The notes under the pieces are model-generated. The model did not search any database and was not told the origin of the DNA. It worked only from the letters and a program-made list of their open reading frames with translations. A program made the translations under genes and the position numbers. From Tolypothrix carrinoi HA7290-LM1 (GTDB lineage: Bacteria > Cyanobacteriota > Cyanobacteriia > Cyanobacteriales > Nostocaceae), in NCBI GenBank assembly GCA_019358935.1, contig JAHHIK010000002.1, forward strand, positions 105,507-169,506: a stretch of DNA of 64,000 nucleotides, written 5' to 3'. Shown here piece after piece: positions 1-64,000 of this stretch (the stretch's first letter is position 1; each line of letters begins with the position of its first letter).

Positions 1-1116
1 TTCCTGGGTATATGTAACGGCAGTATTTCTCGCTGCTTTACTCATTTCTATGCGAATCGATTCGTTAGCAGCTAAAAAATCTAGTTTTTCGGTAATAGCT
101 TTTTCGTCTCTGGGTGGTACAATAAATCCATTAACGCCATCTTCAATCAAGTCAGCAGCACCGCAATGAGAAGTGACAATTACAGGAAGTCCGCACGCCA
201 TTGCTTCGAGTGCTACCAATCCAAAACCATCTTCAACAGAAGGCAAAATGAATACTGAACACCGACTAAAGACTTGTTGGGGATCTTGGCTATTAAAATT
301 CCAAAACTCTTGTTTAATATGAGAATTTTGACTTAGTGTTTTCTCTACTAAAAGTCGCATTTTACGAGTCGATGTACCTCCAACTAATAACAATTCAGAA
401 TTAGGTATTTTAGCTTGCAAAAAGGCAGGAATTAAATACTGAACACCTTTACGCGGTTCAATAGTACCTACATAAAGTGCGCGAAAAGTGGAGTCCGTTT
501 TAGGAGAGGGATAAAACCTTTCAGTATTAATAAATGGAGGAAGAACAGTAATCTTATCTGCCGGAAACCCTGCATCAATAAATGTTTGTTTGGCAACCTT
601 TGAAAGAACGACGATTAAATCAGCTTGTTTGCACTCCTGTGAAAATCGTTGCAGCATCTTTGGATTCATGGTTGCTACAGTAGATTCTCCAAGAAACTGT
701 AGTTCTTGCTGAATTTGCTCTTGCATGAAGGGGAGATAATTATTGAGGCAATATAGCCAAGCCTTGGCACCTTTTGCTTTAGCTGTTTTAAAAGCTAGAT
801 GAGTTTGACCTGCTACCCCCATAATTAAATCGCAGGGAAGGAGTTGTAATTTTTTGCTTACTTGTTTGTCAAAATATAAATCGCTCAACAGTACAGCCCA
901 ATCATTGCGACGACGCAGCAGCGGTGTAGCAAGTAATCGTCTGCTCGATGCAGAATAACCGACGGGATAAACTGAGAAATCGGTTTGAGGTGTTTTAACA
1001 TCTGCACAAATTACAGTTAAATCTGCTAGTTCGTTAAAACCTGCTGCTGCATTTGCTAAACAAACTCCCTGTCCTCCTGTACCTAAGCCTGTGTTGCAAG
1101 TGAGAATAACTTTCAT
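1..1116 (-). CDS. Glycosyltransferase family 4 (GT-B) protein; 3' end runs off the window
   Basis: Not in the ORF track because it is truncated. Manual translation from the ATG at 1116 gives MKVILTCNTGLGTGGQG... and later ...FILPSVEDGFGLVALEAMACGLPVI..., the GT4 E-x7-E motif. Confidence 0.85.
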   Translation of the reverse strand, partial: MKVILTCNTGLGTGGQGVCLANAAAGFNELADLTVICADVKTPQTDFSVYPVGYSASSRRLLATPLLRRRNDWAVLLSDLYFDKQVSKKLQLLPCDLIMGVAGQTHLAFKTAKAKGAKAWLYCLNNYLPFMQEQIQQELQFLGESTVATMNPKMLQRFSQECKQADLIVVLSKVAKQTFIDAGFPADKITVLPPFINTERFYPSPKTDSTFRALYVGTIEPRKGVQYLIPAFLQAKIPNSELLLVGGTSTRKMRLLVEKTLSQNSHIKQEFWNFNSQDPQQVFSRCSVFILPSVEDGFGLVALEAMACGLPVIVTSHCGAADLIEDGVNGFIVPPRDEKAITEKLDFLAANESIRIEMSKAARNTAVTYTQE

Positions 1117-1138
1117 GATTAACTTTTTACATTGTCAG

Positions 1139-2560
1139 TTAGTTAGTAACGGTTGAATTTGAGCAAACTTTGTCTAAAATTTGGAAGTAATTTTCAACTA
1201 AGTTTATGTAGCTAAGTTCTTGTTGGAGAGCAGTTCGATCAAATGTCAGGGGACTACCTGAAAATTTTGCTGCGGCTACTTGGGCAATTACTTGAGCCAT
1301 TGCTTCTGTATCTGTTGGTTCAACTAGCCAAACTCCTGGTTTATCCTTTAAATAATCCCAGTTTTCACCTTTAGGTACTGCTGCTAAAATTGGGCGATCG
1401 CTCATCAGATATTCGTAAGTTTTACATGAAATCCGTCCTCCAGAAGATCCATCTGCTCGATTGGGCAAAGTTATCAGTAAAAGGTCTGCTTGTCTGGCAT
1501 TTTGAATTGCTTGGGAGTGGGGTAAAGCACCGAAGACAGAAACGACATCTGTCAGATTTTGATTTTGCAACACCTTTTGTACTACAGATTCCGGGAAGCT
1601 GTTTCCGTAGATTTTTACATGAATCTTGTTCTCCCAGTTAGGATTTTGGGACATCGCTTGCTGCGCTGCTTTGCCAATAAAAATCGGACTCGAACTGCGG
1701 TAATCGATTTTTATCCTTTCATAGCTGCCTAACTTCATCCAAGCTCTGTAAAGTTTTTTAGGTAGTGTGTGTTCTTCAGGGCGATGATAAAAGTCATACC
1801 AGCCATTCATGCCGCCAGTATAAACAATTTTGAACGATTCGCTAACTACCGAATCAACGGGGGTGGAAAAATCCAACGGATCGGCACCGCAACGAATCAA
1901 GTGAAACTTTGATTGTTGGGATTTCGGTTGTCGTTTTTTGACAAGTTCCAGATTAAATTGGGAAACGTAAACTATTGCATCAGCTTGACGCACATAAAAA
2001 TTTTCTAGCCATCGTTCTAGCTGATGATGCAGCCAACTAGCAGAAACTGGATGCATATCAGTGCAACTAAGCGAGTCATCCAAGCTCAACACTAAAGGCA
2101 AACCTGTAAGCCACTTCAGGGCAATTCCTACTAAACCGGCTGAGTAAGGCATCATAAATACAAAAATAGCGCTACAGTTCTGCCGCTTAATTAACTGATA
2201 CCCTTTTATTAATGCCGGAATAAACCAAAAAATTTTGCTATCTGGCCAGATCAAGAACATTAATAATTTATCTAGTTTCAGCTTGCCGATAAATTCAATT
2301 AAACGTTTTGGATACCAGCTTTTAACAAATTCGACGCTAGCGGCTTCATTCAAATAACCATTTTCTGTTCCAGTTAATATATTAATTTGCCAATGTTTTT
2401 GGAATTGTCCTAACAATTTTTTTGCTCTGATGGCAATCGGTTCCCTCAAGGGTGGTAGGTCATGGGCTATACAGAAAAGTGTTTGAGGATGTGGCGATTT
2501 TGAAGCGACATTGGATGTAGTAAAATAAGTATTGTTTTTAGAAGAAATTGATTTTGTCAT
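1139..2560 (-). CDS. Glycosyltransferase (GT4-like), heterocyst envelope polysaccharide cluster
   Basis: 473-aa ORF with ADAIVYVS, ADLLLI and KTYEYL..RPILA, typical of the GT-B C-terminal domain. Lies directly downstream of hepA. Confidence 0.75.
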   Translation of the reverse strand: MTKSISSKNNTYFTTSNVASKSPHPQTLFCIAHDLPPLREPIAIRAKKLLGQFQKHWQINILTGTENGYLNEAASVEFVKSWYPKRLIEFIGKLKLDKLLMFLIWPDSKIFWFIPALIKGYQLIKRQNCSAIFVFMMPYSAGLVGIALKWLTGLPLVLSLDDSLSCTDMHPVSASWLHHQLERWLENFYVRQADAIVYVSQFNLELVKKRQPKSQQSKFHLIRCGADPLDFSTPVDSVVSESFKIVYTGGMNGWYDFYHRPEEHTLPKKLYRAWMKLGSYERIKIDYRSSSPIFIGKAAQQAMSQNPNWENKIHVKIYGNSFPESVVQKVLQNQNLTDVVSVFGALPHSQAIQNARQADLLLITLPNRADGSSGGRISCKTYEYLMSDRPILAAVPKGENWDYLKDKPGVWLVEPTDTEAMAQVIAQVAAAKFSGSPLTFDRTALQQELSYINLVENYFQILDKVCSNSTVTN

Positions 2561-2662
2561 AACTATTATTACTAATTTTTGAGAAATATAATAACACCCT
2601 GTTTTGGGGAATGCGATCTAAGTATTATTTAAATTTATTCGCTTGGGGACGAGGACTTTGGG

Positions 2663-2698
2663 AAATGCAGAACCTTGTTTAATAAAGGTTCTGCATTT
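2663..2698. terminator. 14-bp perfect stem-loop between hepA and the downstream GT (terminator or mRNA-stabilising hairpin)
   Basis: AAATGCAGAACCTT-8 nt-AAGGTTCTGCATTT. Confidence 0.55.
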
Positions 2699-2750
2699 TA
2701 GAGAACGTCAATTTCTCGATTTGGCAGGCTGCCCATTCGCTCAATGGTAG

Positions 2751-4601
2751 CTACTCTACTTGACCCATTTCATATTGTGTTTTGTGATATTCCCAAAGCT
2801 TGCCGTGTCGCTGTAGTAATTCTTGATATTTGCCTTGCTCTACTATACGTCCTCCTTCGAGTACTACGACTTTATCTGCTTGAGCGATGGTGGAGAGACG
2901 GTGAGCGATCGCAATTACTGTTCGACCTAGAGAAAGTTTTTCTAAAGACTCCTGAATCAAGCGCTCGGTCATAGAATCTAAGGCACTGGTTGCTTCGTCC
3001 AAAATCAGAATTTCTGGATCGCGCAATAAAGCACGAGCGATCGCAATCCGCTGCCGTTGTCCTCCAGATAATCGAACTCCGCGATCGCCAAGTTGTGTTT
3101 CAAAACCTTCTCGCATCTCTTCAATAAATTCCAGTGCATTCGCTAGTCGAGCTGCTTCTTTGATTTCAGCTTGAGTTGCCCCTTGTGTACCGTAAGCAAT
3201 ATTATTCCAGACAGAAGTGTTGAAAATAAATGTATCCTGACTTACCACAGCCATTTTGCTCCGCAGTGAGTTGATTTCAAATTGCCGCAAATCAACTCCA
3301 TCAATCAGCACATGACCTTCTGTAGGATCGTAAAATCGGGGAATTAAATCAATCAGCGTACTTTTACCAGCACCGGTCGCTCCTACCAACGCTGTCGTTT
3401 TTCCCTGTTCAATGGTAAGGGTAACATTGTTCAGCACTAGATGACTGGGATCGTAGCCAAAATCCACAGATACTACGTCAATGGAATGCTTTAAGCCAGC
3501 AAATTGAATTGTACCGTTTTGCAAATAATGTTTATTGTCAGTTCTCAAAAGCTCTTTAATATTATCTGCTGAACCTTGCAGTGTACTAAGACCCGCTCTG
3601 ACTCCATTAAAATCCTGGACGATTGGCACGATCCGAAACAATACAAAGAAGAATGTCAGTAATGAAGCAACTTGTAGTGTTCCATTAACAACAAAAATAC
3701 TAAACGCAAAAATAATCATACCGATGAGAATCGTGCTGGCTATACCTTCTGCCAGAGGTCTCACCATTGCAAAAGTTAATACAACTTTCGTTGAGGCACT
3801 TACTACATTATCACTAGCTTTCTGGAAGCGCCGGCGCTCAAATTCTTGAGTAGCAAATGCATTCACGGTGCGAATACCGTTAATAAATTCCATTGCTGTT
3901 GAAGTAAATTGACCGTTAGCAGCCGAAACTGCAAAACTTGTTTCTCGCGCTCTGGCATTCAGGGTTGACAATCCCACTCCCACCAGGGTAAATAGTAACA
4001 ATGAAATAATAGAAAGCTGCCAGGACAGCACAAACATTGAGATAAAGTAGACAGTAGCTGTTATTGCTCTGGTTAGCAGAAAAGCTGCACCACTAAACCA
4101 CTGCTTTATCCTCTCAATTTCTGTTGTAATGGTATTAAGAAGTTCGCCAGTACGAGTTTTAGAAAAGTAACTGAGTGGCAAGGATTGCAGCTGTTCAAAA
4201 ATTCGCCTCCGCAAGCGATCGCCCAGATGTAATTGTACTAACTCAGTGTATACCTGTGCCAAATAATTGAATCCTGCCCGAATCCAGGTACTCAATAAAA
4301 TTAAAATAGATATTTGGTATAGACGACGAATTGGCGATGCATTAGAAGCCAGAACCCAGATATCAAACCAGGCAACTCCTGTCTGAATTGGCTTGGCATT
4401 TGGAGTCGTTAACCCTTGCAAAAACTGCAACAGAAAACCGATAGTAAAACCCTCAAATGTTGCACCCAAAAATGAAAAAACTAAAGCCAGAATGGTGATT
4501 TTACGAAAGTGTTTAAACTCTCGCAATATTAAATAGTTTTTCTCCCAAAACTTGGTAGTCTTAAACAAATTGCGAAATGATTGCGAAAGTTTTAAAATCA
4601 T
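2751..4601 (-). CDS. hepA: Heterocyst differentiation ABC transporter (fused TMD-NBD) HepA
   Basis: 616 aa with an N-terminal TM domain, Walker A GATGAGKS, LSGGQRQR signature and ILILDEATSALD. Adjacent to hepC, as in Anabaena. Confidence 0.85.
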   Translation of the reverse strand: MILKLSQSFRNLFKTTKFWEKNYLILREFKHFRKITILALVFSFLGATFEGFTIGFLLQFLQGLTTPNAKPIQTGVAWFDIWVLASNASPIRRLYQISILILLSTWIRAGFNYLAQVYTELVQLHLGDRLRRRIFEQLQSLPLSYFSKTRTGELLNTITTEIERIKQWFSGAAFLLTRAITATVYFISMFVLSWQLSIISLLLFTLVGVGLSTLNARARETSFAVSAANGQFTSTAMEFINGIRTVNAFATQEFERRRFQKASDNVVSASTKVVLTFAMVRPLAEGIASTILIGMIIFAFSIFVVNGTLQVASLLTFFFVLFRIVPIVQDFNGVRAGLSTLQGSADNIKELLRTDNKHYLQNGTIQFAGLKHSIDVVSVDFGYDPSHLVLNNVTLTIEQGKTTALVGATGAGKSTLIDLIPRFYDPTEGHVLIDGVDLRQFEINSLRSKMAVVSQDTFIFNTSVWNNIAYGTQGATQAEIKEAARLANALEFIEEMREGFETQLGDRGVRLSGGQRQRIAIARALLRDPEILILDEATSALDSMTERLIQESLEKLSLGRTVIAIAHRLSTIAQADKVVVLEGGRIVEQGKYQELLQRHGKLWEYHKTQYEMGQVE

Positions 4602-4900
4602 AAGTATTTTTTATACAAGATTTTATCAAGGTAGACAAAGCGATCTCAGTACTATACAAAAAACTTGCTTAGGAAATAGCGCGGCAAATGAAGTCATCAA
4701 TTACCGCACATTGGTACAGAATGCTTTGGAGATGTCAGGACAAGAATAAAGTTGCAGGGTGTGAATTTGTGGAAGCAACCAGTATAACTGCCATCAATTA
4801 ATTTTTGAGACATTTGCTTTACGATCCGACCCGCATGGATTGAAAACTTTATACATTGAGTAACTAGTATCCTACGTAAACGTCTTACATCATAAGTAAA

Positions 4901-5749
4901 TCACGATGTTTGACTATCCAAATGCAATTTGTTTGAAGTCTCTACCTCCCAAGAACCTGTAATTCCTGGCAGTTTATTGAGTTCTCGTTGTTTTTCCGAA
5001 CTTAACCGCACAGCTTCTTCCAAAGTCCAGCAACGCGGTCCGACTAAACTCATTTCGCCCTGGAGAACATTAAATAACTGTGGTAGATTATCTATATTGT
5101 ATTTACGCATCCAATGCCCTAGGCGTGTGACGTTTTGCTCATCTTCTGTGAGAGAGAAATTGGTGGCGCAAGCGTAGACGCAAAGCGGACTTGAGTCAGA
5201 GATCGCTTTATCTTCTAGGGTTTTTTTGTTTAGCGCAGTTGTGCGAAACTTGATCGCCCGAAACAGTTTACCGCGTTTTCCTACGCGCCACTCACGCTCA
5301 AAAAATGCTCCTGGGGAGTAAACACGCATCAGCAAAACTAATATCAGCATTACCGGACTGACTGCAAGCAAAAATACTAAGGCAACAATCCAGTCAAATA
5401 GCCGTTGCAACGATCTCCACGGACTACCTTGTTTGGACAGCTGTTCGGCAGAGGGTATGCGTAAAAATATTGGCTTCGACGCTTGTTCACACGCACTTGC
5501 CCAAACTTTTAGCCAGTACTCACCCAGCTTTGGATCTATGCGAACCAAACTTACTGGCGAATGTTCTAAGCACTTTACCAAGGATTGCTCTTTATCCAGT
5601 GAAGGCAGATATGGCTGCAAAACTTGTCCAGGAGCTTTCACCAACAATTGACCCCTTCGCCACTGGAGTGTGCAGTATGAACTACGATCCTGGTCTTGCT
5701 TGGTCACAGTATAGTAATTCTCTAAAGGCGGAATTATCGAAATTGTCAT
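4901..5749 (-). CDS. hepC: Heterocyst development sugar transferase HepC (bacterial sugar transferase family)
   Basis: YCTLQWRRGQLLVK N-terminal motif, RVGKRGKLF..KFRT and LPQLFNVLQGEMSLVGPR. Upstream of hepA. Confidence 0.85.
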   Translation of the reverse strand: MTISIIPPLENYYTVTKQDQDRSSYCTLQWRRGQLLVKAPGQVLQPYLPSLDKEQSLVKCLEHSPVSLVRIDPKLGEYWLKVWASACEQASKPIFLRIPSAEQLSKQGSPWRSLQRLFDWIVALVFLLAVSPVMLILVLLMRVYSPGAFFEREWRVGKRGKLFRAIKFRTTALNKKTLEDKAISDSSPLCVYACATNFSLTEDEQNVTRLGHWMRKYNIDNLPQLFNVLQGEMSLVGPRCWTLEEAVRLSSEKQRELNKLPGITGSWEVETSNKLHLDSQTS

Positions 5750-7026
5750 ATGTTTTTCAGCTTATACAGTGGTAGATTGCCGACCTGACATCATAGGACT
5801 ATCAATGCCAAATACTCTTGCCAAATCTTGCTTTATACTCCAAAAAGGTGATGTTAATTAGGTGGAAAACATGAAACTATAACTTGCTTTATAGGCAAAT
5901 GCACATCTTTCAAAACTTTTTCTAAAAAATGTACAAAAAAGTAACAATGCTAGTTCTTAGATAAATCTAAAAAAATAACTCCACTTTTTTGTTCTAGCTT
6001 TTTGGAGGAGGATTCAATATCTAGAATATAAGATACTGTAAAAATGACCATTGTTTAGATAGATTCTTTATTTACTCTTTAAATAGCCCGTCTGTTTCTC
6101 AGAGAATTATTAAGTTCATATGAATCCACTATCGTAGATCTACCCAATAAGCCTTTTATTAATATCGGTAAGTAATTCTAACATGATTGTATGAATGACT
6201 ATCAAACATAAGCTTAATTAACAAAGCACCAATAGAATCTATAACGCTCAATCAACCAGAAAATACACAAAAACTTTATATATTCATCTGATTTGATTTT
6301 CGCTCTTTTACAAAGCCGATACCAGGAGCATTAGAAAAAAGAAGAATTCTCAAGAGAAGACGCGCTTAATTACGTTTACTCCTGTTTTACTCTTCCCTGA
6401 TGTGGTCTACTTGAGAGTAGGATTGCAAGCAAACAATACCGAGTAAGTAGCAATAAACGAAGGAGGTTCCCAGCCCCCTACCGATGAAAATGTTTTTATC
6501 GCTGAAATATTCTTTGTAAAATTATTAACATTTAGCCGAAATCTGAAAAAAAGCTAATATTGCCCATATTAAAGGTATCATTGCTTTCGCTCCCTAAACT
6601 ACTATCTTTTGGTAGAATTTTTTCTGGCACTTGCGCGATCGCTTGAAGAAATCTGCGTACAAAAGTTATATTTTATACTTAATTTTTCAATTTAACCTAC
6701 CCTAAGGCAAAATTTCCTCTCTTGAGCCGCTCTCAAAAGAAAACTAAGTATAGTGGGTATTTTATTATCTACCTTGCTAAAAACACCTATAACTAGTAAA
6801 TTAGGTTATTTAAGTTACTGCATTTTATCAAAATAATAGTATAAAAATAGCATGTTATACTGACTTATTTGTATCCCCAGAAAATTGTAGACGTGCAACG
6901 AAAGCAATTATTAAAAATGCCACCAATCAAAAGTTGCACAATCGCCACTGACAATTCAGAATAATATTGATTGCCAATGTCAAGGCAGTATTAGCAGCTC
7001 ATTAATTACGTAGAAATCAGTCAAAA

Positions 7027-7407
7027 ATGAAACAAGTAAACTTTTTAATAATTTTTATCTTTTGTTTAGCTTTGGCTTTATTTACTATAGAGAACACCAA
7101 ACTAGCAACAATTTATATTGTTCCTGGAGTACAGGTACAAGCACCGATAGCAGTTGAGTTGCTACTAGCGACTGGCTTAGGCGCAGTTTTTGCGTGGCTA
7201 TTTAGTATGTGGACACAATTGCAGCGACAACTATTGTCTAGTCCACAACGCAAACAAAATGTCCGAATTCAAGAACTAGAGTCCAAAATTGAACAGTACC
7301 AAGCCGAAGTTCAATCCTTACAACTTGCGCTACCTCCTTCCTCTGATTCCTCAACAAAAGAAACAGAGACGAATGTGCCGAACACACACTCTAGCAACGT
7401 CCAATAA
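7027..7407 (+). CDS. LapA (DUF1049)-family membrane protein
   Basis: Two N-terminal TM segments (F..EN motif) followed by a coiled coil. Confidence 0.7.
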   Translation: MKQVNFLIIFIFCLALALFTIENTKLATIYIVPGVQVQAPIAVELLLATGLGAVFAWLFSMWTQLQRQLLSSPQRKQNVRIQELESKIEQYQAEVQSLQLALPPSSDSSTKETETNVPNTHSSNVQ

Positions 7408-7459
7408 GTCTACAGGGACTATTTATCCACTAAAACACCGACTTACTTAGGACTTGTTG

Positions 7460-8263
7460 ATGGATCTACGCGAGCTATTGGAAACAATTGCACACCTGAT
7501 TCACCAAGCCGAACAGGGGGAAATTGACCCTTGGGATGTGCAGGTAATTGAGGTAATTGACCGTTACTTAGAATTAATGGCACCGGAAACAACACGTATT
7601 GGCTATGAAGCTGATTTATCGCAATCCGGGCAGGCTTTTTTGTCAGCATCGATGCTGGTGTTGTTCAAGGCAAACACCTTGATGCAAATGCAAGCAGCAG
7701 CAGATGAACCAGACGTTGTACTAGATGATGTACAAGGAGACAACGATCCGGGGTTAGTATATTCTCTTCATCGGTTGCCATTAGAACGGGCATTGCGCCG
7801 TCGTCCGGCAGCGATGCCACCGCCAAAACGCCGCGTGACTCTGCAAGAGTTGATCGAGCAATTGCAGATCATGGAGAATCAACTCAAACTTGTACAGAAA
7901 GTCAGCAAACCTATCCGTCCCCGGCGTCAGCCCAGCATCCAAAGTATGCGGGCAGCACTAGAGTTAGCTCACCAGGAAAATCTGACGGAAGTGGCACAAG
8001 AACTGGAGGAAGTATTGCATCTGTCAGCCACAAAATTGTGCTTGTCAGAAAATTGGTTGAATTTGGAACAGTTAGTAGAATTGTGGACTCAGACAAAGAA
8101 ACCATATCACAACAGTTCGGCACATAAATCAAAACACAGTCATCTAGTCAGCGTTTTCTGGGCATTACTATTGCTGTCGGCTCAATCTAAGGTAGAGCTA
8201 TGTCAAGAGGAATTCTACCAGGAAATTAAAATTCGCTTACTCTCAAATTCTCCCAATACCTGA
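7460..8263 (+). CDS. scpA: Segregation and condensation protein A (kleisin)
   Basis: GEIDPWDVQVIEVIDRYL, RRVTLQELIEQL and VFWALLLLSAQSKVEL..QEEFY. Start set at ATG 7460. Confidence 0.85.
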   Translation: MDLRELLETIAHLIHQAEQGEIDPWDVQVIEVIDRYLELMAPETTRIGYEADLSQSGQAFLSASMLVLFKANTLMQMQAAADEPDVVLDDVQGDNDPGLVYSLHRLPLERALRRRPAAMPPPKRRVTLQELIEQLQIMENQLKLVQKVSKPIRPRRQPSIQSMRAALELAHQENLTEVAQELEEVLHLSATKLCLSENWLNLEQLVELWTQTKKPYHNSSAHKSKHSHLVSVFWALLLLSAQSKVELCQEEFYQEIKIRLLSNSPNT

Positions 8264-8617
8264 TCGAATGTACCTGACTTTAAAGAGGAGGAAAGGGGGA
8301 AGGGGGAAGGGGGAAGGGGGAAGGGGAATAAGAGATTTTCATAATTACAGGTGTACGCAGTTCTTTCAGGACTAGTTGGTGCAAGTGTAAGGGGAGGAAC
8401 ACAGATGATTTACAGATTTTGATAAATGCAAACCCCAAAATCCGAGTAAATTGAAAAGATAACCGATCGCTTGTCATCTTGCGAGAGCCTATGCTTACAC
8501 GTAAAGCGAACATTCGTGTATAAAGTGCTTTTAAGGATGACTTAGAGCAAAAATAAACTGATGATTAAGTATCATTCGATCAAAGTAAACTGGCTTGTGG
8601 TTGAGGAATAAACTTTT

Positions 8618-9787
8618 ATGAAGGCGATGATTCTCGCGGCGGGTAAAGGTACTCGCGTGCGTCCGATTACCTACACAACTCCCAAACCGATGATTCCCAT
8701 CCTGCAAAAGCCAGTGATGGAATTTTTACTAGAACTGTTACGTCAGCATGGCTTTGACCAAATTATGGTTAACGTTAGCCATTTGGCTGAAGAAATTGAA
8801 AACTATTTCCGTGATGGTCAGCGGTTTGGCGTGCAGATTGCATATTCCTTTGAAGGGCGAATTGATGACGAAGGTAAACTGGTAGGGGAAGCTATTGGTT
8901 CGGCTGGCGGAATGCGGCGTATCCAAGACTTCTCGCCGTTTTTTGACGATACCTTTGTAGTGTTGTGCGGCGACGCTTTGATTGACCTAGATTTATCAGC
9001 TGCGGTTAAGTGGCATAAATCCAAAGGGTCGATCGCTACCATTATTACCAAATCTGTCCCACTTGAAGAAGTTTCTAGCTATGGTGTGGTCGTCACCGAT
9101 GAAGATGGTCGCGTCAAAGCATTCCAAGAAAAACCGTCAGTCGAAGAAGCTAAGAGTACCAATATCAATACTGGTATTTACATCTTTGAGCCAGAGGTAT
9201 TTAATTATATCCCCTCCGGCATAGAGTACGACATCGGTGGCGAATTGTTTCCCAAACTGGTGGAAATAGCTGCCCCCTTTTACGCCATTCCGATGGATTT
9301 TGAATGGGTAGATATTGGTAAAGTACCAGACTATTGGCGAGCGATTCGCGGTGTGCTGCTACGCGAAATTAAAAACGTGCAAATTCCCGGTCACGAAGTT
9401 GCTCCAGGAATCTACACTGGCTTAAATGTTGCCGTAAATTGGGACAAAGTGGATATCACAGGTCCTGTTTACATCGGTGGCATGACCAGGATAGAAGACG
9501 GCGCAAAAATTGTTGGACCGACGATGATTGGTCCGAATTGCTGGGTATGTAGTGGTGCGACTGTAGACAACAGCGTGATTTTTGAATACTCGCGCCTGGG
9601 TCCTGGGGTAAGCTTGGTTGATAAGCTGGTGTATGGGCGTTACTGCGTTGATAAAACTGGTGCGTCGATAGATGTCAAAGCTGCTGCTTTAGACTGGTTA
9701 ATTACCGATGCTCGTCAAGCACTACCATCTCATACCCCAGTTGAACGGCAAGCGATCGCTGAGTTGTTGGGGACAAACGGCAGTTAG
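8618..9787 (+). CDS. cugP: NDP-sugar synthase; cyanobacterial UTP-glucose-1-phosphate uridylyltransferase (CugP-type)
   Basis: MKAMILAAGKGTRVRPITY..PKPMIP nucleotidyltransferase motif plus a C-terminal left-handed beta-helix. Confidence 0.75.
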   Translation: MKAMILAAGKGTRVRPITYTTPKPMIPILQKPVMEFLLELLRQHGFDQIMVNVSHLAEEIENYFRDGQRFGVQIAYSFEGRIDDEGKLVGEAIGSAGGMRRIQDFSPFFDDTFVVLCGDALIDLDLSAAVKWHKSKGSIATIITKSVPLEEVSSYGVVVTDEDGRVKAFQEKPSVEEAKSTNINTGIYIFEPEVFNYIPSGIEYDIGGELFPKLVEIAAPFYAIPMDFEWVDIGKVPDYWRAIRGVLLREIKNVQIPGHEVAPGIYTGLNVAVNWDKVDITGPVYIGGMTRIEDGAKIVGPTMIGPNCWVCSGATVDNSVIFEYSRLGPGVSLVDKLVYGRYCVDKTGASIDVKAAALDWLITDARQALPSHTPVERQAIAELLGTNGS

Positions 9788-9934
9788 GGCATTGGGCATG
9801 GGGAATGGGGAATGGGGAATGGGGAATGGGTAATGGGGAATGGGTAATGGGTAATGGGAAGAAAGAACAATTACCTATTCCCCAATTACCAATTACCAAT
9901 TCCCAATTACCAATTACCTATTACCAATTACCAA
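9787..9934. repeat. STRR heptamer tracts in inverted orientation between convergent cugP and speA
   Basis: (GGGGAAT/GGGTAAT)n followed by (ATTACCA/ATTCCCA)n; can form a long hairpin or bidirectional terminator. Confidence 0.85.
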
Positions 9935-11959
9935 TTACCCATTCCCATTAAGATATGTGTACCGCCGCAAACTTTGTTCGTAAGTTTGTAGCAGTCGCTG
10001 AGATTCCGCTAGGGTGATGCGATTTTCTTCTAAAGCTTGTTCGCAACGCTGGCGGATTTTTTCTACCAGATCCTCGGAGTCGTACTGCACGTAGCTGACT
10101 ACTTCGCTCATGGTGTCACCTTTGACGACGTGTTCAATCTGATAACCTTTCGGGGTTAGTTGGATATGAACGGCGTTGGTGTCGCCAAATAAGTTATGCA
10201 AATTGCCCATGATTTCCTGGTAAGCTCCATTCAGGAACATCCCTAAATAGTAAGGTTCTCCTGGTTTGAAGGTGTGCAGTTCTAAAACTGACTTGACATC
10301 GCGCAGGTCAATAAAACGGTCTATTTTGCCGTCACTGTCGCAGGTTAGATCCGCCAAAATCCCTCGCCGCGTCGGTTCTTCTCCCAAGCGGTGTATCGGC
10401 ATGATCGGGAATAGTTGGTCGATCGCCCAACAATCTGGTGCTGATTGAAACACTGAAAGATTGATGTAGTAGATGGAAGCCATGATTTTCTCTAGGTCTT
10501 CCAACTCGTCGGGTACGTATTCCTGCTGTCTTGTGATGTCAAGAATTTTATGACAACAAGCCCAGTAGAGCCGCTCTGCCTTGGCTCGTTCTCTCAAGCG
10601 CAAAATTCCCAAGTTGAAGCGGCTGATGGCTTCTTCTTTGAATTGAGCGGCGTCGTGGTAGAACTCTTGAAAATTCTCTTTGTTGATGCCTTGGTAAGTT
10701 TCCCAAAGGTAATTAATAACCGGGGATTCTCCCTCTTGTGGGGGTTCTGGTGGGTCGAGGGGAATCTCGCTGGTACTGAGAACGTCAAAAATCAGTACCG
10801 ATTGATGGGAAGCGATCGCTCGTCCACTTTCGCTAATCAGTGTTGGTACGGTTATTTCCCGTTCGGCACAGGTATCTTTTAACTCTGCCACGATGTCATT
10901 GGCATAGTTTTGCATGTTGTAATTTTTCGAGGCATAGAAGTTGGTTTGCGAGCCGTCGTAATCTACACCCAAGCCACCGCCGACATCAAGATATTTCATA
11001 TCAGCTCCCAGCATCGCCAATTCTACGTAGATGCGGCTGGCTTCTTGAATGGCATCTTTAATTACATTAATGGCGGAGATTTGCGAACCGATGTGGAAGT
11101 GCAACAACTGCAAAGAATCGAGCAAATCAGCTTCGCGTAACTTGTCAACTGCATCGATAATTTCCGGCATTGTCAAACCAAATTTAGCGCGATCGCCGCT
11201 AGATGTTCCCCAGCGTCCCATGCCTTGGGTACTGAGTTTAGCGCGAACCCCCAAAATTGGTTTAATCCCCAACTGGCGATTGGCATCAATTACCAAATCG
11301 ACCTCTTCAATCTGTTCTAAGACGATTATCGGTGTCTGCCCTAGTCTTTGGGCTAACATCGCGGTTTCGATGTATTCCCGGTCTTTGTAGCCATTGCAAG
11401 TTAACAATGCTCCCGGTGTATCCAGCATAGCTAAAGCAATCATTAACTCTGGCTTGGAACCGGCTTCTAAGCCAAATTGATGCGGTTTGCCAAATTTTAC
11501 CAAATCTTCAATTAAGTGCCGCTGCTGGTTGCACTTGACGGGAAACACGCCACGATAAATGCCAGGGTAGTTGTAACGGGCGATCGCTTTAGCGAAACAT
11601 GCATTTAATCGCTCAATCCGGTCTGACAGAATATCGGAAAATCGAATTAACAAAGGTAATCCTAAATTACGCTGCTTTAGGGCATTGACTAATTCAAATA
11701 AATCTAGAGAACCTCCGCGATCGCCTTTGGGAGAAACCGTGATATGACCAGCCGCGCTAATCGAAAAATAAGGCTGTCCCCAACCTTCGATGCGGTAAAG
11801 GGCTTCGCTATCCTCAATTTTCCAGTTTCCGCGAGGCGCCTCGCTTGTGGTACTTGGTGGTAGCAGCTTTTTTTGTTTTTGATTCTTCACTTCAGCTTTA
11901 TGTCCATTAGCCGGAGGTTGCACCACCTCTTCCGATGCACCAACAGAATAAACACGCAT
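9935..11959 (-). CDS. speA: Biosynthetic arginine decarboxylase
   Basis: GVFPVKCNQ (PLP lysine), GLEAGSKPEL, LHFHIGSQI, DVGGGLGVDYDGS and DLTCDSDGKID. Start uncertain (11959 or 11989). Confidence 0.95.
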   Translation of the reverse strand: MRVYSVGASEEVVQPPANGHKAEVKNQKQKKLLPPSTTSEAPRGNWKIEDSEALYRIEGWGQPYFSISAAGHITVSPKGDRGGSLDLFELVNALKQRNLGLPLLIRFSDILSDRIERLNACFAKAIARYNYPGIYRGVFPVKCNQQRHLIEDLVKFGKPHQFGLEAGSKPELMIALAMLDTPGALLTCNGYKDREYIETAMLAQRLGQTPIIVLEQIEEVDLVIDANRQLGIKPILGVRAKLSTQGMGRWGTSSGDRAKFGLTMPEIIDAVDKLREADLLDSLQLLHFHIGSQISAINVIKDAIQEASRIYVELAMLGADMKYLDVGGGLGVDYDGSQTNFYASKNYNMQNYANDIVAELKDTCAEREITVPTLISESGRAIASHQSVLIFDVLSTSEIPLDPPEPPQEGESPVINYLWETYQGINKENFQEFYHDAAQFKEEAISRFNLGILRLRERAKAERLYWACCHKILDITRQQEYVPDELEDLEKIMASIYYINLSVFQSAPDCWAIDQLFPIMPIHRLGEEPTRRGILADLTCDSDGKIDRFIDLRDVKSVLELHTFKPGEPYYLGMFLNGAYQEIMGNLHNLFGDTNAVHIQLTPKGYQIEHVVKGDTMSEVVSYVQYDSEDLVEKIRQRCEQALEENRITLAESQRLLQTYEQSLRRYTYLNGNG

Positions 11960-12255
11960 TTCTTCCTGACCTCTGTGTGTCACCCACAAGTAATCAATTT
12001 AACGCATTAAGAAAGCAACGCATATGCACCCAGAGATGATTTCTAAGATAAACTCTGATTGGTCATTGGTCATTGGGCATGGGGCATGGGGGAGGCAGTG
12101 CGTTGGACGGGTCTCCCGGCAGACGCGCACCTGCCGTCATGGGGCATTGGTCAAGATTAAAAAACCTTGAACTATGGACTTTAGACCATGAACTATGGAC
12201 TATGGACTTTAGACTATGGACTACTAACAAATTCGTTAAGTTTGAGGAGATGACA

Positions 12256-12705
12256 ATGGAACGCACATTTTTAGCAATTAAGCCTGATGGGGTACAGCGC
12301 GGACTGGTGGGTGAGATTATCCGTCGCTTTGAAACGAAAGGCTTTACTCTGGTTGGCTTGAAGTTTCTCAAACCCAGTCGGGAATTGGCTGAAGCGCACT
12401 ACGACGTTCACCGGGAAAGACCCTTTTTTGCTGGGTTGGTGGAGTTTATCACCTCTGGACCGGTGGTAGCGATGGTTTGGGAAGGTGATGGCGTAATCGC
12501 CTCTGCGAGAAAGATAATTGGCGCTACAAACCCACTGAATGCGGAACCAGGGACAATTCGGGGCGATTTAGGCGTAAATATTGGTCGCAACATCATACAC
12601 GGTTCCGATGCTCCGGAAACCGCCCAAAAGGAAGTTTCGCTGTGGTTTAAGGAAGATGAATTAGTCGGTTGGCAACCCGATATTATGCGTTGGTTGCACG
12701 AGTAA
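12256..12705 (+). CDS. ndk: Nucleoside diphosphate kinase
   Basis: [22 protein letters not shown]...NIIHGSD. GAGGAG RBS before ATG 12256. The longer ORF-track start runs through repeats. Confidence 0.97.
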
Positions 12706-12907
12706 TTTAGGGAATGGGGAATGGGTAATTGGGAATGGGTAATTGGGAATAGGTAATTGAGAATGGGTAATTGGGAAAATTCCTACTCCCTACTCCCCAA
12801 CGCCAGTCGCCTCAAGCCGGGAGACCCGTCCACGGCGCTGGCTCCTCCCCACTCCCTACTACGCCACTTGCTTCAAGCCGGGGAACCCGTCCAACGCAGT
12901 GGCTCCC

Positions 12908-13639
12908 CTACTCCCTACTCCCTTCCACTACTTCGCTCTTTTCGGGTTCTTTTGATAATTGTGGGGTAGTGCGCTTAGAAAAGCCCCAGGCAAAAACGAG
13001 GGCGATCGCACCAATCATCGCCCATTCTGGCGGAACAAAGCTATCGTTGACGACTTTCAGGAGCAAGCGCAAGCCTACCAAAGCTACAGTGATATAGCCT
13101 GCGTCTTCTAAATAGACATACTCATCCAACCACTTGATAAACAAACCCGCCATATATCGCAGGGTGATAATCCCAATAGTTGCCCCTGTGAGTACCAACC
13201 ACTTTTCTTGAGAAACTGCGATCGCTGTTGTCACACTATCCAAAGAAAATGCTAAATCCGTGAAAGCAATCACCGGGATCGCTTGCAATAGTGAGTTAAA
13301 GCGGGGACCGTGATGCTGGTTATCTTCGCCTTCTTCTGAGGTAAAATGTTGGAATACCAGCCATAGCAGGTAAGCAGCACCCAATACGTTAAATTGCCAA
13401 AATTGTTGCACCCAAGTTGCGGTGAGAATTAGGGTGATGCGTAGCACGTAGGCAACGACTAAGCCGACATTTAGTGCTTTACGTTCGAGTTCTTTGTCTT
13501 CGAGTCCTTGGGCGATCGCAGCGAGGGCGATCGCATTGTCAGCAGATAGTACAGCCTCTAGTAAAATCAGAACGAGTAAGACTAGAGGTGCTTCGACGCT
13601 GAAGTGAAAGTGAAGATAATCAAAAATTTGGTCTAACAT
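12908..13639 (-). CDS. TerC-family integral membrane protein
   Basis: LEAVLSADNAIALA and DLAFSLDSVTTAIAV, both TerC motifs. Confidence 0.9.
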   Translation of the reverse strand: MLDQIFDYLHFHFSVEAPLVLLVLILLEAVLSADNAIALAAIAQGLEDKELERKALNVGLVVAYVLRITLILTATWVQQFWQFNVLGAAYLLWLVFQHFTSEEGEDNQHHGPRFNSLLQAIPVIAFTDLAFSLDSVTTAIAVSQEKWLVLTGATIGIITLRYMAGLFIKWLDEYVYLEDAGYITVALVGLRLLLKVVNDSFVPPEWAMIGAIALVFAWGFSKRTTPQLSKEPEKSEVVEGSRE

Positions 13640-13974
13640 TCAGATTTTTTTTAAACCGCACCTTGAAAAAGTCAGTATAAGGGCAAGTGTAAATTGAAAA
13701 TAGGGATTAATTTCCCTCTTTAATACAGCTTAACAGGCAAGCGGGTGATTTCTGTTTATGCGCTATGCGCGATTTGACGGCACAAGCATACTGCCTTCGC
13801 GTAGCGTCTCCCCTTGGGAGAAGAAATAAATGCCCAGCCGTCAAACAAGCGATCCTCGACACCCACGAATAATTTCAACACACGGAACCGGGATTTATTT
13901 TTATGGATCACTCCAAGAAAAAATTTTTGCAAAGCTGAAGGTAACGCGATCGCCTGAATCTCTTGACAAAACAA

Positions 13975-14316
13975 TTAATTAATGCATAATACAATTGCTA
14001 AAGCTTTGTTGATATTCTGCATTTGCTCATCTGACAAAATTCCCAGTTGGCGAACTAATCTCTGCTGCGAGATTGAACGTACTTGAAATGTATCAGCAGC
14101 AGAAGTTTTACTTAAACTATTTTCAGCGTTGGGTTCTAATCGAACCATCCACGGAACTCCTGCAAAAGCGTCATTCCATGCAGTAATTGGTACAACAAGT
14201 TTTAGCCGTCAAGTACCAATTTCATCATTATTAACAATAATTGCGGGTCGGGTTTTGCTAATTTCGTCTCCGACAGTGGGGTCAGAATTAAAAAGCCAAA
14301 TTTGACCTCTACGCAT
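13975..14316 (-). pseudogene. PemK/MazF-family toxin with an in-frame premature TGA
   Basis: Manual translation: MRRGQIWLFNSDPTVGDEISKTRPAIIVNNDEIGT*RLKLVVPIT...ADTFQVRSISQQRL...; the stop is at 14209-14211. Confidence 0.85.
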
Positions 14317-14572
14317 AATCTTCATATTCATAGAAGTCTTGCGTATCGCGGTCAGCGAAAATTACTACCTCACTTCCTTCCTCGTAAAAAGAACGCATAA
14401 CTTCAGCAGCTTCACTTAAACTCAGTTGTTTTTGAAGAGTAACTTTTGATTTGGCAACGATTTCTTGACGAATTAACTTTGATGCTATTTCAATTATTTC
14501 CAAACGTTCTTCAGTGGTCATCTTTTTCAGCGCTTCTAAGACTTCTGCTTTGGTCATAGCTGTTAGAGTCAC
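14309..14572 (-). CDS. Putative antitoxin, overlapping the start of the MazF-like toxin
   Basis: 87 aa with an acidic C-terminus; 8-bp overlap with the toxin start. Confidence 0.65.
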   Translation of the reverse strand: MTLTAMTKAEVLEALKKMTTEERLEIIEIASKLIRQEIVAKSKVTLQKQLSLSEAAEVMRSFYEEGSEVVIFADRDTQDFYEYEDYA

Positions 14573-14730
14573 ATATATTCTTAAAATAGCCTTAAACTGA
14601 TGCTAACACGCCTTTTATGGTATCAATAATATTAAGCGATCGCGCGTCAGACAGGATCGCACAAAATCTCACACCCTAATTTACACGCGATCGCCTACTT
14701 AATTACTATGCGATCGCTTTGCTGCCTGCG

Positions 14731-14876
14731 ATTATGTCTTTGATTCAGCCTTCTGGCTGGAGCCAACTGGGTATAAAACCCCACCGTCTACACGGTGTCT
14801 TCAATCGGTTGGGGTTTGAATCCCCATCCGATTGCTCCTTCAGCATAGCTGCCTCCTGCCCTCTGCCTTTCTTCAA
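14731..14876 (+). mobile_element. Left-truncated copy of a ~200-bp non-autonomous element (other copies at 27585 and 48185)
   Basis: Near-identical to the right ~145 bp of the other two copies; ends sharply at TTCAA. Confidence 0.8.
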
Positions 14877-15027
14877 TGCGATAATTGAAACGCAACCACT
14901 CAACTAGCTGCGGATGATTGCTAGCTACTTTTTTGGAAACATTTGTTAGTAAATGATTAACAGCATTTACCTGTTTTTCTACCGACATTTCATTTAAACA
15001 GCGTAACAACCAATCGACTTGCTGCAC
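14877..15027 (-). pseudogene. Fragment of the gene downstream of zorB (possible ZorC/EH-signature remnant), cut by the repeat element
   Basis: 50 codons (VQQVDWLLRCLNEMSVEKQVNAVNHLL...WLRFNYRI) abut the zorB stop and then read into the element. The family assignment is inference from position. Confidence 0.45.
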
Positions 15028-15699
15028 TCACGGTTTTTTCTCTAAGAAAGTGGAATTGGGATGAGATTTTTTTGCTAATTCATCGCTACGAAATTGAAAG
15101 CGGAAAACTACCTTGCGATCGCCTGGGTTATCGCGAGTCTTATCAGCTTCTATTTCTCCACGACCAGCGGCTAATACTTTTTGGCTTAAAGGCGCTTTTG
15201 TGGTAAAATTAATGTCAGAAAAAATGAACTTGGCAACTGATGAAGACCGCAACAAGCTAAGTTGTAAGTTAGTTTGGTAGTCTCCTTCAGAACTGGTGTG
15301 ACCTTCGATAATTACGCGGCTAATTTCTTTCTCGAATTCGGGTTTTGAGAAAATCACTCCACTGTAAACGGGAATAAAGCTACGAAGAAAAGCTTTACCT
15401 TCGGGTTTCAGTTCGGTACTTCCCTGAGCAAAAAGAATTGATTCTTGGATACTTACATCCCCGGTTTCTGGGTTGACTTTGACGTTAATGTTGTTACTTT
15501 TCATTTCTCCAACAACATTGCCAATTACCACTCTTTTTGGTGCATCTTTCTCTGCTAGCTGAAGTAGTGCAGTAATAAAAAGTAGCATAAAAAACATCAG
15601 TAAACCTGACATCAAATCGCCAATAGATAAATAGATACTAGAATCATCATCCTCAGCAATTTCTGATTCAAAAAAATCGCCTTTTGTGAAATCATTCAT
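15028..15699 (-). CDS. zorB: ZorB/MotB-like protein (single TM with conserved Asp plus OmpA-like peptidoglycan-binding domain)
   Basis: YLSIGDLMSGLLMFFMLL TM, ILFAQGSTEL, VIIEGHTSS..NLQLSLLRS and DRKVVFRF. Overlaps the zorA stop. Confidence 0.75.
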   Translation of the reverse strand: MNDFTKGDFFESEIAEDDDSSIYLSIGDLMSGLLMFFMLLFITALLQLAEKDAPKRVVIGNVVGEMKSNNINVKVNPETGDVSIQESILFAQGSTELKPEGKAFLRSFIPVYSGVIFSKPEFEKEISRVIIEGHTSSEGDYQTNLQLSLLRSSSVAKFIFSDINFTTKAPLSQKVLAAGRGEIEADKTRDNPGDRKVVFRFQFRSDELAKKSHPNSTFLEKKP

Positions 15700-17620
15700 G
15701 ATGGTTATTCCCGTTACCTATGTCATTGTTGTTTTTTACAGCTATTAGGACATTAGCTGTATGTAGTAAACCTCCGCAAACCCCAGCCATAGCAGTATCG
15801 GCTTGTTTGAAGAAGCTTTCTTGTAAGTCAACAGTTCGCTTCATAGAACTTTCAAGGTGACTATGCCAAGCTTGAAGACTATGGTCAAACTTTGCATTCA
15901 AATTCCTGTATGAATTGTCCACAATCTGCACTTGCTGTCCAATACCAGTAGCAAGTTTTTCGAGTTGTATCAGTCGTTGTGCATCGTTTAACCCAGCCGC
16001 ACTAACTAAGTTATTTATTTGTTGGACAGTTCCTTGAATTTTATTCATACTTTGGTCTACTTCTTGAGTCAACTCACTGCGTCTTTTAGCTTCATCTTGA
16101 AAAACGGTATCCAAATTAGTCACTACCGCAGCTAAACCATCGCGTTGTTTGCCTAGTGTCCCTTCCAGTAAGTTATTTTGTTGTGTAAAGAATGCCTGTA
16201 GATTCGCTTGATATTGTTCTCGGAATTGTGTTAAATCCTCTTGCACCGTTTGACGAGTTGCTGTGAGTGTGTGGTCGATATTTCCTAATGTGGCAATAAG
16301 ATTCTCTTGACTACGATTCATCAGTTGACAAGCTTGATTACCGACTGTTTCCAGAGTGTTAGTCTGCTGCTCGAAGGCTGTATTTGCTTGTGCGAGAATG
16401 TGGATAATTCCAGTCCGAGTAGCTTGAAGCATTTGCTTTTCTACTTCTGCTCGTTTTTGCAACGCTGTTTCAAGTTCCTCTCTAATTCCTCGGAATGTAT
16501 CAGCCGCATTTTCTGCACTTGCTTCAAAAGCACTTTGTTGAACTGTCATTCCTTGAATACTTTGCTCGATAGCTCGATTAATATCGTGAGCGGTTTGTTC
16601 TAAAACACCTTTTGTATCTGTTTGAAATTGATTCAAAGTTTGTTTGAGATTGTTAGCGAAGTCTTGGAGGCTAACTAAAGTCTCTTTTTGAAAGTTTTGA
16701 ATTGTGACGATGGAACTTGCCAAATCTTTGTGGAGAATTAACACAGCTTCGGAAGCTTGCTGAGTTAATTCTGCACTTTTATCTAAGCGATCGCCTATCG
16801 GTTCAAATACCTCAATTCGCAAATTTTTAATAAGTTCTTCTAAAACTCTTTGTCCCTGGTTTTCTTGGAGTTCTCTGAGCTTTTGCTGCTCTTGTAATAT
16901 TCCTCGCAGTGCTGGTAAAATAACTGACTGCATCTGCTGTCCTACAGCTTCTCCAATAGCTTCAGCACTCAAGTTTATCCCTGTGAACTTGTCTGCTACA
17001 AGGTTAAGAACTTGTGCTACTTCATAGTTAGCGTTGTCTGCTGTTTGTATGGCGATCGCTTTCAACTTTTGTCTTAAATCATCACGTCGTTTCTGACGTA
17101 GCGAATCACATATAAACAAAATTATCGTGAACAAGCTACCAGAACCAAGTCCCATCAAGGAAGTAGAAAAAGCTGTTTTCATTCCCACCAATAATTCCTT
17201 ACTGGAATTCATTAGCTGCTGGGAACTTGTTGTATCTAAATTGATTCCTTGTAACCCCTGTTGAATACCATAAAAGGTTCCCAAAACACCAATTGCAGTA
17301 CACAAGGTAGTCACGAAACGCAGGGAACTACGAGGTATTGGACGCGCTAAAACAACTGGATACTTTATAAGTATGAATTTGCCATTTTGAATTTGTAGAT
17401 GTTCGTCTTTCCACTGATGAAGCTTTAAATTATCCTGTTTTTGACTTTTTTTCGGATTTTTCAAACTCTGAATTGCAGCTGCTGTTTCTCCGCATTCTGA
17501 ATACCAATACTGCCATAATGTATAAAGCTCAACAATAATTGCCACAAATAATACAATGGCAGTTGCCCAATGAAAAGGCTCGCTATCCCAAACTATGCCC
17601 CAAATTTGTGCTAAATTCAC
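15692..17620 (-). CDS. zorA: ZorA-like MotA/TolQ/ExbB channel protein with a long cytoplasmic helical tail
   Basis: TAIGVLGTFYGI...GMKTAFSTSLMG TM motifs followed by ~450 aa of Q/E/L/A-rich helical tail; paired with the MotB-like gene. Confidence 0.75.
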   Translation of the reverse strand: MNLAQIWGIVWDSEPFHWATAIVLFVAIIVELYTLWQYWYSECGETAAAIQSLKNPKKSQKQDNLKLHQWKDEHLQIQNGKFILIKYPVVLARPIPRSSLRFVTTLCTAIGVLGTFYGIQQGLQGINLDTTSSQQLMNSSKELLVGMKTAFSTSLMGLGSGSLFTIILFICDSLRQKRRDDLRQKLKAIAIQTADNANYEVAQVLNLVADKFTGINLSAEAIGEAVGQQMQSVILPALRGILQEQQKLRELQENQGQRVLEELIKNLRIEVFEPIGDRLDKSAELTQQASEAVLILHKDLASSIVTIQNFQKETLVSLQDFANNLKQTLNQFQTDTKGVLEQTAHDINRAIEQSIQGMTVQQSAFEASAENAADTFRGIREELETALQKRAEVEKQMLQATRTGIIHILAQANTAFEQQTNTLETVGNQACQLMNRSQENLIATLGNIDHTLTATRQTVQEDLTQFREQYQANLQAFFTQQNNLLEGTLGKQRDGLAAVVTNLDTVFQDEAKRRSELTQEVDQSMNKIQGTVQQINNLVSAAGLNDAQRLIQLEKLATGIGQQVQIVDNSYRNLNAKFDHSLQAWHSHLESSMKRTVDLQESFFKQADTAMAGVCGGLLHTANVLIAVKNNNDIGNGNNHHE

Positions 17621-17646
17621 GCAACACCCCTTGTGATTACTGTTAA

Positions 17647-17991
17647 TTATTTTTTGCTAAATTGCTTCAATTCTTTATCGGTGAGAACCTGATAAGCCAC
17701 CCGCACAGGAATATGTTCTGCATACAAACGGTTGCCTATAGGTTCTCGCAAATATAAGCTGTAAAGCGCTTCACCTTCTGCCTGTTTATCTTCAACTAAA
17801 TAAACTTGTGCTGGTGCATAGCTTCTTAACAACCGCACCTGCAAACACGTTTTCAAATCCCGCGAGGAAGTAGATAAAGGCGAATTTTCTCCAAAGAGTT
17901 CGCAAGCTACTTTCCAAGCGTGATTAATCGCTACAATCTCCTTAACCAACTGTTCGACAGAGGGATTTAACAGTTCTTTAGTTTCAGCCAT
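17647..17991 (-). CDS. Hypothetical protein, 26 bp upstream of zorA
   Basis: 114-aa ATG-started ORF with protein-like composition and operonic spacing. Confidence 0.7.
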   Translation of the reverse strand: MAETKELLNPSVEQLVKEIVAINHAWKVACELFGENSPLSTSSRDLKTCLQVRLLRSYAPAQVYLVEDKQAEGEALYSLYLREPIGNRLYAEHIPVRVAYQVLTDKELKQFSKK

Positions 17992-18242
17992 TAATGCTTT
18001 TGCCTTATTTGCTATGTTGCTTTCAACAAACTTATTTTTCCCACAAATAAGGCTGATCTAACTTTTGCGATCAAATAGCAATTTTTGACGCGGTGAGTGC
18101 GATCGCTTCTCAAGAAATACTCAAGTGTAAATAAATACTCCTAAACGTAGTAAGCGGCTCTATCCCTTAAAATCGAAGCAATGAGCGGTAAACCGCTCAC
18201 TAAGAACTAATACCAATTCTATGTGAGGTTGCGCTTTATTCA

Positions 18243-18272
18243 CGTAGGGGCAATTCATGAATTGCCCCTACG
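18243..18272. repeat. Perfect 30-bp GTAG-type REP-like palindrome
   Basis: CGTAGGGGCAATTCA|TGAATTGCCCCTACG. Confidence 0.8.
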
Positions 18273-18540
18273 GAGAAGAAATATAACTTATCTGTAGGGG
18301 AGCCAGTTGCATGGGCGGGTTTCCCGACTTGAGCAAACTGGCGTTGTGTTATGCAGTATAGCAACACACCTTGAATTCTTGACGGTGCGTTGCGCTGAAA
18401 GACAACACAACGGCAATAAAGCGCGGCGTTGCCTGCTCAGAGGATTCTGTCCGTCGAACCGCCTTGGGAGGAACATCCACACCGCTTTAAGCCGGACCCT
18501 ACATTTAAATTTCTAACGTTTAGAAGAGCGTAAAATTTAC

Positions 18541-18570
18541 TGTAGAGACGTTTCATGAAACGTCTCTACA
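18541..18570. repeat. Perfect 30-bp GTAG-type REP-like palindrome
   Basis: TGTAGAGACGTTTCA|TGAAACGTCTCTACA; a related copy lies inside cyaB1 at 58265. Confidence 0.8.
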
Positions 18571-18574
18571 TTAT

Positions 18575-19000
18575 TTATGCTAACTTTGACAACAGACTAT
18601 TTGCTAAATTCAATAATTCCATATTATCTATTTCACAAGCATCATAATTATTTTCGCTACCAGCTAAGATATTTATGACAGCATATAATCTGTCATTTTC
18701 TTCGCTAAGGCTAAGACATTCTTCTAAATTGACTGCAATATCAAACAAAGAACGTTCTCCTAATATCTGCCTCACCCTCACAGCTACATCATCATTACTT
18801 ACCAAAAATTCTTTAATCGTGTCTAAAGTTGATTCTTCTCCCCACCTTTCCAACCAATCTCCATGCACATCTTCAACATAAAGATGGACAAAATCAATTC
18901 CATAATTTAGCCAATCCTGCTGCATGTTTCGTGCCGTAGCTAAAGCTTCAGAAAATCTATCTACTTGTTGGTTGCTGTTAGTTTCTCGTTGGTTAGGCAT
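18575..19000 (-). CDS. Hypothetical acidic protein
   Basis: 141-aa AT-rich ORF, co-oriented 64 bp downstream of the 250-aa ORF. Confidence 0.65.
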   Translation of the reverse strand: MPNQRETNSNQQVDRFSEALATARNMQQDWLNYGIDFVHLYVEDVHGDWLERWGEESTLDTIKEFLVSNDDVAVRVRQILGERSLFDIAVNLEECLSLSEENDRLYAVINILAGSENNYDACEIDNMELLNLANSLLSKLA

Positions 19001-19064
19001 AAATTATGCTATAAGTTGATTATTATGTAGGTTTAAAAAAATTAATATTAAAACTTTGACATTA

Positions 19065-19817
19065 TTAAAAATATTTTAAATACTTTCCGCCAGAAAGATA
19101 AGCGCTGTTAAATAGCGCCACGTTAACTAATTGGTTGATAAAATTAGCTTCTGCCGGATTGTAACTAAAAAATAGTCCTCTTTCTATTTCCCACAAGACA
19201 AGTGTATTTTTCCAATATTGATACTTGTGCTGATTCAATTCTTCTGAGACGCTGGTAACTTGAATACAAAGTGGTTTCTGTTGACTGTTGCTGATAATTA
19301 AATCTGTTGCCATAGAAAGGTCGGCAATATAACGCTGCCAAAAACTTCCCTCTCGACGGACAATATCTTTAGCTATTAATTTAATAATATCATTATCGGC
19401 TCGATTAAACTCCCCCGCCATTAATTTTTGTCGCCAAATACCAAACTTGGGGTCTGTTTCATTTAGCCATTTCGGAAAAAGATACTGATACCAATATCTC
19501 TCAGTAGGTGTCATTTGCGCGAACTTTGCTTGTTGTTCTTCTTCAGTAGGTAAAGATTGAATCACTAACCAAACAGTAGAATCGGCAATCACTTCCAAGA
19601 GAAAAGCAAGGACAAATGGTTTCGCAGTCAGCGAACCAACTTTTATATCTTTTACCCAACGATTAATTTCATCTAATCTTCTCGCTAAATTGGGGTCTAG
19701 CGAGGAGGCTTGCTCAATGAGAAACTTTAGCTTCTCCTTAATCTCTTTTGCTTGCAAACGATGCCCTAATTTCAGTAACAAAAGCTCTATTATAAATTTA
19801 TACCGATTTGTTGCCAA
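19065..19817 (-). CDS. Hypothetical protein, possible PD-(D/E)XK-like C-terminal domain
   Basis: 250-aa ORF with a TTG start. ADLSMATDLIIS-x6-LCIQVTS resembles a restriction-endonuclease-like core (inference). Confidence 0.6.
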   Translation of the reverse strand: MATNRYKFIIELLLLKLGHRLQAKEIKEKLKFLIEQASSLDPNLARRLDEINRWVKDIKVGSLTAKPFVLAFLLEVIADSTVWLVIQSLPTEEEQQAKFAQMTPTERYWYQYLFPKWLNETDPKFGIWRQKLMAGEFNRADNDIIKLIAKDIVRREGSFWQRYIADLSMATDLIISNSQQKPLCIQVTSVSEELNQHKYQYWKNTLVLWEIERGLFFSYNPAEANFINQLVNVALFNSAYLSGGKYLKYF

Positions 19818-19920
19818 AAAGATTTCCGTTTAAAAAAAATATATTTTAATGTTCTTTATTGTGAGTTGCGCTTTATTTACCCTGCGCCGAGCGCACGCTA
19901 CGCGTTCAGGCACCGAAGCC

Positions 19921-20127
19921 CTTGTCATTACCAACATATTTCAAAACCCTCGCTTTTGCCGCTATCTCGCCTTAGAATTTATTCTAAGGCTAATAGCACA
20001 AGTCCATTAAAATGGACTGAAATCTTTATTTAGTCCTCTTTTAGAGGACTTTAGCTGTTAGACAACGGTTTATAACCGTTGGCGGGATAAGGGTTTTACG
20101 AGATAAATAAATGTTGCTAATGACAAG
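19921..20127. mobile_element. MITE with 17-bp terminal inverted repeats and a flanking direct repeat
   Basis: TIRs CTTGTCATTACCAACAT / ATGTTGCTAATGACAAG (16/17 match). GGCACCGAAGCC is repeated at 19909-19920 and 20128-20139. Four internal hairpins. Confidence 0.85.
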
Positions 20128-20264
20128 GGCACCGAAGCCGCTGGCTCTACGAACAGAGCTTACCTGCGTGGGCTAATTAGACGCATCTTCATATAGAAAA
20201 GGTATTAATACAGTATTTCATTAATCTGATCGCTTTGTTAAATTTGGCAATACCCTGCAATGCC

Positions 20265-20448
20265 AATGCATTCCGATGCAATCTTAATGCATCCCGATAC
20301 AATGTTAATGCATCCCGATGCAATCTTAATGCATCCCGATACAATGTTAATGCATCCCGATGCAATCTTAATGCATCCCGATGCAATGTTAATGCATCCC
20401 GATGCAATCTTAATGCATCCCGATGCAATCTTAATGCATCCCCTTGCA
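20265..20448. repeat. 21-bp tandem array: 8 full units plus a partial unit
   Basis: Unit AATGCATCCCGAT(G/A)CAAT(C/G)TT, counted directly. Confidence 0.95.
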
Positions 20449-20755
20449 TTTAAAAACGCTGCGCTTTTACGCAAAACTTTACTTAGTTATGGCGGATGTA
20501 AACTGACTGACCTGGCAATTTGGGCGCATTTTCTGGTAAAATGACGTAAGGATGAGCCTCAGAACCTCGACAATCAGCCTTAATATCATTAGTTATCCTA
20601 GAAACCTTGTAAAACTCTCTGCGCCTGGAGCAGCTCTGGGTGAGCTTTAATAATAATACTTCAATCGGGCTTGGATATGAACTTTCAACTATGAGCCTTA
20701 TAAACTCATCAAATGCGCGGTTTACCAACTTTGAATTTGGCATTTCGCGTAGCGG

Positions 20756-22858
20756 CTACCCCCATAAAAATCTTATAAGCCTTCGCAGCCAAGAGTTGCT
20801 AGCACTTATCTTAGCCCGCAAATTTGCCAAATTTTTACGGACAGTAACCGTATTTGGATGATTAACCCCCAAAACCCGCTCACACAGTTCTAAAGCTTGG
20901 ATAAACAGCGGTTCGGCTTCACTGTAGCGTCCTTGGGAATCGTAGAGATTAGCCAAGTTGTTCAAGCTGGTGGCAACATCGGGATGTTCTTCTCCCAGCA
21001 GGCGTTTTCGCAGTTCTAAAGCTTGGATATGCAGCGGTTCGGCATCACTGTAGCGTCCTTGGGAATAGTAGAGTCCTGCCAAGTTGTTCAAGCTGGTGGC
21101 AACATCGGGATGTTCTTCTCCCAGCAGGCGTTTTCGCAGTGCTAAAGCTTGGATATGCAGCGGTTCGGCTTCACTGTAGCGTCCTTGGGAATAGTAGAGT
21201 CCTGCCAAGTTGTTCAAGCTCATGGCAACATGGGGATGTTCTTCTCCCAGCAGGGGTTTAGAAAGTGCTAAAGCTTGGATAAACAGCGGTTCGGCTTCAC
21301 TGTAGCGTCCTTGGGAATTGTAGAGATTAGCCAAGTTGTTCAAGCGAATGGCTACATCGGGATGTTCTTCTCCCAGCAGGCGTTTAGAAAGTGCTAAAGC
21401 TTGGATATACAGCGGTTCGGCTTCAGTGTAGCGTCCTTGGGAATTGTACAGATAAGCCAAGTTGTTCAAGCTGGTGGCTACATGGGGATGTTCTTCTCCC
21501 AGACTGGCTCTGACTACTTCTACACACTGCTTGAACCAAGGTTCGGCGATCGCATACAAACCCTGTCCATGATAGAATCTGCCCAAACCGACGAAAACCG
21601 AAATTAAATCTTCATCACTCACCGCATCAGTGAGATTTTGTGCCACTTCTGTTAAATGGGGTATGGCATCTTGCACTGACTTGATCTTCTCAAGGGTGGG
21701 TGTGTCGGGTATTTGCTGGGCAACTTTTATAAATACAGCCGCAAAATTTCTTCGGAAGTCATCTGTGTTTTCTAATGCTGCTAACTTTGCCTTGAGAAAT
21801 TCCCGAATTAAAGGATGTATTTTGTAGCAAGCTTGTTTCTCTTGCAGGCTTTCAATTAAATAACGCTTGTAAAGTTGCTTTTTGGCTTCGTTAATGTCTG
21901 ATGTACAATTAAGCAAATCAGTTGCAGATTCTACGAATTTCCAAGAAATAACATCTGGGGCAAATAAACTCAAATACGCTCCCACACGCTGGGTTATCGG
22001 CTTGAGTTGTTGCCAGCTTAATTCAAATGCGGCTTTCACCCCTTGCGTTGAAGGGTTTATTGCTTCATCTTCCAGTCGCTGGGCTTTCAGCCTTTGTAAC
22101 ATCTCTGCTAGAGATAAATCTGGATCTTCGTCTAAATACTGCCGTACTAATTGCAACCCCAAGGGCAGATATCCCAACCATTGGCACAATTTTTCTGCAT
22201 CAACTCGTTTTTTACCTTTTAATGGCAGCAATTGCAAAGCTTTATCTGGTGGTAGTACATTCAGAGGTAATTCCTGCACATTGTCGAGGTTTCGCAAGCG
22301 GGTTGTCAGCAATACGCGGAAGCGGTTAGTTGTTGGTAGTAGCGTTTGACAACTTTCCCAATTTTCATCAGTCACATCATCTAATACTACCAACACCAGC
22401 TTTTCTGCTGGTTGCCAGTTTTGCCAACACCAGGCTACCTGTTCCTGAAGAGTCAGCAGTCTTTCTCCCTGTTTTTGCGGTACTTCCTGCATGTATAACT
22501 GGACAATCTCTAATATATCCGCTGCCAAATTCGATTTCTTCGCATTTAACCAGCAAATACCCCCAGGATAATCTTTTTCATGTCCTAGAGCATATTGCGT
22601 CGCGAGTTCGGTTTTGCCGATTCCACCCATACCCGCTATTGCCGAAATTGCGACAGTACCAGGTTGCTGCAATTTTTCATGCAGCGTGGTGAGTTCCTGT
22701 TCTCGTCCAACAAAGTTAGCGATGCCTCGATTAGGAATATATTTTATGGGATTTGGTGGAGAAGTTCGTTGGGGTTGCCCAAAATTGATATTTGGGTTAT
22801 GGATGTTGACACTTCCGCCCTTAATATTTACACCTTGCCAATTTTCGTTGTTAGTCAT
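20756..22858 (-). CDS. NLR-like STAND NTPase: short N-terminal motif, NB-ARC and TPR repeats
   Basis: FVGREQEL, Walker A GMGGIGKT, Walker B LVVLDDV, LLTTR, GYLPLGL and IHPLIREF, then HPxVAxSLNNLA TPRs. Confidence 0.92.
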   Translation of the reverse strand: MTNNENWQGVNIKGGSVNIHNPNINFGQPQRTSPPNPIKYIPNRGIANFVGREQELTTLHEKLQQPGTVAISAIAGMGGIGKTELATQYALGHEKDYPGGICWLNAKKSNLAADILEIVQLYMQEVPQKQGERLLTLQEQVAWCWQNWQPAEKLVLVVLDDVTDENWESCQTLLPTTNRFRVLLTTRLRNLDNVQELPLNVLPPDKALQLLPLKGKKRVDAEKLCQWLGYLPLGLQLVRQYLDEDPDLSLAEMLQRLKAQRLEDEAINPSTQGVKAAFELSWQQLKPITQRVGAYLSLFAPDVISWKFVESATDLLNCTSDINEAKKQLYKRYLIESLQEKQACYKIHPLIREFLKAKLAALENTDDFRRNFAAVFIKVAQQIPDTPTLEKIKSVQDAIPHLTEVAQNLTDAVSDEDLISVFVGLGRFYHGQGLYAIAEPWFKQCVEVVRASLGEEHPHVATSLNNLAYLYNSQGRYTEAEPLYIQALALSKRLLGEEHPDVAIRLNNLANLYNSQGRYSEAEPLFIQALALSKPLLGEEHPHVAMSLNNLAGLYYSQGRYSEAEPLHIQALALRKRLLGEEHPDVATSLNNLAGLYYSQGRYSDAEPLHIQALELRKRLLGEEHPDVATSLNNLANLYDSQGRYSEAEPLFIQALELCERVLGVNHPNTVTVRKNLANLRAKISASNSWLRRLIRFLWG
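20890..21500 (-). repeat. Five near-identical 126-bp (42-aa) TPR units inside the NLR
   Basis: GGATGTTCTTCTCCCA recurs at 20982, 21108, 21234, 21360 and 21486. Confidence 0.9.
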
Positions 22859-22973
22859 GAGTGTGTTGCTGAGTCAAAATATGAATTAGCCTCACGCAAA
22901 GGCGCAAAGGCGCAAAGAGTAAGAGTTTCAGATATATTTCATATCCGCGCTTCAGCAATGCCAGGATAGGTAT

Positions 22974-23408
22974 TTATTTGCTGCGAAAGTCTAAATTAGG
23001 TTTATTAATGGTGTTATTTCCGCCCTTAATATTTATCCCTTGCCAATTTTCGTTAATGATTCCTGGGCGTTGTGCCTGCACCATCTGTGTTAAATCTTGA
23101 ATAGCCTTCTCCAGTTGAGGATTTGTCTTTGCGGCTTGGTTTACATCATTTCCCAAAGCTTCCACTGCCGCTTTTATCTCTGGATCTGCTTGCGCTGCTT
23201 TCTCTATCTCTAAAACAGCGACACCAATATCTTCTCGCCCTGCTGCTGGTAAAGCTGCTAAAGTCGCTACAGTATCAGGCGATTTAGCTTGTAGCTTTTG
23301 TTTGGCATAATCAAGCCCTGCATCAAAAGCCTTTTCTATACCCCAATCAGCAAATTTGCCGCCTAAATATAGTCCTAACGCGATCGCTCCAGCGGTTAAC
23401 GGTTCCAT
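22974..23408 (-). CDS. Small Bell-domain-like helical protein with a C-terminal putative amyloid motif
   Basis: Hydrophobic N-terminal helix MEPLTAGAIALG and a helical body with ..DPEIKAAVEAL. The C-terminal NENWQGINIKGGNNTINKPNLDF is shared with the NLR N-terminus. Confidence 0.7.
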   Translation of the reverse strand: MEPLTAGAIALGLYLGGKFADWGIEKAFDAGLDYAKQKLQAKSPDTVATLAALPAAGREDIGVAVLEIEKAAQADPEIKAAVEALGNDVNQAAKTNPQLEKAIQDLTQMVQAQRPGIINENWQGINIKGGNNTINKPNLDFRSK

Positions 23409-23495
23409 AAGCTACTTTCGTAAAGCGCAATTACACAGGATACTACCAGCTTGACTGCGGTACTTCCGGAAATGTTTATATTAAGTTTATATTAC

Positions 23496-23587
23496 AGAAC
23501 TTACGCAAAAACTCTCTGCAACTCTTATTCCTTTGTGTCCTTCGTGCCTTCGCGGTTCGTTATTCCGTGAAAGAGTGCGTAAGTCTT
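23496..23587. mobile_element. Short MITE with (A)GGACTTACGCA-type inverted ends
   Basis: AGAACTTACGCA...TGCGTAAGTCTT; a related copy in opposite orientation lies at 24472-24590. Confidence 0.6.
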
Positions 23588-23595
23588 ATTTATAT

Positions 23596-23711
23596 TACAG
23601 CGATTTTCACCTAAATGAACCACATTATTTTTATCTCACGCAAAGGCGCAAAGGCGCAAAGGAAGAAAGAAAGGAAGAAAAGTGTGGTCTAAATACATGA
23701 AAATTGCTGTA
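23596..23711. mobile_element. TA-bounded MITE overlapping the 3' end of the HsdR-N-like gene
   Basis: TACAGCGATTTTCA...TGAAAATTGCTGTA (13/14 inverted match); internal CGCAAAGG repeats. Confidence 0.6.
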
Positions 23712-24381
23712 AACCAGAGCGATCGCCTATTCCTGACAACTGAAAATCTGGTAGTTGGCAAATGGCTTTGAGAACTTGCAATAATTCAATTGCATCTGGA
23801 GATTCATTCAAGTTCAGTAATGGCATTAACTGATAAGTTGGCGGTGTACTTTGTCTAAGATAAACATATTGATAACGCAGTCCATTCGTTATCAATCCCC
23901 ATACAGATTCTTGCTGTTCTAAACTTTTATAAGCGTAGGTAAGCAGTTGTGGTAAACCCTGAAGCACGTCAGCTAAACTATTTTTCGTCTCAATTACTAA
24001 CACCCAAAAAGGCGGCATAGTAATTGCCTGAGCGTTGTTGATTGCTAAAATATCCATGCGTCCTTTAATATTTGTATCCTCGTCTTCGATGGAAATAGCA
24101 ATTACATCCTCCATCGTCAAGCGAATCAGCACATCATAAAATCCAGCCAATCGCATTAATGGGGCAAGTGTCAAAAATTTCACTAATCCTTCCGAAACTT
24201 TTCCCGCTGCTAGGTAACGTTGAAAGTCATTGCTAATCCGCAATAAATCTTGCTGTTCAAACTCACTCAGAGGTTGTAAAGTTAAGTAGTCTGTAAATGA
24301 GCCAATTGGCTGTTCTTCCAGCTTCAGCAAGCGATGAACGTCGTTTAAGAATAGGTTACTAGCTTCTACGGTGAGTGTCAT
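23689..24381 (-). CDS. Stand-alone type I restriction HsdR N-terminal-like PD-(D/E)XK protein
   Basis: GRMDILAI...VLVIETKN...QLLTYA...GLITNG. Confidence 0.75.
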   Translation of the reverse strand: MTLTVEASNLFLNDVHRLLKLEEQPIGSFTDYLTLQPLSEFEQQDLLRISNDFQRYLAAGKVSEGLVKFLTLAPLMRLAGFYDVLIRLTMEDVIAISIEDEDTNIKGRMDILAINNAQAITMPPFWVLVIETKNSLADVLQGLPQLLTYAYKSLEQQESVWGLITNGLRYQYVYLRQSTPPTYQLMPLLNLNESPDAIELLQVLKAICQLPDFQLSGIGDRSGLQQFSCI

Positions 24382-24471
24382 AGGTGGCGATAAGTTGATT
24401 TGTACTAATTCTCATCTTGCCGCAATTTCCACCCGATACAGGCTATGAAAGCGAATGCGTCGTACTAAGTC

Positions 24472-24590
24472 AGGACTTACGCACGAATAATTGAATAACG
24501 TAGACGCGCAAGCGGCTTGCCGAAGGCTACCGCAGAGTACACAGAGATAACAGAGGAATAAGAGTTTGAGAGAGTTTTTGTGTAAGTCCT
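24472..24590. mobile_element. Short MITE with AGGACTTACGCA-type inverted ends
   Basis: AGGACTTACGCA...TGTGTAAGTCCT. Confidence 0.6.
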
Positions 24591-24696
24591 ATAAGTAACC
24601 TTGCAATTTCCGCTTATCTTTAGGAAAATCAAAACACTTTTAGTAAATCTGCGTACAGAATAGTTTGCAGTAACAATATTAATTAGCGATCGCATT

Positions 24697-26670
24697 ATGT
24701 CTCAACCCACGATAGAATCAATCCTCCAAGAAAAGCGTTTATTCCACCCACCAACTGAGTTTTCCCAAAATGCCCAAATCAAAAGTTTAGAAGACTATCA
24801 GCGTCTCTACGACAAAGCTAAGGCAGATCCGCAAGCATTTTGGGCAGAATTGGCTGAAAATGAGTTGCACTGGTTTGAAAAATGGGATACGGTGCTAGAT
24901 TGGCAACCACCTTTTGCGAAATGGTTCGTTGGCGGTAAGATTAATATTTCTTACAACTGTCTTGACAGACACCTCACCACTTGGCGCAAAAATAAAGCTG
25001 CACTGATTTGGGAAGGAGAACCAGGAGACTCGCGCACTCTCACCTACGCGCAATTGCATCGAGAAGTTTGCCAGTTTGCAAATGTTCTCAAGCAGTTGGG
25101 AGTACAAAAAGGCGATCGCGTTGGTATTTACATGCCAATGATACCCGAAGCAGCGATCGCAATGCTAGCTTGTGCGAGAATTGGCGCACCCCACAGCGTC
25201 GTTTTTGGCGGTTTCAGTGCGGAAGCTTTACGCGATCGCCTCATCGATGCCCAAGCAAAGTTGGTTATCACTGCTGATGGTGGTTTCAGAAAAGATGCGA
25301 TCGTTCCTCTCAAAGAACAAGTAGACAAAGCTTTAGCTGATGGTGCTGTCCCCAGCGTGCAAAACGTCCTCGTTGTCAAGCGTACCGGACAAGAAATTTA
25401 TATGCAGTTAGGGGGACGCGACCACTGGTGGCACGACTTGCAAAAAGATGCCTCAGCCGATTGTCCCGCCGAACCGATGGACAGCGAAGATATGCTGTTT
25501 ATCCTTTACACCTCTGGCAGCACTGGCAAACCGAAAGGCGTTGTCCATACAACTGGTGGTTATAACTTATACAGCCACATCACCACGAAATGGATTTTCG
25601 ACTTGCAAGATACTGATGTATATTGGTGTACGGCTGACGTAGGTTGGATTACTGGACACAGTTACATTCTCTACGGTCCCCTTTCCAACGGTGCAACCAG
25701 CGTCATGTATGAAGGAGCGCCGCGTGCTTCAAATCCGGGCTGTACTTGGGACATTATCGAAAAGCACGGTGTAAATATTTTTTATACTGCACCTACGGCA
25801 ATTCGTGCTTTTATCAAAATGGGCGAACATTTGCCGAAAGCGCGAAATCTTTCTTCGCTGCGTTTGTTGGGAACTGTTGGCGAACCGATTAACCCGGAAG
25901 CTTGGATGTGGTATCATAAGATAATAGGCGGGGAACGCTGTCCAATTGTTGATACCTGGTGGCAAACGGAAACAGGCGGTATCATGATTACGCCGTTGCC
26001 AGGAGCAATTCCCACCAAACCCGGTTCCGCAACTTGTCCTTTCCCTGGAATTCTTGCGGATGTTGTAGATTTAGAAGGCAATTCTGTACCGAATAACGAA
26101 GGCGGTTATTTGGCGGTGCGTCATCCTTGGCCCGGTATGATGCGGACTGTATACGGCGACCCAGAACGCTTCCGCCGCACTTATTGGGAACACATCCCCC
26201 CCAAAGATGGAAATTATATCTACTTTGCTGGCGATGGTGCGCGGCAGGATGAAGATGGGTATTTCTGGGTAATGGGACGAGTAGATGATGTGCTGAATGT
26301 GTCAGGGCATCGTTTGGGGACGATGGAGGTAGAATCGGCGCTGGTGTCTCATCCGGCGGTGGCTGAGGCTGCGGTGGTGGGTAAACCGGATGAATTGAAG
26401 GGTGAGGAAGTTGTTGCTTTTGTGACTTTGGAAGGCAGTTTTCAGGCGAGTGAAGAATTGAGTAAGGAGTTGAAGAAGCACGTTGTTCAAGAAATTGGCG
26501 CGATCGCTCGTCCGGGAGAAATTCGCTTTACTGATGCTTTGCCGAAGACGCGATCGGGTAAGATTATGCGGCGATTGCTGCGAAATCTGGCTGCGGGTCA
26601 GGAGGTATCGGGGGATACTTCGACTTTAGAAGATCGCAGCGTGTTGGATAAGCTGCGGGGAGAAGCTTAA
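24697..26670 (+). CDS. acs: Acetyl-CoA synthetase (acetate--CoA ligase)
   Basis: [20 protein letters not shown] and [12 protein letters not shown]. Confidence 0.97.
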
Positions 26671-26675
26671 GAAAA

Positions 26676-26738
26676 TCTCACGCCAAGGCGCAGAGACGCA
26701 AAGAGTTAAAAGGGCGTCTTTGCGTCTTGGCGTGAGAA
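26676..26738. terminator. Inverted-repeat hairpin just after acs
   Basis: TCTCACGCCAAG(G)CGCA...TGCG(T)CTTGGCGTGAGA. Confidence 0.55.
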
Positions 26739-26807
26739 TGCAAATTCATATTTTTAAGGGCGATCGCTTTCAAGTAAGTTAAGTTATGAAGCATTGACAG
26801 TTAAAGA

Positions 26808-27152
26808 GTGGAAGCACAACCTAGAGAAATCCGAAACTACCGAACAGTAGACGAGAGAATTCCTTTTGAAGAGTGGCTTGATTCTCTACGGGATAGAAGA
26901 GCCAGAGCTAAAATTAGAAATAGGCTTACACGAGTCGAATCAGGTAACTTGGGAGATTATCGCTCAGTAGGGGAAGGAGTTTTTGAACTGAGAATTGATT
27001 ATGCTTCCGGTTATCGTGTTTATTTTGGGCAAATAGGGTCAACGATAATAGTTATACTCTGTGGCGGAGATAAAAGTACACAAGAACAGGACATTCTTAC
27101 AGCTAAGGAATATTGGAGAGATTATGAAAGACGTGAAAACCCCAACCAGTAG
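26808..27152 (+). CDS. RelE/ParE/HigB-family toxin (addiction module killer protein)
   Basis: FEEWLDSLRD..GNLGDYRSVGEGVFELRIDYASGYRVYF..LCGGDKSTQEQDI. Confidence 0.9.
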   Translation: MEAQPREIRNYRTVDERIPFEEWLDSLRDRRARAKIRNRLTRVESGNLGDYRSVGEGVFELRIDYASGYRVYFGQIGSTIIVILCGGDKSTQEQDILTAKEYWRDYERRENPNQ

Positions 27153-27444
27153 CAGTTACAAAGAATACCTGATTTCGTCTCTCAAAGATCCTCAAGAAGC
27201 TGCTGGTTATCTTGAGACTTTTTTAGAATTAGAAGAACAAGAGAGTGAACCTGAACTATTGCGATCGGCGTTAAAAGATGTGGTTGATGCGCGTTTGCTG
27301 TCAGATAATCTCTCACAAGAAGCTAAACAGCATTATGAACAGCTTGATAAGATGCTGTCAGAAACTGGTGGAACTGAAATTTACACTTTGATAGAGTTTT
27401 TGGATGCTCTTGGATATCGCATTGCGTTAGTACCGAAAGATTGA
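27124..27444 (+). CDS. Cognate antitoxin (addiction module antidote-like)
   Basis: YLISSLKDPQEAAGYLE...ALKDVVDAR...LDALGYRI; overlaps the toxin 3' end; start set at ATG 27124. Confidence 0.75.
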   Translation: MKDVKTPTSSSYKEYLISSLKDPQEAAGYLETFLELEEQESEPELLRSALKDVVDARLLSDNLSQEAKQHYEQLDKMLSETGGTEIYTLIEFLDALGYRIALVPKD

Positions 27445-27584
27445 TGGGGTGGTGAAAGTGCGACAGCGAGTAACTCACATTCCCCGAATTCTCACATAGT
27501 CATAGAGCAATATAATTGCATTGTATTTTCTTTAACTTAAATCTCTAAAATTATAAATATTTTTCCGGAGAAATATAGTTTTGA

Positions 27585-27784
27585 TTATCCGCCTTCGGCG
27601 GAAGGCAGAAGGCAGAGGGCAGAGGGCAGAAGGTATAAATTATGTCTTTGATTCCGCCTTCTGGCTGGAGCCAACTGGGTATAAAACCCCACCGTCTACA
27701 CGGTGGATTCAATCGGTTGGGGTTTGAATCCCCATCCGATTGCTCCTTCAGCATAGCTGCCTCCTGCCCTCTGCCTTTCTTCAA
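27585..27784 (+). mobile_element. Full copy of the ~200-bp non-autonomous element (TTAT...TTCAA)
   Basis: Near-identical to the reverse complement of 48185-48384; several internal hairpins. Confidence 0.85.
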
Positions 27785-27970
27785 AAATAGCAACTATGAC
27801 ACTAATTTAGTGTAGCGATCGCATAAAATCCGATTCGTTGGAACACTTTTATTATTTATGAGGTCGGTAATCAAGTAATAATTTTCTTTGATTACCGCGT
27901 TCTCAATTACCTGTATATCAAGTGATTCACCTAACAACTGAATATTTTCACAAAGCTATTTACGGATGAA

Positions 27971-29275
27971 TTGAAAAGTGGTATGGATACACACGGAGTT
28001 CTTCCTTCAAAGTTATCAGAATTACCGTTCTTGTTTCCATCAAAAAATAGGTGCGAACCTGTTGAAGTAATTAACTTATCATTCAAGCACATGAAATTAC
28101 GTATAATTACTTTAGGTTGGCGGCGTTCGATTCAATGTTTGTTGCCAGTCTTGTTTTTAGTATCATTTCTTACGGTATCTCAGATAAGTAGCCTTCAGGC
28201 GATTGCCCAACAACCCCGGCAGGAAATTCGGGGAGTTTGGCTGACTAGTAATGATTTTGACATCCTCAAAAATCGTTTGAAAGTGCAGGATGCAATGAGT
28301 CAATTAAGGCGGCTCAACTTTAATACAATTTATCCTGTAGTATGGAATTCTGGCTATACATCGTATCCCAGTGCCGTAGCCAAAAAAATTGGTATTCCGT
28401 TTTTTGATCGAGGCTCCCAAGGACAAGATATTCTTGCAGATGTAATTACTCAAGCTCATCGCCAAGGGTTACTGGCGATTCCCTGGTTTGAGTTTGGTTT
28501 CATGGCTCCCCCAACTTCAGAACTAGCATTAAATCGTCCTAATTGGCTCACGCAAAAGCGGGATGGTAGCGAAACTTCGATTAGTGTCGCCGGTGAGGTT
28601 GTCTGGCTCAATCCCTTTCTTCCAGAAGTGCAACAATTTATCACCAACCTCGTATTAGAAATTGTCACTCAGTATGATGTCGATGGAATTCAATTTGATG
28701 ACCACATGAGTTTGCCCAACGAATTTGGCTACGATAAATATACAGTAGCGTTGTATACTCAAGAAACTAAAAATAATCCGCCAACGAATTTTGAAGATGA
28801 AGCATGGGTGCGCTGGCGGGCAGATAAAATCACAGTATTCATGATACAACTCAACGAAGCTGTGAAAGCAAGAAAACCGAATGCGATTTTCTCGGTTTCG
28901 CCCAATTATTACGACTTTGCATATAAGTTACATCTGCAAGATTGGCTTGGCTGGGTAAGGCTGAATATTGTAGACGAACTAATTATGCAAGTTTATCGTC
29001 AAGATTTGTCAAGTTTTATCGCAAAAATTACCCGTCCAGAAATTCAGGAAACACAACAGATAATTCCCACCGGAATTGGTATTATGGCAGGGTTGAGAAA
29101 TCGCCCAGTTCCAATAAAACAAATTCAATCGCAAGTGCGAGCAGCTCAACAACGTCGTTTGGGCGTAACTTTCTTTTACTACGAAAGCCTTTGGGATTCA
29201 GCTCCAGAATCGGTTAGCGATCGCCAATCTGCATTTCAAGCTTTGTTTCCCTCTCCCGCACCCCGCACCAAGTAA
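27971..29275 (+). CDS. Glycoside hydrolase family 10-like (GHL10/DUF187) secreted protein
   Basis: EIRGVWL, PWFEFG, WLNPFLPEVQQFI and YDVDGIQFDDH. The real start may be ATG 28091, ahead of a signal-peptide-like segment. Confidence 0.85.
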   Translation: MKSGMDTHGVLPSKLSELPFLFPSKNRCEPVEVINLSFKHMKLRIITLGWRRSIQCLLPVLFLVSFLTVSQISSLQAIAQQPRQEIRGVWLTSNDFDILKNRLKVQDAMSQLRRLNFNTIYPVVWNSGYTSYPSAVAKKIGIPFFDRGSQGQDILADVITQAHRQGLLAIPWFEFGFMAPPTSELALNRPNWLTQKRDGSETSISVAGEVVWLNPFLPEVQQFITNLVLEIVTQYDVDGIQFDDHMSLPNEFGYDKYTVALYTQETKNNPPTNFEDEAWVRWRADKITVFMIQLNEAVKARKPNAIFSVSPNYYDFAYKLHLQDWLGWVRLNIVDELIMQVYRQDLSSFIAKITRPEIQETQQIIPTGIGIMAGLRNRPVPIKQIQSQVRAAQQRRLGVTFFYYESLWDSAPESVSDRQSAFQALFPSPAPRTK

Positions 29276-29456
29276 TTGATAAATGGGCATTGGGCAATGG
29301 GCATTGGGCAATCGACGCGCAAATGTTGGATTAGTAGGGGTGGGGTTTCCCCAATCGTACACAGAGCGTTGGAGCGTTGTACTTCGTCTCTCCTAGAAAT
29401 TCCACAATTCTGCCGTTTGTGATACTTGACAAAAGTTACATCTTACACTAAAAAAA

Positions 29457-29596
29457 CCATAGATAAATTCCGCACCACTACCAAGAATTTTTCAATGATT
29501 TAACTCTTACGTTCTTTCTATTTAAACGGTAAGCTACTTTCATAGATATAGATTATTGTTGATGCCTCAAATGATAATCATAGATATAAGTATATT
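29457..29596. promoter_or_regulatory. Candidate LysR-type (CcmR/NdhR) operator region upstream of ndhF3
   Basis: CATAGATA occurs three times (29458, 29541, 29579); TCATAGATATA is exact at 29540 and 29578. Resembles ATAG-N8-CTAT half sites. Confidence 0.35.
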
Positions 29597-29627
29597 TAAT
29601 TAGTCTTATCGTGTCAGGATAGAAAGG

Positions 29628-31502
29628 ATGGCTCAACTTCTTACTCAAACTGCTTGGTTAATACCGTGCTATGCGTTAGTTGGCATGGTTTTGTCGGCGC
29701 TCTGGTTTCCGTCGATTACCCGTCGTACAGGACCCAGACCGGCAGGATATTTCAACTTAATTGTGACTTTAGTGGCATTTGTCCACAGTGTTTTGGCATT
29801 TTCTTATCTGTGGAATCAACCTGCTCAATATGAGTTTATCTCTTGGCTGCAAGTTGCAGGTTTAAATTTAACAATTCCTCTAGAAATCTCATCTATCAGC
29901 TTGGGAGCCTGCATTTTGGTTACAGGGCTGAACTTGCTCGCACAACTTTATGCGATCGGTTATCTGGAGATGGATTGGGGTTGGGCACGCTTTTATGTTC
30001 TCCTGGCAATGTTTGAAGCGGGGATGTGTAGCTTAGTTTTGTGCAATTCCCTGTTCTTCAGCTATATTGTCCTGGAAATCTTGACTTTAGGAACTTACCT
30101 GCTGATTGGTTTCTGGTTCAATCAGTCTTTGGTGGTTACGGGAGCGCGGGATGCATTCCTCACCAAGCGCGTGGGTGACTTATTTCTCTTGATGGGTGTG
30201 TTAGCGCTTTATCCGCTAGCTGGTACTTGGGACTTTCGGGAGTTAGCACAGTGGGCAGAAACGGCTGAAGTTAATCCAACGGTGGCAGCGCTGGTAAGTT
30301 TGGCGCTGATTGCAGGACCGATGGGTAAATGCGCTCAGTTTCCGTTGCATCTGTGGTTGGATGAGGCGATGGAAGGTCCGATTCCCAGTACAATATTGCG
30401 GAATTCGGTGGTGGTAGCGACTGGAGCCTGGGTGCTGGTGAAACTAGAGCCTGTACTGGAACTTTCTCCGTGGGCAATGACAATGACGATCGCTATCGGC
30501 GCAATTACTGCAATTGGTGGAGTCTTGATTGCGATCGCTCAAATTGATATTAAACGTACTCTCTCATATCTCGTCAGCGCTTACATGGGTCTTGTCTTCA
30601 TAGCTGTTGGTAGTCAGCAAATCGAAGCGGGTCTGTTGATTGTACTAGCTCATGCTGTAGCAATGGCAACTTTGGTAGCTAGTTGCGGTTCAATTATTCT
30701 CAACTGCATAACTCAGGATCTAACTCAATTAGGCGGGCTTTGGAAGCGTCGTCCAGTTACCGGACTTTCCTTTATTGCGGGTATCTTGGGGCTAATTGCA
30801 ATGCCTCCCCTTGGTGGATTCTGGGCGATGTTGAAACTAGCAGATGGGTTGTGGAATACTCAACCTTTATTAGTAGGGCTGGTACTGCTAATTAACACTT
30901 TGACCGCGTTTAGCTTGGTTCGCGTATTCGGTCTGATTTTTGCCAATAAGCCGACGCAAATGACCGAGCGATCGCCTGAACCTTTGTGGGCTGTAACCCT
31001 ACCCATGACAGCGTTGGCAGGCTTTACACTTCATATCCCGATGATTCTCCAAAGTTTGTCTCTTCTTCCCGAATGGGCGACATTGAATCAAGATGTCGCA
31101 TTGCTGCTTACTTGGTCTAGCATCTTTGGTTTAAGTCTTGGTGGCATTATATACTTGGGCAACGTCATAGCCAAACCGATTCGCTTGCCCTGGAAAGGTT
31201 TGCAGGATTTGTTTGCCTACGATTTTTATACACCAAATCTGTATCGCTCCAGTGTAGTTGGTGGTGTAGACATATTTTCGCGCATCGTTGATTGGGGCGA
31301 TCGCTATCTCGTCGATGGATTGGTGAATCTTGTCGGACTTGCTTCGATATTCGGTGGTGAAGTCCTCAAATATGGCAACTCAGGCAAAACTCAAACTTAT
31401 GCCTTGACTATCGCCATCTGTATCAGTGCGATCGCCCTTTTTGTCATCCTCTCATTTGTGCCTGACTTAAAGCAAATTCTTCAGACTTTAATATCACAAT
31501 AG
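29628..31502 (+). CDS. ndhF3: NAD(P)H-quinone oxidoreductase subunit F3 (CO2 uptake NDH-1_3)
   Basis: RRTGPRPAGY and GKCAQFPLHLWLDEAMEGP; in an operon with ndhD and cupA. Confidence 0.9.
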   Translation: MAQLLTQTAWLIPCYALVGMVLSALWFPSITRRTGPRPAGYFNLIVTLVAFVHSVLAFSYLWNQPAQYEFISWLQVAGLNLTIPLEISSISLGACILVTGLNLLAQLYAIGYLEMDWGWARFYVLLAMFEAGMCSLVLCNSLFFSYIVLEILTLGTYLLIGFWFNQSLVVTGARDAFLTKRVGDLFLLMGVLALYPLAGTWDFRELAQWAETAEVNPTVAALVSLALIAGPMGKCAQFPLHLWLDEAMEGPIPSTILRNSVVVATGAWVLVKLEPVLELSPWAMTMTIAIGAITAIGGVLIAIAQIDIKRTLSYLVSAYMGLVFIAVGSQQIEAGLLIVLAHAVAMATLVASCGSIILNCITQDLTQLGGLWKRRPVTGLSFIAGILGLIAMPPLGGFWAMLKLADGLWNTQPLLVGLVLLINTLTAFSLVRVFGLIFANKPTQMTERSPEPLWAVTLPMTALAGFTLHIPMILQSLSLLPEWATLNQDVALLLTWSSIFGLSLGGIIYLGNVIAKPIRLPWKGLQDLFAYDFYTPNLYRSSVVGGVDIFSRIVDWGDRYLVDGLVNLVGLASIFGGEVLKYGNSGKTQTYALTIAICISAIALFVILSFVPDLKQILQTLISQ

Positions 31503-31519
31503 ATTTCTCCCAAAATCTT

Positions 31520-31636
31520 CCCCCCCTCTCCCCCCCTCTCCCCCCCTTGTCCCCCTTGTCCCCCCTCTCCCCCTCTCCCCCTTGTCCCCCTTGTCCCCCT
31601 TGTCCCCCTTGTCCCCCTCTCCCCCTCCTCCTCCCT
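31520..31636. repeat. C-rich tandem repeat (CCCCTTGTC)n between ndhF3 and ndhD3
   Basis: Direct reading; explains the spurious PPC-repeat N-terminus in the ORF track. Confidence 0.85.
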
Positions 31637-33145
31637 ATGCTAAGTACATTAATTTGGATACCAATGCTCGGTGCAGCCATTATCGGATGTCTGCCAAAAA
31701 ACGTTTCCTCCCGGCAAATTCGCTTGAGCGCATTGTTAATTACAGGAGCAATGCTGTTGTGGACATTCTGGATAATGGCTCAGTTTGATATTAATCAGCC
31801 AGGATTCCAACTTACAGAATACCTACCTTGGATTGAAACATTAGGATTAAATTACCAACTCGGAGTAGATGGTATCTCCTTGGTAATGGTTGCCTTGAAT
31901 AGCTTAATTACTTGGATTGCTATTTACAGCAGCCACGAAGATACTCAGCGTCCGCGATTATTTTACTCGATGATTCTGCTGATTGCTGGTGGCGTTGCGG
32001 GTGCATTTGTTGCCCAAAACTTATTGCTGTTCTTTTTGTTCTACGAACTGGAGTTAGTCCCCTTCTATTTATTAATATCGATTTGGGGTGGTGACAAGCG
32101 CAGTTATGCAGCAACAAAGTTTTTGCTCTACACCGCTCTTTCCGGAATCTTGATTTTAGCAGCATTCTTGGGTTTAGTTTGGTTAAGTCATGCAACCAGC
32201 TTTGCTTACGAATCCTTGATGGGACAAATGTTACCCTTGGGATTGCAAATTATCCTGCTAAGTTTGCTGCTGGTAGGATTTGGCATCAAAATTCCCCTCG
32301 TACCATTGCATACTTGGCTACCCGATACTTATGTTGCAGCTTCCGCACCTGTAGCCATGTTGTTAGGGGGTGTGTTGGCGAAACTTGGTACTTACGGTAT
32401 TTTCCGGTTTGGCTTAGGACTTTTCCCCGAAGCTTGGGCAACATTGGCACCTTGGTTAGCAATTTGGGCAACTGTCAGTGTACTTTATGGAGCAGCAGCG
32501 GCGATCGCTCAAAAAGACATCAAGCGGATGGTAGCATATAGTTCAATCGGTCACATGGGCTACGTTTTGTTAGGAGGTGCAGCGCACACATCATTAAGTT
32601 TAGTTGGTGCTGTTTCCCAAATGGTCGCCCACGGCTTAATTCTGGCAATTTTGTTTAACTTGGTGGGTGTAATTGAAGAGAAAATCGGCACCCGTGATTT
32701 AAATGTCCTGAATGGACTGCTAAACCCGATTCGCGGATTACCAAGCATCAGTGCCTTATTAATTCTTAGCGGCATGGCGAGTGCGGGTATTCCGGGTATG
32801 GCTGGATTTATCGCCGAATTTCTCGTATTTCAAGGCAGTTATGCAGAGTTTCCCATCCCAACTTTGTTATGTGTAGTGGGAACCGGTTTAACAGCAGTTT
32901 ACTTCGTGATATTGCTCAATCGTACTTGTTTCGGCAAATTGGATAATGCGATCGCCAATTTCCCCAAAGTGAAAGCTAATGAAAGAATACCCGCCCTCAT
33001 TTTAGCAACCTTAATTTTCATCCTGGGAGTACAACCCGCTTGGCTTGTCCGCTGGAGCGAACAGACAGTCACAACAATGGTATCAGCGATTCCCACCGTA
33101 ACTAACATCGCCCAAGACTTTCAGCGGCAACACTTCAAAGGCTAA
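31637..33145 (+). CDS. ndhD3: NAD(P)H-quinone oxidoreductase subunit D3 (chain 4)
   Basis: MLSTLIWIP start, FYELELVP, KIPLVPLHTWLPD and LAKLGTYG. Confidence 0.9.
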   Translation: MLSTLIWIPMLGAAIIGCLPKNVSSRQIRLSALLITGAMLLWTFWIMAQFDINQPGFQLTEYLPWIETLGLNYQLGVDGISLVMVALNSLITWIAIYSSHEDTQRPRLFYSMILLIAGGVAGAFVAQNLLLFFLFYELELVPFYLLISIWGGDKRSYAATKFLLYTALSGILILAAFLGLVWLSHATSFAYESLMGQMLPLGLQIILLSLLLVGFGIKIPLVPLHTWLPDTYVAASAPVAMLLGGVLAKLGTYGIFRFGLGLFPEAWATLAPWLAIWATVSVLYGAAAAIAQKDIKRMVAYSSIGHMGYVLLGGAAHTSLSLVGAVSQMVAHGLILAILFNLVGVIEEKIGTRDLNVLNGLLNPIRGLPSISALLILSGMASAGIPGMAGFIAEFLVFQGSYAEFPIPTLLCVVGTGLTAVYFVILLNRTCFGKLDNAIANFPKVKANERIPALILATLIFILGVQPAWLVRWSEQTVTTMVSAIPTVTNIAQDFQRQHFKG

Positions 33146-33254
33146 AAAATTACTTTTTACGTATTTCGTAGTAAGCACGAAGAGTGCTTTCCAAAGTGCT
33201 AAACCCCTTACTACAACCCATAATAATCAATTTGGCAGACCCCTAACCCCTCCC

Positions 33255-34541
33255 ATGATCCAAACTCTAACCAAACTTCCCCCCTCTCAACATCAATTTT
33301 CCGAAGTAATTCACCGCTTAGAAGCAGGTGGTGCGATGCTTCCGGATACACCAGAAAACTTGATGCAAATCATCGGTATCTATAAAGCGTATGCGGTGCC
33401 GATGGACTTTTACTGGCGCGACTTACTTTATATTGCCGAACGAGTTTTTCTCGATCCTGTGCCCTTCTTCAAATACTTTCTGCCCAAAGAATATTTAGAA
33501 CTACACAATCATTACGCAGGTGATGATGCTGATATTCGCATCTGGCGGGGAGAAGCAACAGCGCATCCTGAGTTGTTGGAGTTTATGGAGAAGGGTGAGG
33601 TAAATAAAAAGCTGCCCAAACTATTACATCATCTTTGGCACGATCGCATCAATATGGAATTTGCCGAAGCTTGTATGCAAGCGATGCTTTGGCATCGGGG
33701 TATGGGTGGACAATTTGACCCATATTTAGATACCGACGAGTATAAAGCAAATGCCGATCGCGCAATTAAAGCTTACTTCAAAAAAAATCCGGTCATGTTG
33801 GGATTGTATAAAATGTTTCCGGATATGTTCATCGAGCAAGTGCGGCAACTATCTTACTACTCAAACCTCGGCTTATTTTGGGAAGTGATGGCGCCGGTAT
33901 TCTTTGAGATGTCAGACCTTTACGATGAAGGTAAAATCACAAGTGTGCCGGAAGCGATGAATTTTTTGGTGAATGGAATTTTTGCGATCGCCGGACGTCC
34001 AATTTATCATCATCTATATATTGACGGTGAATGCTACGAAATTATCCCGAAATCCAAAGGCTTTACCTGGTTGTATGAAGCCGCTTTGCCTTACGTAGAA
34101 GCGGTATTTTATCGGACTGCACCTTTTAGAGGTACTAAATCTTATAACGCTCAAGCAAAGCAAGTACCTGAAGACCAAAAAGATTTCCACTTCGGCATTC
34201 TTTATGCAGACGTCTTTCCAGTCGGGACAGCGGGTATCCCACCTACACTGTTGATGCAAGATATGCTACATTTCTTGCCTGACTACTTGGTGGACTACTA
34301 TCAACAACACTGTCGCGGTGAAGATGACACGCTGATTCAGTTAGGAATTAGTTTTCAGCGATCGATGTATTGCGTCACATCAGCCGTAATTCAAGCATTA
34401 CGCCAAGCATTACTTTATCCGTTAGATGACCCCAACCCAGAACATCTGATGGCAAATCGCCGATTTTTTGAGTCTCAATTAGACCGTTTCCAGCGTCCAG
34501 AAGCGAGATTGCGCGATGTTCAACGTCAAGATTATCGGTAA
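33255..34541 (+). CDS. cupA: CO2 hydration protein CupA (ChpY)
   Basis: 428 aa; IHRLEAGGAMLPDTPENLMQIIG and HLWHDRINMEFAEAC; followed by cupS. Confidence 0.92.
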   Translation: MIQTLTKLPPSQHQFSEVIHRLEAGGAMLPDTPENLMQIIGIYKAYAVPMDFYWRDLLYIAERVFLDPVPFFKYFLPKEYLELHNHYAGDDADIRIWRGEATAHPELLEFMEKGEVNKKLPKLLHHLWHDRINMEFAEACMQAMLWHRGMGGQFDPYLDTDEYKANADRAIKAYFKKNPVMLGLYKMFPDMFIEQVRQLSYYSNLGLFWEVMAPVFFEMSDLYDEGKITSVPEAMNFLVNGIFAIAGRPIYHHLYIDGECYEIIPKSKGFTWLYEAALPYVEAVFYRTAPFRGTKSYNAQAKQVPEDQKDFHFGILYADVFPVGTAGIPPTLLMQDMLHFLPDYLVDYYQQHCRGEDDTLIQLGISFQRSMYCVTSAVIQALRQALLYPLDDPNPEHLMANRRFFESQLDRFQRPEARLRDVQRQDYR

Positions 34542-34668
34542 ATGTTCAATCAATAAACACAACAGTCTAAGGGTATTGGCGAAATTTTTAGCCTGCGTAG
34601 GCAGGCTTTGCCCGTATAGCCCCACCCTTCCAGGGTGAGGGTGCCAAGTAAAACAGAGGTAAAATCAA

Positions 34669-35070
34669 ATGCCTGATATAGTTGATATTGCTGTAAGTGC
34701 CGATGGATTTACTACTCTTGTAGCTGCCGTGAAAGCTGCCGGATTAGTTGAAGTTTTGAAAAGTCCTGGTCCATTCACCGTTTTTGCACCCACCGATGAT
34801 GCTTTTGCCAAACTTCCTCCCGGAACCGTTCACACCCTCGTCCAAAATCCGCCACAACTTGCGCGTATTCTCAAATACCACGTCGTACCCGGAAAGTTGA
34901 TGCAAGCGGATTTGGCAAATGTTCATTCTCTAACTTCAGTCGAAGGTTCCGAAATCCGAATTAATATCTCTAATAACTTTGAAGTGAAGAATGCAACAGT
35001 GATTGCTGCGGATATCGAAGCAGACAACGGAGTGATTCATGTACTTGATAACGTCATCTTAATGGGATGA
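34669..35070 (+). CDS. cupS: Fasciclin-domain protein CupS
   Basis: [13 protein letters not shown]...LKYHVV...[14 protein letters not shown]; downstream of cupA. Confidence 0.88.
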
Positions 35071-35078
35071 GTTAATTA

Positions 35079-35654
35079 TCAATTCATTTCTGGCAAAACT
35101 ACATCTTCATATATTGTGGCGATCGCACACCGAAAATCAACACTAGCTAGATGCACCTCTTCCCCTTTCTCATAAGGATAAAGCACCCAGCGTCCTTCTT
35201 CGTTGCGACGAAAGCATTCAACACTCATCGTATCTTGAGAAATCAGCACGTATTCTTGTAATGACTTCAAATGTCGGTAGTCCGTGAACTTCTTGCCTCT
35301 ATCAAAACCTTCCGTACTACCAGACAGCACCTCTACAATCAAACAAGGAGAAGATTTAAAATATTCAAATTCTTTATCTTGTGTATCGCAAGTCACCATT
35401 ATATCAGGATAGTAATAGCGATTTATCGCTTGAATTTGCGCTTTCATATCTAGCATGTAAACGCGGCAACCACTACCCCGCAGGTGGTTTAGCAGCAGCA
35501 TTGATAAATTCATGGTAATGGTAACATGGGCATCACTTGCTCCTGCCATTGCATAAACTTCCCCATCAATATACTCGTGCTTAATTTGACTTACTTTCTC
35601 GCCTTCTAAATATTCTTCCGGGGATATGTAGTATTCGCGTTTGTTTGTAACCAT
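35079..35654 (-). CDS. Uma2-family endonuclease-like protein
   Basis: KHEYIDGEVYAMAG, YYPDIMVTC, LIVEVLSGST and LQEYVLISQ. Confidence 0.9.
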   Translation of the reverse strand: MVTNKREYYISPEEYLEGEKVSQIKHEYIDGEVYAMAGASDAHVTITMNLSMLLLNHLRGSGCRVYMLDMKAQIQAINRYYYPDIMVTCDTQDKEFEYFKSSPCLIVEVLSGSTEGFDRGKKFTDYRHLKSLQEYVLISQDTMSVECFRRNEEGRWVLYPYEKGEEVHLASVDFRCAIATIYEDVVLPEMN

Positions 35655-35699
35655 CTTCTTGCTGTAACTGGATAGCTATCTTCAAACATTCTAACGCTG

Positions 35700-37286
35700 T
35701 TAATGTCCAACAGCGCCGCCAGTCGCCTTCACCTTTTTCAAGAAAATAATCGCAATTCCACTTAATAATAAAGCAATGCCAATAAAGTAGAAACAATCGT
35801 TAAAAGCCATCACATACGCTTCTCTACGAACGATATTATCAATAGATTTTATCGCTTGGTCTTGCGCGGTACTTAAATCTGAACCACGACTCACAAAATA
35901 CTGCGTTAATTGGTTAATTCGCGCTTGAGTTTCCGGAGAAAATAAAGATACTGATTCTCCCAATCTATTCGAGTGAAATTGCTCTCTATTAGTTAATAAA
36001 GTTGCTAAAGATGCAATTCCAATCGAACCACCCATATTACGCATCATATTAAATAAACCACTTGCCGAACCCGCATCTTTGGGATTTAATCCACCAGTAG
36101 CAATCGAGGTAAGCGGAACCATAATTAGCGGTTGTCCCATTGCCCGAACAAGTTGTGACCAAATTAATTGATCGTGTCCGGTTTGATAAGTCATCCGCGA
36201 ATTCATAAACGCACTAATAGAGAACAAAACCACACCGACAGCAACCATTAAGCGCACATCAACACGCTTCATAACTCTGGGGAGAAAGGGAATAATCAGT
36301 AATTGCGGCATTCCCGCCCAAATTAACACTTCACCAATTTGCAGGGCGTTATATCTTTGAATTTGTGTTAGATACAGCGGCAAAATATAAATTGAACCAT
36401 ACAATCCTATACCCAGCGAAACATTAACAACACTAGCTAAACCAAAGTTACGATAACGTATAAGTCGCAGATTAATAAATGGTTGCTTGCGAGTTAATTC
36501 TATATAGAAAAATAGCGTGATAAAAATCGCTGCAATTATACTTAAGCGGACAATCAAAGGAGAACCAAACCAATCTTTGCGGCTACCTTCTTCTAAAACT
36601 ATTTGTAGGGAACCTAACCCAATCGCCATCGAAAGAATTCCCCACCAATCACCTTGTTTTAGCAATTGTATTTGGGGTGGTTGTTGAGTAATGCCATACC
36701 AAACTCCAGCAAGCATCAATGCCCCTGGAACTACATTTATATAAAAGTTGTATTCCCAACCAAAGTTATCTGTTAACCAACCTCCTAATGTCGGACCAAC
36801 CGACGGTGCAAAAACTGCGGTAATGGCAAATGCAGCTAGTCCAACTGCTTGCTTTGCTGGGGGCAAAGTTGTCAATACAACTGTTAAAGCAGTAGGAATT
36901 AAAACCCCACCGCTCAAGCCTTGTAAAGCGCGGAAAAGAATCATAGAATTGAGATCCCACGCCCAAGCACAGCATATAGAAAAGAAGATAAATAAAGCTG
37001 TATTAACTAACAAATAGCGTTTGAGGGAAAATACCCGCGATAGCCATCCAGTTAAAGGAATTACTACAATTTCCGCCACCAAATAAGCAGTAGAAATCCA
37101 AGAACCTTCTTCTAAAGTTGCTCCCAAAGATGCTTGAATATCTTGTAGCGAAGCGTTGGTAATTTGAATATCCAGCACCGCCATGAATGCACCAAGCATA
37201 CTCGCCATTACACCAATCCAGGTTCTCAGCGGTACATTATTAGAGGAAGTCTGATTGCCTTTGCCAACTGCATTTGTATTAGCCAC
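35700..37286 (-). CDS. DHA2-family MFS efflux permease (EmrB-like)
   Basis: FMAVLDIQITNASL, WISTAYLVAEI and APSVGPTLGG; about 14 TMs. Confidence 0.9.
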   Translation of the reverse strand: MANTNAVGKGNQTSSNNVPLRTWIGVMASMLGAFMAVLDIQITNASLQDIQASLGATLEEGSWISTAYLVAEIVVIPLTGWLSRVFSLKRYLLVNTALFIFFSICCAWAWDLNSMILFRALQGLSGGVLIPTALTVVLTTLPPAKQAVGLAAFAITAVFAPSVGPTLGGWLTDNFGWEYNFYINVVPGALMLAGVWYGITQQPPQIQLLKQGDWWGILSMAIGLGSLQIVLEEGSRKDWFGSPLIVRLSIIAAIFITLFFYIELTRKQPFINLRLIRYRNFGLASVVNVSLGIGLYGSIYILPLYLTQIQRYNALQIGEVLIWAGMPQLLIIPFLPRVMKRVDVRLMVAVGVVLFSISAFMNSRMTYQTGHDQLIWSQLVRAMGQPLIMVPLTSIATGGLNPKDAGSASGLFNMMRNMGGSIGIASLATLLTNREQFHSNRLGESVSLFSPETQARINQLTQYFVSRGSDLSTAQDQAIKSIDNIVRREAYVMAFNDCFYFIGIALLLSGIAIIFLKKVKATGGAVGH

Positions 37287-37477
37287 AGCGGTACTCCAAT
37301 TGAGAAAGTGGGGCGTTGAAATAGAAAGATATTTATATTTTCAAACTTGAGGCGATATTAGAAATGTACCTTAAGGAAGATGCTGTATCTCATATTGATT
37401 ATAAATATTATTTCACAGACATAAACGCAGATGCCTTTTATCTGCGTTCATCTGCGTGCATCTGCGGTTATTATTTC

Positions 37478-38755
37478 TTAACTTTTGCCACTGGTTAATA
37501 TCCCCTTTTGTTCATAAATTGGGCGAATCGATCGCCTTAAAGTAGGTAACTTTCTCACAAAAAATATAGACCCCAAAATACAAGCTATTCCATCAATAAT
37601 TAATGTATTGGTAGCGCCAATATGATTTGCTAAAAAACCTGCCAATAAGTTACCAAAGGGTATTGTACCCAAAAAAGACATTGTATATAAACTCATGACT
37701 CGTCCGCGTTTGTCATCATCTACAATCGTTTGTAAAACTGTGTTTCCCGCAGCAATTTGTAGAATCGTTCCTAAACCGACAAACAACAATGAAAATAAAG
37801 AAAGTGGTAAAAATCGTGAGAGAGAAAAACCAATCAGTCCACATCCTAAAATTGTCGGACCAAAAGCAATTAATCTACCAAGTCCTACTACTGTTTGCCG
37901 TGTAGCCAAATAAATTCCCCCAGATAATGCGCCGACTCCTGACGCAGCCATCAAAAAGCCTAGTGTATCTGCACCACCTTGCAAGATTTTTTCGGCAAAA
38001 ATTGGCACAATAATTGTATATTGCATTCCCAGAAAACTGACTAAGGCTGATAAGATTAATATTGCCCGAATTGGCGCAAAGCCAAAAGCATAATCGAATC
38101 CCTCTTTTACTTGTTTTAATGGATTGGCATTACTAACTTGATATTTATTTGATTTAATATTCATCGCCAGCAAAGCGGCAATTACCGCGATGTAGCTAAG
38201 ACCATCAATTAAAAAACAGTAAGCTGCGCCAACTTGAGCAATTAGTAAACCACCAATCGCCGGACCAATTAATCGCGCACCATTGAACATTGTTGAGTTG
38301 ATGGCGATCGCATTCGCTAAATCGTCTCTTCTCTCAATTAATTCTGGCACAAATGCTTGTCGCGCCGGCGCATCTACAGCATTAATAAATCCTTGCAACA
38401 AACTTAAAGCGATGATGTGCCAAATCTGAATTACGTCAGTTAATGCTAACACCGCGAGCGTTAATGATTGAATCATCGCCAAGATTTGTGTACCAATTAA
38501 AATCCGATGGCGAGAAAAACGATCCACAAAAACGCCACCAAAGGGAGCAAGAAAAAAGCTAGGAATTTGACTGGTAAATCCCACAATTCCTAGCATGACA
38601 GGTGAATTTGTTAAGTCATAAACTAACCAAATCGTGGCTAATTGCGTCATCCACGAGCCAATTAAAGATATACCTTGTCCGATAAAAAATAAACGGTAGT
38701 TTCTTGACCTAAATGCCGATATTCTCGGCTTTTTTTCAGTTGCTTGTGTGTTCAT
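37478..38755 (-). CDS. MFS transporter (12 TM)
   Basis: RNYRLFFIGQGISLIGSWM, GVFVDRFSR and PARQAFVPEL. Confidence 0.9.
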   Translation of the reverse strand: MNTQATEKKPRISAFRSRNYRLFFIGQGISLIGSWMTQLATIWLVYDLTNSPVMLGIVGFTSQIPSFFLAPFGGVFVDRFSRHRILIGTQILAMIQSLTLAVLALTDVIQIWHIIALSLLQGFINAVDAPARQAFVPELIERRDDLANAIAINSTMFNGARLIGPAIGGLLIAQVGAAYCFLIDGLSYIAVIAALLAMNIKSNKYQVSNANPLKQVKEGFDYAFGFAPIRAILILSALVSFLGMQYTIIVPIFAEKILQGGADTLGFLMAASGVGALSGGIYLATRQTVVGLGRLIAFGPTILGCGLIGFSLSRFLPLSLFSLLFVGLGTILQIAAGNTVLQTIVDDDKRGRVMSLYTMSFLGTIPFGNLLAGFLANHIGATNTLIIDGIACILGSIFFVRKLPTLRRSIRPIYEQKGILTSGKS

Positions 38756-38859
38756 TAAAGGTTTAGTTTATACCAATACGCTTTCCATAAATATCACCTA
38801 ACTTGACTTGAAACGCCTCTCCACAGGTGGAAAGATGTTTTCATTCGGCAATATTGGTA

Positions 38860-40356
38860 TTATTTGACTTCTACCGCAACTTCCGCAGACATCCCAGGTG
38901 TAATCCGTGCTTCGTAACCTTTGATGCTTTCTTTGTCAAAAACAACTTTTACAGGAATGCGCTGCACAATTTTGGTAAAGTTACCTGTAGCGTTATCCGG
39001 TGGCAATAAGGCAAACTGAGCGCCGGAAGCTGGCGAAATACTGTCAACACGTCCCTCAAAGGTGTGGTGAGGAAATGCATCCAGCTTGATTTCTACTGGT
39101 TCTCCTGGCTTCATTTTTTCTAACTGGGTTTCTTTGAAGTTGGCAACTACCCAGTAATCGTTATTGACGATCGCCATCATCGGTGTTCCTACTTGCACGC
39201 GATTACCAACTTCGACGTTTTTCCTACCCACACGTCCACCTGCCGGCGCGGTGATGTTGGTGTAGGATAATTGCAATTGCGCGTCTTTTAATGTCGCTTC
39301 CGCTTGAGAAATTGACGCTTTTGCCGCTTCGTACTGTCCGCGATTTACTGCTGTTTGCTGTCCGCCGGCGGTAGCTTGTTGCAGTCCTCCCTTAGATGCT
39401 GCTAGTTTCGCTTGAGCGCTGGTTACGCCTTCTTGCGCTTGTGCTAATTTTGACTGCGCTCTCGCTACACCAACTCTCGCAGAAGCTAACCGCGCTTGTG
39501 CTTGTTGTACTCCCTGAACGGCAGCATTTTTTTGCGCTACATTCACATTATAAGTTGATGTGGCTGTTTCAAGTTGTTGGCGAGAAATTGCACCTTGTTG
39601 AAATAAAGTCTTGTAACGGTTGTAATCAGCTTGCGCTCTTTGTAAGTTAGCATCAGCTTGGGCTACTTGCGCTTGCGCTGCGGGAATTCCCGCTTCGGCT
39701 AATTTCACGTCAGCTTGCGCGGCTGGTATTCCGGCTTGTGCTTCTTGTACTGCTGCTTTTGCTGTGGAAATCGCAGCTAATGCACCGCTAACATCGCCTT
39801 GTGCTTGATTTGTCTTCGCAGAGGTAGTTTGTGAGGCTAAAGCAATATTCGCTTGGGCTGCTTGTGCTTGACGCTGTGCGGCTGAAAGTGCTGCTTGTGC
39901 TTGCTGTACTTTATTTTGATAGTCGCGTTCATCGAGTTTTATCAGCAACTGTCCCTGTTGTACTAGTTGGTTATCGTTTACCAACACTTGGCTAACAGTT
40001 CCGGGAATCTTGCTGCTAACTTGGTTAATGTGTCCAGCTACTGTAGCGTTGTCTGTTTCTTGGTGAGTAGAAGCGTATTCCCAGTAGCGATAACCAAATC
40101 CACCTGCTGCGATCGCACCTACTCCCAATGCTGCCAAAATTATCCCAATCGGTTTTTTCCGCTTCGGTGCAGCCTTCTTTTGCTCAAGAGAAGGCGTCTC
40201 TGGCTGGGTATTTTCTTTTTCTACTGGCACATCTACTGGTGCAGACTTCTCTATGGTACGAGCTTTTAATGTTTCTAAGTCCACAATTAGCTCTTTGTCC
40301 AAAACCGCTGAAGAGTGTCCGTTACGTTCATTTAAAGTTGTATTGCTGCGTTCCAT
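38860..40356 (-). CDS. HlyD/EmrA-family efflux periplasmic adaptor
   Basis: TDNA, a long helical hairpin, ANFKETQL and LLPPDNATGNFTKIVQRIPV. Confidence 0.92.
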   Translation of the reverse strand: MERSNTTLNERNGHSSAVLDKELIVDLETLKARTIEKSAPVDVPVEKENTQPETPSLEQKKAAPKRKKPIGIILAALGVGAIAAGGFGYRYWEYASTHQETDNATVAGHINQVSSKIPGTVSQVLVNDNQLVQQGQLLIKLDERDYQNKVQQAQAALSAAQRQAQAAQANIALASQTTSAKTNQAQGDVSGALAAISTAKAAVQEAQAGIPAAQADVKLAEAGIPAAQAQVAQADANLQRAQADYNRYKTLFQQGAISRQQLETATSTYNVNVAQKNAAVQGVQQAQARLASARVGVARAQSKLAQAQEGVTSAQAKLAASKGGLQQATAGGQQTAVNRGQYEAAKASISQAEATLKDAQLQLSYTNITAPAGGRVGRKNVEVGNRVQVGTPMMAIVNNDYWVVANFKETQLEKMKPGEPVEIKLDAFPHHTFEGRVDSISPASGAQFALLPPDNATGNFTKIVQRIPVKVVFDKESIKGYEARITPGMSAEVAVEVK

Positions 40357-40401
40357 AATTCTTAAGTCCCCCGATAGATGATTTAATTAACAAAAATTTA
40401 T

Positions 40402-40463
40402 TTAGCAGGCGTAATATTTAAATGCAAATATTTATATATTTTTTCCTTAGCATACGTAATATT
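40402..40463. promoter_or_regulatory. Two putative MarR operator sites upstream of the emrA-like gene
   Basis: TTAGCaggCGTAATATT (40402-40418) and TTAGCataCGTAATATT (40447-40463). Confidence 0.65.
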
Positions 40464-40517
40464 TTGGCAAATAAATATGAACAGTGCTTCAGTCAATCGG
40501 GTGATTATGGCATATTC

Positions 40518-40985
40518 TTAAGACAGATTAGCGATCGCTCGATTGAGAAGTTGGGAAAACTGCTCGCGTTCAGAGTGGGAAATGCCACACATCGCTTCTT
40601 CACGCAAGTCGGCTGCAATTGGAGGTAAGACCGTTTCCAGTTGCGATCCTGCATCTGTGAGCCAAATGCGCCAAATGCGGCGATCGGACAAATCGCGTTC
40701 TCGACGAATTAAGCCGCGTTCTTCCATGCGATCGAGTACTCCCGTTAACGTACCTCCCACTTGTTGGAGTTTTTCGCCAATGGAGGAAGTAGGTAAACCG
40801 TCTTCAAGCCACAAACAGCATAAAACCAACCAGTGAAATGGCGTTAGTCCAAAGGGTTCTAACCGCTCAGTAAACTTGCGGGTGAGAAGTTGTGATAACA
40901 ATTTAACTCTGTAGCCAACATTATACGGTGCGAGAACTTCTTGCCAAGAGTCCACAGCTTGTAAATTCTTTGATGTAGAAATCAT
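40518..40985 (-). CDS. MarR-family transcriptional regulator
   Basis: LDRMEERGLIRRERDLSDRRIWRIWLTDAG wing motif. Confidence 0.93.
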   Translation of the reverse strand: MISTSKNLQAVDSWQEVLAPYNVGYRVKLLSQLLTRKFTERLEPFGLTPFHWLVLCCLWLEDGLPTSSIGEKLQQVGGTLTGVLDRMEERGLIRRERDLSDRRIWRIWLTDAGSQLETVLPPIAADLREEAMCGISHSEREQFSQLLNRAIANLS

Positions 40986-40997
40986 TTTGGGATTTCC

Positions 40998-41014
40998 TTA
41001 GCGTGCGTAATATT
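40998..41014. promoter_or_regulatory. Putative MarR autoregulatory operator
   Basis: TTAGCgtgCGTAATATT, 12 bp upstream of the marR start. Confidence 0.65.
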
Positions 41015-41069
41015 ATTCTAACCAGATAAACCTGTTTTTAGCAACAGCTGCTCTAAGGAGACTTTCTTG

Positions 41070-41245
41070 ACAAGGAAGACAAGGAGGACAAGGAGGACAA
41101 GGAGGACAAGGAGGAGATGGTGAATTTTCTCCCTTGTCTCCCTTGTCTCCCCCCTCTCCCCATCTCCCACTCCCCCCATCTCCCACTCCCCCCATCTCCC
41201 CATCCCCCCCTCCCCCACTCCCCACTCCCTACTCCCCACTCCCCA
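41070..41245. repeat. STRR-type tandem repeats (GACAAGGAG)n and (CCCACTC/CCCATCT)n
   Basis: Direct reading. Confidence 0.85.
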
Positions 41246-42896
41246 ATTGAATCAACTGGTAATCTTGCACAGTACCAAGAACTCGATGAGGAGTGGATAT
41301 CGGCTGTTTAGCAGATATCCAAGCGTAGCTAGAAGGTGGAAGTTCAGAGACTTGTTGTACCTGCTTACCGTGGTGGGGAGTGTAGAAATTGAGGAGTACA
41401 CCAGTTTTACCGCCTACTTGGACAAAGTTGATAGGATTAGTTTGGAGGATTTCGGCGATCGCTTTTTGTGCCAAGAAAGCTCTAACATCAGGATTATAAT
41501 CGCCAATAAAGCCGTTAAAACCAGCCACCGCCAAAGCCAACCAAGCCGGAATCAACCACCCCGCTATCCAGTAACGTGCTGTGAGAAACTTTTGACCAAA
41601 GCGATAACGACCGATCCACACTAAAGGTAAAATTAACCAACCCAACCCCAAAGCCAAAACGACAGTTGCATACTTACGAATTTCCGCACCACCCACAGCC
41701 AAACCAACTACACCTGCTAGCACGAGTAAAAGACCCAATCCACCAAAAGCGTAGCTAAGATTTCCGACAAGTTTCAGATGGGAAGATGAGGAAATTAATT
41801 TGTCTCCCCCCACTCCCCCACTCCTTGTCTCCCCCACTCCTCTTATCCGTTTGCTAAAAATTCCGCCAAGCCAGTCTAACCCGACAGATGCAAGTAAAGC
41901 GATAAAGGGATAAAGAGCAAGACTATAATGAGGTAGACGAGTAGAGAAAATACTAAGTTCAGCAAATAAGACTAGGGGAAAGCCAACTAATATCAGTTGG
42001 TAGCGAGGAAGAGGACGACGCACTAATAAAACTAAACCTAAAAGGGCAAAGAAAAACCAAGGAAAAGCTTTTGCGGGAACATTCCAGAAATAAAATAGTA
42101 TTCCATGATCGCCTCTATCATTCGACCCCAAACGAAAAACAAAGCGGAATAATTGCTCAAAACTATTATTACCAAAGCGCTGCGAACTTAACCAAATCCA
42201 ACTCAAGGTAGGAATTAAACCGACTGCAAACCCTAAATAAAACATTGGGTTGCTAAGATGACGATGGCGGCGATGTTGTCCAATCAGGTAAGGTAATAAA
42301 GCTACAATTGGCAAAAAAATCATAAAGCTTCTGACTAGAAAGCCTAAACCGAAACTCAAACCGGCAAGAAAGCGATAAAAAGAGCGATATTTGGGATGTA
42401 ATTCCGCTTTGAGAAAAGACCAAATAGCTAAAAGTACCAGACAAATCATTGGTACATCAGGCGTACCTAATCGACAATATTGTAACCAGAGAAATTCTAC
42501 ACTCAAAATTGCCGCAGCAAGCCAACCAAGTTTTTTACTAAATATAATTTTACCGATTTCATATAAAAGGAGTATGCTAAAAATTCCGGCGATCGCGCCA
42601 TTGAGTCGCACGCTAGCTTCACTTATACCAAACAGCTTGTAGGAACTGGCAATCATCCAATAAGGACCTGGTGTTTTATGATGCGGTTCTGACCAAGGAT
42701 TTATCCAATCACCAGACTCAAACATCACACGCGATCGCCAAGCATAAAGTCCTTCATCATGAGCCATCAAGCTATTATTTCCAGAATTAAATAGCAACAA
42801 TGGCAGTATCCATACCAACAAACTGATGTAAGGAAATCCTCCCCAAAGATGAATTCGTTGCCAAAGCAAATAAAAATTCTTTATTTGATATTTCAT
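41229..42896 (-). CDS. ArnT/GT39 (PMT-like) membrane glycosyltransferase
   Basis: HDEGLYA, KTPGPYW..A.SYKLFGISEASVRL; multi-TM. Confidence 0.85.
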   Translation of the reverse strand: MKYQIKNFYLLWQRIHLWGGFPYISLLVWILPLLLFNSGNNSLMAHDEGLYAWRSRVMFESGDWINPWSEPHHKTPGPYWMIASSYKLFGISEASVRLNGAIAGIFSILLLYEIGKIIFSKKLGWLAAAILSVEFLWLQYCRLGTPDVPMICLVLLAIWSFLKAELHPKYRSFYRFLAGLSFGLGFLVRSFMIFLPIVALLPYLIGQHRRHRHLSNPMFYLGFAVGLIPTLSWIWLSSQRFGNNSFEQLFRFVFRLGSNDRGDHGILFYFWNVPAKAFPWFFFALLGLVLLVRRPLPRYQLILVGFPLVLFAELSIFSTRLPHYSLALYPFIALLASVGLDWLGGIFSKRIRGVGETRSGGVGGDKLISSSSHLKLVGNLSYAFGGLGLLLVLAGVVGLAVGGAEIRKYATVVLALGLGWLILPLVWIGRYRFGQKFLTARYWIAGWLIPAWLALAVAGFNGFIGDYNPDVRAFLAQKAIAEILQTNPINFVQVGGKTGVLLNFYTPHHGKQVQQVSELPPSSYAWISAKQPISTPHRVLGTVQDYQLIQLGSGE

Positions 42897-43051
42897 TGAA
42901 TTACAAATAATTTAACTTTGCTAAATTGAAAAAGCTGTTAATTATTTCTCTCTATTTATAGAATATGTAAGGTTGTATACAACTATTCTGCATCAAATAC
43001 TACCTGAAATTTACACTATTTTGGGAATAAGTTCTCGTTCAACAGGGATTT

Positions 43052-43696
43052 ATGCCACTAAAACCAAATCAACGCATCAAGCTAGATGATACAGACGACA
43101 AGCTGTTTTACGACTATCCCCGCTTCGTCACTCATGTGGACGAAGGCTTTATTCAACAGCTAACCGATTTATATCGTCAGCGACTAAAACCGGATATGCG
43201 TATCTTTGATATGATGAGCAGTTGGGTATCTCATCTGCCAGAAGAGATGCAATTTGCCCATGTTGAAGGACACGGACTCAACGCTGAAGAACTTGCACGC
43301 AACCCGCGCTTAGATCATTACTTTGTGCAAGACCTCAATGCCAATCCTCAGTTACCCTTGAAGGATGAAGATTTTGATGCAGTACTCAATTGCGTTTCCG
43401 TACAGTATTTGCAATATCCAGAGGCTGTATTTTCTGAAATTCACCGCATCCTCAAACCTGGTGGTATCGCTATCTTCAGCTTTTCTAACCGGATGTTTTA
43501 TCAAAAAGCGATCCAAGCATGGCGGGAGGGTTCAGAAGCAAGTCGAGTTGAATTAGTTAAAAGCTATTTCTCCTCGGTTCATGGATTTACTACTCCAGAA
43601 GTAATTACCCGTCAATCAACGGTTCCAAATATTTTGCAATGGTTGGGTGCGGGCGGGGGAGATCCGTTTTATGCTGTTATAGCTTCCCGGAGTTAG
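43052..43696 (+). CDS. Class I SAM-dependent methyltransferase
   Basis: FYDYPRFVTHVD, DMMSSWVSHLP and FDAVLNCVSVQYL...RILKPGG. Confidence 0.88.
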   Translation: MPLKPNQRIKLDDTDDKLFYDYPRFVTHVDEGFIQQLTDLYRQRLKPDMRIFDMMSSWVSHLPEEMQFAHVEGHGLNAEELARNPRLDHYFVQDLNANPQLPLKDEDFDAVLNCVSVQYLQYPEAVFSEIHRILKPGGIAIFSFSNRMFYQKAIQAWREGSEASRVELVKSYFSSVHGFTTPEVITRQSTVPNILQWLGAGGGDPFYAVIASRS

Positions 43697-43810
43697 GGAA
43701 TGGGTAATGGGGAATGGGTAATGGGGCATGGAAAATGGGGAGTGGGAAAGAACACCTTACCAATTACCAATTACCAATTCCCAATTACCAATTACCAATT
43801 CCCAATTCCC
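43697..43810. repeat. Inverted STRR heptamer tracts after the methyltransferase gene
   Basis: (GGGTAAT/GGGGAAT)n ... (CCAATTA/CCAATTC)n. Confidence 0.8.
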
Positions 43811-43918
43811 CGAAAAATGTGATTCGAGATACTAAACCTTATCAAAAAGTAAATTTTCTGGGTGAATCTCACACAAGCGCTGATAATTGCCTCAAAGAAG
43901 CATAAGGAGAAACCAAAT

Positions 43919-44428
43919 ATGATTGGACGCCGTGGACATAGGATTTTAGTGGCTTTGTTGCTTTCAGTGTTACTACTGACAACAGCTTGCGCTCCAAAGA
44001 CACCAGGTCAATTTGACCAAGTGCAAAAAGAAAGTACCCAAAAGAAAAGCGGTCAAGCAGTTGCTAAGAATGCAACTCAAGGTAGCGAATTTAACAAACT
44101 TTTCCCTGCGGAACAAGATGGGTATCAACGTGTATTTACCCAAGAGAAAAAAGGCTTTGCAGAAGCGAACTTGAAAAAAGGTGGCAAAGTAATGGCGCAA
44201 CTGGCTGTTTCTGACACTACCAGCACCCCAAGTGCAGCCGCAAAATACTCTAGTAGTACCAAAAAAATTGGCGGCTATCCGGCAGTGACACTTGGCAATA
44301 CTCAAACTTCGGTTTTGGTAGGTAAGTACCAAGTGAAAGTGATTTCCAAAGATCCGTCATTTACAGCAAGCGATCGCGAAGATTGGATAGAGAAATTTAA
44401 TCTAAGCGGTCTAGCGCAATTGAAATAA
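43919..44428 (+). CDS. Hypothetical lipoprotein
   Basis: AAGGAG RBS; signal peptide ending LTTAC (lipobox). Confidence 0.75.
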   Translation: MIGRRGHRILVALLLSVLLLTTACAPKTPGQFDQVQKESTQKKSGQAVAKNATQGSEFNKLFPAEQDGYQRVFTQEKKGFAEANLKKGGKVMAQLAVSDTTSTPSAAAKYSSSTKKIGGYPAVTLGNTQTSVLVGKYQVKVISKDPSFTASDREDWIEKFNLSGLAQLK

Positions 44429-44482
44429 ACTTCACTACTGCGATTTAAATAAAACACGCTATCTAAGGAGATTTTCGGAACC

Positions 44483-45370
44483 GTGAGCAAACCAATTTTT
44501 GAGTTAGTTGACGAATTGCCAACCGGTGGCTTGACTGTTTCTCTGTTGAATTCCCTTGATTTTGTTGCTCCTGGTCAATGGCATAATGTGGTAGGTTTTG
44601 TCAACACCATTAAGACTGTTACCGGCGAAACTGACGAAGACCTAATTCAGCAAATTGGCGAGAGAGCAATTTATCTTTACAATGATCGCTCTCAAGGATA
44701 CCAAAGAGCTATGTGGCTGTACCAAACAGTTGATGGTACAGATAAAGCGCTTGGTGCAGCAGCTTTAGCGAATAAAGTAGGTGAGTCGATTCCGTTATTG
44801 GGTTTCTTGAATAAAGTTACTCCCAAACCAGACAAAGCTCAAACCATTGACTTAGCACTAAAATTAGTTACTGAGTTAGTAGCTTTTTGTCAAATCAACG
44901 GTATCCCCGGAGATAGTATCGGCGATTTTGTCGCTTCTTTGGGTGAATATAGCGGTGAGTCCCTGATTCGCATGGTAGCGTTAGTTTGCGTTGATGGTTT
45001 GATACCCTTGGGTCCCGACTTCATCAACAAAGCGTTATCTAGCATTAATCAAACCAGTCCACAAGACTTAGAGCAAAACTCGACTTTTAAGAACATCCAA
45101 GATTCGATTCCCGGTAATAATTCTAGTAGCAAACTCAACTTTATCGGCGAAAGCTTCGATTCAGTCAAAGGCTGGATGGGTAATCTCGTCGCGTCGAATA
45201 ATTTAACGCCACAGAAAGTTGTGAATAATTTGCAAAACTTTACGCAGATTGCTGACGATAAGTTAGATTATTTAGCGGCGTTTCTGGATGTGAGTACAAA
45301 TTACTACGAACACACAGGTACGCAAACTTTGGCGCGTCGCTTGATTGAACGAGCATTAGCTGAAATTTAG
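44483..45370 (+). CDS. Hypothetical protein, co-transcribed with the lipoprotein
   Basis: 295-aa ORF with AAGGAG RBS and GTG start. Confidence 0.75.
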   Translation: MSKPIFELVDELPTGGLTVSLLNSLDFVAPGQWHNVVGFVNTIKTVTGETDEDLIQQIGERAIYLYNDRSQGYQRAMWLYQTVDGTDKALGAAALANKVGESIPLLGFLNKVTPKPDKAQTIDLALKLVTELVAFCQINGIPGDSIGDFVASLGEYSGESLIRMVALVCVDGLIPLGPDFINKALSSINQTSPQDLEQNSTFKNIQDSIPGNNSSSKLNFIGESFDSVKGWMGNLVASNNLTPQKVVNNLQNFTQIADDKLDYLAAFLDVSTNYYEHTGTQTLARRLIERALAEI

Positions 45371-45393
45371 ATTCATGACTAATGGTTAATACA

Positions 45394-45426
45394 AGATCCC
45401 CGACTTTTTGGAAAAGTCGGGGATCT
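45394..45426. terminator. Strong hairpin between convergent genes
   Basis: AGATCCCCGACTTTT-TGG-AAAAGTCGGGGATCT. Confidence 0.7.
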
Positions 45427-45490
45427 GAGTGTTTTTAGTCATCAGCTATTAACTTTCATTGCGATGCCTGCTTAGGGCAAAGCGATCGCT

Positions 45491-46246
45491 TTATTTTGGC
45501 AAACGCAAATCTGCGACAATTGCACTCAGATAAGATTCAATCAATTCAAAATTTTCGACTTTCTCAAACTTACCTGTTTTTGCTGCCGGGTCAAAAGCAG
45601 TATGAATGACGTAAAGTGAAGCACCGTCAAAAGCAACATAACCGAGATTTTGCTCGTAGACCTTACCACCTTGTTGAATTCCTGTAAAAGCGTAGCGCAT
45701 CCCGTGAAGCATCCCAAAGGGAACTTGTTGCGGTGGTTGAGGTGAAAAAGAAATGCGATCGCCATATGCACTTCTTAGGTCTTTTGATAATACAGCGTAA
45801 TGGTCTGCAACCCAAGCATTAAGTGCTGTCAATACCTGCGTTTGGTAGTTGGGACTTTGTAAATCCACTTTTGCCCCAGGTGGAATACCAGCAGCTACCA
45901 GCATTTTTTGGAAATTCGGTTGATTTGCCAATGGGTAAACTTGCATCTCAACTGTACCCAAAACTTTTCCTTGGGAAGAGACACACAACAACGGTGCATT
46001 TCCTTCACAAGGTGCTACCTTCCAACCTGGTGGAGTAGCAGTTTTCCCCAGAACACTCTTCCAGATATTTCCTTCAGTAGGTTTGGATGCTGAGTTAGTT
46101 TGAGTCAGTGTTGCAACCGGCTGGGGTTGTCGAACTGGATTTGTCTGCAATTTGTTAGTGGAAGAATTGGGGTGAACAAATTTGAATACTATCGGTGTTA
46201 ATATCAGCAAAATCAAACCAATCAGAAGATGATAAACTCGCAGCAT
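45491..46246 (-). CDS. Hypothetical membrane-anchored or secreted protein
   Basis: 251 aa with an N-terminal TM helix and a P/T/Q-rich linker. Confidence 0.7.
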   Translation of the reverse strand: MLRVYHLLIGLILLILTPIVFKFVHPNSSTNKLQTNPVRQPQPVATLTQTNSASKPTEGNIWKSVLGKTATPPGWKVAPCEGNAPLLCVSSQGKVLGTVEMQVYPLANQPNFQKMLVAAGIPPGAKVDLQSPNYQTQVLTALNAWVADHYAVLSKDLRSAYGDRISFSPQPPQQVPFGMLHGMRYAFTGIQQGGKVYEQNLGYVAFDGASLYVIHTAFDPAAKTGKFEKVENFELIESYLSAIVADLRLPK

Positions 46247-46453
46247 TTTTCCAGAAAATCCATAGTGGCAAACTGACGTTATCCGTAAAACTTTGCGATT
46301 ATAGCAAAAGATACATTGATATTAGGTTAATTTATGCAAAATCCGCGATCGCCCTTCAACATTTGCTTTTCAAAACGATCGCGCTCATTCAGATAGACAT
46401 GAATAGCGGCGTAAACTGTTTTGGTTTGCGAGAACTAAACTTCTGATGCTCCT

Positions 46454-46927
46454 ATGAGTGAAACTGTTTATATCGAAACTAGTATCTTGGGCTACCTCAC
46501 AGCCAGATCCACCAAAAACTTAGTTCTCGCCGCTAACATTGAAGTGACGAAGGATTGGTGGCAATTACGCCGCAATGACTTTACGCTCTACATCTCACAG
46601 ACGGTTTTGGATGAGGTAGCGCAGGGAGATGCAGAAATTGCTGCTCAACGGCTTGAGGTAGTACGCGGCTTACCATTACTTGAATTGAATCAAGCCGTCA
46701 AAAAGTTGGCAAAACAATTTTTGATAAAAACTAATCTTCCACCCAAAGCTTCTGATGACGCGGTTCATATCGCAGCGGCGACCGTTCACGGGATGAATTA
46801 CCTGCTAACGTGGAATTGTAAGCACATTGCAAACGCTCAGATTCAGAAAAAGCTCTCGCAGATTAGTCTTGAGTTTGGATACCAGTTACCAACGATCTGT
46901 ACGCCTTATGAGTTAATGGGGTATTAA
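46454..46927 (+). CDS. PIN-domain (VapC-like) toxin
   Basis: VYIETSILGYL, DAVHIAAA and YLLTWNCKHIAN. Confidence 0.88.
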   Translation: MSETVYIETSILGYLTARSTKNLVLAANIEVTKDWWQLRRNDFTLYISQTVLDEVAQGDAEIAAQRLEVVRGLPLLELNQAVKKLAKQFLIKTNLPPKASDDAVHIAAATVHGMNYLLTWNCKHIANAQIQKKLSQISLEFGYQLPTICTPYELMGY

Positions 46928-46930
46928 ATC

Positions 46931-47152
46931 ATGTGGTCAGACGAAATTCTCGAAGAACTCCATCGAATTCGCGAAGAACACGCGAAATTATTTAATTACG
47001 ACTTAGATGCCATGTTTGCGGATTGGCAGCAAAAGCAAGCTGCAAGTGGTCGAGAGATTGTGACATTATCGCTGCATCAGCAGGACAACAAATCGTTGGA
47101 GCCGAAAGGACAAGAACTATCTGTTGAGAACCAGAGGCTACGCGATACCTAA
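46931..47152 (+). CDS. Putative antitoxin partner of the PIN protein
   Basis: MWSDEILEELHRIREEHAKLFNYDLDAM; starts 3 bp after the PIN stop; its C-terminus reads into attC-like sequence. Confidence 0.65.
   Translation: MWSDEILEELHRIREEHAKLFNYDLDAMFADWQQKQAASGREIVTLSLHQQDNKSLEPKGQELSVENQRLRDT
47083..47139 (+). other. Left half of an attC-like site (degenerate)
   Basis: GGACAAC-AAATC-GTTGGAGC (R''-spacer-L'' layout); right half not found. Confidence 0.4.
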
Positions 47153-47549
47153 AAATAGTAAAAAGCTGAGTCGCTTTGCGACACCAAGGCGAACGCGCTT
47201 CGCCCTACACCACAATCCCTAAAATATGCGATCGCTTCAAAGCGGGCGCTCCGCGCCATCGCACAACTGGCAGCGTGAATAAAACGCACGCGCTCATAGC
47301 GCGATCGCTTTATACTTTTGGACGTTTACCTCGTTCTAAAGCTTTTGACGATCAAGGCTTTTGTAGGATTTCAATAATTTTAGCGATCGCGCTATGAACG
47401 TTTTTTCGTCCTTTAGCTTTGCTATGAGTCGAATAACATTACTTTTGTCAGCAACTTTCAGCTTGAGTCAAAATCTGATTAGAGCTAGTTGAAATGCTTC
47501 TGGGTGGAAGTGATGAGATTAGCAAGCCCTCTTCGAGTCGTAACAGGAA

Positions 47550-48143
47550 ATGAGCAAAATGAATCCGCTGACCTTAAAGATTATTTTCACAATTGGGATT
47601 GTGTTGTGGTTAATAATTCGGATTCCCTATCAGCGAGAACAGCAGAGAAACACGATTGTTGATGACCGAAAAACCACTTGGGAAAAGGTAATTCGCTTCC
47701 TGGTATTAGTTGGGATACTGTTTGTGCCCTTGATTTATGTTTTATCCCCTCACTTAAACTTTGCGAACTATCGTCTACCAATCTGGGCAAATGGATTAGG
47801 GGTCGTTACCTTTGCGATCGCGCTTTGGCTATTCTGGCGTACTCATCATGACCTTGGCAAAAATTGGTCGCCAACGCTGCAAATTCGAGAAGGGCACACA
47901 TTAATGACTAATGGCGTTTATCACAGCATTCGTCACCCGATGTATACCTCAGTCCTGTTATTGTGCATCGCACAAGCGTTATTACTTACGAACTGGATTG
48001 CTGGACTGGCTGGACTCATCTGTTTCAGCATTGCCTATGCGACACGAATCGACAAAGAAGAACAGATGTTGCTCGATCAATTCGGTGATGAGTATGAAGC
48101 TTACAGGCAACGTACAAAACGATTAGTGCCGTATCTGTTCTAA
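47550..48143 (+). CDS. Isoprenylcysteine carboxyl methyltransferase (ICMT/Ste14)-family protein
   Basis: LGKNWS, H.L.T.GVY..IRHPMY and EEQMLLDQFGDEYEAYRQRTKRLVP. Confidence 0.9.
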   Translation: MSKMNPLTLKIIFTIGIVLWLIIRIPYQREQQRNTIVDDRKTTWEKVIRFLVLVGILFVPLIYVLSPHLNFANYRLPIWANGLGVVTFAIALWLFWRTHHDLGKNWSPTLQIREGHTLMTNGVYHSIRHPMYTSVLLLCIAQALLLTNWIAGLAGLICFSIAYATRIDKEEQMLLDQFGDEYEAYRQRTKRLVPYLF

Positions 48144-48184
48144 AGCGAGTGTTGTCTGTTGAGATACAGTTACAGGTTGGCGGC

Positions 48185-48384
48185 TTGAAGAAAGGCAGAG
48201 GGCAGGAGGCAGCTATGCTGAAGGAGCAATCGGATGGGGATTCAAACCCCAACCGATTGAATCCACCGTGTAGACGGTGGGGTTTTATACCCAGTTGGCT
48301 CCAGCCAGAAGGCTGAATCAAAGACATAATTTATACCTTATGCCCTCTGCCCTCTGCCTTCTGCCTTCCGCCGAAGGCGGATAA
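48185..48384 (-). mobile_element. Full copy of the ~200-bp non-autonomous element, inverted
   Basis: Reverse complement of 27585-27784 with very few mismatches. Confidence 0.85.
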
Positions 48385-48462
48385 CAATTCGGTTGGAGCG
48401 GACTGCCAAACGCCCCTGGTGTAGATGGAAAGCTTACTGCCGCTCCAAGCGCACCGTTATCT
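48379..48462 (+). other. attC-like recombination site
   Basis: xxATAAC-AATTC-GGTTGGAGCGG...CCGCTCCAAGC-GCACC-GTTATCT: complementary R''/R' and L''/L' boxes, 84 bp. Confidence 0.6.
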
Positions 48463-48577
48463 AAAGGCTACGCGATACCTAAGAAGAGCGCGAACGCTGT
48501 ACGCGGTACGGGAAGCTTTCCTGCGGTTCCCTACGGGTATGCGCTTCGCCCTACACACAATCCCTAAAATATGCGAT

Positions 48578-49310
48578 TTAGTGTAAACCTGCTTAACAGT
48601 GTTTCTAAGCCTTACAGTCTTCAGATCGAGTAAGCTGTACGTATATTTATCATCCTCTTTGCTTTGTAAGGTTGCAATGATTTTCTCAGTCTTGCGCTTG
48701 CCTCTACGTTGACCGTACAGACGTGCGGCAAAACTAGTAATGATTGCTACTAAATCTTCCATCAGTTCATCACGTCCGTTTTCCGATTCGTTGACTATCT
48801 CTAAAGTCACATCACAACGGTTTAGTAAAACGTCAATGTAATGTGTACCGAAACGTCCCAAACGGTCTTTATGCTCAACTATTAAAAATTGGTAATCATC
48901 CTGTTTTAAGAGGCGCTCTAGCTTCTTGCGGTTATCGTTCAACCCGCTCCCTACCTCTTTTACAATGTGTTGAACTTGATAACCCTTTGCTGTAGCGTAT
49001 TGGGTTAACCGTTCGGCTTGTCTATCTAAATTGTCTTTGTTTTCTCCACTGGAAACTATGAGCGTAAATAGCCGCTTTATTTGCTGCGCCAAGAGCGGTT
49101 CTTGGGTCGTAATCTACAATTACTGTTCCAGAGTCGAGCTGTCTTGTCGGGTAAGGAATTTTACCAGCCTTAAAATGTCTCCATGCAGTCTGGTAAGAAA
49201 TTCCCAATTCCTTCGCGTAGTCTGCTAGCTTCATGTCAGGTTCATCAATGAATCTGAAGATACATGACTATATTAGACTATATTTCAGGTAAAGATTTTC
49301 CATACTTTAC
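48578..49310 (-). mobile_element. Decayed IS607-family element (frameshifted tnpA, tnpB absent); boundaries approximate
   Basis: TnpA homology, plus GACTATATT direct repeats upstream (49266-49284). Confidence 0.65.
48650..49234 (-). pseudogene. tnpA: IS607 TnpA serine recombinase, frameshifted
   Basis: MKLADYAKELGISYQTAWR (HTH)...AAIYA, frameshift near 49060, then VSSGENKDNLDRQ...EVGSGLN...EHKDRLGRFG...ELMEDLVAIITSFAARLYGQR. Confidence 0.85.
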
Positions 49311-49431
49311 TTGAGCGAATCATAAAATATTAAAATCGGAACTGAGAATAAACTCAGCCCCGATAAAAAAGCGGGCTAACCGCTAGTAAACCTGGTTAAC
49401 CCGTGCAGCTTTGGGAACGCGCAGAGAAATA

Positions 49432-49782
49432 TTATTGCAATACCAACTTAACGTTGGCATTTTGCAGACCGCGCTGTTTCACTTCAGCCAAGGTTTTGTT
49501 AACGGCATACTTTTGGTTGATCGAGTTGATCAACTCGGTCTGATTGTGCTTCTTAGCAACGCCCCACAGGTCAGCAATTAGGTCAAAGGAACCGTCGCTG
49601 TTGCGAGACCAACCTAAATCATATTCGCCTTCCAACACGGCAACGATGTCAGAACGAACACGTTGACCGTTGTAACCACGAACATCAGCTTCTGTCTTTG
49701 TGCTGATACCCAGGTCCCGTAAGGAAGCTTTGAGGATTTCAGCGTCGGTGATTTTGGTACGGAGAGTGCTAAAATGAGACAT
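49432..49782 (-). CDS. DUF1257/Ycf35-family protein (Slr0376-like)
   Basis: MSHFSTLRTKITD...ADVRGYNGQ...FDLIADLW; GGAGG RBS before ATG 49782. Confidence 0.85.
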   Translation of the reverse strand: MSHFSTLRTKITDAEILKASLRDLGISTKTEADVRGYNGQRVRSDIVAVLEGEYDLGWSRNSDGSFDLIADLWGVAKKHNQTELINSINQKYAVNKTLAEVKQRGLQNANVKLVLQ

Positions 49783-49921
49783 TTGGGTTTCCTCCAGAGA
49801 GAAGATTGGGAAAAACGACAACGGTTTGTTTTAGGCACAGCCGCGCATATCAGGACGCGGCTTTTTTCTTAACTGCTAGCTTTGAGCTAGCCTTTGCCCC
49901 CGTGTTAGCAGGGGAAAGCTT

Positions 49922-51433
49922 TTAGAACTCCATTCGCTGATATTCAGCTACGGAGGATGCTGCGGGTCTTGCACGCTGTCTAGCCCAGTCCCTCAGGGCT
50001 GTGACTTGTTCTTGCATCGTTCGAGACAGCGGCAGTGTTGCCTTGAGTGCAGCAATAATATCTAACTGGGTGAACTCGCGTTCTTGGGCAAAAGCTTCGT
50101 ACATTGCCGCAACGATCGCTTGTTCAATTTCTGCTCCCGAAAAGCCGTCGGACATCTTGGCTAATTGTTCCAAGTCAAATCGAGTAATGTCTTCCCGGCG
50201 TTTCGTTAGGTGAATCTTGTATATATCTTGCCGTTCTTCAGGTGTAGGCAGATCGACAAAGAAAATTTCATCAAAGCGTCCTTTCCTCAAAAATTCCCCA
50301 GGCAAGCGTTCAACTCTGTTTGCAGTTGCCATTACAAATACTGGAGATTTTTTCTCTTGCATCCAAGTCAGGAAAGAACCGAAGATCCGGCTGGAAGTAC
50401 CGCCATCAGAATCACCAGAACCACCACTACCAGCGAAGGATTTATCTAACTCATCGATAAATAGAATTGCTGGAGAAATCGATTCTGCTGTCTTTAAGGC
50501 GTTACGTAGGTTCGCTTCACTTCGACCCACCATTGAGCCGTCGTAAACTCGCCCCATATCCAAGCGCAACAAAGGTAAACCCCACAGCCGAGAAGTTGTT
50601 TTGGCTATCAACGACTTACCACAACCGGGAACTCCCAAAATTAACATTCCTTTCGGTTGGGGCAAACCATACTCTCTTGCTCTTTCTGTGAAAGCATTAG
50701 AGCGTTGCTTCAGCCATTTCTTTAACTCTTCTAAGCCGCCTACAGCGTCAATGGTTGCATCTTCCTCGATGTATTCTAATATACCATTGCGCCGAATTAG
50801 TTGCTTTTTCTCAGATAAAACTATATCTACTTCATCTTCGGTCAAACGCCCGATAGTTACCTGTGCCTTACGGTAGACTTTTTCGGCTTCATCTTTAGTT
50901 AAACCTAAAGCTGCTCTCAGAAGCTTTTCTCGCGCTTCTGTTGACAACCGCCGTCCACGATTTTGGTCTATATGGTGAGTCAATACTTTATTTAACTCAG
51001 CCATATCTGGCAACTGAAAGTCTATAACAACAACTTCTTTTTCCAGTTCTATAGGAACATTCTGCATTGGCGACATCAAGATGATGTTTTTCTGCATTCC
51101 TTTGAATTGGGCGATCGCATCTCTTAACGATCTTGTTGTCGCAGGCGCATCAATAAACGGATGTAAATCTTTAAGAATAAATATACCTGGTTCTCTTTGC
51201 CGGATTATCCACTCAATCGCCGCTTCTGGAGAAACGGTGTTATGCTGAGTTACATTCCGGGGTTGCCCATACTCCACGATGCCGTGAGTTACTGTCCACA
51301 CATAAACTCGCCGAGTTGGCTTTAACATTTGGGCGATTGTGGAAATTGATTGCTCTGCCCGCTCTTCCTCGGAGGTCACAAGGTAGATTAAAGGGTATTG
51401 AGCTTGAATGAGGATATTTAGCTCTTCTTTCAT
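49922..51433 (-). CDS. ycf46: Ycf46-family AAA+ ATPase (Slr0374-like)
   Basis: GVPGCGKS, LFIDELDK and LRKGRFDEIFFVDLP; degenerate N-terminal AAA domain. Confidence 0.88.
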   Translation of the reverse strand: MKEELNILIQAQYPLIYLVTSEEERAEQSISTIAQMLKPTRRVYVWTVTHGIVEYGQPRNVTQHNTVSPEAAIEWIIRQREPGIFILKDLHPFIDAPATTRSLRDAIAQFKGMQKNIILMSPMQNVPIELEKEVVVIDFQLPDMAELNKVLTHHIDQNRGRRLSTEAREKLLRAALGLTKDEAEKVYRKAQVTIGRLTEDEVDIVLSEKKQLIRRNGILEYIEEDATIDAVGGLEELKKWLKQRSNAFTERAREYGLPQPKGMLILGVPGCGKSLIAKTTSRLWGLPLLRLDMGRVYDGSMVGRSEANLRNALKTAESISPAILFIDELDKSFAGSGGSGDSDGGTSSRIFGSFLTWMQEKKSPVFVMATANRVERLPGEFLRKGRFDEIFFVDLPTPEERQDIYKIHLTKRREDITRFDLEQLAKMSDGFSGAEIEQAIVAAMYEAFAQEREFTQLDIIAALKATLPLSRTMQEQVTALRDWARQRARPAASSVAEYQRMEF

Positions 51434-51526
51434 ACTATCGACCTACGTGAGACCTTATAAAGACAGTAATGACATCGTTGATAATGGCAACCGACGAATT
51501 ATGAATATTACATTCATAATTCCGGT

Positions 51527-51871
51527 CTAGCAAGGAACTAATTCTTCCTCACCTTTGGGATAAGTTTCATCCTCATCCATTTCGTTGACGGGTAAATGCT
51601 CTTGAGTTACCCCTGCTTGATTGCCTAAGGCTACCAATTCTCCGTCGCGTAAGACTAAGGAACTCTCACAAGATGGGCAGGAATAAACTCTATGAGTTCG
51701 TCCATAAGAAGACGCTTCTACTTCATCAACTAATTCTGAATTTGCCAGGTAGAAAACGAGGGCACGTTCTGCAAGATCTGACATTGGTTCAGAATCTACT
51801 GCTGAACGAATCTTCAGTTTCCTGTGTAGTTCTGGCGACAAATATAAAGTAACCTTTTGCTTCGTTTGCAT
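51527..51871 (-). CDS. Hypothetical protein with an RHH-like N-terminus and CxxC (Slr0373-like)
   Basis: KQKVTLYLSPELHRKLKIRS and HRVYSCPSC; first gene of the ycf46 operon. Confidence 0.75.
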   Translation of the reverse strand: MQTKQKVTLYLSPELHRKLKIRSAVDSEPMSDLAERALVFYLANSELVDEVEASSYGRTHRVYSCPSCESSLVLRDGELVALGNQAGVTQEHLPVNEMDEDETYPKGEEELVPC

Positions 51872-52182
51872 ATAACTCTTGTTGGTCTTACCCGGGTATG
51901 TATTTCACGATATCGGCTTGGTTCTAGCTTGTCAAGACGGCAAAACGTTTTGACGCCTATTTCGTTACATTTATTTACTTTTCGCGAAAATCTGATTTGA
52001 TGCAAATGTAGATCGGTGAGAAAATATTAGCTGTTTTGTTACACAGAGTAGGTAGAAAGCACAGATATTGCTACTGTTCTGTAAAATCTGAAGCTATCAA
52101 GCAAAAGTCTTTAATGAGTAGATTTTCCGGCTGAGGATCTGACTATTTACGTTCATCAGCGAACCAGGTAAAAGGTGTAATA

Positions 52183-52716
52183 ATGTCTACCGCTACTAAA
52201 ACCTATACAGAACGAAAAACTTATGCGAACGCGAACGGCGTTGGCAAAGCCATCGCCTTATCGTTAATCTTATGCGGTTGTAATGCGCCCAGTTTCACCA
52301 ACTCCGGTGTCACATGGAAAACTTATACTAATTCCCGTTATGGCTTTGAATTTTTATATCCCAGCACCTGGACTTCTTTACCACCGCCAGAAAATAATGA
52401 TGGCATAGCGTTTGTTTCACCGCAAAATACGAAAGTAGAAATTCGCGGTTGGGCAGGGAATCGGCTACCAGACGCAATAATTACAGATAAAAACGCTAAA
52501 AAAACGATAAATCCCAACTTTAAGACGAATCAAGGAGTATCTGGGGTGCTGGAGGTAGAAATTGGTAGTCAAGAAAGTTCGATGACACTAACACTAACAA
52601 AGGCTCAAGTCAAATATTATTGGCAAGGGCGATCGCCAGCGTCCGAATTTAGCAATTATTATCGCGTGTTTTACTATATCGCCCAGGAGTACCGCATTTC
52701 TGGGCAGGGGGGATGA
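52183..52716 (+). CDS. Hypothetical lipoprotein, PsbP-like fold possible
   Basis: LILCGC lipobox and WKTYTNSRYGFEFLYPSTW; start uncertain. Confidence 0.6.
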   Translation: MSTATKTYTERKTYANANGVGKAIALSLILCGCNAPSFTNSGVTWKTYTNSRYGFEFLYPSTWTSLPPPENNDGIAFVSPQNTKVEIRGWAGNRLPDAIITDKNAKKTINPNFKTNQGVSGVLEVEIGSQESSMTLTLTKAQVKYYWQGRSPASEFSNYYRVFYYIAQEYRISGQGG

Positions 52717-54078
<1,362 letters not shown>

Positions 54079-54082
54079 AGCA

Positions 54083-54373
54083 ATGCGATCGCTTATTCTC
54101 TGGCTGTTAGTCATACTACCAGGTATGGCAGCTAGCACTATGAGCGTCTACTACCTAATTCCGGAATGGGTAGTACTAGATGCTAGCTACAAGCATTATC
54201 AGCAAATAGCTAAGTCTTCATCTTCAACGGTGAATGACTTACTAATTGCTGAAGCAGCAGAAAACAGACATAGAATAAATTGCTTTGCTGAGGGTGTCGG
54301 AGTTTTGTTAGGTGGGGTTATTGTCGCTATTGGCATTCATGGCATTTGCACCTTGCCTAACAAGACATCTTAA
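54083..54373 (+). CDS. Small two-TM hypothetical protein
   Basis: MRSLILWLL...HRINCFAEGVGVLLGGVIVAIGIHG; ATG 4 bp after the sqdB stop. Confidence 0.7.
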   Translation: MRSLILWLLVILPGMAASTMSVYYLIPEWVVLDASYKHYQQIAKSSSSTVNDLLIAEAAENRHRINCFAEGVGVLLGGVIVAIGIHGICTLPNKTS

Positions 54374-54392
54374 TTTGAATGGGAAACTTGAT

Positions 54393-55037
54393 ATGCAGCT
54401 TGCTACAGAAGCTTACTTAACTCAAGTAAGTCGATTGCCTAAAACTGGTCGCCATATTATAGCACAATATGACGACCATTCAATAGTTGTTTATCAAGCT
54501 TACCGTCCAGAAATTGGTCATTTTGCCGCCACTCATAATTATTTTGGGGGAGAATTTAAACTTGATCGCATGAGTTGGATCAAGACTAACTTTTTGTGGA
54601 TGATGTACCGTTCTGGGTGGGGTAGAAAAATAGATCAAGAGGTAGTATTGGCAATTTGGCTTCAACGTGCAGCTTTTGAGGAAATTTTAGCAGCAGCGGT
54701 GCATTCTAGCTTTGAGCCAGAATCATACTCAAGTAGAAGCGAATGGGAAAAAGCCTTAAAGCGATCGCAAGTCCGCTTGCAATGGGATCCGGATCATCAC
54801 CCATCTGGGGCAAAATTAGAAAGACGCGCTATTCAGCTAGGGTTACGCGGTCAAATTTTAGCTAATTACGCCAAAAATTGGATTGTCAACATTGAGGATA
54901 TCTCTGAATTCGTGCAGCAGCAACGGCAAAACATTAAAAGTGGCTGTGCGGAATTGATTACGCCCCGCGAAACAGTTTACTCTGTCATTGATATCGAAAT
55001 CCAACAAAAGCTGGGATTATCTGTTTTTACTGAATAG
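54393..55037 (+). CDS. DUF4291-family protein
   Basis: IVVYQAY, RMSWIKTNFLWMMYRSGWG, VRLQWDPDH and RRAIQLGL. Confidence 0.85.
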   Translation: MQLATEAYLTQVSRLPKTGRHIIAQYDDHSIVVYQAYRPEIGHFAATHNYFGGEFKLDRMSWIKTNFLWMMYRSGWGRKIDQEVVLAIWLQRAAFEEILAAAVHSSFEPESYSSRSEWEKALKRSQVRLQWDPDHHPSGAKLERRAIQLGLRGQILANYAKNWIVNIEDISEFVQQQRQNIKSGCAELITPRETVYSVIDIEIQQKLGLSVFTE

Positions 55038-55043
55038 TTTTTT

Positions 55044-56177
55044 ATGCGAATTGCCTTATTCACCGAAACCTTTTTGCCCAAGGTTGACGGCATTGTGACG
55101 CGCCTAAGCCACACCGTAGACCATTTACAGCGCAACGGCGACTCTGTGATGGTGATTGCCCCTGAGGGTGGAATTACTGAATATAAAGGAGCGAAAGTAT
55201 ACGGTGTAACTGGCTTTCCCCTGCCGCTGTATCCAGAGTTAAAAATGGCACTTCCTCGCCCTGCAATTGGCTACGAACTGGAAAAGTTTCAGCCGCATGT
55301 TATTCATGTAGTAAATCCGGCGGTTTTGGGATTAGCGGGGATATTTCATAGCAAAACACATAATATTCCCCTTGTAGCGTCTTATCATACGCACTTGCCG
55401 CAGTATCTTCACCATTACGGCTTGGGAATGTTAGAAGGTTTTTTATGGGAATTGCTGAAAGCGGGGCATAATCAAGCAGCGTTGAATTTGTGTACCTCTA
55501 CAGCGATGATGGAGGAATTGACAACACATGGTATAGAAAGGGTGAACTTGTGGCAAAGAGGAGTAGATACAGAATTATTTCATCCAGATTTAGCGAGTGA
55601 GGAAATGCGATCGCGTTTATCGCAAAATCACCCAGAGAGCCATTTGCTACTATACGTCGGTCGTCTGGGTGCTGAAAAAGAAATTGAGCGCATCAAACCA
55701 ATTTTAGAGGCAATTCCCGCAGCGCGTTTGGCATTGGTGGGAGATGGTCCCCACCGTCAAGCACTCGAAAAACACTTTGCTGGGACAAATACTAATTTTG
55801 TCGGTTATCTTACCGGCAGAGATTTAGGTTCTGCGTTTGCTAGCGCTGATGCTTTTATCTTTCCTTCCCGTACAGAAACGTTAGGATTAGTATTATTAGA
55901 GGCAATGGCTGCTGGGTGTCCGGTGGTAGCAGCTCGTTCTGGCGGAATTCCTGATATTGTTACAGATGGGGTGAATGGGTATCTTTTTGAACCAGAAGCT
56001 GATATCCAAAGTGCTATAACCGCTACTGTTCGCCTTCTAGAACAGAAACAAGAACGAGAAATCATCCGTCAAAATGCCCGACGAGAAGCAGAACTTTGGG
56101 GCTGGGCATCTGCCACACGCCAGCTACAAGATTATTATCAAAAAGTGCTCTACTCTGAATATTCCAAAGCTGCATAA
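55044..56177 (+). CDS. sqdX: Sulfoquinovosyl transferase (GT4)
   Basis: MRIALFTETFLPKVDGIVTRL, ASYHTH and FPSRTETLGLVLLEAMA; clustered with sqdB. Confidence 0.88.
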   Translation: MRIALFTETFLPKVDGIVTRLSHTVDHLQRNGDSVMVIAPEGGITEYKGAKVYGVTGFPLPLYPELKMALPRPAIGYELEKFQPHVIHVVNPAVLGLAGIFHSKTHNIPLVASYHTHLPQYLHHYGLGMLEGFLWELLKAGHNQAALNLCTSTAMMEELTTHGIERVNLWQRGVDTELFHPDLASEEMRSRLSQNHPESHLLLYVGRLGAEKEIERIKPILEAIPAARLALVGDGPHRQALEKHFAGTNTNFVGYLTGRDLGSAFASADAFIFPSRTETLGLVLLEAMAAGCPVVAARSGGIPDIVTDGVNGYLFEPEADIQSAITATVRLLEQKQEREIIRQNARREAELWGWASATRQLQDYYQKVLYSEYSKAA

Positions 56178-56180
56178 CAT

Positions 56181-56786
56181 TTGGTAATTAGTAATGGGTA
56201 ATTGGTAATTGGTAATGGGTAATTGGGCATTGGGGAGCCAGTGCCGTGCGGAGGCGCCCTCCGTTGAGGCAACTGGCGTCATGGGGCATAGGTTTGGCTG
56301 TGCGGTGAGGCAGCCCCCTCAGGAGCGGTTCCCGTCGAACGCGAGTGCGTCTGGTGACAGGAGATGGGGGACTGCCTCTCCCGTTGGGTCTTGGTGTCGA
56401 ACCTGCGTGGAGCACCTGCCGTCATTGGGCATAGGTTTGGCTGTGCGTTGGGGAGCCAGTGCCGTGGTGAGGCAGCGCGGTCTTCTCCCAAAGGGAGAGG
56501 CGCTCCGCCAAGGGGAGGCAGTGCGGTGGACGGGTTCCACAGGCTACAGCACCTGCCGTGGTTTCCCCCATGAGCGACTGCCGCTCATGGTTTCCCGACT
56601 TAAGGCACAGCCGCGTCCGGCTCTGCCGACAGCCGCGCACCTGCCGTCATGGAGCATTGGACATCGGTAATAATTCTTTTTCTAGTTCCTAGTCCCTAGT
56701 CCCCATTCCCCATTCCCCATTCCCCATTCCCCATCCCCCATTCCCCATTGCCCCATTCCCCATTCCCCATTCCCCATTCCCCATTC
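56181..56786. repeat. Composite repeat region: STRR tracts with several nested ~50-bp small dispersed repeats
   Basis: GGGGAG(C/G)CAGTGC...CTG(G/C)CGTC units recur between (GGTAATT)n and (CCCCATT)n tracts. Confidence 0.8.
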
Positions 56787-56799
56787 GCAATCCCTAATC

Positions 56800-59409
56800 A
56801 TGACACTTCCCAGCCCTGGTAGCGTCCTGGCTACATTAACTGAACTTACTCAGGTTAATCGCACCCACGCTCTACTGCGTCGTGTCAAAGACCTTTCTGT
56901 AAACGAATTTGTTTGCTTACTAGATTTTATTACCGCAGAGTTTCAGCAATTTCTGAGGGCAATTGAACTAATTAATAATGAAGCCTTAGAAACAATGCTG
57001 GAGAAGGTACTAGAGGCAATTACACTCAAAATTGGTCAAATTCTCCAAGCTGAACACACTACCATTTTTTTGGTTGACCATGACAAAAATCAATTGTGGT
57101 CAAAAGTTCCCCAAGATAACACCCAAAAACCTTTAGAAATTCGCACTCCGATCGCAGTAGGCATTCCCGGTCATGTTGCCAGTACGGGTGAATATTTAAA
57201 CATATCTCAAGCCTCTACTCACCCTTTATTTAGCCCAGAATTAGAAAAACAAATGGGCTACAAAATCCGCAATATTTTATGTATGCCAGTTGTCAGTAGC
57301 AAAAATCAGATAGTGGCAGTGGTACAACTAGCTAATAAAGCGGGAAATATTCCTTTTAATTATGATGATGAAGTTTGTTTTCGAGATTTTGCTTCTTCTA
57401 TTGGTATTATCTTAGAAAGTTGCCAATCTTTCTATGTAGCAGCTCGCAATCAAAGAGGTGCTACGGCACTTTTGCGGGCTACTCAAACATTAGGGCAAAG
57501 TCTCGATTTAGAAGCTACTTTACAAATAGTAATGGAGCAAGCCCGGATTTTAATGCAAGCAGACCGCAGCACGCTGTTTTTGCATCGCAAAGAAATGGGC
57601 GAACTTTGGACGAAGGTAGAGGTAGCCGATCGCTCAACTATGGTAGAAATCCGCATCCCTGCTAATCGTGGCATTGTCGGTTATGTAGCATCCACCGGTC
57701 AAGCTTTAAATATCTCGGATGCTTACAAAGACCCGCGCTTTGACCCAACTACAGATAGAAAAACTGGTTATAAAACTCGGAATATTCTCTGTTTGCCTGT
57801 GTTTAATTCCGCTAATGAATTAATTGGCGTGACGCAGTTAATTAATAAGCAACAAGGCAGTTTTACTTCCTCTGATGAAGAGTTTATGAGAGCATTTAAT
57901 ATTCAAGCAGGAATTGCGCTGGAAAATGCTCGTTTATTTGAAAGTGTGCTGTTAGAAAAACAATATCAAAAAGACATTTTGCAAAGTCTATCTGATGCGG
58001 TAATTTCTACAGATATGGAAGGGCGGATTGTCACAATTAATGATGCGGCTTTAGAGTTACTTGGTTGTCCTTTAGGAGAAGTTAATGCCAAAAATAACAA
58101 GCCTTTGTGGGAAAAAAATTTGATTAATCGGCTGGTTTGGGAGGTTGTGCCGATTGACAATTTGCAAATGCGATTGGAGGATAGTTTAAAGACTGGCGCA
58201 AGACATTATGTGCCAGAGCAAAGTTTAATAGTGGGGCTGTGTAAAGTTAGGAGTGAGGAGTTAAGTAGAGACGTTTCATCGGAACGTCTGTACGGGAGTA
58301 AAGAAATTAGTACGCATGACATTTATATTTTGGCAGTAGGCGATCGCACTAACCCAGATATATTTATCCCCTGGAATCAACCGCTTACTCCCCAATCTGA
58401 GTTATTAAATTCTGCTGCTGTAAAAAAAATAGAACGCAGTACTAATCTCACTGTCAACCCCTTAACGAATCCAGAAGGGGGGGTGCGCGGTGGTTTGGTG
58501 GTGCTAGAAGACATCAGTCAGGAAAAACGGATGAAAACTACAATGTACCGTTACCTGACACCCCATGTGGCAGAGCAAGTTATGGCATTGGGGGAAGATG
58601 CTTTAATGGTAGGTGAGCGCAAGGAAGTCACCATTTTGTTTTCTGATATCCGAGGCTACACCACACTGACAGAAAATCTCGGTGCGGCTGAAGTAGTATC
58701 GCTGCTAAATCAGTATTTTGAAACGATGGTGGAAGCGGTTTTTAACCACGAAGGTACTTTAGATAAGTTTATTGGGGATGCTTTAATGGCAGTGTTTGGT
58801 GCCCCGCTACCGCTAGTGGAAAATCATGCTTGGAAGGCGATACAATCGGCGTTGGATATGCGAAAACGATTAGCGGAATTTAACCAACGGCGGATTATTC
58901 AAGCACAACCAGAAATTCATATTGGGATTGGTATTAGTTCTGGGGAAGTGGTTTCGGGTAATATTGGTTCCCAGAAACGAATGGATTATACGGTAATTGG
59001 CGATGGCGTGAATTTAAGTTCGCGCTTGGAAGGAGTAACTAAAGAATATGGCTGTGATATTATTTTAAGTGAGTTTACTTACGAATTGTGTAGCCATCGC
59101 ATCTGGGTACGCGAGTTAGACAGAATTCGCGTTAAGGGTAAACATCAAGCGGTGAATATTTATGAGTTGATTGGCGATCGCTCTACTCCCCTAGACAACA
59201 CCACCCAGGAATTTTTATCACATTACCATGCCGGACGCGCCGCTTATTTATCGCGCCATTTTAAAGAGGCGATCGCCTGTTTTCAAGCCGCAAAACGCAT
59301 CCGACCCACAGACCAAGCTGTTAATATCCATCTAGAACGCGCTCGTAATTATCAACAAACACCTCCCCCAAGTTCCTGGGATGGAGTCTGGACAATGGTT
59401 GCAAAGTGA
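56800..59409 (+). CDS. cyaB1: Class III adenylate cyclase CyaB1 (GAF-GAF-PAS-cyclase)
   Basis: MTLPSPGSVLATLTELTQVNRTHALL N-terminus, two GAF NKFDE-type motifs, FSDIRGYT, DKFIGDALMA and DYTVIGDGVNLSSRLE. Confidence 0.92.
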   Translation: MTLPSPGSVLATLTELTQVNRTHALLRRVKDLSVNEFVCLLDFITAEFQQFLRAIELINNEALETMLEKVLEAITLKIGQILQAEHTTIFLVDHDKNQLWSKVPQDNTQKPLEIRTPIAVGIPGHVASTGEYLNISQASTHPLFSPELEKQMGYKIRNILCMPVVSSKNQIVAVVQLANKAGNIPFNYDDEVCFRDFASSIGIILESCQSFYVAARNQRGATALLRATQTLGQSLDLEATLQIVMEQARILMQADRSTLFLHRKEMGELWTKVEVADRSTMVEIRIPANRGIVGYVASTGQALNISDAYKDPRFDPTTDRKTGYKTRNILCLPVFNSANELIGVTQLINKQQGSFTSSDEEFMRAFNIQAGIALENARLFESVLLEKQYQKDILQSLSDAVISTDMEGRIVTINDAALELLGCPLGEVNAKNNKPLWEKNLINRLVWEVVPIDNLQMRLEDSLKTGARHYVPEQSLIVGLCKVRSEELSRDVSSERLYGSKEISTHDIYILAVGDRTNPDIFIPWNQPLTPQSELLNSAAVKKIERSTNLTVNPLTNPEGGVRGGLVVLEDISQEKRMKTTMYRYLTPHVAEQVMALGEDALMVGERKEVTILFSDIRGYTTLTENLGAAEVVSLLNQYFETMVEAVFNHEGTLDKFIGDALMAVFGAPLPLVENHAWKAIQSALDMRKRLAEFNQRRIIQAQPEIHIGIGISSGEVVSGNIGSQKRMDYTVIGDGVNLSSRLEGVTKEYGCDIILSEFTYELCSHRIWVRELDRIRVKGKHQAVNIYELIGDRSTPLDNTTQEFLSHYHAGRAAYLSRHFKEAIACFQAAKRIRPTDQAVNIHLERARNYQQTPPPSSWDGVWTMVAK

Positions 59410-59410
59410 A

Positions 59411-59545
59411 TAGTTAGGAGTTAGGAGTTAGGAGTTAGGAGTTAGGAGTGAGGAAGATGAGGAAGATGAGGAAGATGAGGAAGATAGGAAGACAAACTCC
59501 CCCTGCCCGTTGCCCCCTGCCCCCTGCCCGTTGCCCCCTGTCCCC
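59411..59545. repeat. STRR-type tracts (TAGGAGT)n, (GAGGAAGAT)n and (CCCCCTG)n between convergent genes
   Basis: Direct reading. Confidence 0.8.
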
Positions 59546-59818
59546 CTACTCCCCCTCTCCCTCATCATCCTGAAAGGGGTGTTCGCCAATTCTCAGTTGT
59601 TTTTTCGTGCGTCTCAACTCTTTCCAAAGACTCTTTATTTGCTCGTATGCTTCTTCTGGTGGTAGTTTTCCACCTGTTTCTAAGTTGCAGATGTAGCTGA
59701 TTTTCTGAGCAAATTCCTGTAGATTCGCATTAAAAACTAAGTTTTCTGGCTTGACCTGACCGTAATAGCGACCGCGAGGATAGAGAAAATCGTCTTTATT
59801 CATTATTGTTATCTCCAT
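59546..59818 (-). CDS. Small conserved-looking cyanobacterial hypothetical protein
   Basis: FLYPRGRYYG..KPENLVFNANLQEFAQ...LETGGK; the start may be 59803. Confidence 0.75.
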   Translation of the reverse strand: MEITIMNKDDFLYPRGRYYGQVKPENLVFNANLQEFAQKISYICNLETGGKLPPEEAYEQIKSLWKELRRTKKQLRIGEHPFQDDEGEGE

Positions 59819-60194
59819 TGATTACACCCCTCTCACTCGTCAAGTAAAGTACGATTATTGGCACAGTCACGCTTATTGACTATGTTCGAGAGTTACTCAT
59901 TTAAATGCTGATTGTAATTAACTTAACTTGAAAGTACCAACTTGTATGTCGTATTCTATACATCAATTTTTTCCCTACTAAATTCCCCAAAAAAATATGA
60001 TTTGATTTTGATGTAAAAATACTATTCCAAATGTTAAAAAATATACGCTTTAGTCGGCTGACGATTGACTTGCGGAAAATTTTTTTTCGCTGTTTGTCAT
60101 TTGTCTCCAGTTAATGACTAATAACTAAAGATAAAATGGTTAAGCTCGAAAGCATCAAAGCTGCCGATCGCCTAAAAAAACTTTACCTGTCATC

Positions 60195-60932
60195 ATGAGT
60201 GTTAATTCAAAGATATACGAAGGCAAAGCAAAAATTCTCTATTCAACGGAAGATCCGGAAGTTTTGTTAGCTGATTTCAAAGATGATGCCACTGCCTTTA
60301 ATGCTCAAAAGCGTGGTAGTATTTTGGGTAAGGGAACTATAAATTGTAGCATCTCCGCTAAATTATTTCAAGAGTTGTCAACGCAAGGTATTAAAACTCA
60401 CTTTATTGACAGCCCAAAGCCAAATCAAATGCGGGTAAAGGCAGTGAAGATTGTGCCTTTAGAAGTAGTGGTGAGAAACATTGCTGCCGGCAGTCTGTGT
60501 CAGCAAACAGGATTGGCACTAGGAACCGTTCTCAAACAGCCTTTGGTAGAGTTTTATTACAAAAGCGATGAATTAGGAGATCCGTTGTTGACAAGCGATC
60601 GCCTGCGTCTACTAGAACTAGCAACTGCGGAACAAGTTGAGACAATAACCCATCTAGCATTGCAAATCAACGAGTTTCTCCGTGGCTTTTGGGAGCGGTG
60701 TGGAATTACACTAGTAGACTTCAAACTAGAATTTGGTGTGGACTCACAACAGCAATTGCTCTTAGCAGATGAAATTAGCCCCGACACCTGCCGTTTGTGG
60801 GATCAAGCCGAAAACGACCCCAACCGCCGAGTAATGGACAAAGACCGCTTCCGCCGAGACTTAGGGAATGTAGAAAATGCCTACCAGGAGGTTTTACAAC
60901 GAGTGCTGAAAGCAGTAGAAAGTAAAAAATGA
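60195..60932 (+). CDS. purC: SAICAR synthetase
   Basis: YEGKAK, FKDDATAFNA, EVVVRNIAAGS, LVDFKLEFG and ADEISPDTCRLWD. Confidence 0.97.
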   Translation: MSVNSKIYEGKAKILYSTEDPEVLLADFKDDATAFNAQKRGSILGKGTINCSISAKLFQELSTQGIKTHFIDSPKPNQMRVKAVKIVPLEVVVRNIAAGSLCQQTGLALGTVLKQPLVEFYYKSDELGDPLLTSDRLRLLELATAEQVETITHLALQINEFLRGFWERCGITLVDFKLEFGVDSQQQLLLADEISPDTCRLWDQAENDPNRRVMDKDRFRRDLGNVENAYQEVLQRVLKAVESKK

Positions 60933-61168
60933 AGGGGACTGAGGACTGGATATTTGATGAATGGAAAATGATTGAAAATTCTTTATTCGTAATTCTTACC
61001 TAATCCCTAGTCCAAGCGTCCCCAGTCCCTAATTTACTTTTGCCTTTTGGCTTCAGCCTAGTAAAGTAAAAAGACAAAAGAAAAAATTATGTTTATACTT
61101 TTAGCTTTTGTATAACAGCAAGATTGCTTTTCGTTATTTGTGTGGAAGTGAAGAGGAATGTGAATAAA

Positions 61169-63775
61169 ATGCGTTTATCTCCCGTATTGGTGGCGGCGTT
61201 GACAATTGCAGCCCCTTTGGGCAGCTCTTTGAGTGCAAATGCACAAACCCCTAATAGCTCAAAACAGAAACCAGTGGTTTTGCAACCAACGACAAATCAA
61301 GACTCGCAACTGGTAAATCAAAGTGCAAACACTCAAGGGGCAGCAGCCTTAAGAGTAGAACCGCGTTCCACCTCAAATGTGAATCTGGAAAACCTCAAAA
61401 AGCAGCCAGGTGTTGTCGCTGTCTTTCCGGCAAAGAAGCCAATAGTAATAATACCAAGCGTCACAGCGCCAATCACGGCACAAAACCCGCCGTCAAACCA
61501 AAATATTCCCGGTTCAAATACAGTTCCCGATATTCCCCCACCTGAGAATCAACAACAAGTTCCTTCCCAGAATTTGCCAACGCTGAATCCTAATCAGCCA
61601 ACACCTGAAGAAAACCAACAACAGCAAAATCAGCAACTCAATCAGCCAGCACCAGGAGAAAATCAACAACAGCAAAATCAACAACTCAATCAGCCAGCAC
61701 CAGGAGAAAATCAACAACAGCAAAATCAACAACTCAATCAACCAGCACCAGGAGAAACCCAACAACAGCAAAATCAACAACTCAATCAGCCAGCACCAGG
61801 AGAAAATCAACAACAGCAAAATCAACAACTCAATCAGCCAGCACCAGGAGAAAATCAACAACAGCCAAATCAACAACTCAATCAGCCAGCACCCGAACAA
61901 AATCAACAAAACGCAACCCCAGAAGCGACAGAATCCCGCGTTTTAGTATCAGAGGTATTGGTTAGAAGTCAGACAGGGCAGCAATTATTACCGGAACTAG
62001 AAAACCAAGTTTACTCTTCGATTCGCACCCAACCAGGAAGGACAACAACGCGATCGCAACTACAGGAAGATATCAACGCTATCTTTGGTACTGGTTACTT
62101 CTCTAACGTCCAAGCTGTGCCAGAAGATACTCCATTAGGCGTGCGCGTCAGCTTCGTAGTGCAGCCTAACCCTGTCTTAACTAAAGTCCAAATCCAGGCA
62201 AATCCTGGCACAAATGTTCCCTCGGTACTGCCTGCTAACACTGTTGATGAAATCTTTAAAGAGCAATATGGTGGCATCCTCAACTTGCGTAGCTTGCAGG
62301 AAGGCATCAAGAATTTAACCAAGCGCTATCAAGACCAAGGTTATGTACTAGCTAACGTGGTAGGTGCGCCGCAAGTAGCCGAAAACGGAGTTGTCACCCT
62401 ACAAGTAGCAGAAGGGGTGGTGGAAGATATTCGCGTTAGATTCCGCAACAAAGACGGTCAAGATACAGACGATAAAGGACGACCAATCCGGGGTCGGACG
62501 CGGGACTATATCGTTAAGCGAGAATTGGAATTGAAGCCCGGACAAGTCTTTAACCGCAACACAGTGCAAAAAGACTTGCAAAGGGTATTTGGACTAGGAC
62601 TATTTGAAGATATAAATGTTTCCCTTGACCCAGGTACTGACCCTAGCAAGGTGGATGTAGTAGTGAATGTGGCTGAACGCAACAGTGGTTCCATCGCAGC
62701 AGGAGCCGGGATTAGTTCTGCCAGTGGGCTGTTTGGTACTATCAGCTATCAGCAGCAAAATTTAGGGGGAAGAAACCAAAAACTAGGTGCGGAGTTACAA
62801 GTAGGACAAAGAGAATTGCTGTTTGATTTGCGGTTTACAGACCCGTGGATTGCCGGCGATCCTAACCGCACTTCCTACACAGCGAATATTTTCCGCCGTC
62901 GGTCGATTTCGTTGATTTTTGATGGAGATGATGGCGATATTGAAACGTATAATCCCGCAGATCCGAGTGATGATGATGCTTCTCGCCCGCGTGTTGTCCG
63001 TCTAGGTGGCGGTGTCACCTTTACTCGTCCTTTGTCCGGTAATCCCTTCAAAAATTCCGAATGGACAGCTTCAGCAGGTTTGCAGTATCAAAGAATTTCG
63101 ATCACTGATTCCGATGGCGATGTCAGAAGGCTAGGACGAGTTGAGGATAGTCCTAACCCTAACGACATACTTCAACTAAGTCAATCTGGGGAAGGTAGAG
63201 ACGACTTGCTGCTATTGCAACTAGGAGCAGCACGCGATCGCCGTAACAACTCCTTGCAACCTACCAGAGGTTCTTTTCTCCGCTTCGGGGTCGATCAATC
63301 AGTACCAGTGGGATTAGGCAGCATTTTCCTGACTAGATTCCGGGGTAGCTACAGCCAATATGTCCCCGTCAGATTTACAAACTTTAACAAAGGACCGCAA
63401 ACCCTCGCTTTCAACATTCAAGGTGGAACCGTCCTAGGTGACTTACCTCCTTACGAAGCCTTTACCCTTGGTGGTAGCAACTCCGTCCGGGGCTATGAAG
63501 AAGGAGCATTAGGTAGTGGACGCTCTTATGTACAAGCATCCCTTGAATATCGCTTCCCTGTATTTTCCGTAGTTAGTGGCGCACTATTTTTTGATCTCGG
63601 TACTGACCTGGGAAGCAGCACTAGGTCAGCTGATTTACTGAACAAAAACGGCACTGGCTACGGCTACGGTTTAGGCGTGCGCGTCCAGTCCCCATTAGGA
63701 CCGATTCGCGTTGACTACGGCATCAACGACGATGGCGACAGCCGAATCAACTTTGGGATTGGGGAAAGGTTTTAA
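61169..63775 (+). CDS. bamA: Omp85/BamA outer-membrane protein assembly factor
   Basis: Signal peptide MRLSPVL, POTRA domains, VRGYEEG and C-terminal FGIGERF. Confidence 0.93.
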   Translation: MRLSPVLVAALTIAAPLGSSLSANAQTPNSSKQKPVVLQPTTNQDSQLVNQSANTQGAAALRVEPRSTSNVNLENLKKQPGVVAVFPAKKPIVIIPSVTAPITAQNPPSNQNIPGSNTVPDIPPPENQQQVPSQNLPTLNPNQPTPEENQQQQNQQLNQPAPGENQQQQNQQLNQPAPGENQQQQNQQLNQPAPGETQQQQNQQLNQPAPGENQQQQNQQLNQPAPGENQQQPNQQLNQPAPEQNQQNATPEATESRVLVSEVLVRSQTGQQLLPELENQVYSSIRTQPGRTTTRSQLQEDINAIFGTGYFSNVQAVPEDTPLGVRVSFVVQPNPVLTKVQIQANPGTNVPSVLPANTVDEIFKEQYGGILNLRSLQEGIKNLTKRYQDQGYVLANVVGAPQVAENGVVTLQVAEGVVEDIRVRFRNKDGQDTDDKGRPIRGRTRDYIVKRELELKPGQVFNRNTVQKDLQRVFGLGLFEDINVSLDPGTDPSKVDVVVNVAERNSGSIAAGAGISSASGLFGTISYQQQNLGGRNQKLGAELQVGQRELLFDLRFTDPWIAGDPNRTSYTANIFRRRSISLIFDGDDGDIETYNPADPSDDDASRPRVVRLGGGVTFTRPLSGNPFKNSEWTASAGLQYQRISITDSDGDVRRLGRVEDSPNPNDILQLSQSGEGRDDLLLLQLGAARDRRNNSLQPTRGSFLRFGVDQSVPVGLGSIFLTRFRGSYSQYVPVRFTNFNKGPQTLAFNIQGGTVLGDLPPYEAFTLGGSNSVRGYEEGALGSGRSYVQASLEYRFPVFSVVSGALFFDLGTDLGSSTRSADLLNKNGTGYGYGLGVRVQSPLGPIRVDYGINDDGDSRINFGIGERF
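61592..61912 (+). repeat. 48-bp coding tandem repeat (NQPAPGENQQQQNQQL x6 plus a partial unit) in the BamA N-terminal region
   Basis: Direct reading of DNA and protein. Confidence 0.92.
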
Positions 63776-63777
63776 GG

Positions 63778-63840
63778 AGTTAGTGGTTAGTGGGTAGTGG
63801 GTAATGGGTAATGGGTAGTGGGTAATGGATAATGGGTAAT
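63778..63840. repeat. STRR heptamer tract after bamA
   Basis: (TAGTGGG/TAATGGG)n. Confidence 0.8.
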
Positions 63841-64000
63841 TTTTGACAACGCTCCAACCAACAACCATCAATTAACTACTAACCCAAGTTGCGGGTTATC
63901 GATTGATACGGCTTGTGATCACTCAATTCATGCGATCGCGTACAACAAAGTGGCGTTGGTGCGTAGCGCCAACGTGCCGATGCCGTTGTTACCAGTATTC

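Follow-up and report, generated by a model that had tools for sequence, protein, structure and literature searches.

The window, a stretch of 64,000 nucleotides, carries a gene pair that very probably belongs to the BASS7 class of Bell/NLR pairs. A small Bell-family effector and an NLR-type sensor each bear one copy of the same short motif, which lies at the C-terminus of the former and at the N-terminus of the latter. We consider it likely that the two genes form an NLR/effector module of the Bell/BASS class that carries BASS7 and works by the amyloid-type mechanism set out below. The pair is a fresh example of a published kind, and its motif family is already known. A first-pass annotation had read the locus as a Bell and NLR layout with an amyloid-type motif. 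That reading stands through family membership, while its prion-like behavior and its roles in cell death and immunity are proposed by analogy.

The gene pair and its products

The 144-aa Bell-type effector is encoded at 22974..23408 and the 700-aa NLR-like STAND protein, with NB-ARC and TPR regions recognized by Pfam, at 20756..22858 (ORF listing). The genes are collinear, and the NLR gene lies 115 bp downstream of the effector gene. The first-pass annotation had described two open reading frames, a 115-bp gap, and a common motif, and the ORF listing and BLASTP agree with it. It was also right that the genes are co-oriented; its one slip concerns the strand, which is minus for both. In a single BLASTP comparison of the two proteins, effector residues 119–141 aligned with NLR residues 4–26, with 15/23 positions identical and 20/23 positive (E = 5e-9). 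The DNA encoding the two copies is identical at 55 of 69 positions, with two differences in the first 36 nt. When all six frames of the 7,955,746-base genome were scanned with a regular expression, the strict motif had exactly two matches, in these two genes. Since it occurs at these sites alone genome-wide, the sharing is not a matter of chance. A looser core, NW[QKRHN]G[IV], matched 24 times in the same genome, including 22 unrelated matches outside the pair.

The effector is a Bell-family helical protein with a predicted disordered C-terminal BASS7 tail. Its N-terminus is MEPLTAGAIALGLYLGGKF and its C-terminus ...IINENWQGINIKGGNNTINKPNLDFRSK. Dyrka 2020 (bioRxiv 10.1101/2020.01.06.895854) describes Bell proteins as approximately 120–140 aa long, hydrophobic in their first helix, and acidic at residue 2 or 3; the window effector has 144 aa, begins MEPLTAGAIALGLYLGG, and has a hydrophobic helix 1 and a Glu at position 2. 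The Bell-like helical domain was assigned to residues 1–113 (23070..23408, minus strand) from an AlphaFold2 model and from conservation at the N-terminus, where M1, E2, P3, T5, and G7 are at least 90% conserved among 43 aligned homologues. The model is all-helical (residues 3–15, 18–22, 25–42, 44–51, 55–74, 76–95, and 97–113) and of middling confidence (mean pLDDT 66.5), and tail residues 115–140 have no modelled structure (pLDDT <50). A Bell, HeLo, or MLKL type of fold had been raised for this protein in the first-pass annotation. No match to a solved structure was obtained: with a model of this confidence (pLDDT 66.5), Foldseek against the PDB returned nothing at E <= 0.001 and a wide VIA-align search nothing at Z >= 5. 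A profile search of PDB sequences retrieved designed coiled coils alone, which we regard as noise. The effector itself had no family match in Pfam, NCBIfam, or PADLOC, and a Pfam scan of the 43 aligned homologues returned scattered sub-threshold helical families. The effector homologues number 115, range from 79 to 252 aa in length, and are cyanobacterial in every case where the sources give an organism name.

The NLR, which starts MTNNENWQGVNIKGGSVNIHNPNINF, is an NB-ARC/TPR STAND NTPase whose sole N-terminal appendage is the BASS7 motif. The NB-ARC NTPase domain spans residues 53–222 (22193..22702, minus strand; Pfam PF00931, E 6.7e-16), with the Walker A sequence GMGGIGKT at 76–83 and a Walker B-like stretch, LVLVVLDD, at approximately 154–161. 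Only 52 residues precede the NB-ARC match, so the protein has no N-terminal enzymatic domain, as the first-pass annotation had also noted. The TPR sensor region covers approximately residues 401–682 (20813..21658, minus strand; TPR_12, E 8.1e-95). Pfam finds six TPR_12/TPR_10 stretches in this C-terminal part, and the repeats are near-identical at the DNA level: at 20882–21502, a 126-bp unit is repeated in tandem 4.9 times with 91% matches. A homologue search with NLR residues 1–45 found two proteins. A 757-aa NLR relative, named by its source as a Hassallia byssoidea protein, is 84% identical over these residues. Across 13 aligned NLR N-termini, N6, W7, and G9 never vary, and conservation reaches 90% or more at E5, Q8, N11, K13, and G15.

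The 115-bp intergenic spacer (22859..22973, minus strand) contains one copy of a dispersed 23-nt repeat, approximately 35 nt ahead of the NLR start codon. Scanning its minus strand revealed no promoter-like or terminator-like sites, and the promoter scan did no better than it did on shuffled sequence. A word search of sequencing runs found one DNA run at 0.93 of the sampled words, which may be the sample from which the genome came, and a single RNA run, at 0.05 of the words. At a distance of 3 kb from the gene pair there is a ZorA/ZorB-like pair, and a PD-(D/E)xK-like gene and a HigB-like toxin are also nearby. The neighboring genes are mostly housekeeping, so there is no clear defence island.

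The shared motif and its published relatives

The effector-side motif, NENWQGINIKGGNNTINKPNLDF, occupies residues 119–141 of 144 (22986..23054, minus strand; BLASTP and the published BASS7 match), and the NLR-side motif, NENWQGVNIKGGSVNIHNPNINF, residues 4–26 of 700 (22781..22849, minus strand; BLASTP and the genome scan). These are the positions at which BASS7 motifs are expected on the two partners. Supplement 1 of PMC8086366 contains strings from the motif 86, 29, and 85 times, labelled C12, and the README of that supplement gives C12 as BASS7 (Dyrka et al. 2021, PMC8086366). The C12 set includes ...VIENWQGINIKGGKPIIKNNTLNFGSK and, on the NLR side, MSENWHGINIKGGKNEIKGNTFIFNSTEK. The effector homologue P0017 (55% identical, E 9.4e-34, 90% of the query covered) has a C-terminus that matches letter for letter the entry A0A0T7BPG0, ...QAQKPTIINENWQGINIKGGTNTINNNTFNFGK, in the BASS7 file (ucluster_12), and the tails of both P0017 and a further homologue, P0107, are present in the published Bell-side BASS7 file. 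Other homologues join the same Bell N-terminus to different C-terminal motifs. The window effector itself is absent from the searched part of the supplement, where the tail of its nearest relative had no match. The motif, approximately 23 residues long and rich in N, G, Q, and I, fits the account of BASS motifs in Dyrka 2020, which also describes BASS7–10 as restricted to Cyanobacteria. The first-pass annotation could not assign the motif and suggested a new family; this is ruled out by the C12/BASS7 match in PMC8086366. Full-text searches for the motif strings returned unrelated papers alone, and the motif sits in the supplement and in no main text. In the literature search, BASS7 was mentioned by the two Dyrka papers alone, and no experiments on it were found.

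The closest parallels are the published BASS7 Bell/NLR pairs of Cyanobacteria. They share with the window pair the motif ENW[QK]GINIKGG..T....F.F, the effector family, the NB-ARC/TPR partner, a collinear arrangement, and a cyanobacterial host, and they show no essential difference from it. The spacer is 115 bp here, whereas one of at most 10 bp is reported for 57% of pairs. Fungal NWD2/HET-S and NLR/HeLo or Hell pairs follow the same plan, in that the N-terminal motif of the NLR matches the C-terminal motif of the effector. As in the window, the fungal NLR/HeLo genes are adjacent and the effector is a helical, membrane-targeting protein with a hydrophobic first helix. The fungal pairs differ from ours in kingdom and in motif family (HRAM). 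The two pseudo-repeats of HET-S were not found on the effector, and the genome scan gives one motif copy per protein. The repeats of the sensor differ as well, as NWD2 carries WD40 repeats while the window NLR carries TPR. BASS3, RHIM, and PP motifs have the same genomic logic and a similar amino acid bias, but the RHIM/BASS3 core [IV]Q[IV]G is absent from both copies of the window motif on direct reading, and there is no Pfam RHIM match. In the E. coli Bab/Agp system, as Ibarlosa et al. 2024 (bioRxiv 10.1101/2024.11.07.622273) describe it, a small Bell-related effector with a “MEPIS”-type N-terminus and a C-terminal BASS neighbors a sensor with the same motif at its N-terminus, much as in the window. 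That effector domain is shorter (approximately 80 aa, “Babybell”), and its motif is BASS11, not BASS7. Of the systems of this kind, Bab/Agp alone has a shown antiphage function.

Recurrence and an in-frame TGA architecture in relatives

Of 401 genomes of one order, 22 contain a match to a degenerate DNA pattern built on the motif core, against 1 for a reversed control pattern. In at least 11 of the 22 motif-carrying genomes, the two copies lie collinear within a single locus, which answers the question raised in the first-pass annotation of whether the motif lies on adjacent genes elsewhere. In a further two genomes, the partner copy has diverged, and one pair is apparently split across two contig ends. 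The partner motifs of the 11 pairs agree at 15.2 of 23 positions within a pair vs. 13.1 of 23 between pairs, and the true partner ranked first in 6 of the 11. None of 20,000 permutations reached the observed sum for these 11 pairs, which come from related genomes and are not independent samples. Gene conversion may also produce such co-variation, since the first 36 nt of the window copies differ at only two places. The recurrence of the two-gene, two-motif layout, together with the co-variation of partner motifs, places the pair in the known class.

An additional feature of the relatives emerged from 46 Bell loci examined in one order. In approximately half of the related Bell loci, a conserved TGA-C closes the effector gene, and an in-frame NLR body comes next. 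The context of this candidate leaky stop is ...(N/T)F-TGA-CTR-NAG-TCG-CC, and the NLR body behind it carries no separate motif and often lacks a separate start codon as well. The window locus is not of this type. The conserved TGA-C with an in-frame NLR body suggests programmed UGA readthrough in these relatives. We also looked at other forms of recoding. Selenocysteine insertion was rejected, as tRNA-Sec (RF01852) was above the cut-off in none of five such genomes, where the best sub-threshold matches were tRNA-Leu and tRNA-Ser. A +1 or −1 frameshift was rejected as well, since it is the zero frame that stays open over a long distance, and both shifted frames run into a stop within 62 codons. 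Single-sequence folds revealed no common hairpin after the TGA.

On balance, we lean slightly toward the view that a second, previously undescribed architecture exists in the Bell/BASS/NLR class, and in BASS7 as part of it. A leaky UGA would yield a little Bell–BASS–NLR fusion, acting as sensor and nucleator, and much free Bell–BASS, acting as executioner, and the window pair would represent this design in an unlinked form. Judging by the NLR tree, the TGA-linked and the two-gene forms may have given way to one another repeatedly.

Proposed mechanism, alternatives, and meaning

The proposed mechanism draws on analogies with fungal NWD2/HET-S, with BASS1 and BASS3, and with E. coli Bab/Agp (BASS11). 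The TPR array would sense a trigger, upon which the NB-ARC domain would oligomerize and gather several N-terminal BASS7 tails. The gathered tails may then adopt a cross-beta fold and template the identical-type tail of the free effector. Conversion of the effector would free the hydrophobic helix 1 of its Bell domain for attack on the membrane, leading to cell death. For BASS1 and BASS3, Dyrka 2020 (bioRxiv 10.1101/2020.01.06.895854) reports the formation of prions and fibrils. Ibarlosa et al. 2024 (bioRxiv 10.1101/2024.11.07.622273) describe Bab/Agp with BASS11 as an Abi system that uses amyloid signalling, in which the “MEPIS” N-terminal region is required for killing. A complex prediction with NLR residues 1–45 and effector residues 100–144 scored 0.02, which speaks neither for nor against binding. 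By analogy with these systems, amyloid templating and membrane killing by the pair appear reasonably probable, and the role of the module is likely to be abortive defence against phage.

Other explanations can be weighed against this one. The common motif could serve as a homotypic adaptor: the activated NLR would draw in the effector through ordinary non-amyloid binding, such as strand pairing in an oligomer, and no self-propagating prion-like fold would be involved. Weak matches to EAD11 (“Effector-associated domain”, Pfam), seen in 2 of the 43 family members (best E 7.1e-4), point in this direction; the class takes its name from domains that effectors and NTPases share in an adaptor-like way. 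The lack of AlphaFold2 structure in the effector tail and the absence of a BASS7 fibril report from the literature searched also favor it. However, the motif belongs to a published amyloid-signalling family, its composition and length fit the BASS description in Dyrka 2020, and all BASS families examined experimentally to date (1, 3, and 11) formed amyloid. We consequently regard a non-amyloid adaptor as unlikely. Far less plausible still is that the second motif copy plays no part in signalling and arose only as a by-product, through gene conversion or a local duplication where the genes were once fused or split. The similarity of the two copies in DNA, near-identical in the first half, would fit such an origin, and because the NLR body of the relatives stands in frame directly behind a single motif copy, duplication could have yielded the two-gene form. 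Yet the motif has been retained on both partners in 11–13 genomes from several families of the order despite diverging flanks, and the partner copies co-vary. Moreover, across 28 Bell loci, every adjacent collinear P-loop NLR that was seen had a motif of its own, an in-frame TGA link, or both. Among the observations that the first-pass annotation had named as counting against its reading were fused homologues and a motif missing from one partner elsewhere. A search for longer homologue forms found no Bell–NLR fusion that carries the motif, and two-gene relatives keep it on both proteins.

It is also conceivable that the module works as proposed but serves developmental or stress-induced cell death in the filament, or non-kin recognition, instead of phage defence. 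We consider this improbable, if somewhat less so than a non-amyloid adaptor. Dyrka 2020 ties Bell and BASS to multicellular lifestyles, and the largely housekeeping surroundings of the pair are compatible with such a role. In contrast, the one functional test in which a Bell-type effector carried a BASS motif, by Ibarlosa et al. 2024, showed an antiphage Abi system, and the ZorAB-like pair, PD-(D/E)xK-like gene, and HigB-like toxin near the window pair also argue for defence.

The result for the window pair, which likely acts through amyloid signalling as proposed above, is modest, while the TGA architecture in its relatives may be new. The window adds one clean, intact BASS7 Bell/NLR pair, present as a single copy in the genome of a culturable-type filamentous cyanobacterial lineage. 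As an intact single pair beside ZorAB-like genes, it is a reasonable test object for the role of cyanobacterial Bell/NLR pairs. If the TGA recoding in the relatives is true, it would be a rare bacterial case of programmed stop-codon readthrough, and it would account for the many Bell genes that lie beside NLRs without a matching motif. It would also offer a simple control of the ratio of sensor to executioner while keeping both motif copies identical.

A gene pair of the BASS7 family

The two open reading frames proposed in the first-pass annotation as a Bell-like effector and its NLR sensor stand as described, and both lie on the minus strand. The effector gene (22974..23408, minus strand) encodes 144 aa and ends in IINENWQGINIKGGNNTINKPNLDFRSK. 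The NLR gene (20756..22858, minus strand), next downstream after a gap of 115 bp, encodes 700 aa and begins with MTNNENWQGVNIKGGSVNIHNPNINF. Effector residues 119-141 and NLR residues 4-26 are identical at 15 of 23 positions (BLASTP as a single comparison, E 5e-9). Scanned in six frames, the entire 7.96-Mb genome returned exactly two matches to the strict motif, the effector and NLR copies, so the sharing is both real and specific. Within the NLR, residues 53-222 are an NB-ARC STAND NTPase domain (PF00931, E 6.7e-16) with the Walker A sequence GMGGIGKT at residues 76-83, and six TPR_12/TPR_10 stretches lie C-terminal to it. Only the motif and a short linker precede the NB-ARC, in agreement with the claim that an enzymatic N-terminal domain is lacking.

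It had been suggested that the motif falls outside any named family and may be new; it is instead the published BASS7. Supplement 1 of Dyrka et al. 2021 (PMC8086366) holds many ENW[QK]GINIKGG sequences under the internal label C12, with both effector-side tails and NLR-side N-termini in the set, and its README states "C12 == BASS7". BASS1-10 are motifs common to the C-terminus of a Bell-domain protein and the N-terminus of the adjacent NLR, and BASS7-10 are described as specific to Cyanobacteria (Dyrka et al. 2020, bioRxiv 10.1101/2020.01.06.895854). In the literature searched, BASS7 is named by Dyrka et al. 2020 and 2021 only.

The effector had no family match in Pfam, NCBIfam or PADLOC. A search of 5.8 billion proteins found 115 homologues of 79-252 aa, whose source-given organism names are all cyanobacterial, the closest named one being from Hassallia byssoidea (97% identical). 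Nearly all start with ME(P)LTAGAIAL and most end in the BASS7 motif; others join the same N-terminal domain to different N/Q/G-rich tails, and such a modular pattern, with a constant N-terminal domain and varied tails, is the one reported for BASS. Homologue P0017 (E 9.4e-34) shares its exact tail with A0A0T7BPG0 of the published BASS7 file, and the tail of another, P0107, matches A0A1U7IAM2 in the same file. The window effector is thus a full-length homologue of the authors' Bell-BASS7 proteins. An AlphaFold2 model (43 sequences; mean pLDDT 66.5) is all-helical over residues 3-113 and of low confidence in the tail (pLDDT below 50 at residues 115-140), and structure searches gave no convincing match. 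Bell folds differ in topology and have mainly the N-terminal "MEPIS" region in common (Ibarlosa et al. 2024), a region that the window effector shares.

Neighbourhood and genome

The DNA that encodes the TPR array (20882-21502) repeats a 126-bp unit in tandem 4.9 times, with 91% identity, and an NLR relative source-named Hassallia byssoidea has 757 aa vs 700 aa in the window; together, these suggest a change of repeat number in the sensor. Just downstream of the NLR gene, a 21-bp tandem repeat (20265-20442; 8.5 copies, 92% identity) gives rise to spurious repetitive ORFs in several frames. A dispersed 23-nt repeat, made of an octamer-like unit three times and then GTGAG, occurs 14 times genome-wide. 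Two of these copies lie here on the minus strand, one (22891-22913) some 35 nt ahead of the NLR start and the other (23635-23657) some 230 nt ahead of the effector start, within a longer repeated element common to three other contigs.

Directly upstream of the effector gene is a 230-aa PD-(D/E)xK nuclease-like gene (23689-24381, minus strand), a weak match to PADLOC PD_DExK (E 5.6e-7). At 3 kb downstream of the Bell/NLR pair is a further pair, of ZorA1-like (642 aa, E 4.7e-235) and ZorB1-like (223 aa, E 2.3e-72) genes (15028-17620, minus strand); neither ZorC nor ZorD was found behind them, where the next 1.4 kb holds only ORFs of at most 87 aa. A small Gp49/HigB-like gene (26808-27444, plus strand) overlaps a second small ORF, with which it probably forms a toxin-antitoxin pair. 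The other neighbours are housekeeping genes.

Elsewhere in the genome, a second Bell-like gene (L002, G000:C69:32948-33346) encodes 157 aa with a different tail motif and ends in TGA CTA; its frame shuts after 10 codons, and no partner lies within reach. A third Bell-like sequence is a 69-aa fragment on a short contig (L004, G000:C175). ARAGORN predicted 68 tRNAs in this genome, with many isoacceptors duplicated, one CUA (amber-reading) anticodon labelled "Pyl" and one four-base anticodon; no UCA anticodon was among the 68.

Recurrence of the pair and its proposed mechanism

Of 301 genomes sampled from the order Cyanobacteriales, 96 matched a profile of the effector family. Eight effectors among the 29 best foreign loci end in BASS7, and seven of these are followed by a collinear NLR with an N-terminal BASS7. 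A degenerate DNA pattern of the motif core was present in 22 of 401 genomes, against one for the reversed control pattern. The adjacent gene pair that the first-pass annotation proposed looking for in other genomes recurs in 11 of these 22, with both copies in one locus and 82-830 nt apart; in two the partner copy has diverged, in one the pair is apparently split between two contig ends, four are of the in-frame TGA type and in four no NLR lies within reach. Across the 11 clean pairs, partner motifs share 15.2 identities of 23 vs 13.1 for non-partners, the true partner ranks first in six, and none of 20,000 permutations was as high as the observed value. Part of this co-variation may stem from kinship and gene conversion.

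No Bell-NLR fusion came up in the search for longer forms of the effector family, which found only three CHAT-Bell-BASS7 fusions, each some 349 aa long (P0118-P0120). In these, a CHAT (caspase-like) domain at the N-terminus is followed by the Bell domain and, at the C-terminus, a BASS7 tail. Recurrence as two genes, together with the absence of Bell-NLR fusions from this search, thus speaks against two refutations that had been put forward, namely that homologues are single fused ORFs or that the motif is not conserved on both partners. BASS7 membership, homology to Bell-BASS7 proteins and two-gene recurrence all bear out the original reading: the window pair is a Bell/NLR pair of the amyloid-signalling type, and it belongs to a published family rather than a new one.

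Beyond this anatomy and family membership, we infer the mechanism by analogy with three models, the fungal NWD2/HET-S, BASS1/BASS3 and Bab/Agp. The TPR array would sense a ligand and lead to oligomerisation of the NB-ARC; the N-terminal BASS7 tails, once clustered, would nucleate a cross-beta fold that could serve as a template for the effector tail, and the hydrophobic helix 1 of the effector would then be set free to attack the membrane. BASS1 and BASS3 behave as prions in Podospora and form fibrils in vitro, and their Bell-side motifs are converted by the NLR-side motifs (Dyrka et al. 2020, bioRxiv 10.1101/2020.01.06.895854). For E. coli Bab/Agp with BASS11, phage infection is reported to set off amyloid signalling to a Bell-related effector, which relocates to the cell periphery and causes cell death (Ibarlosa et al. 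2024).

In-frame TGA architecture in relatives

The window locus is not of the in-frame TGA type: its effector stops at TAA, with 40 in-frame codons beyond, and its NLR has its own ATG and its own motif. In four BASS7 genomes with a single motif copy, the effector ORF ends in ...NF-TGA and the NB-ARC body lies in the same frame. An example of such a junction is ...GNTLNF-stop-LQPPQGE...LPLSGVEKFVGREEEL...GMGGVGKTE.

For the survey of this architecture, 46 unique Bell loci were fetched, with the 29 best-scoring foreign loci as an unbiased set. Of the 29, one is a plain fusion, whereas the effector ORFs of the other 28 end in a stop codon: TGA in 20, TAA in seven and TAG in one. Past the stop, the same frame stays open for at least 120 codons in 17 of the 28 Bell ORFs, and all 17 have TGA. 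Control ORFs of at least 100 aa from the same loci (n=82; 26 TGA, 28 TAA, 28 TAG) had an open continuation in one case. Of the 17, 14 have an open frame over 455-499 codons or up to where the fetched DNA ends, and 13 of these 14 show a P-loop within 160 residues; where more DNA was fetched, the full-length frames past the TGA run to 675-1357 codons. Overall, a Bell-BASS ORF, a TGA and an NLR body in frame over 455-1357 codons were recorded at L007/L053/L069, L049/L070, L050/L071, L039/L072, L065, L064, L005, L011, L014, L017, L018, L020, L024, L025, L026, L029, L030 and L031. In each 3-kb locus, the junction falls near nt 1500-1600. The NLR bodies behind it are NB-ARC or NACHT-like, have no motif of their own and often no start codon; in the sample of 28 loci, no adjacent P-loop NLR was seen without one or the other, a motif of its own or the TGA link. 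The same junction also precedes non-NLR bodies in frame (L021/L073 in genome G287, L038, L019, L045, L033 and L027), one of them a 455-aa membrane protein, CHASE2-like in appearance, with GTG immediately after the TGA, and the others frames of 126-361 codons.

The junction consensus, (N/T)F TGA CTR NAG TCG CCN, reads F stop L x S P E R E R V K S N P P .. I P Y x G ... F V G R. It is kept with different BASS motifs in front and with NB-ARC as well as NACHT-like bodies behind, its Leu codon varies synonymously (CTA, CTG, CTC), and the linker past the TGA is homologous to the one behind the NLR-side motif of two-gene NLRs. At three loci (L011, L029, L030), the first ATG, GTG or TTG past the TGA is not reached until Walker A or later. 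Of the 17 loci with an open frame past the TGA, 14 have C directly after the stop. For bacteria, both misreading of UGA by tRNA-Trp and weak termination at a UGA with C behind it are documented (introduction of PMC5289835). tRNA-Sec was not detected in five TGA-type genomes. A quick tree built from 23 NLR N-halves (L067, L068 and L030 were dropped from 26 rows) interleaves the two-gene and TGA architectures and needs six changes, at least three of them forced by well-supported branches; the tree also holds a sister pair inside one genome. On these sequence features, the TGA loci are most economically read as candidates for programmed UGA readthrough, which would yield a Bell-BASS-NLR fusion alongside the free effector. 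Neither readthrough nor stop codons were found to be mentioned in the portion of the Dyrka et al. 2020 preprint (bioRxiv 10.1101/2020.01.06.895854) covered here, and the wider literature searched likewise gave nothing on readthrough at Bell loci. While the window locus itself is of low to moderate interest, the in-frame TGA architecture of its relatives merits separate study.
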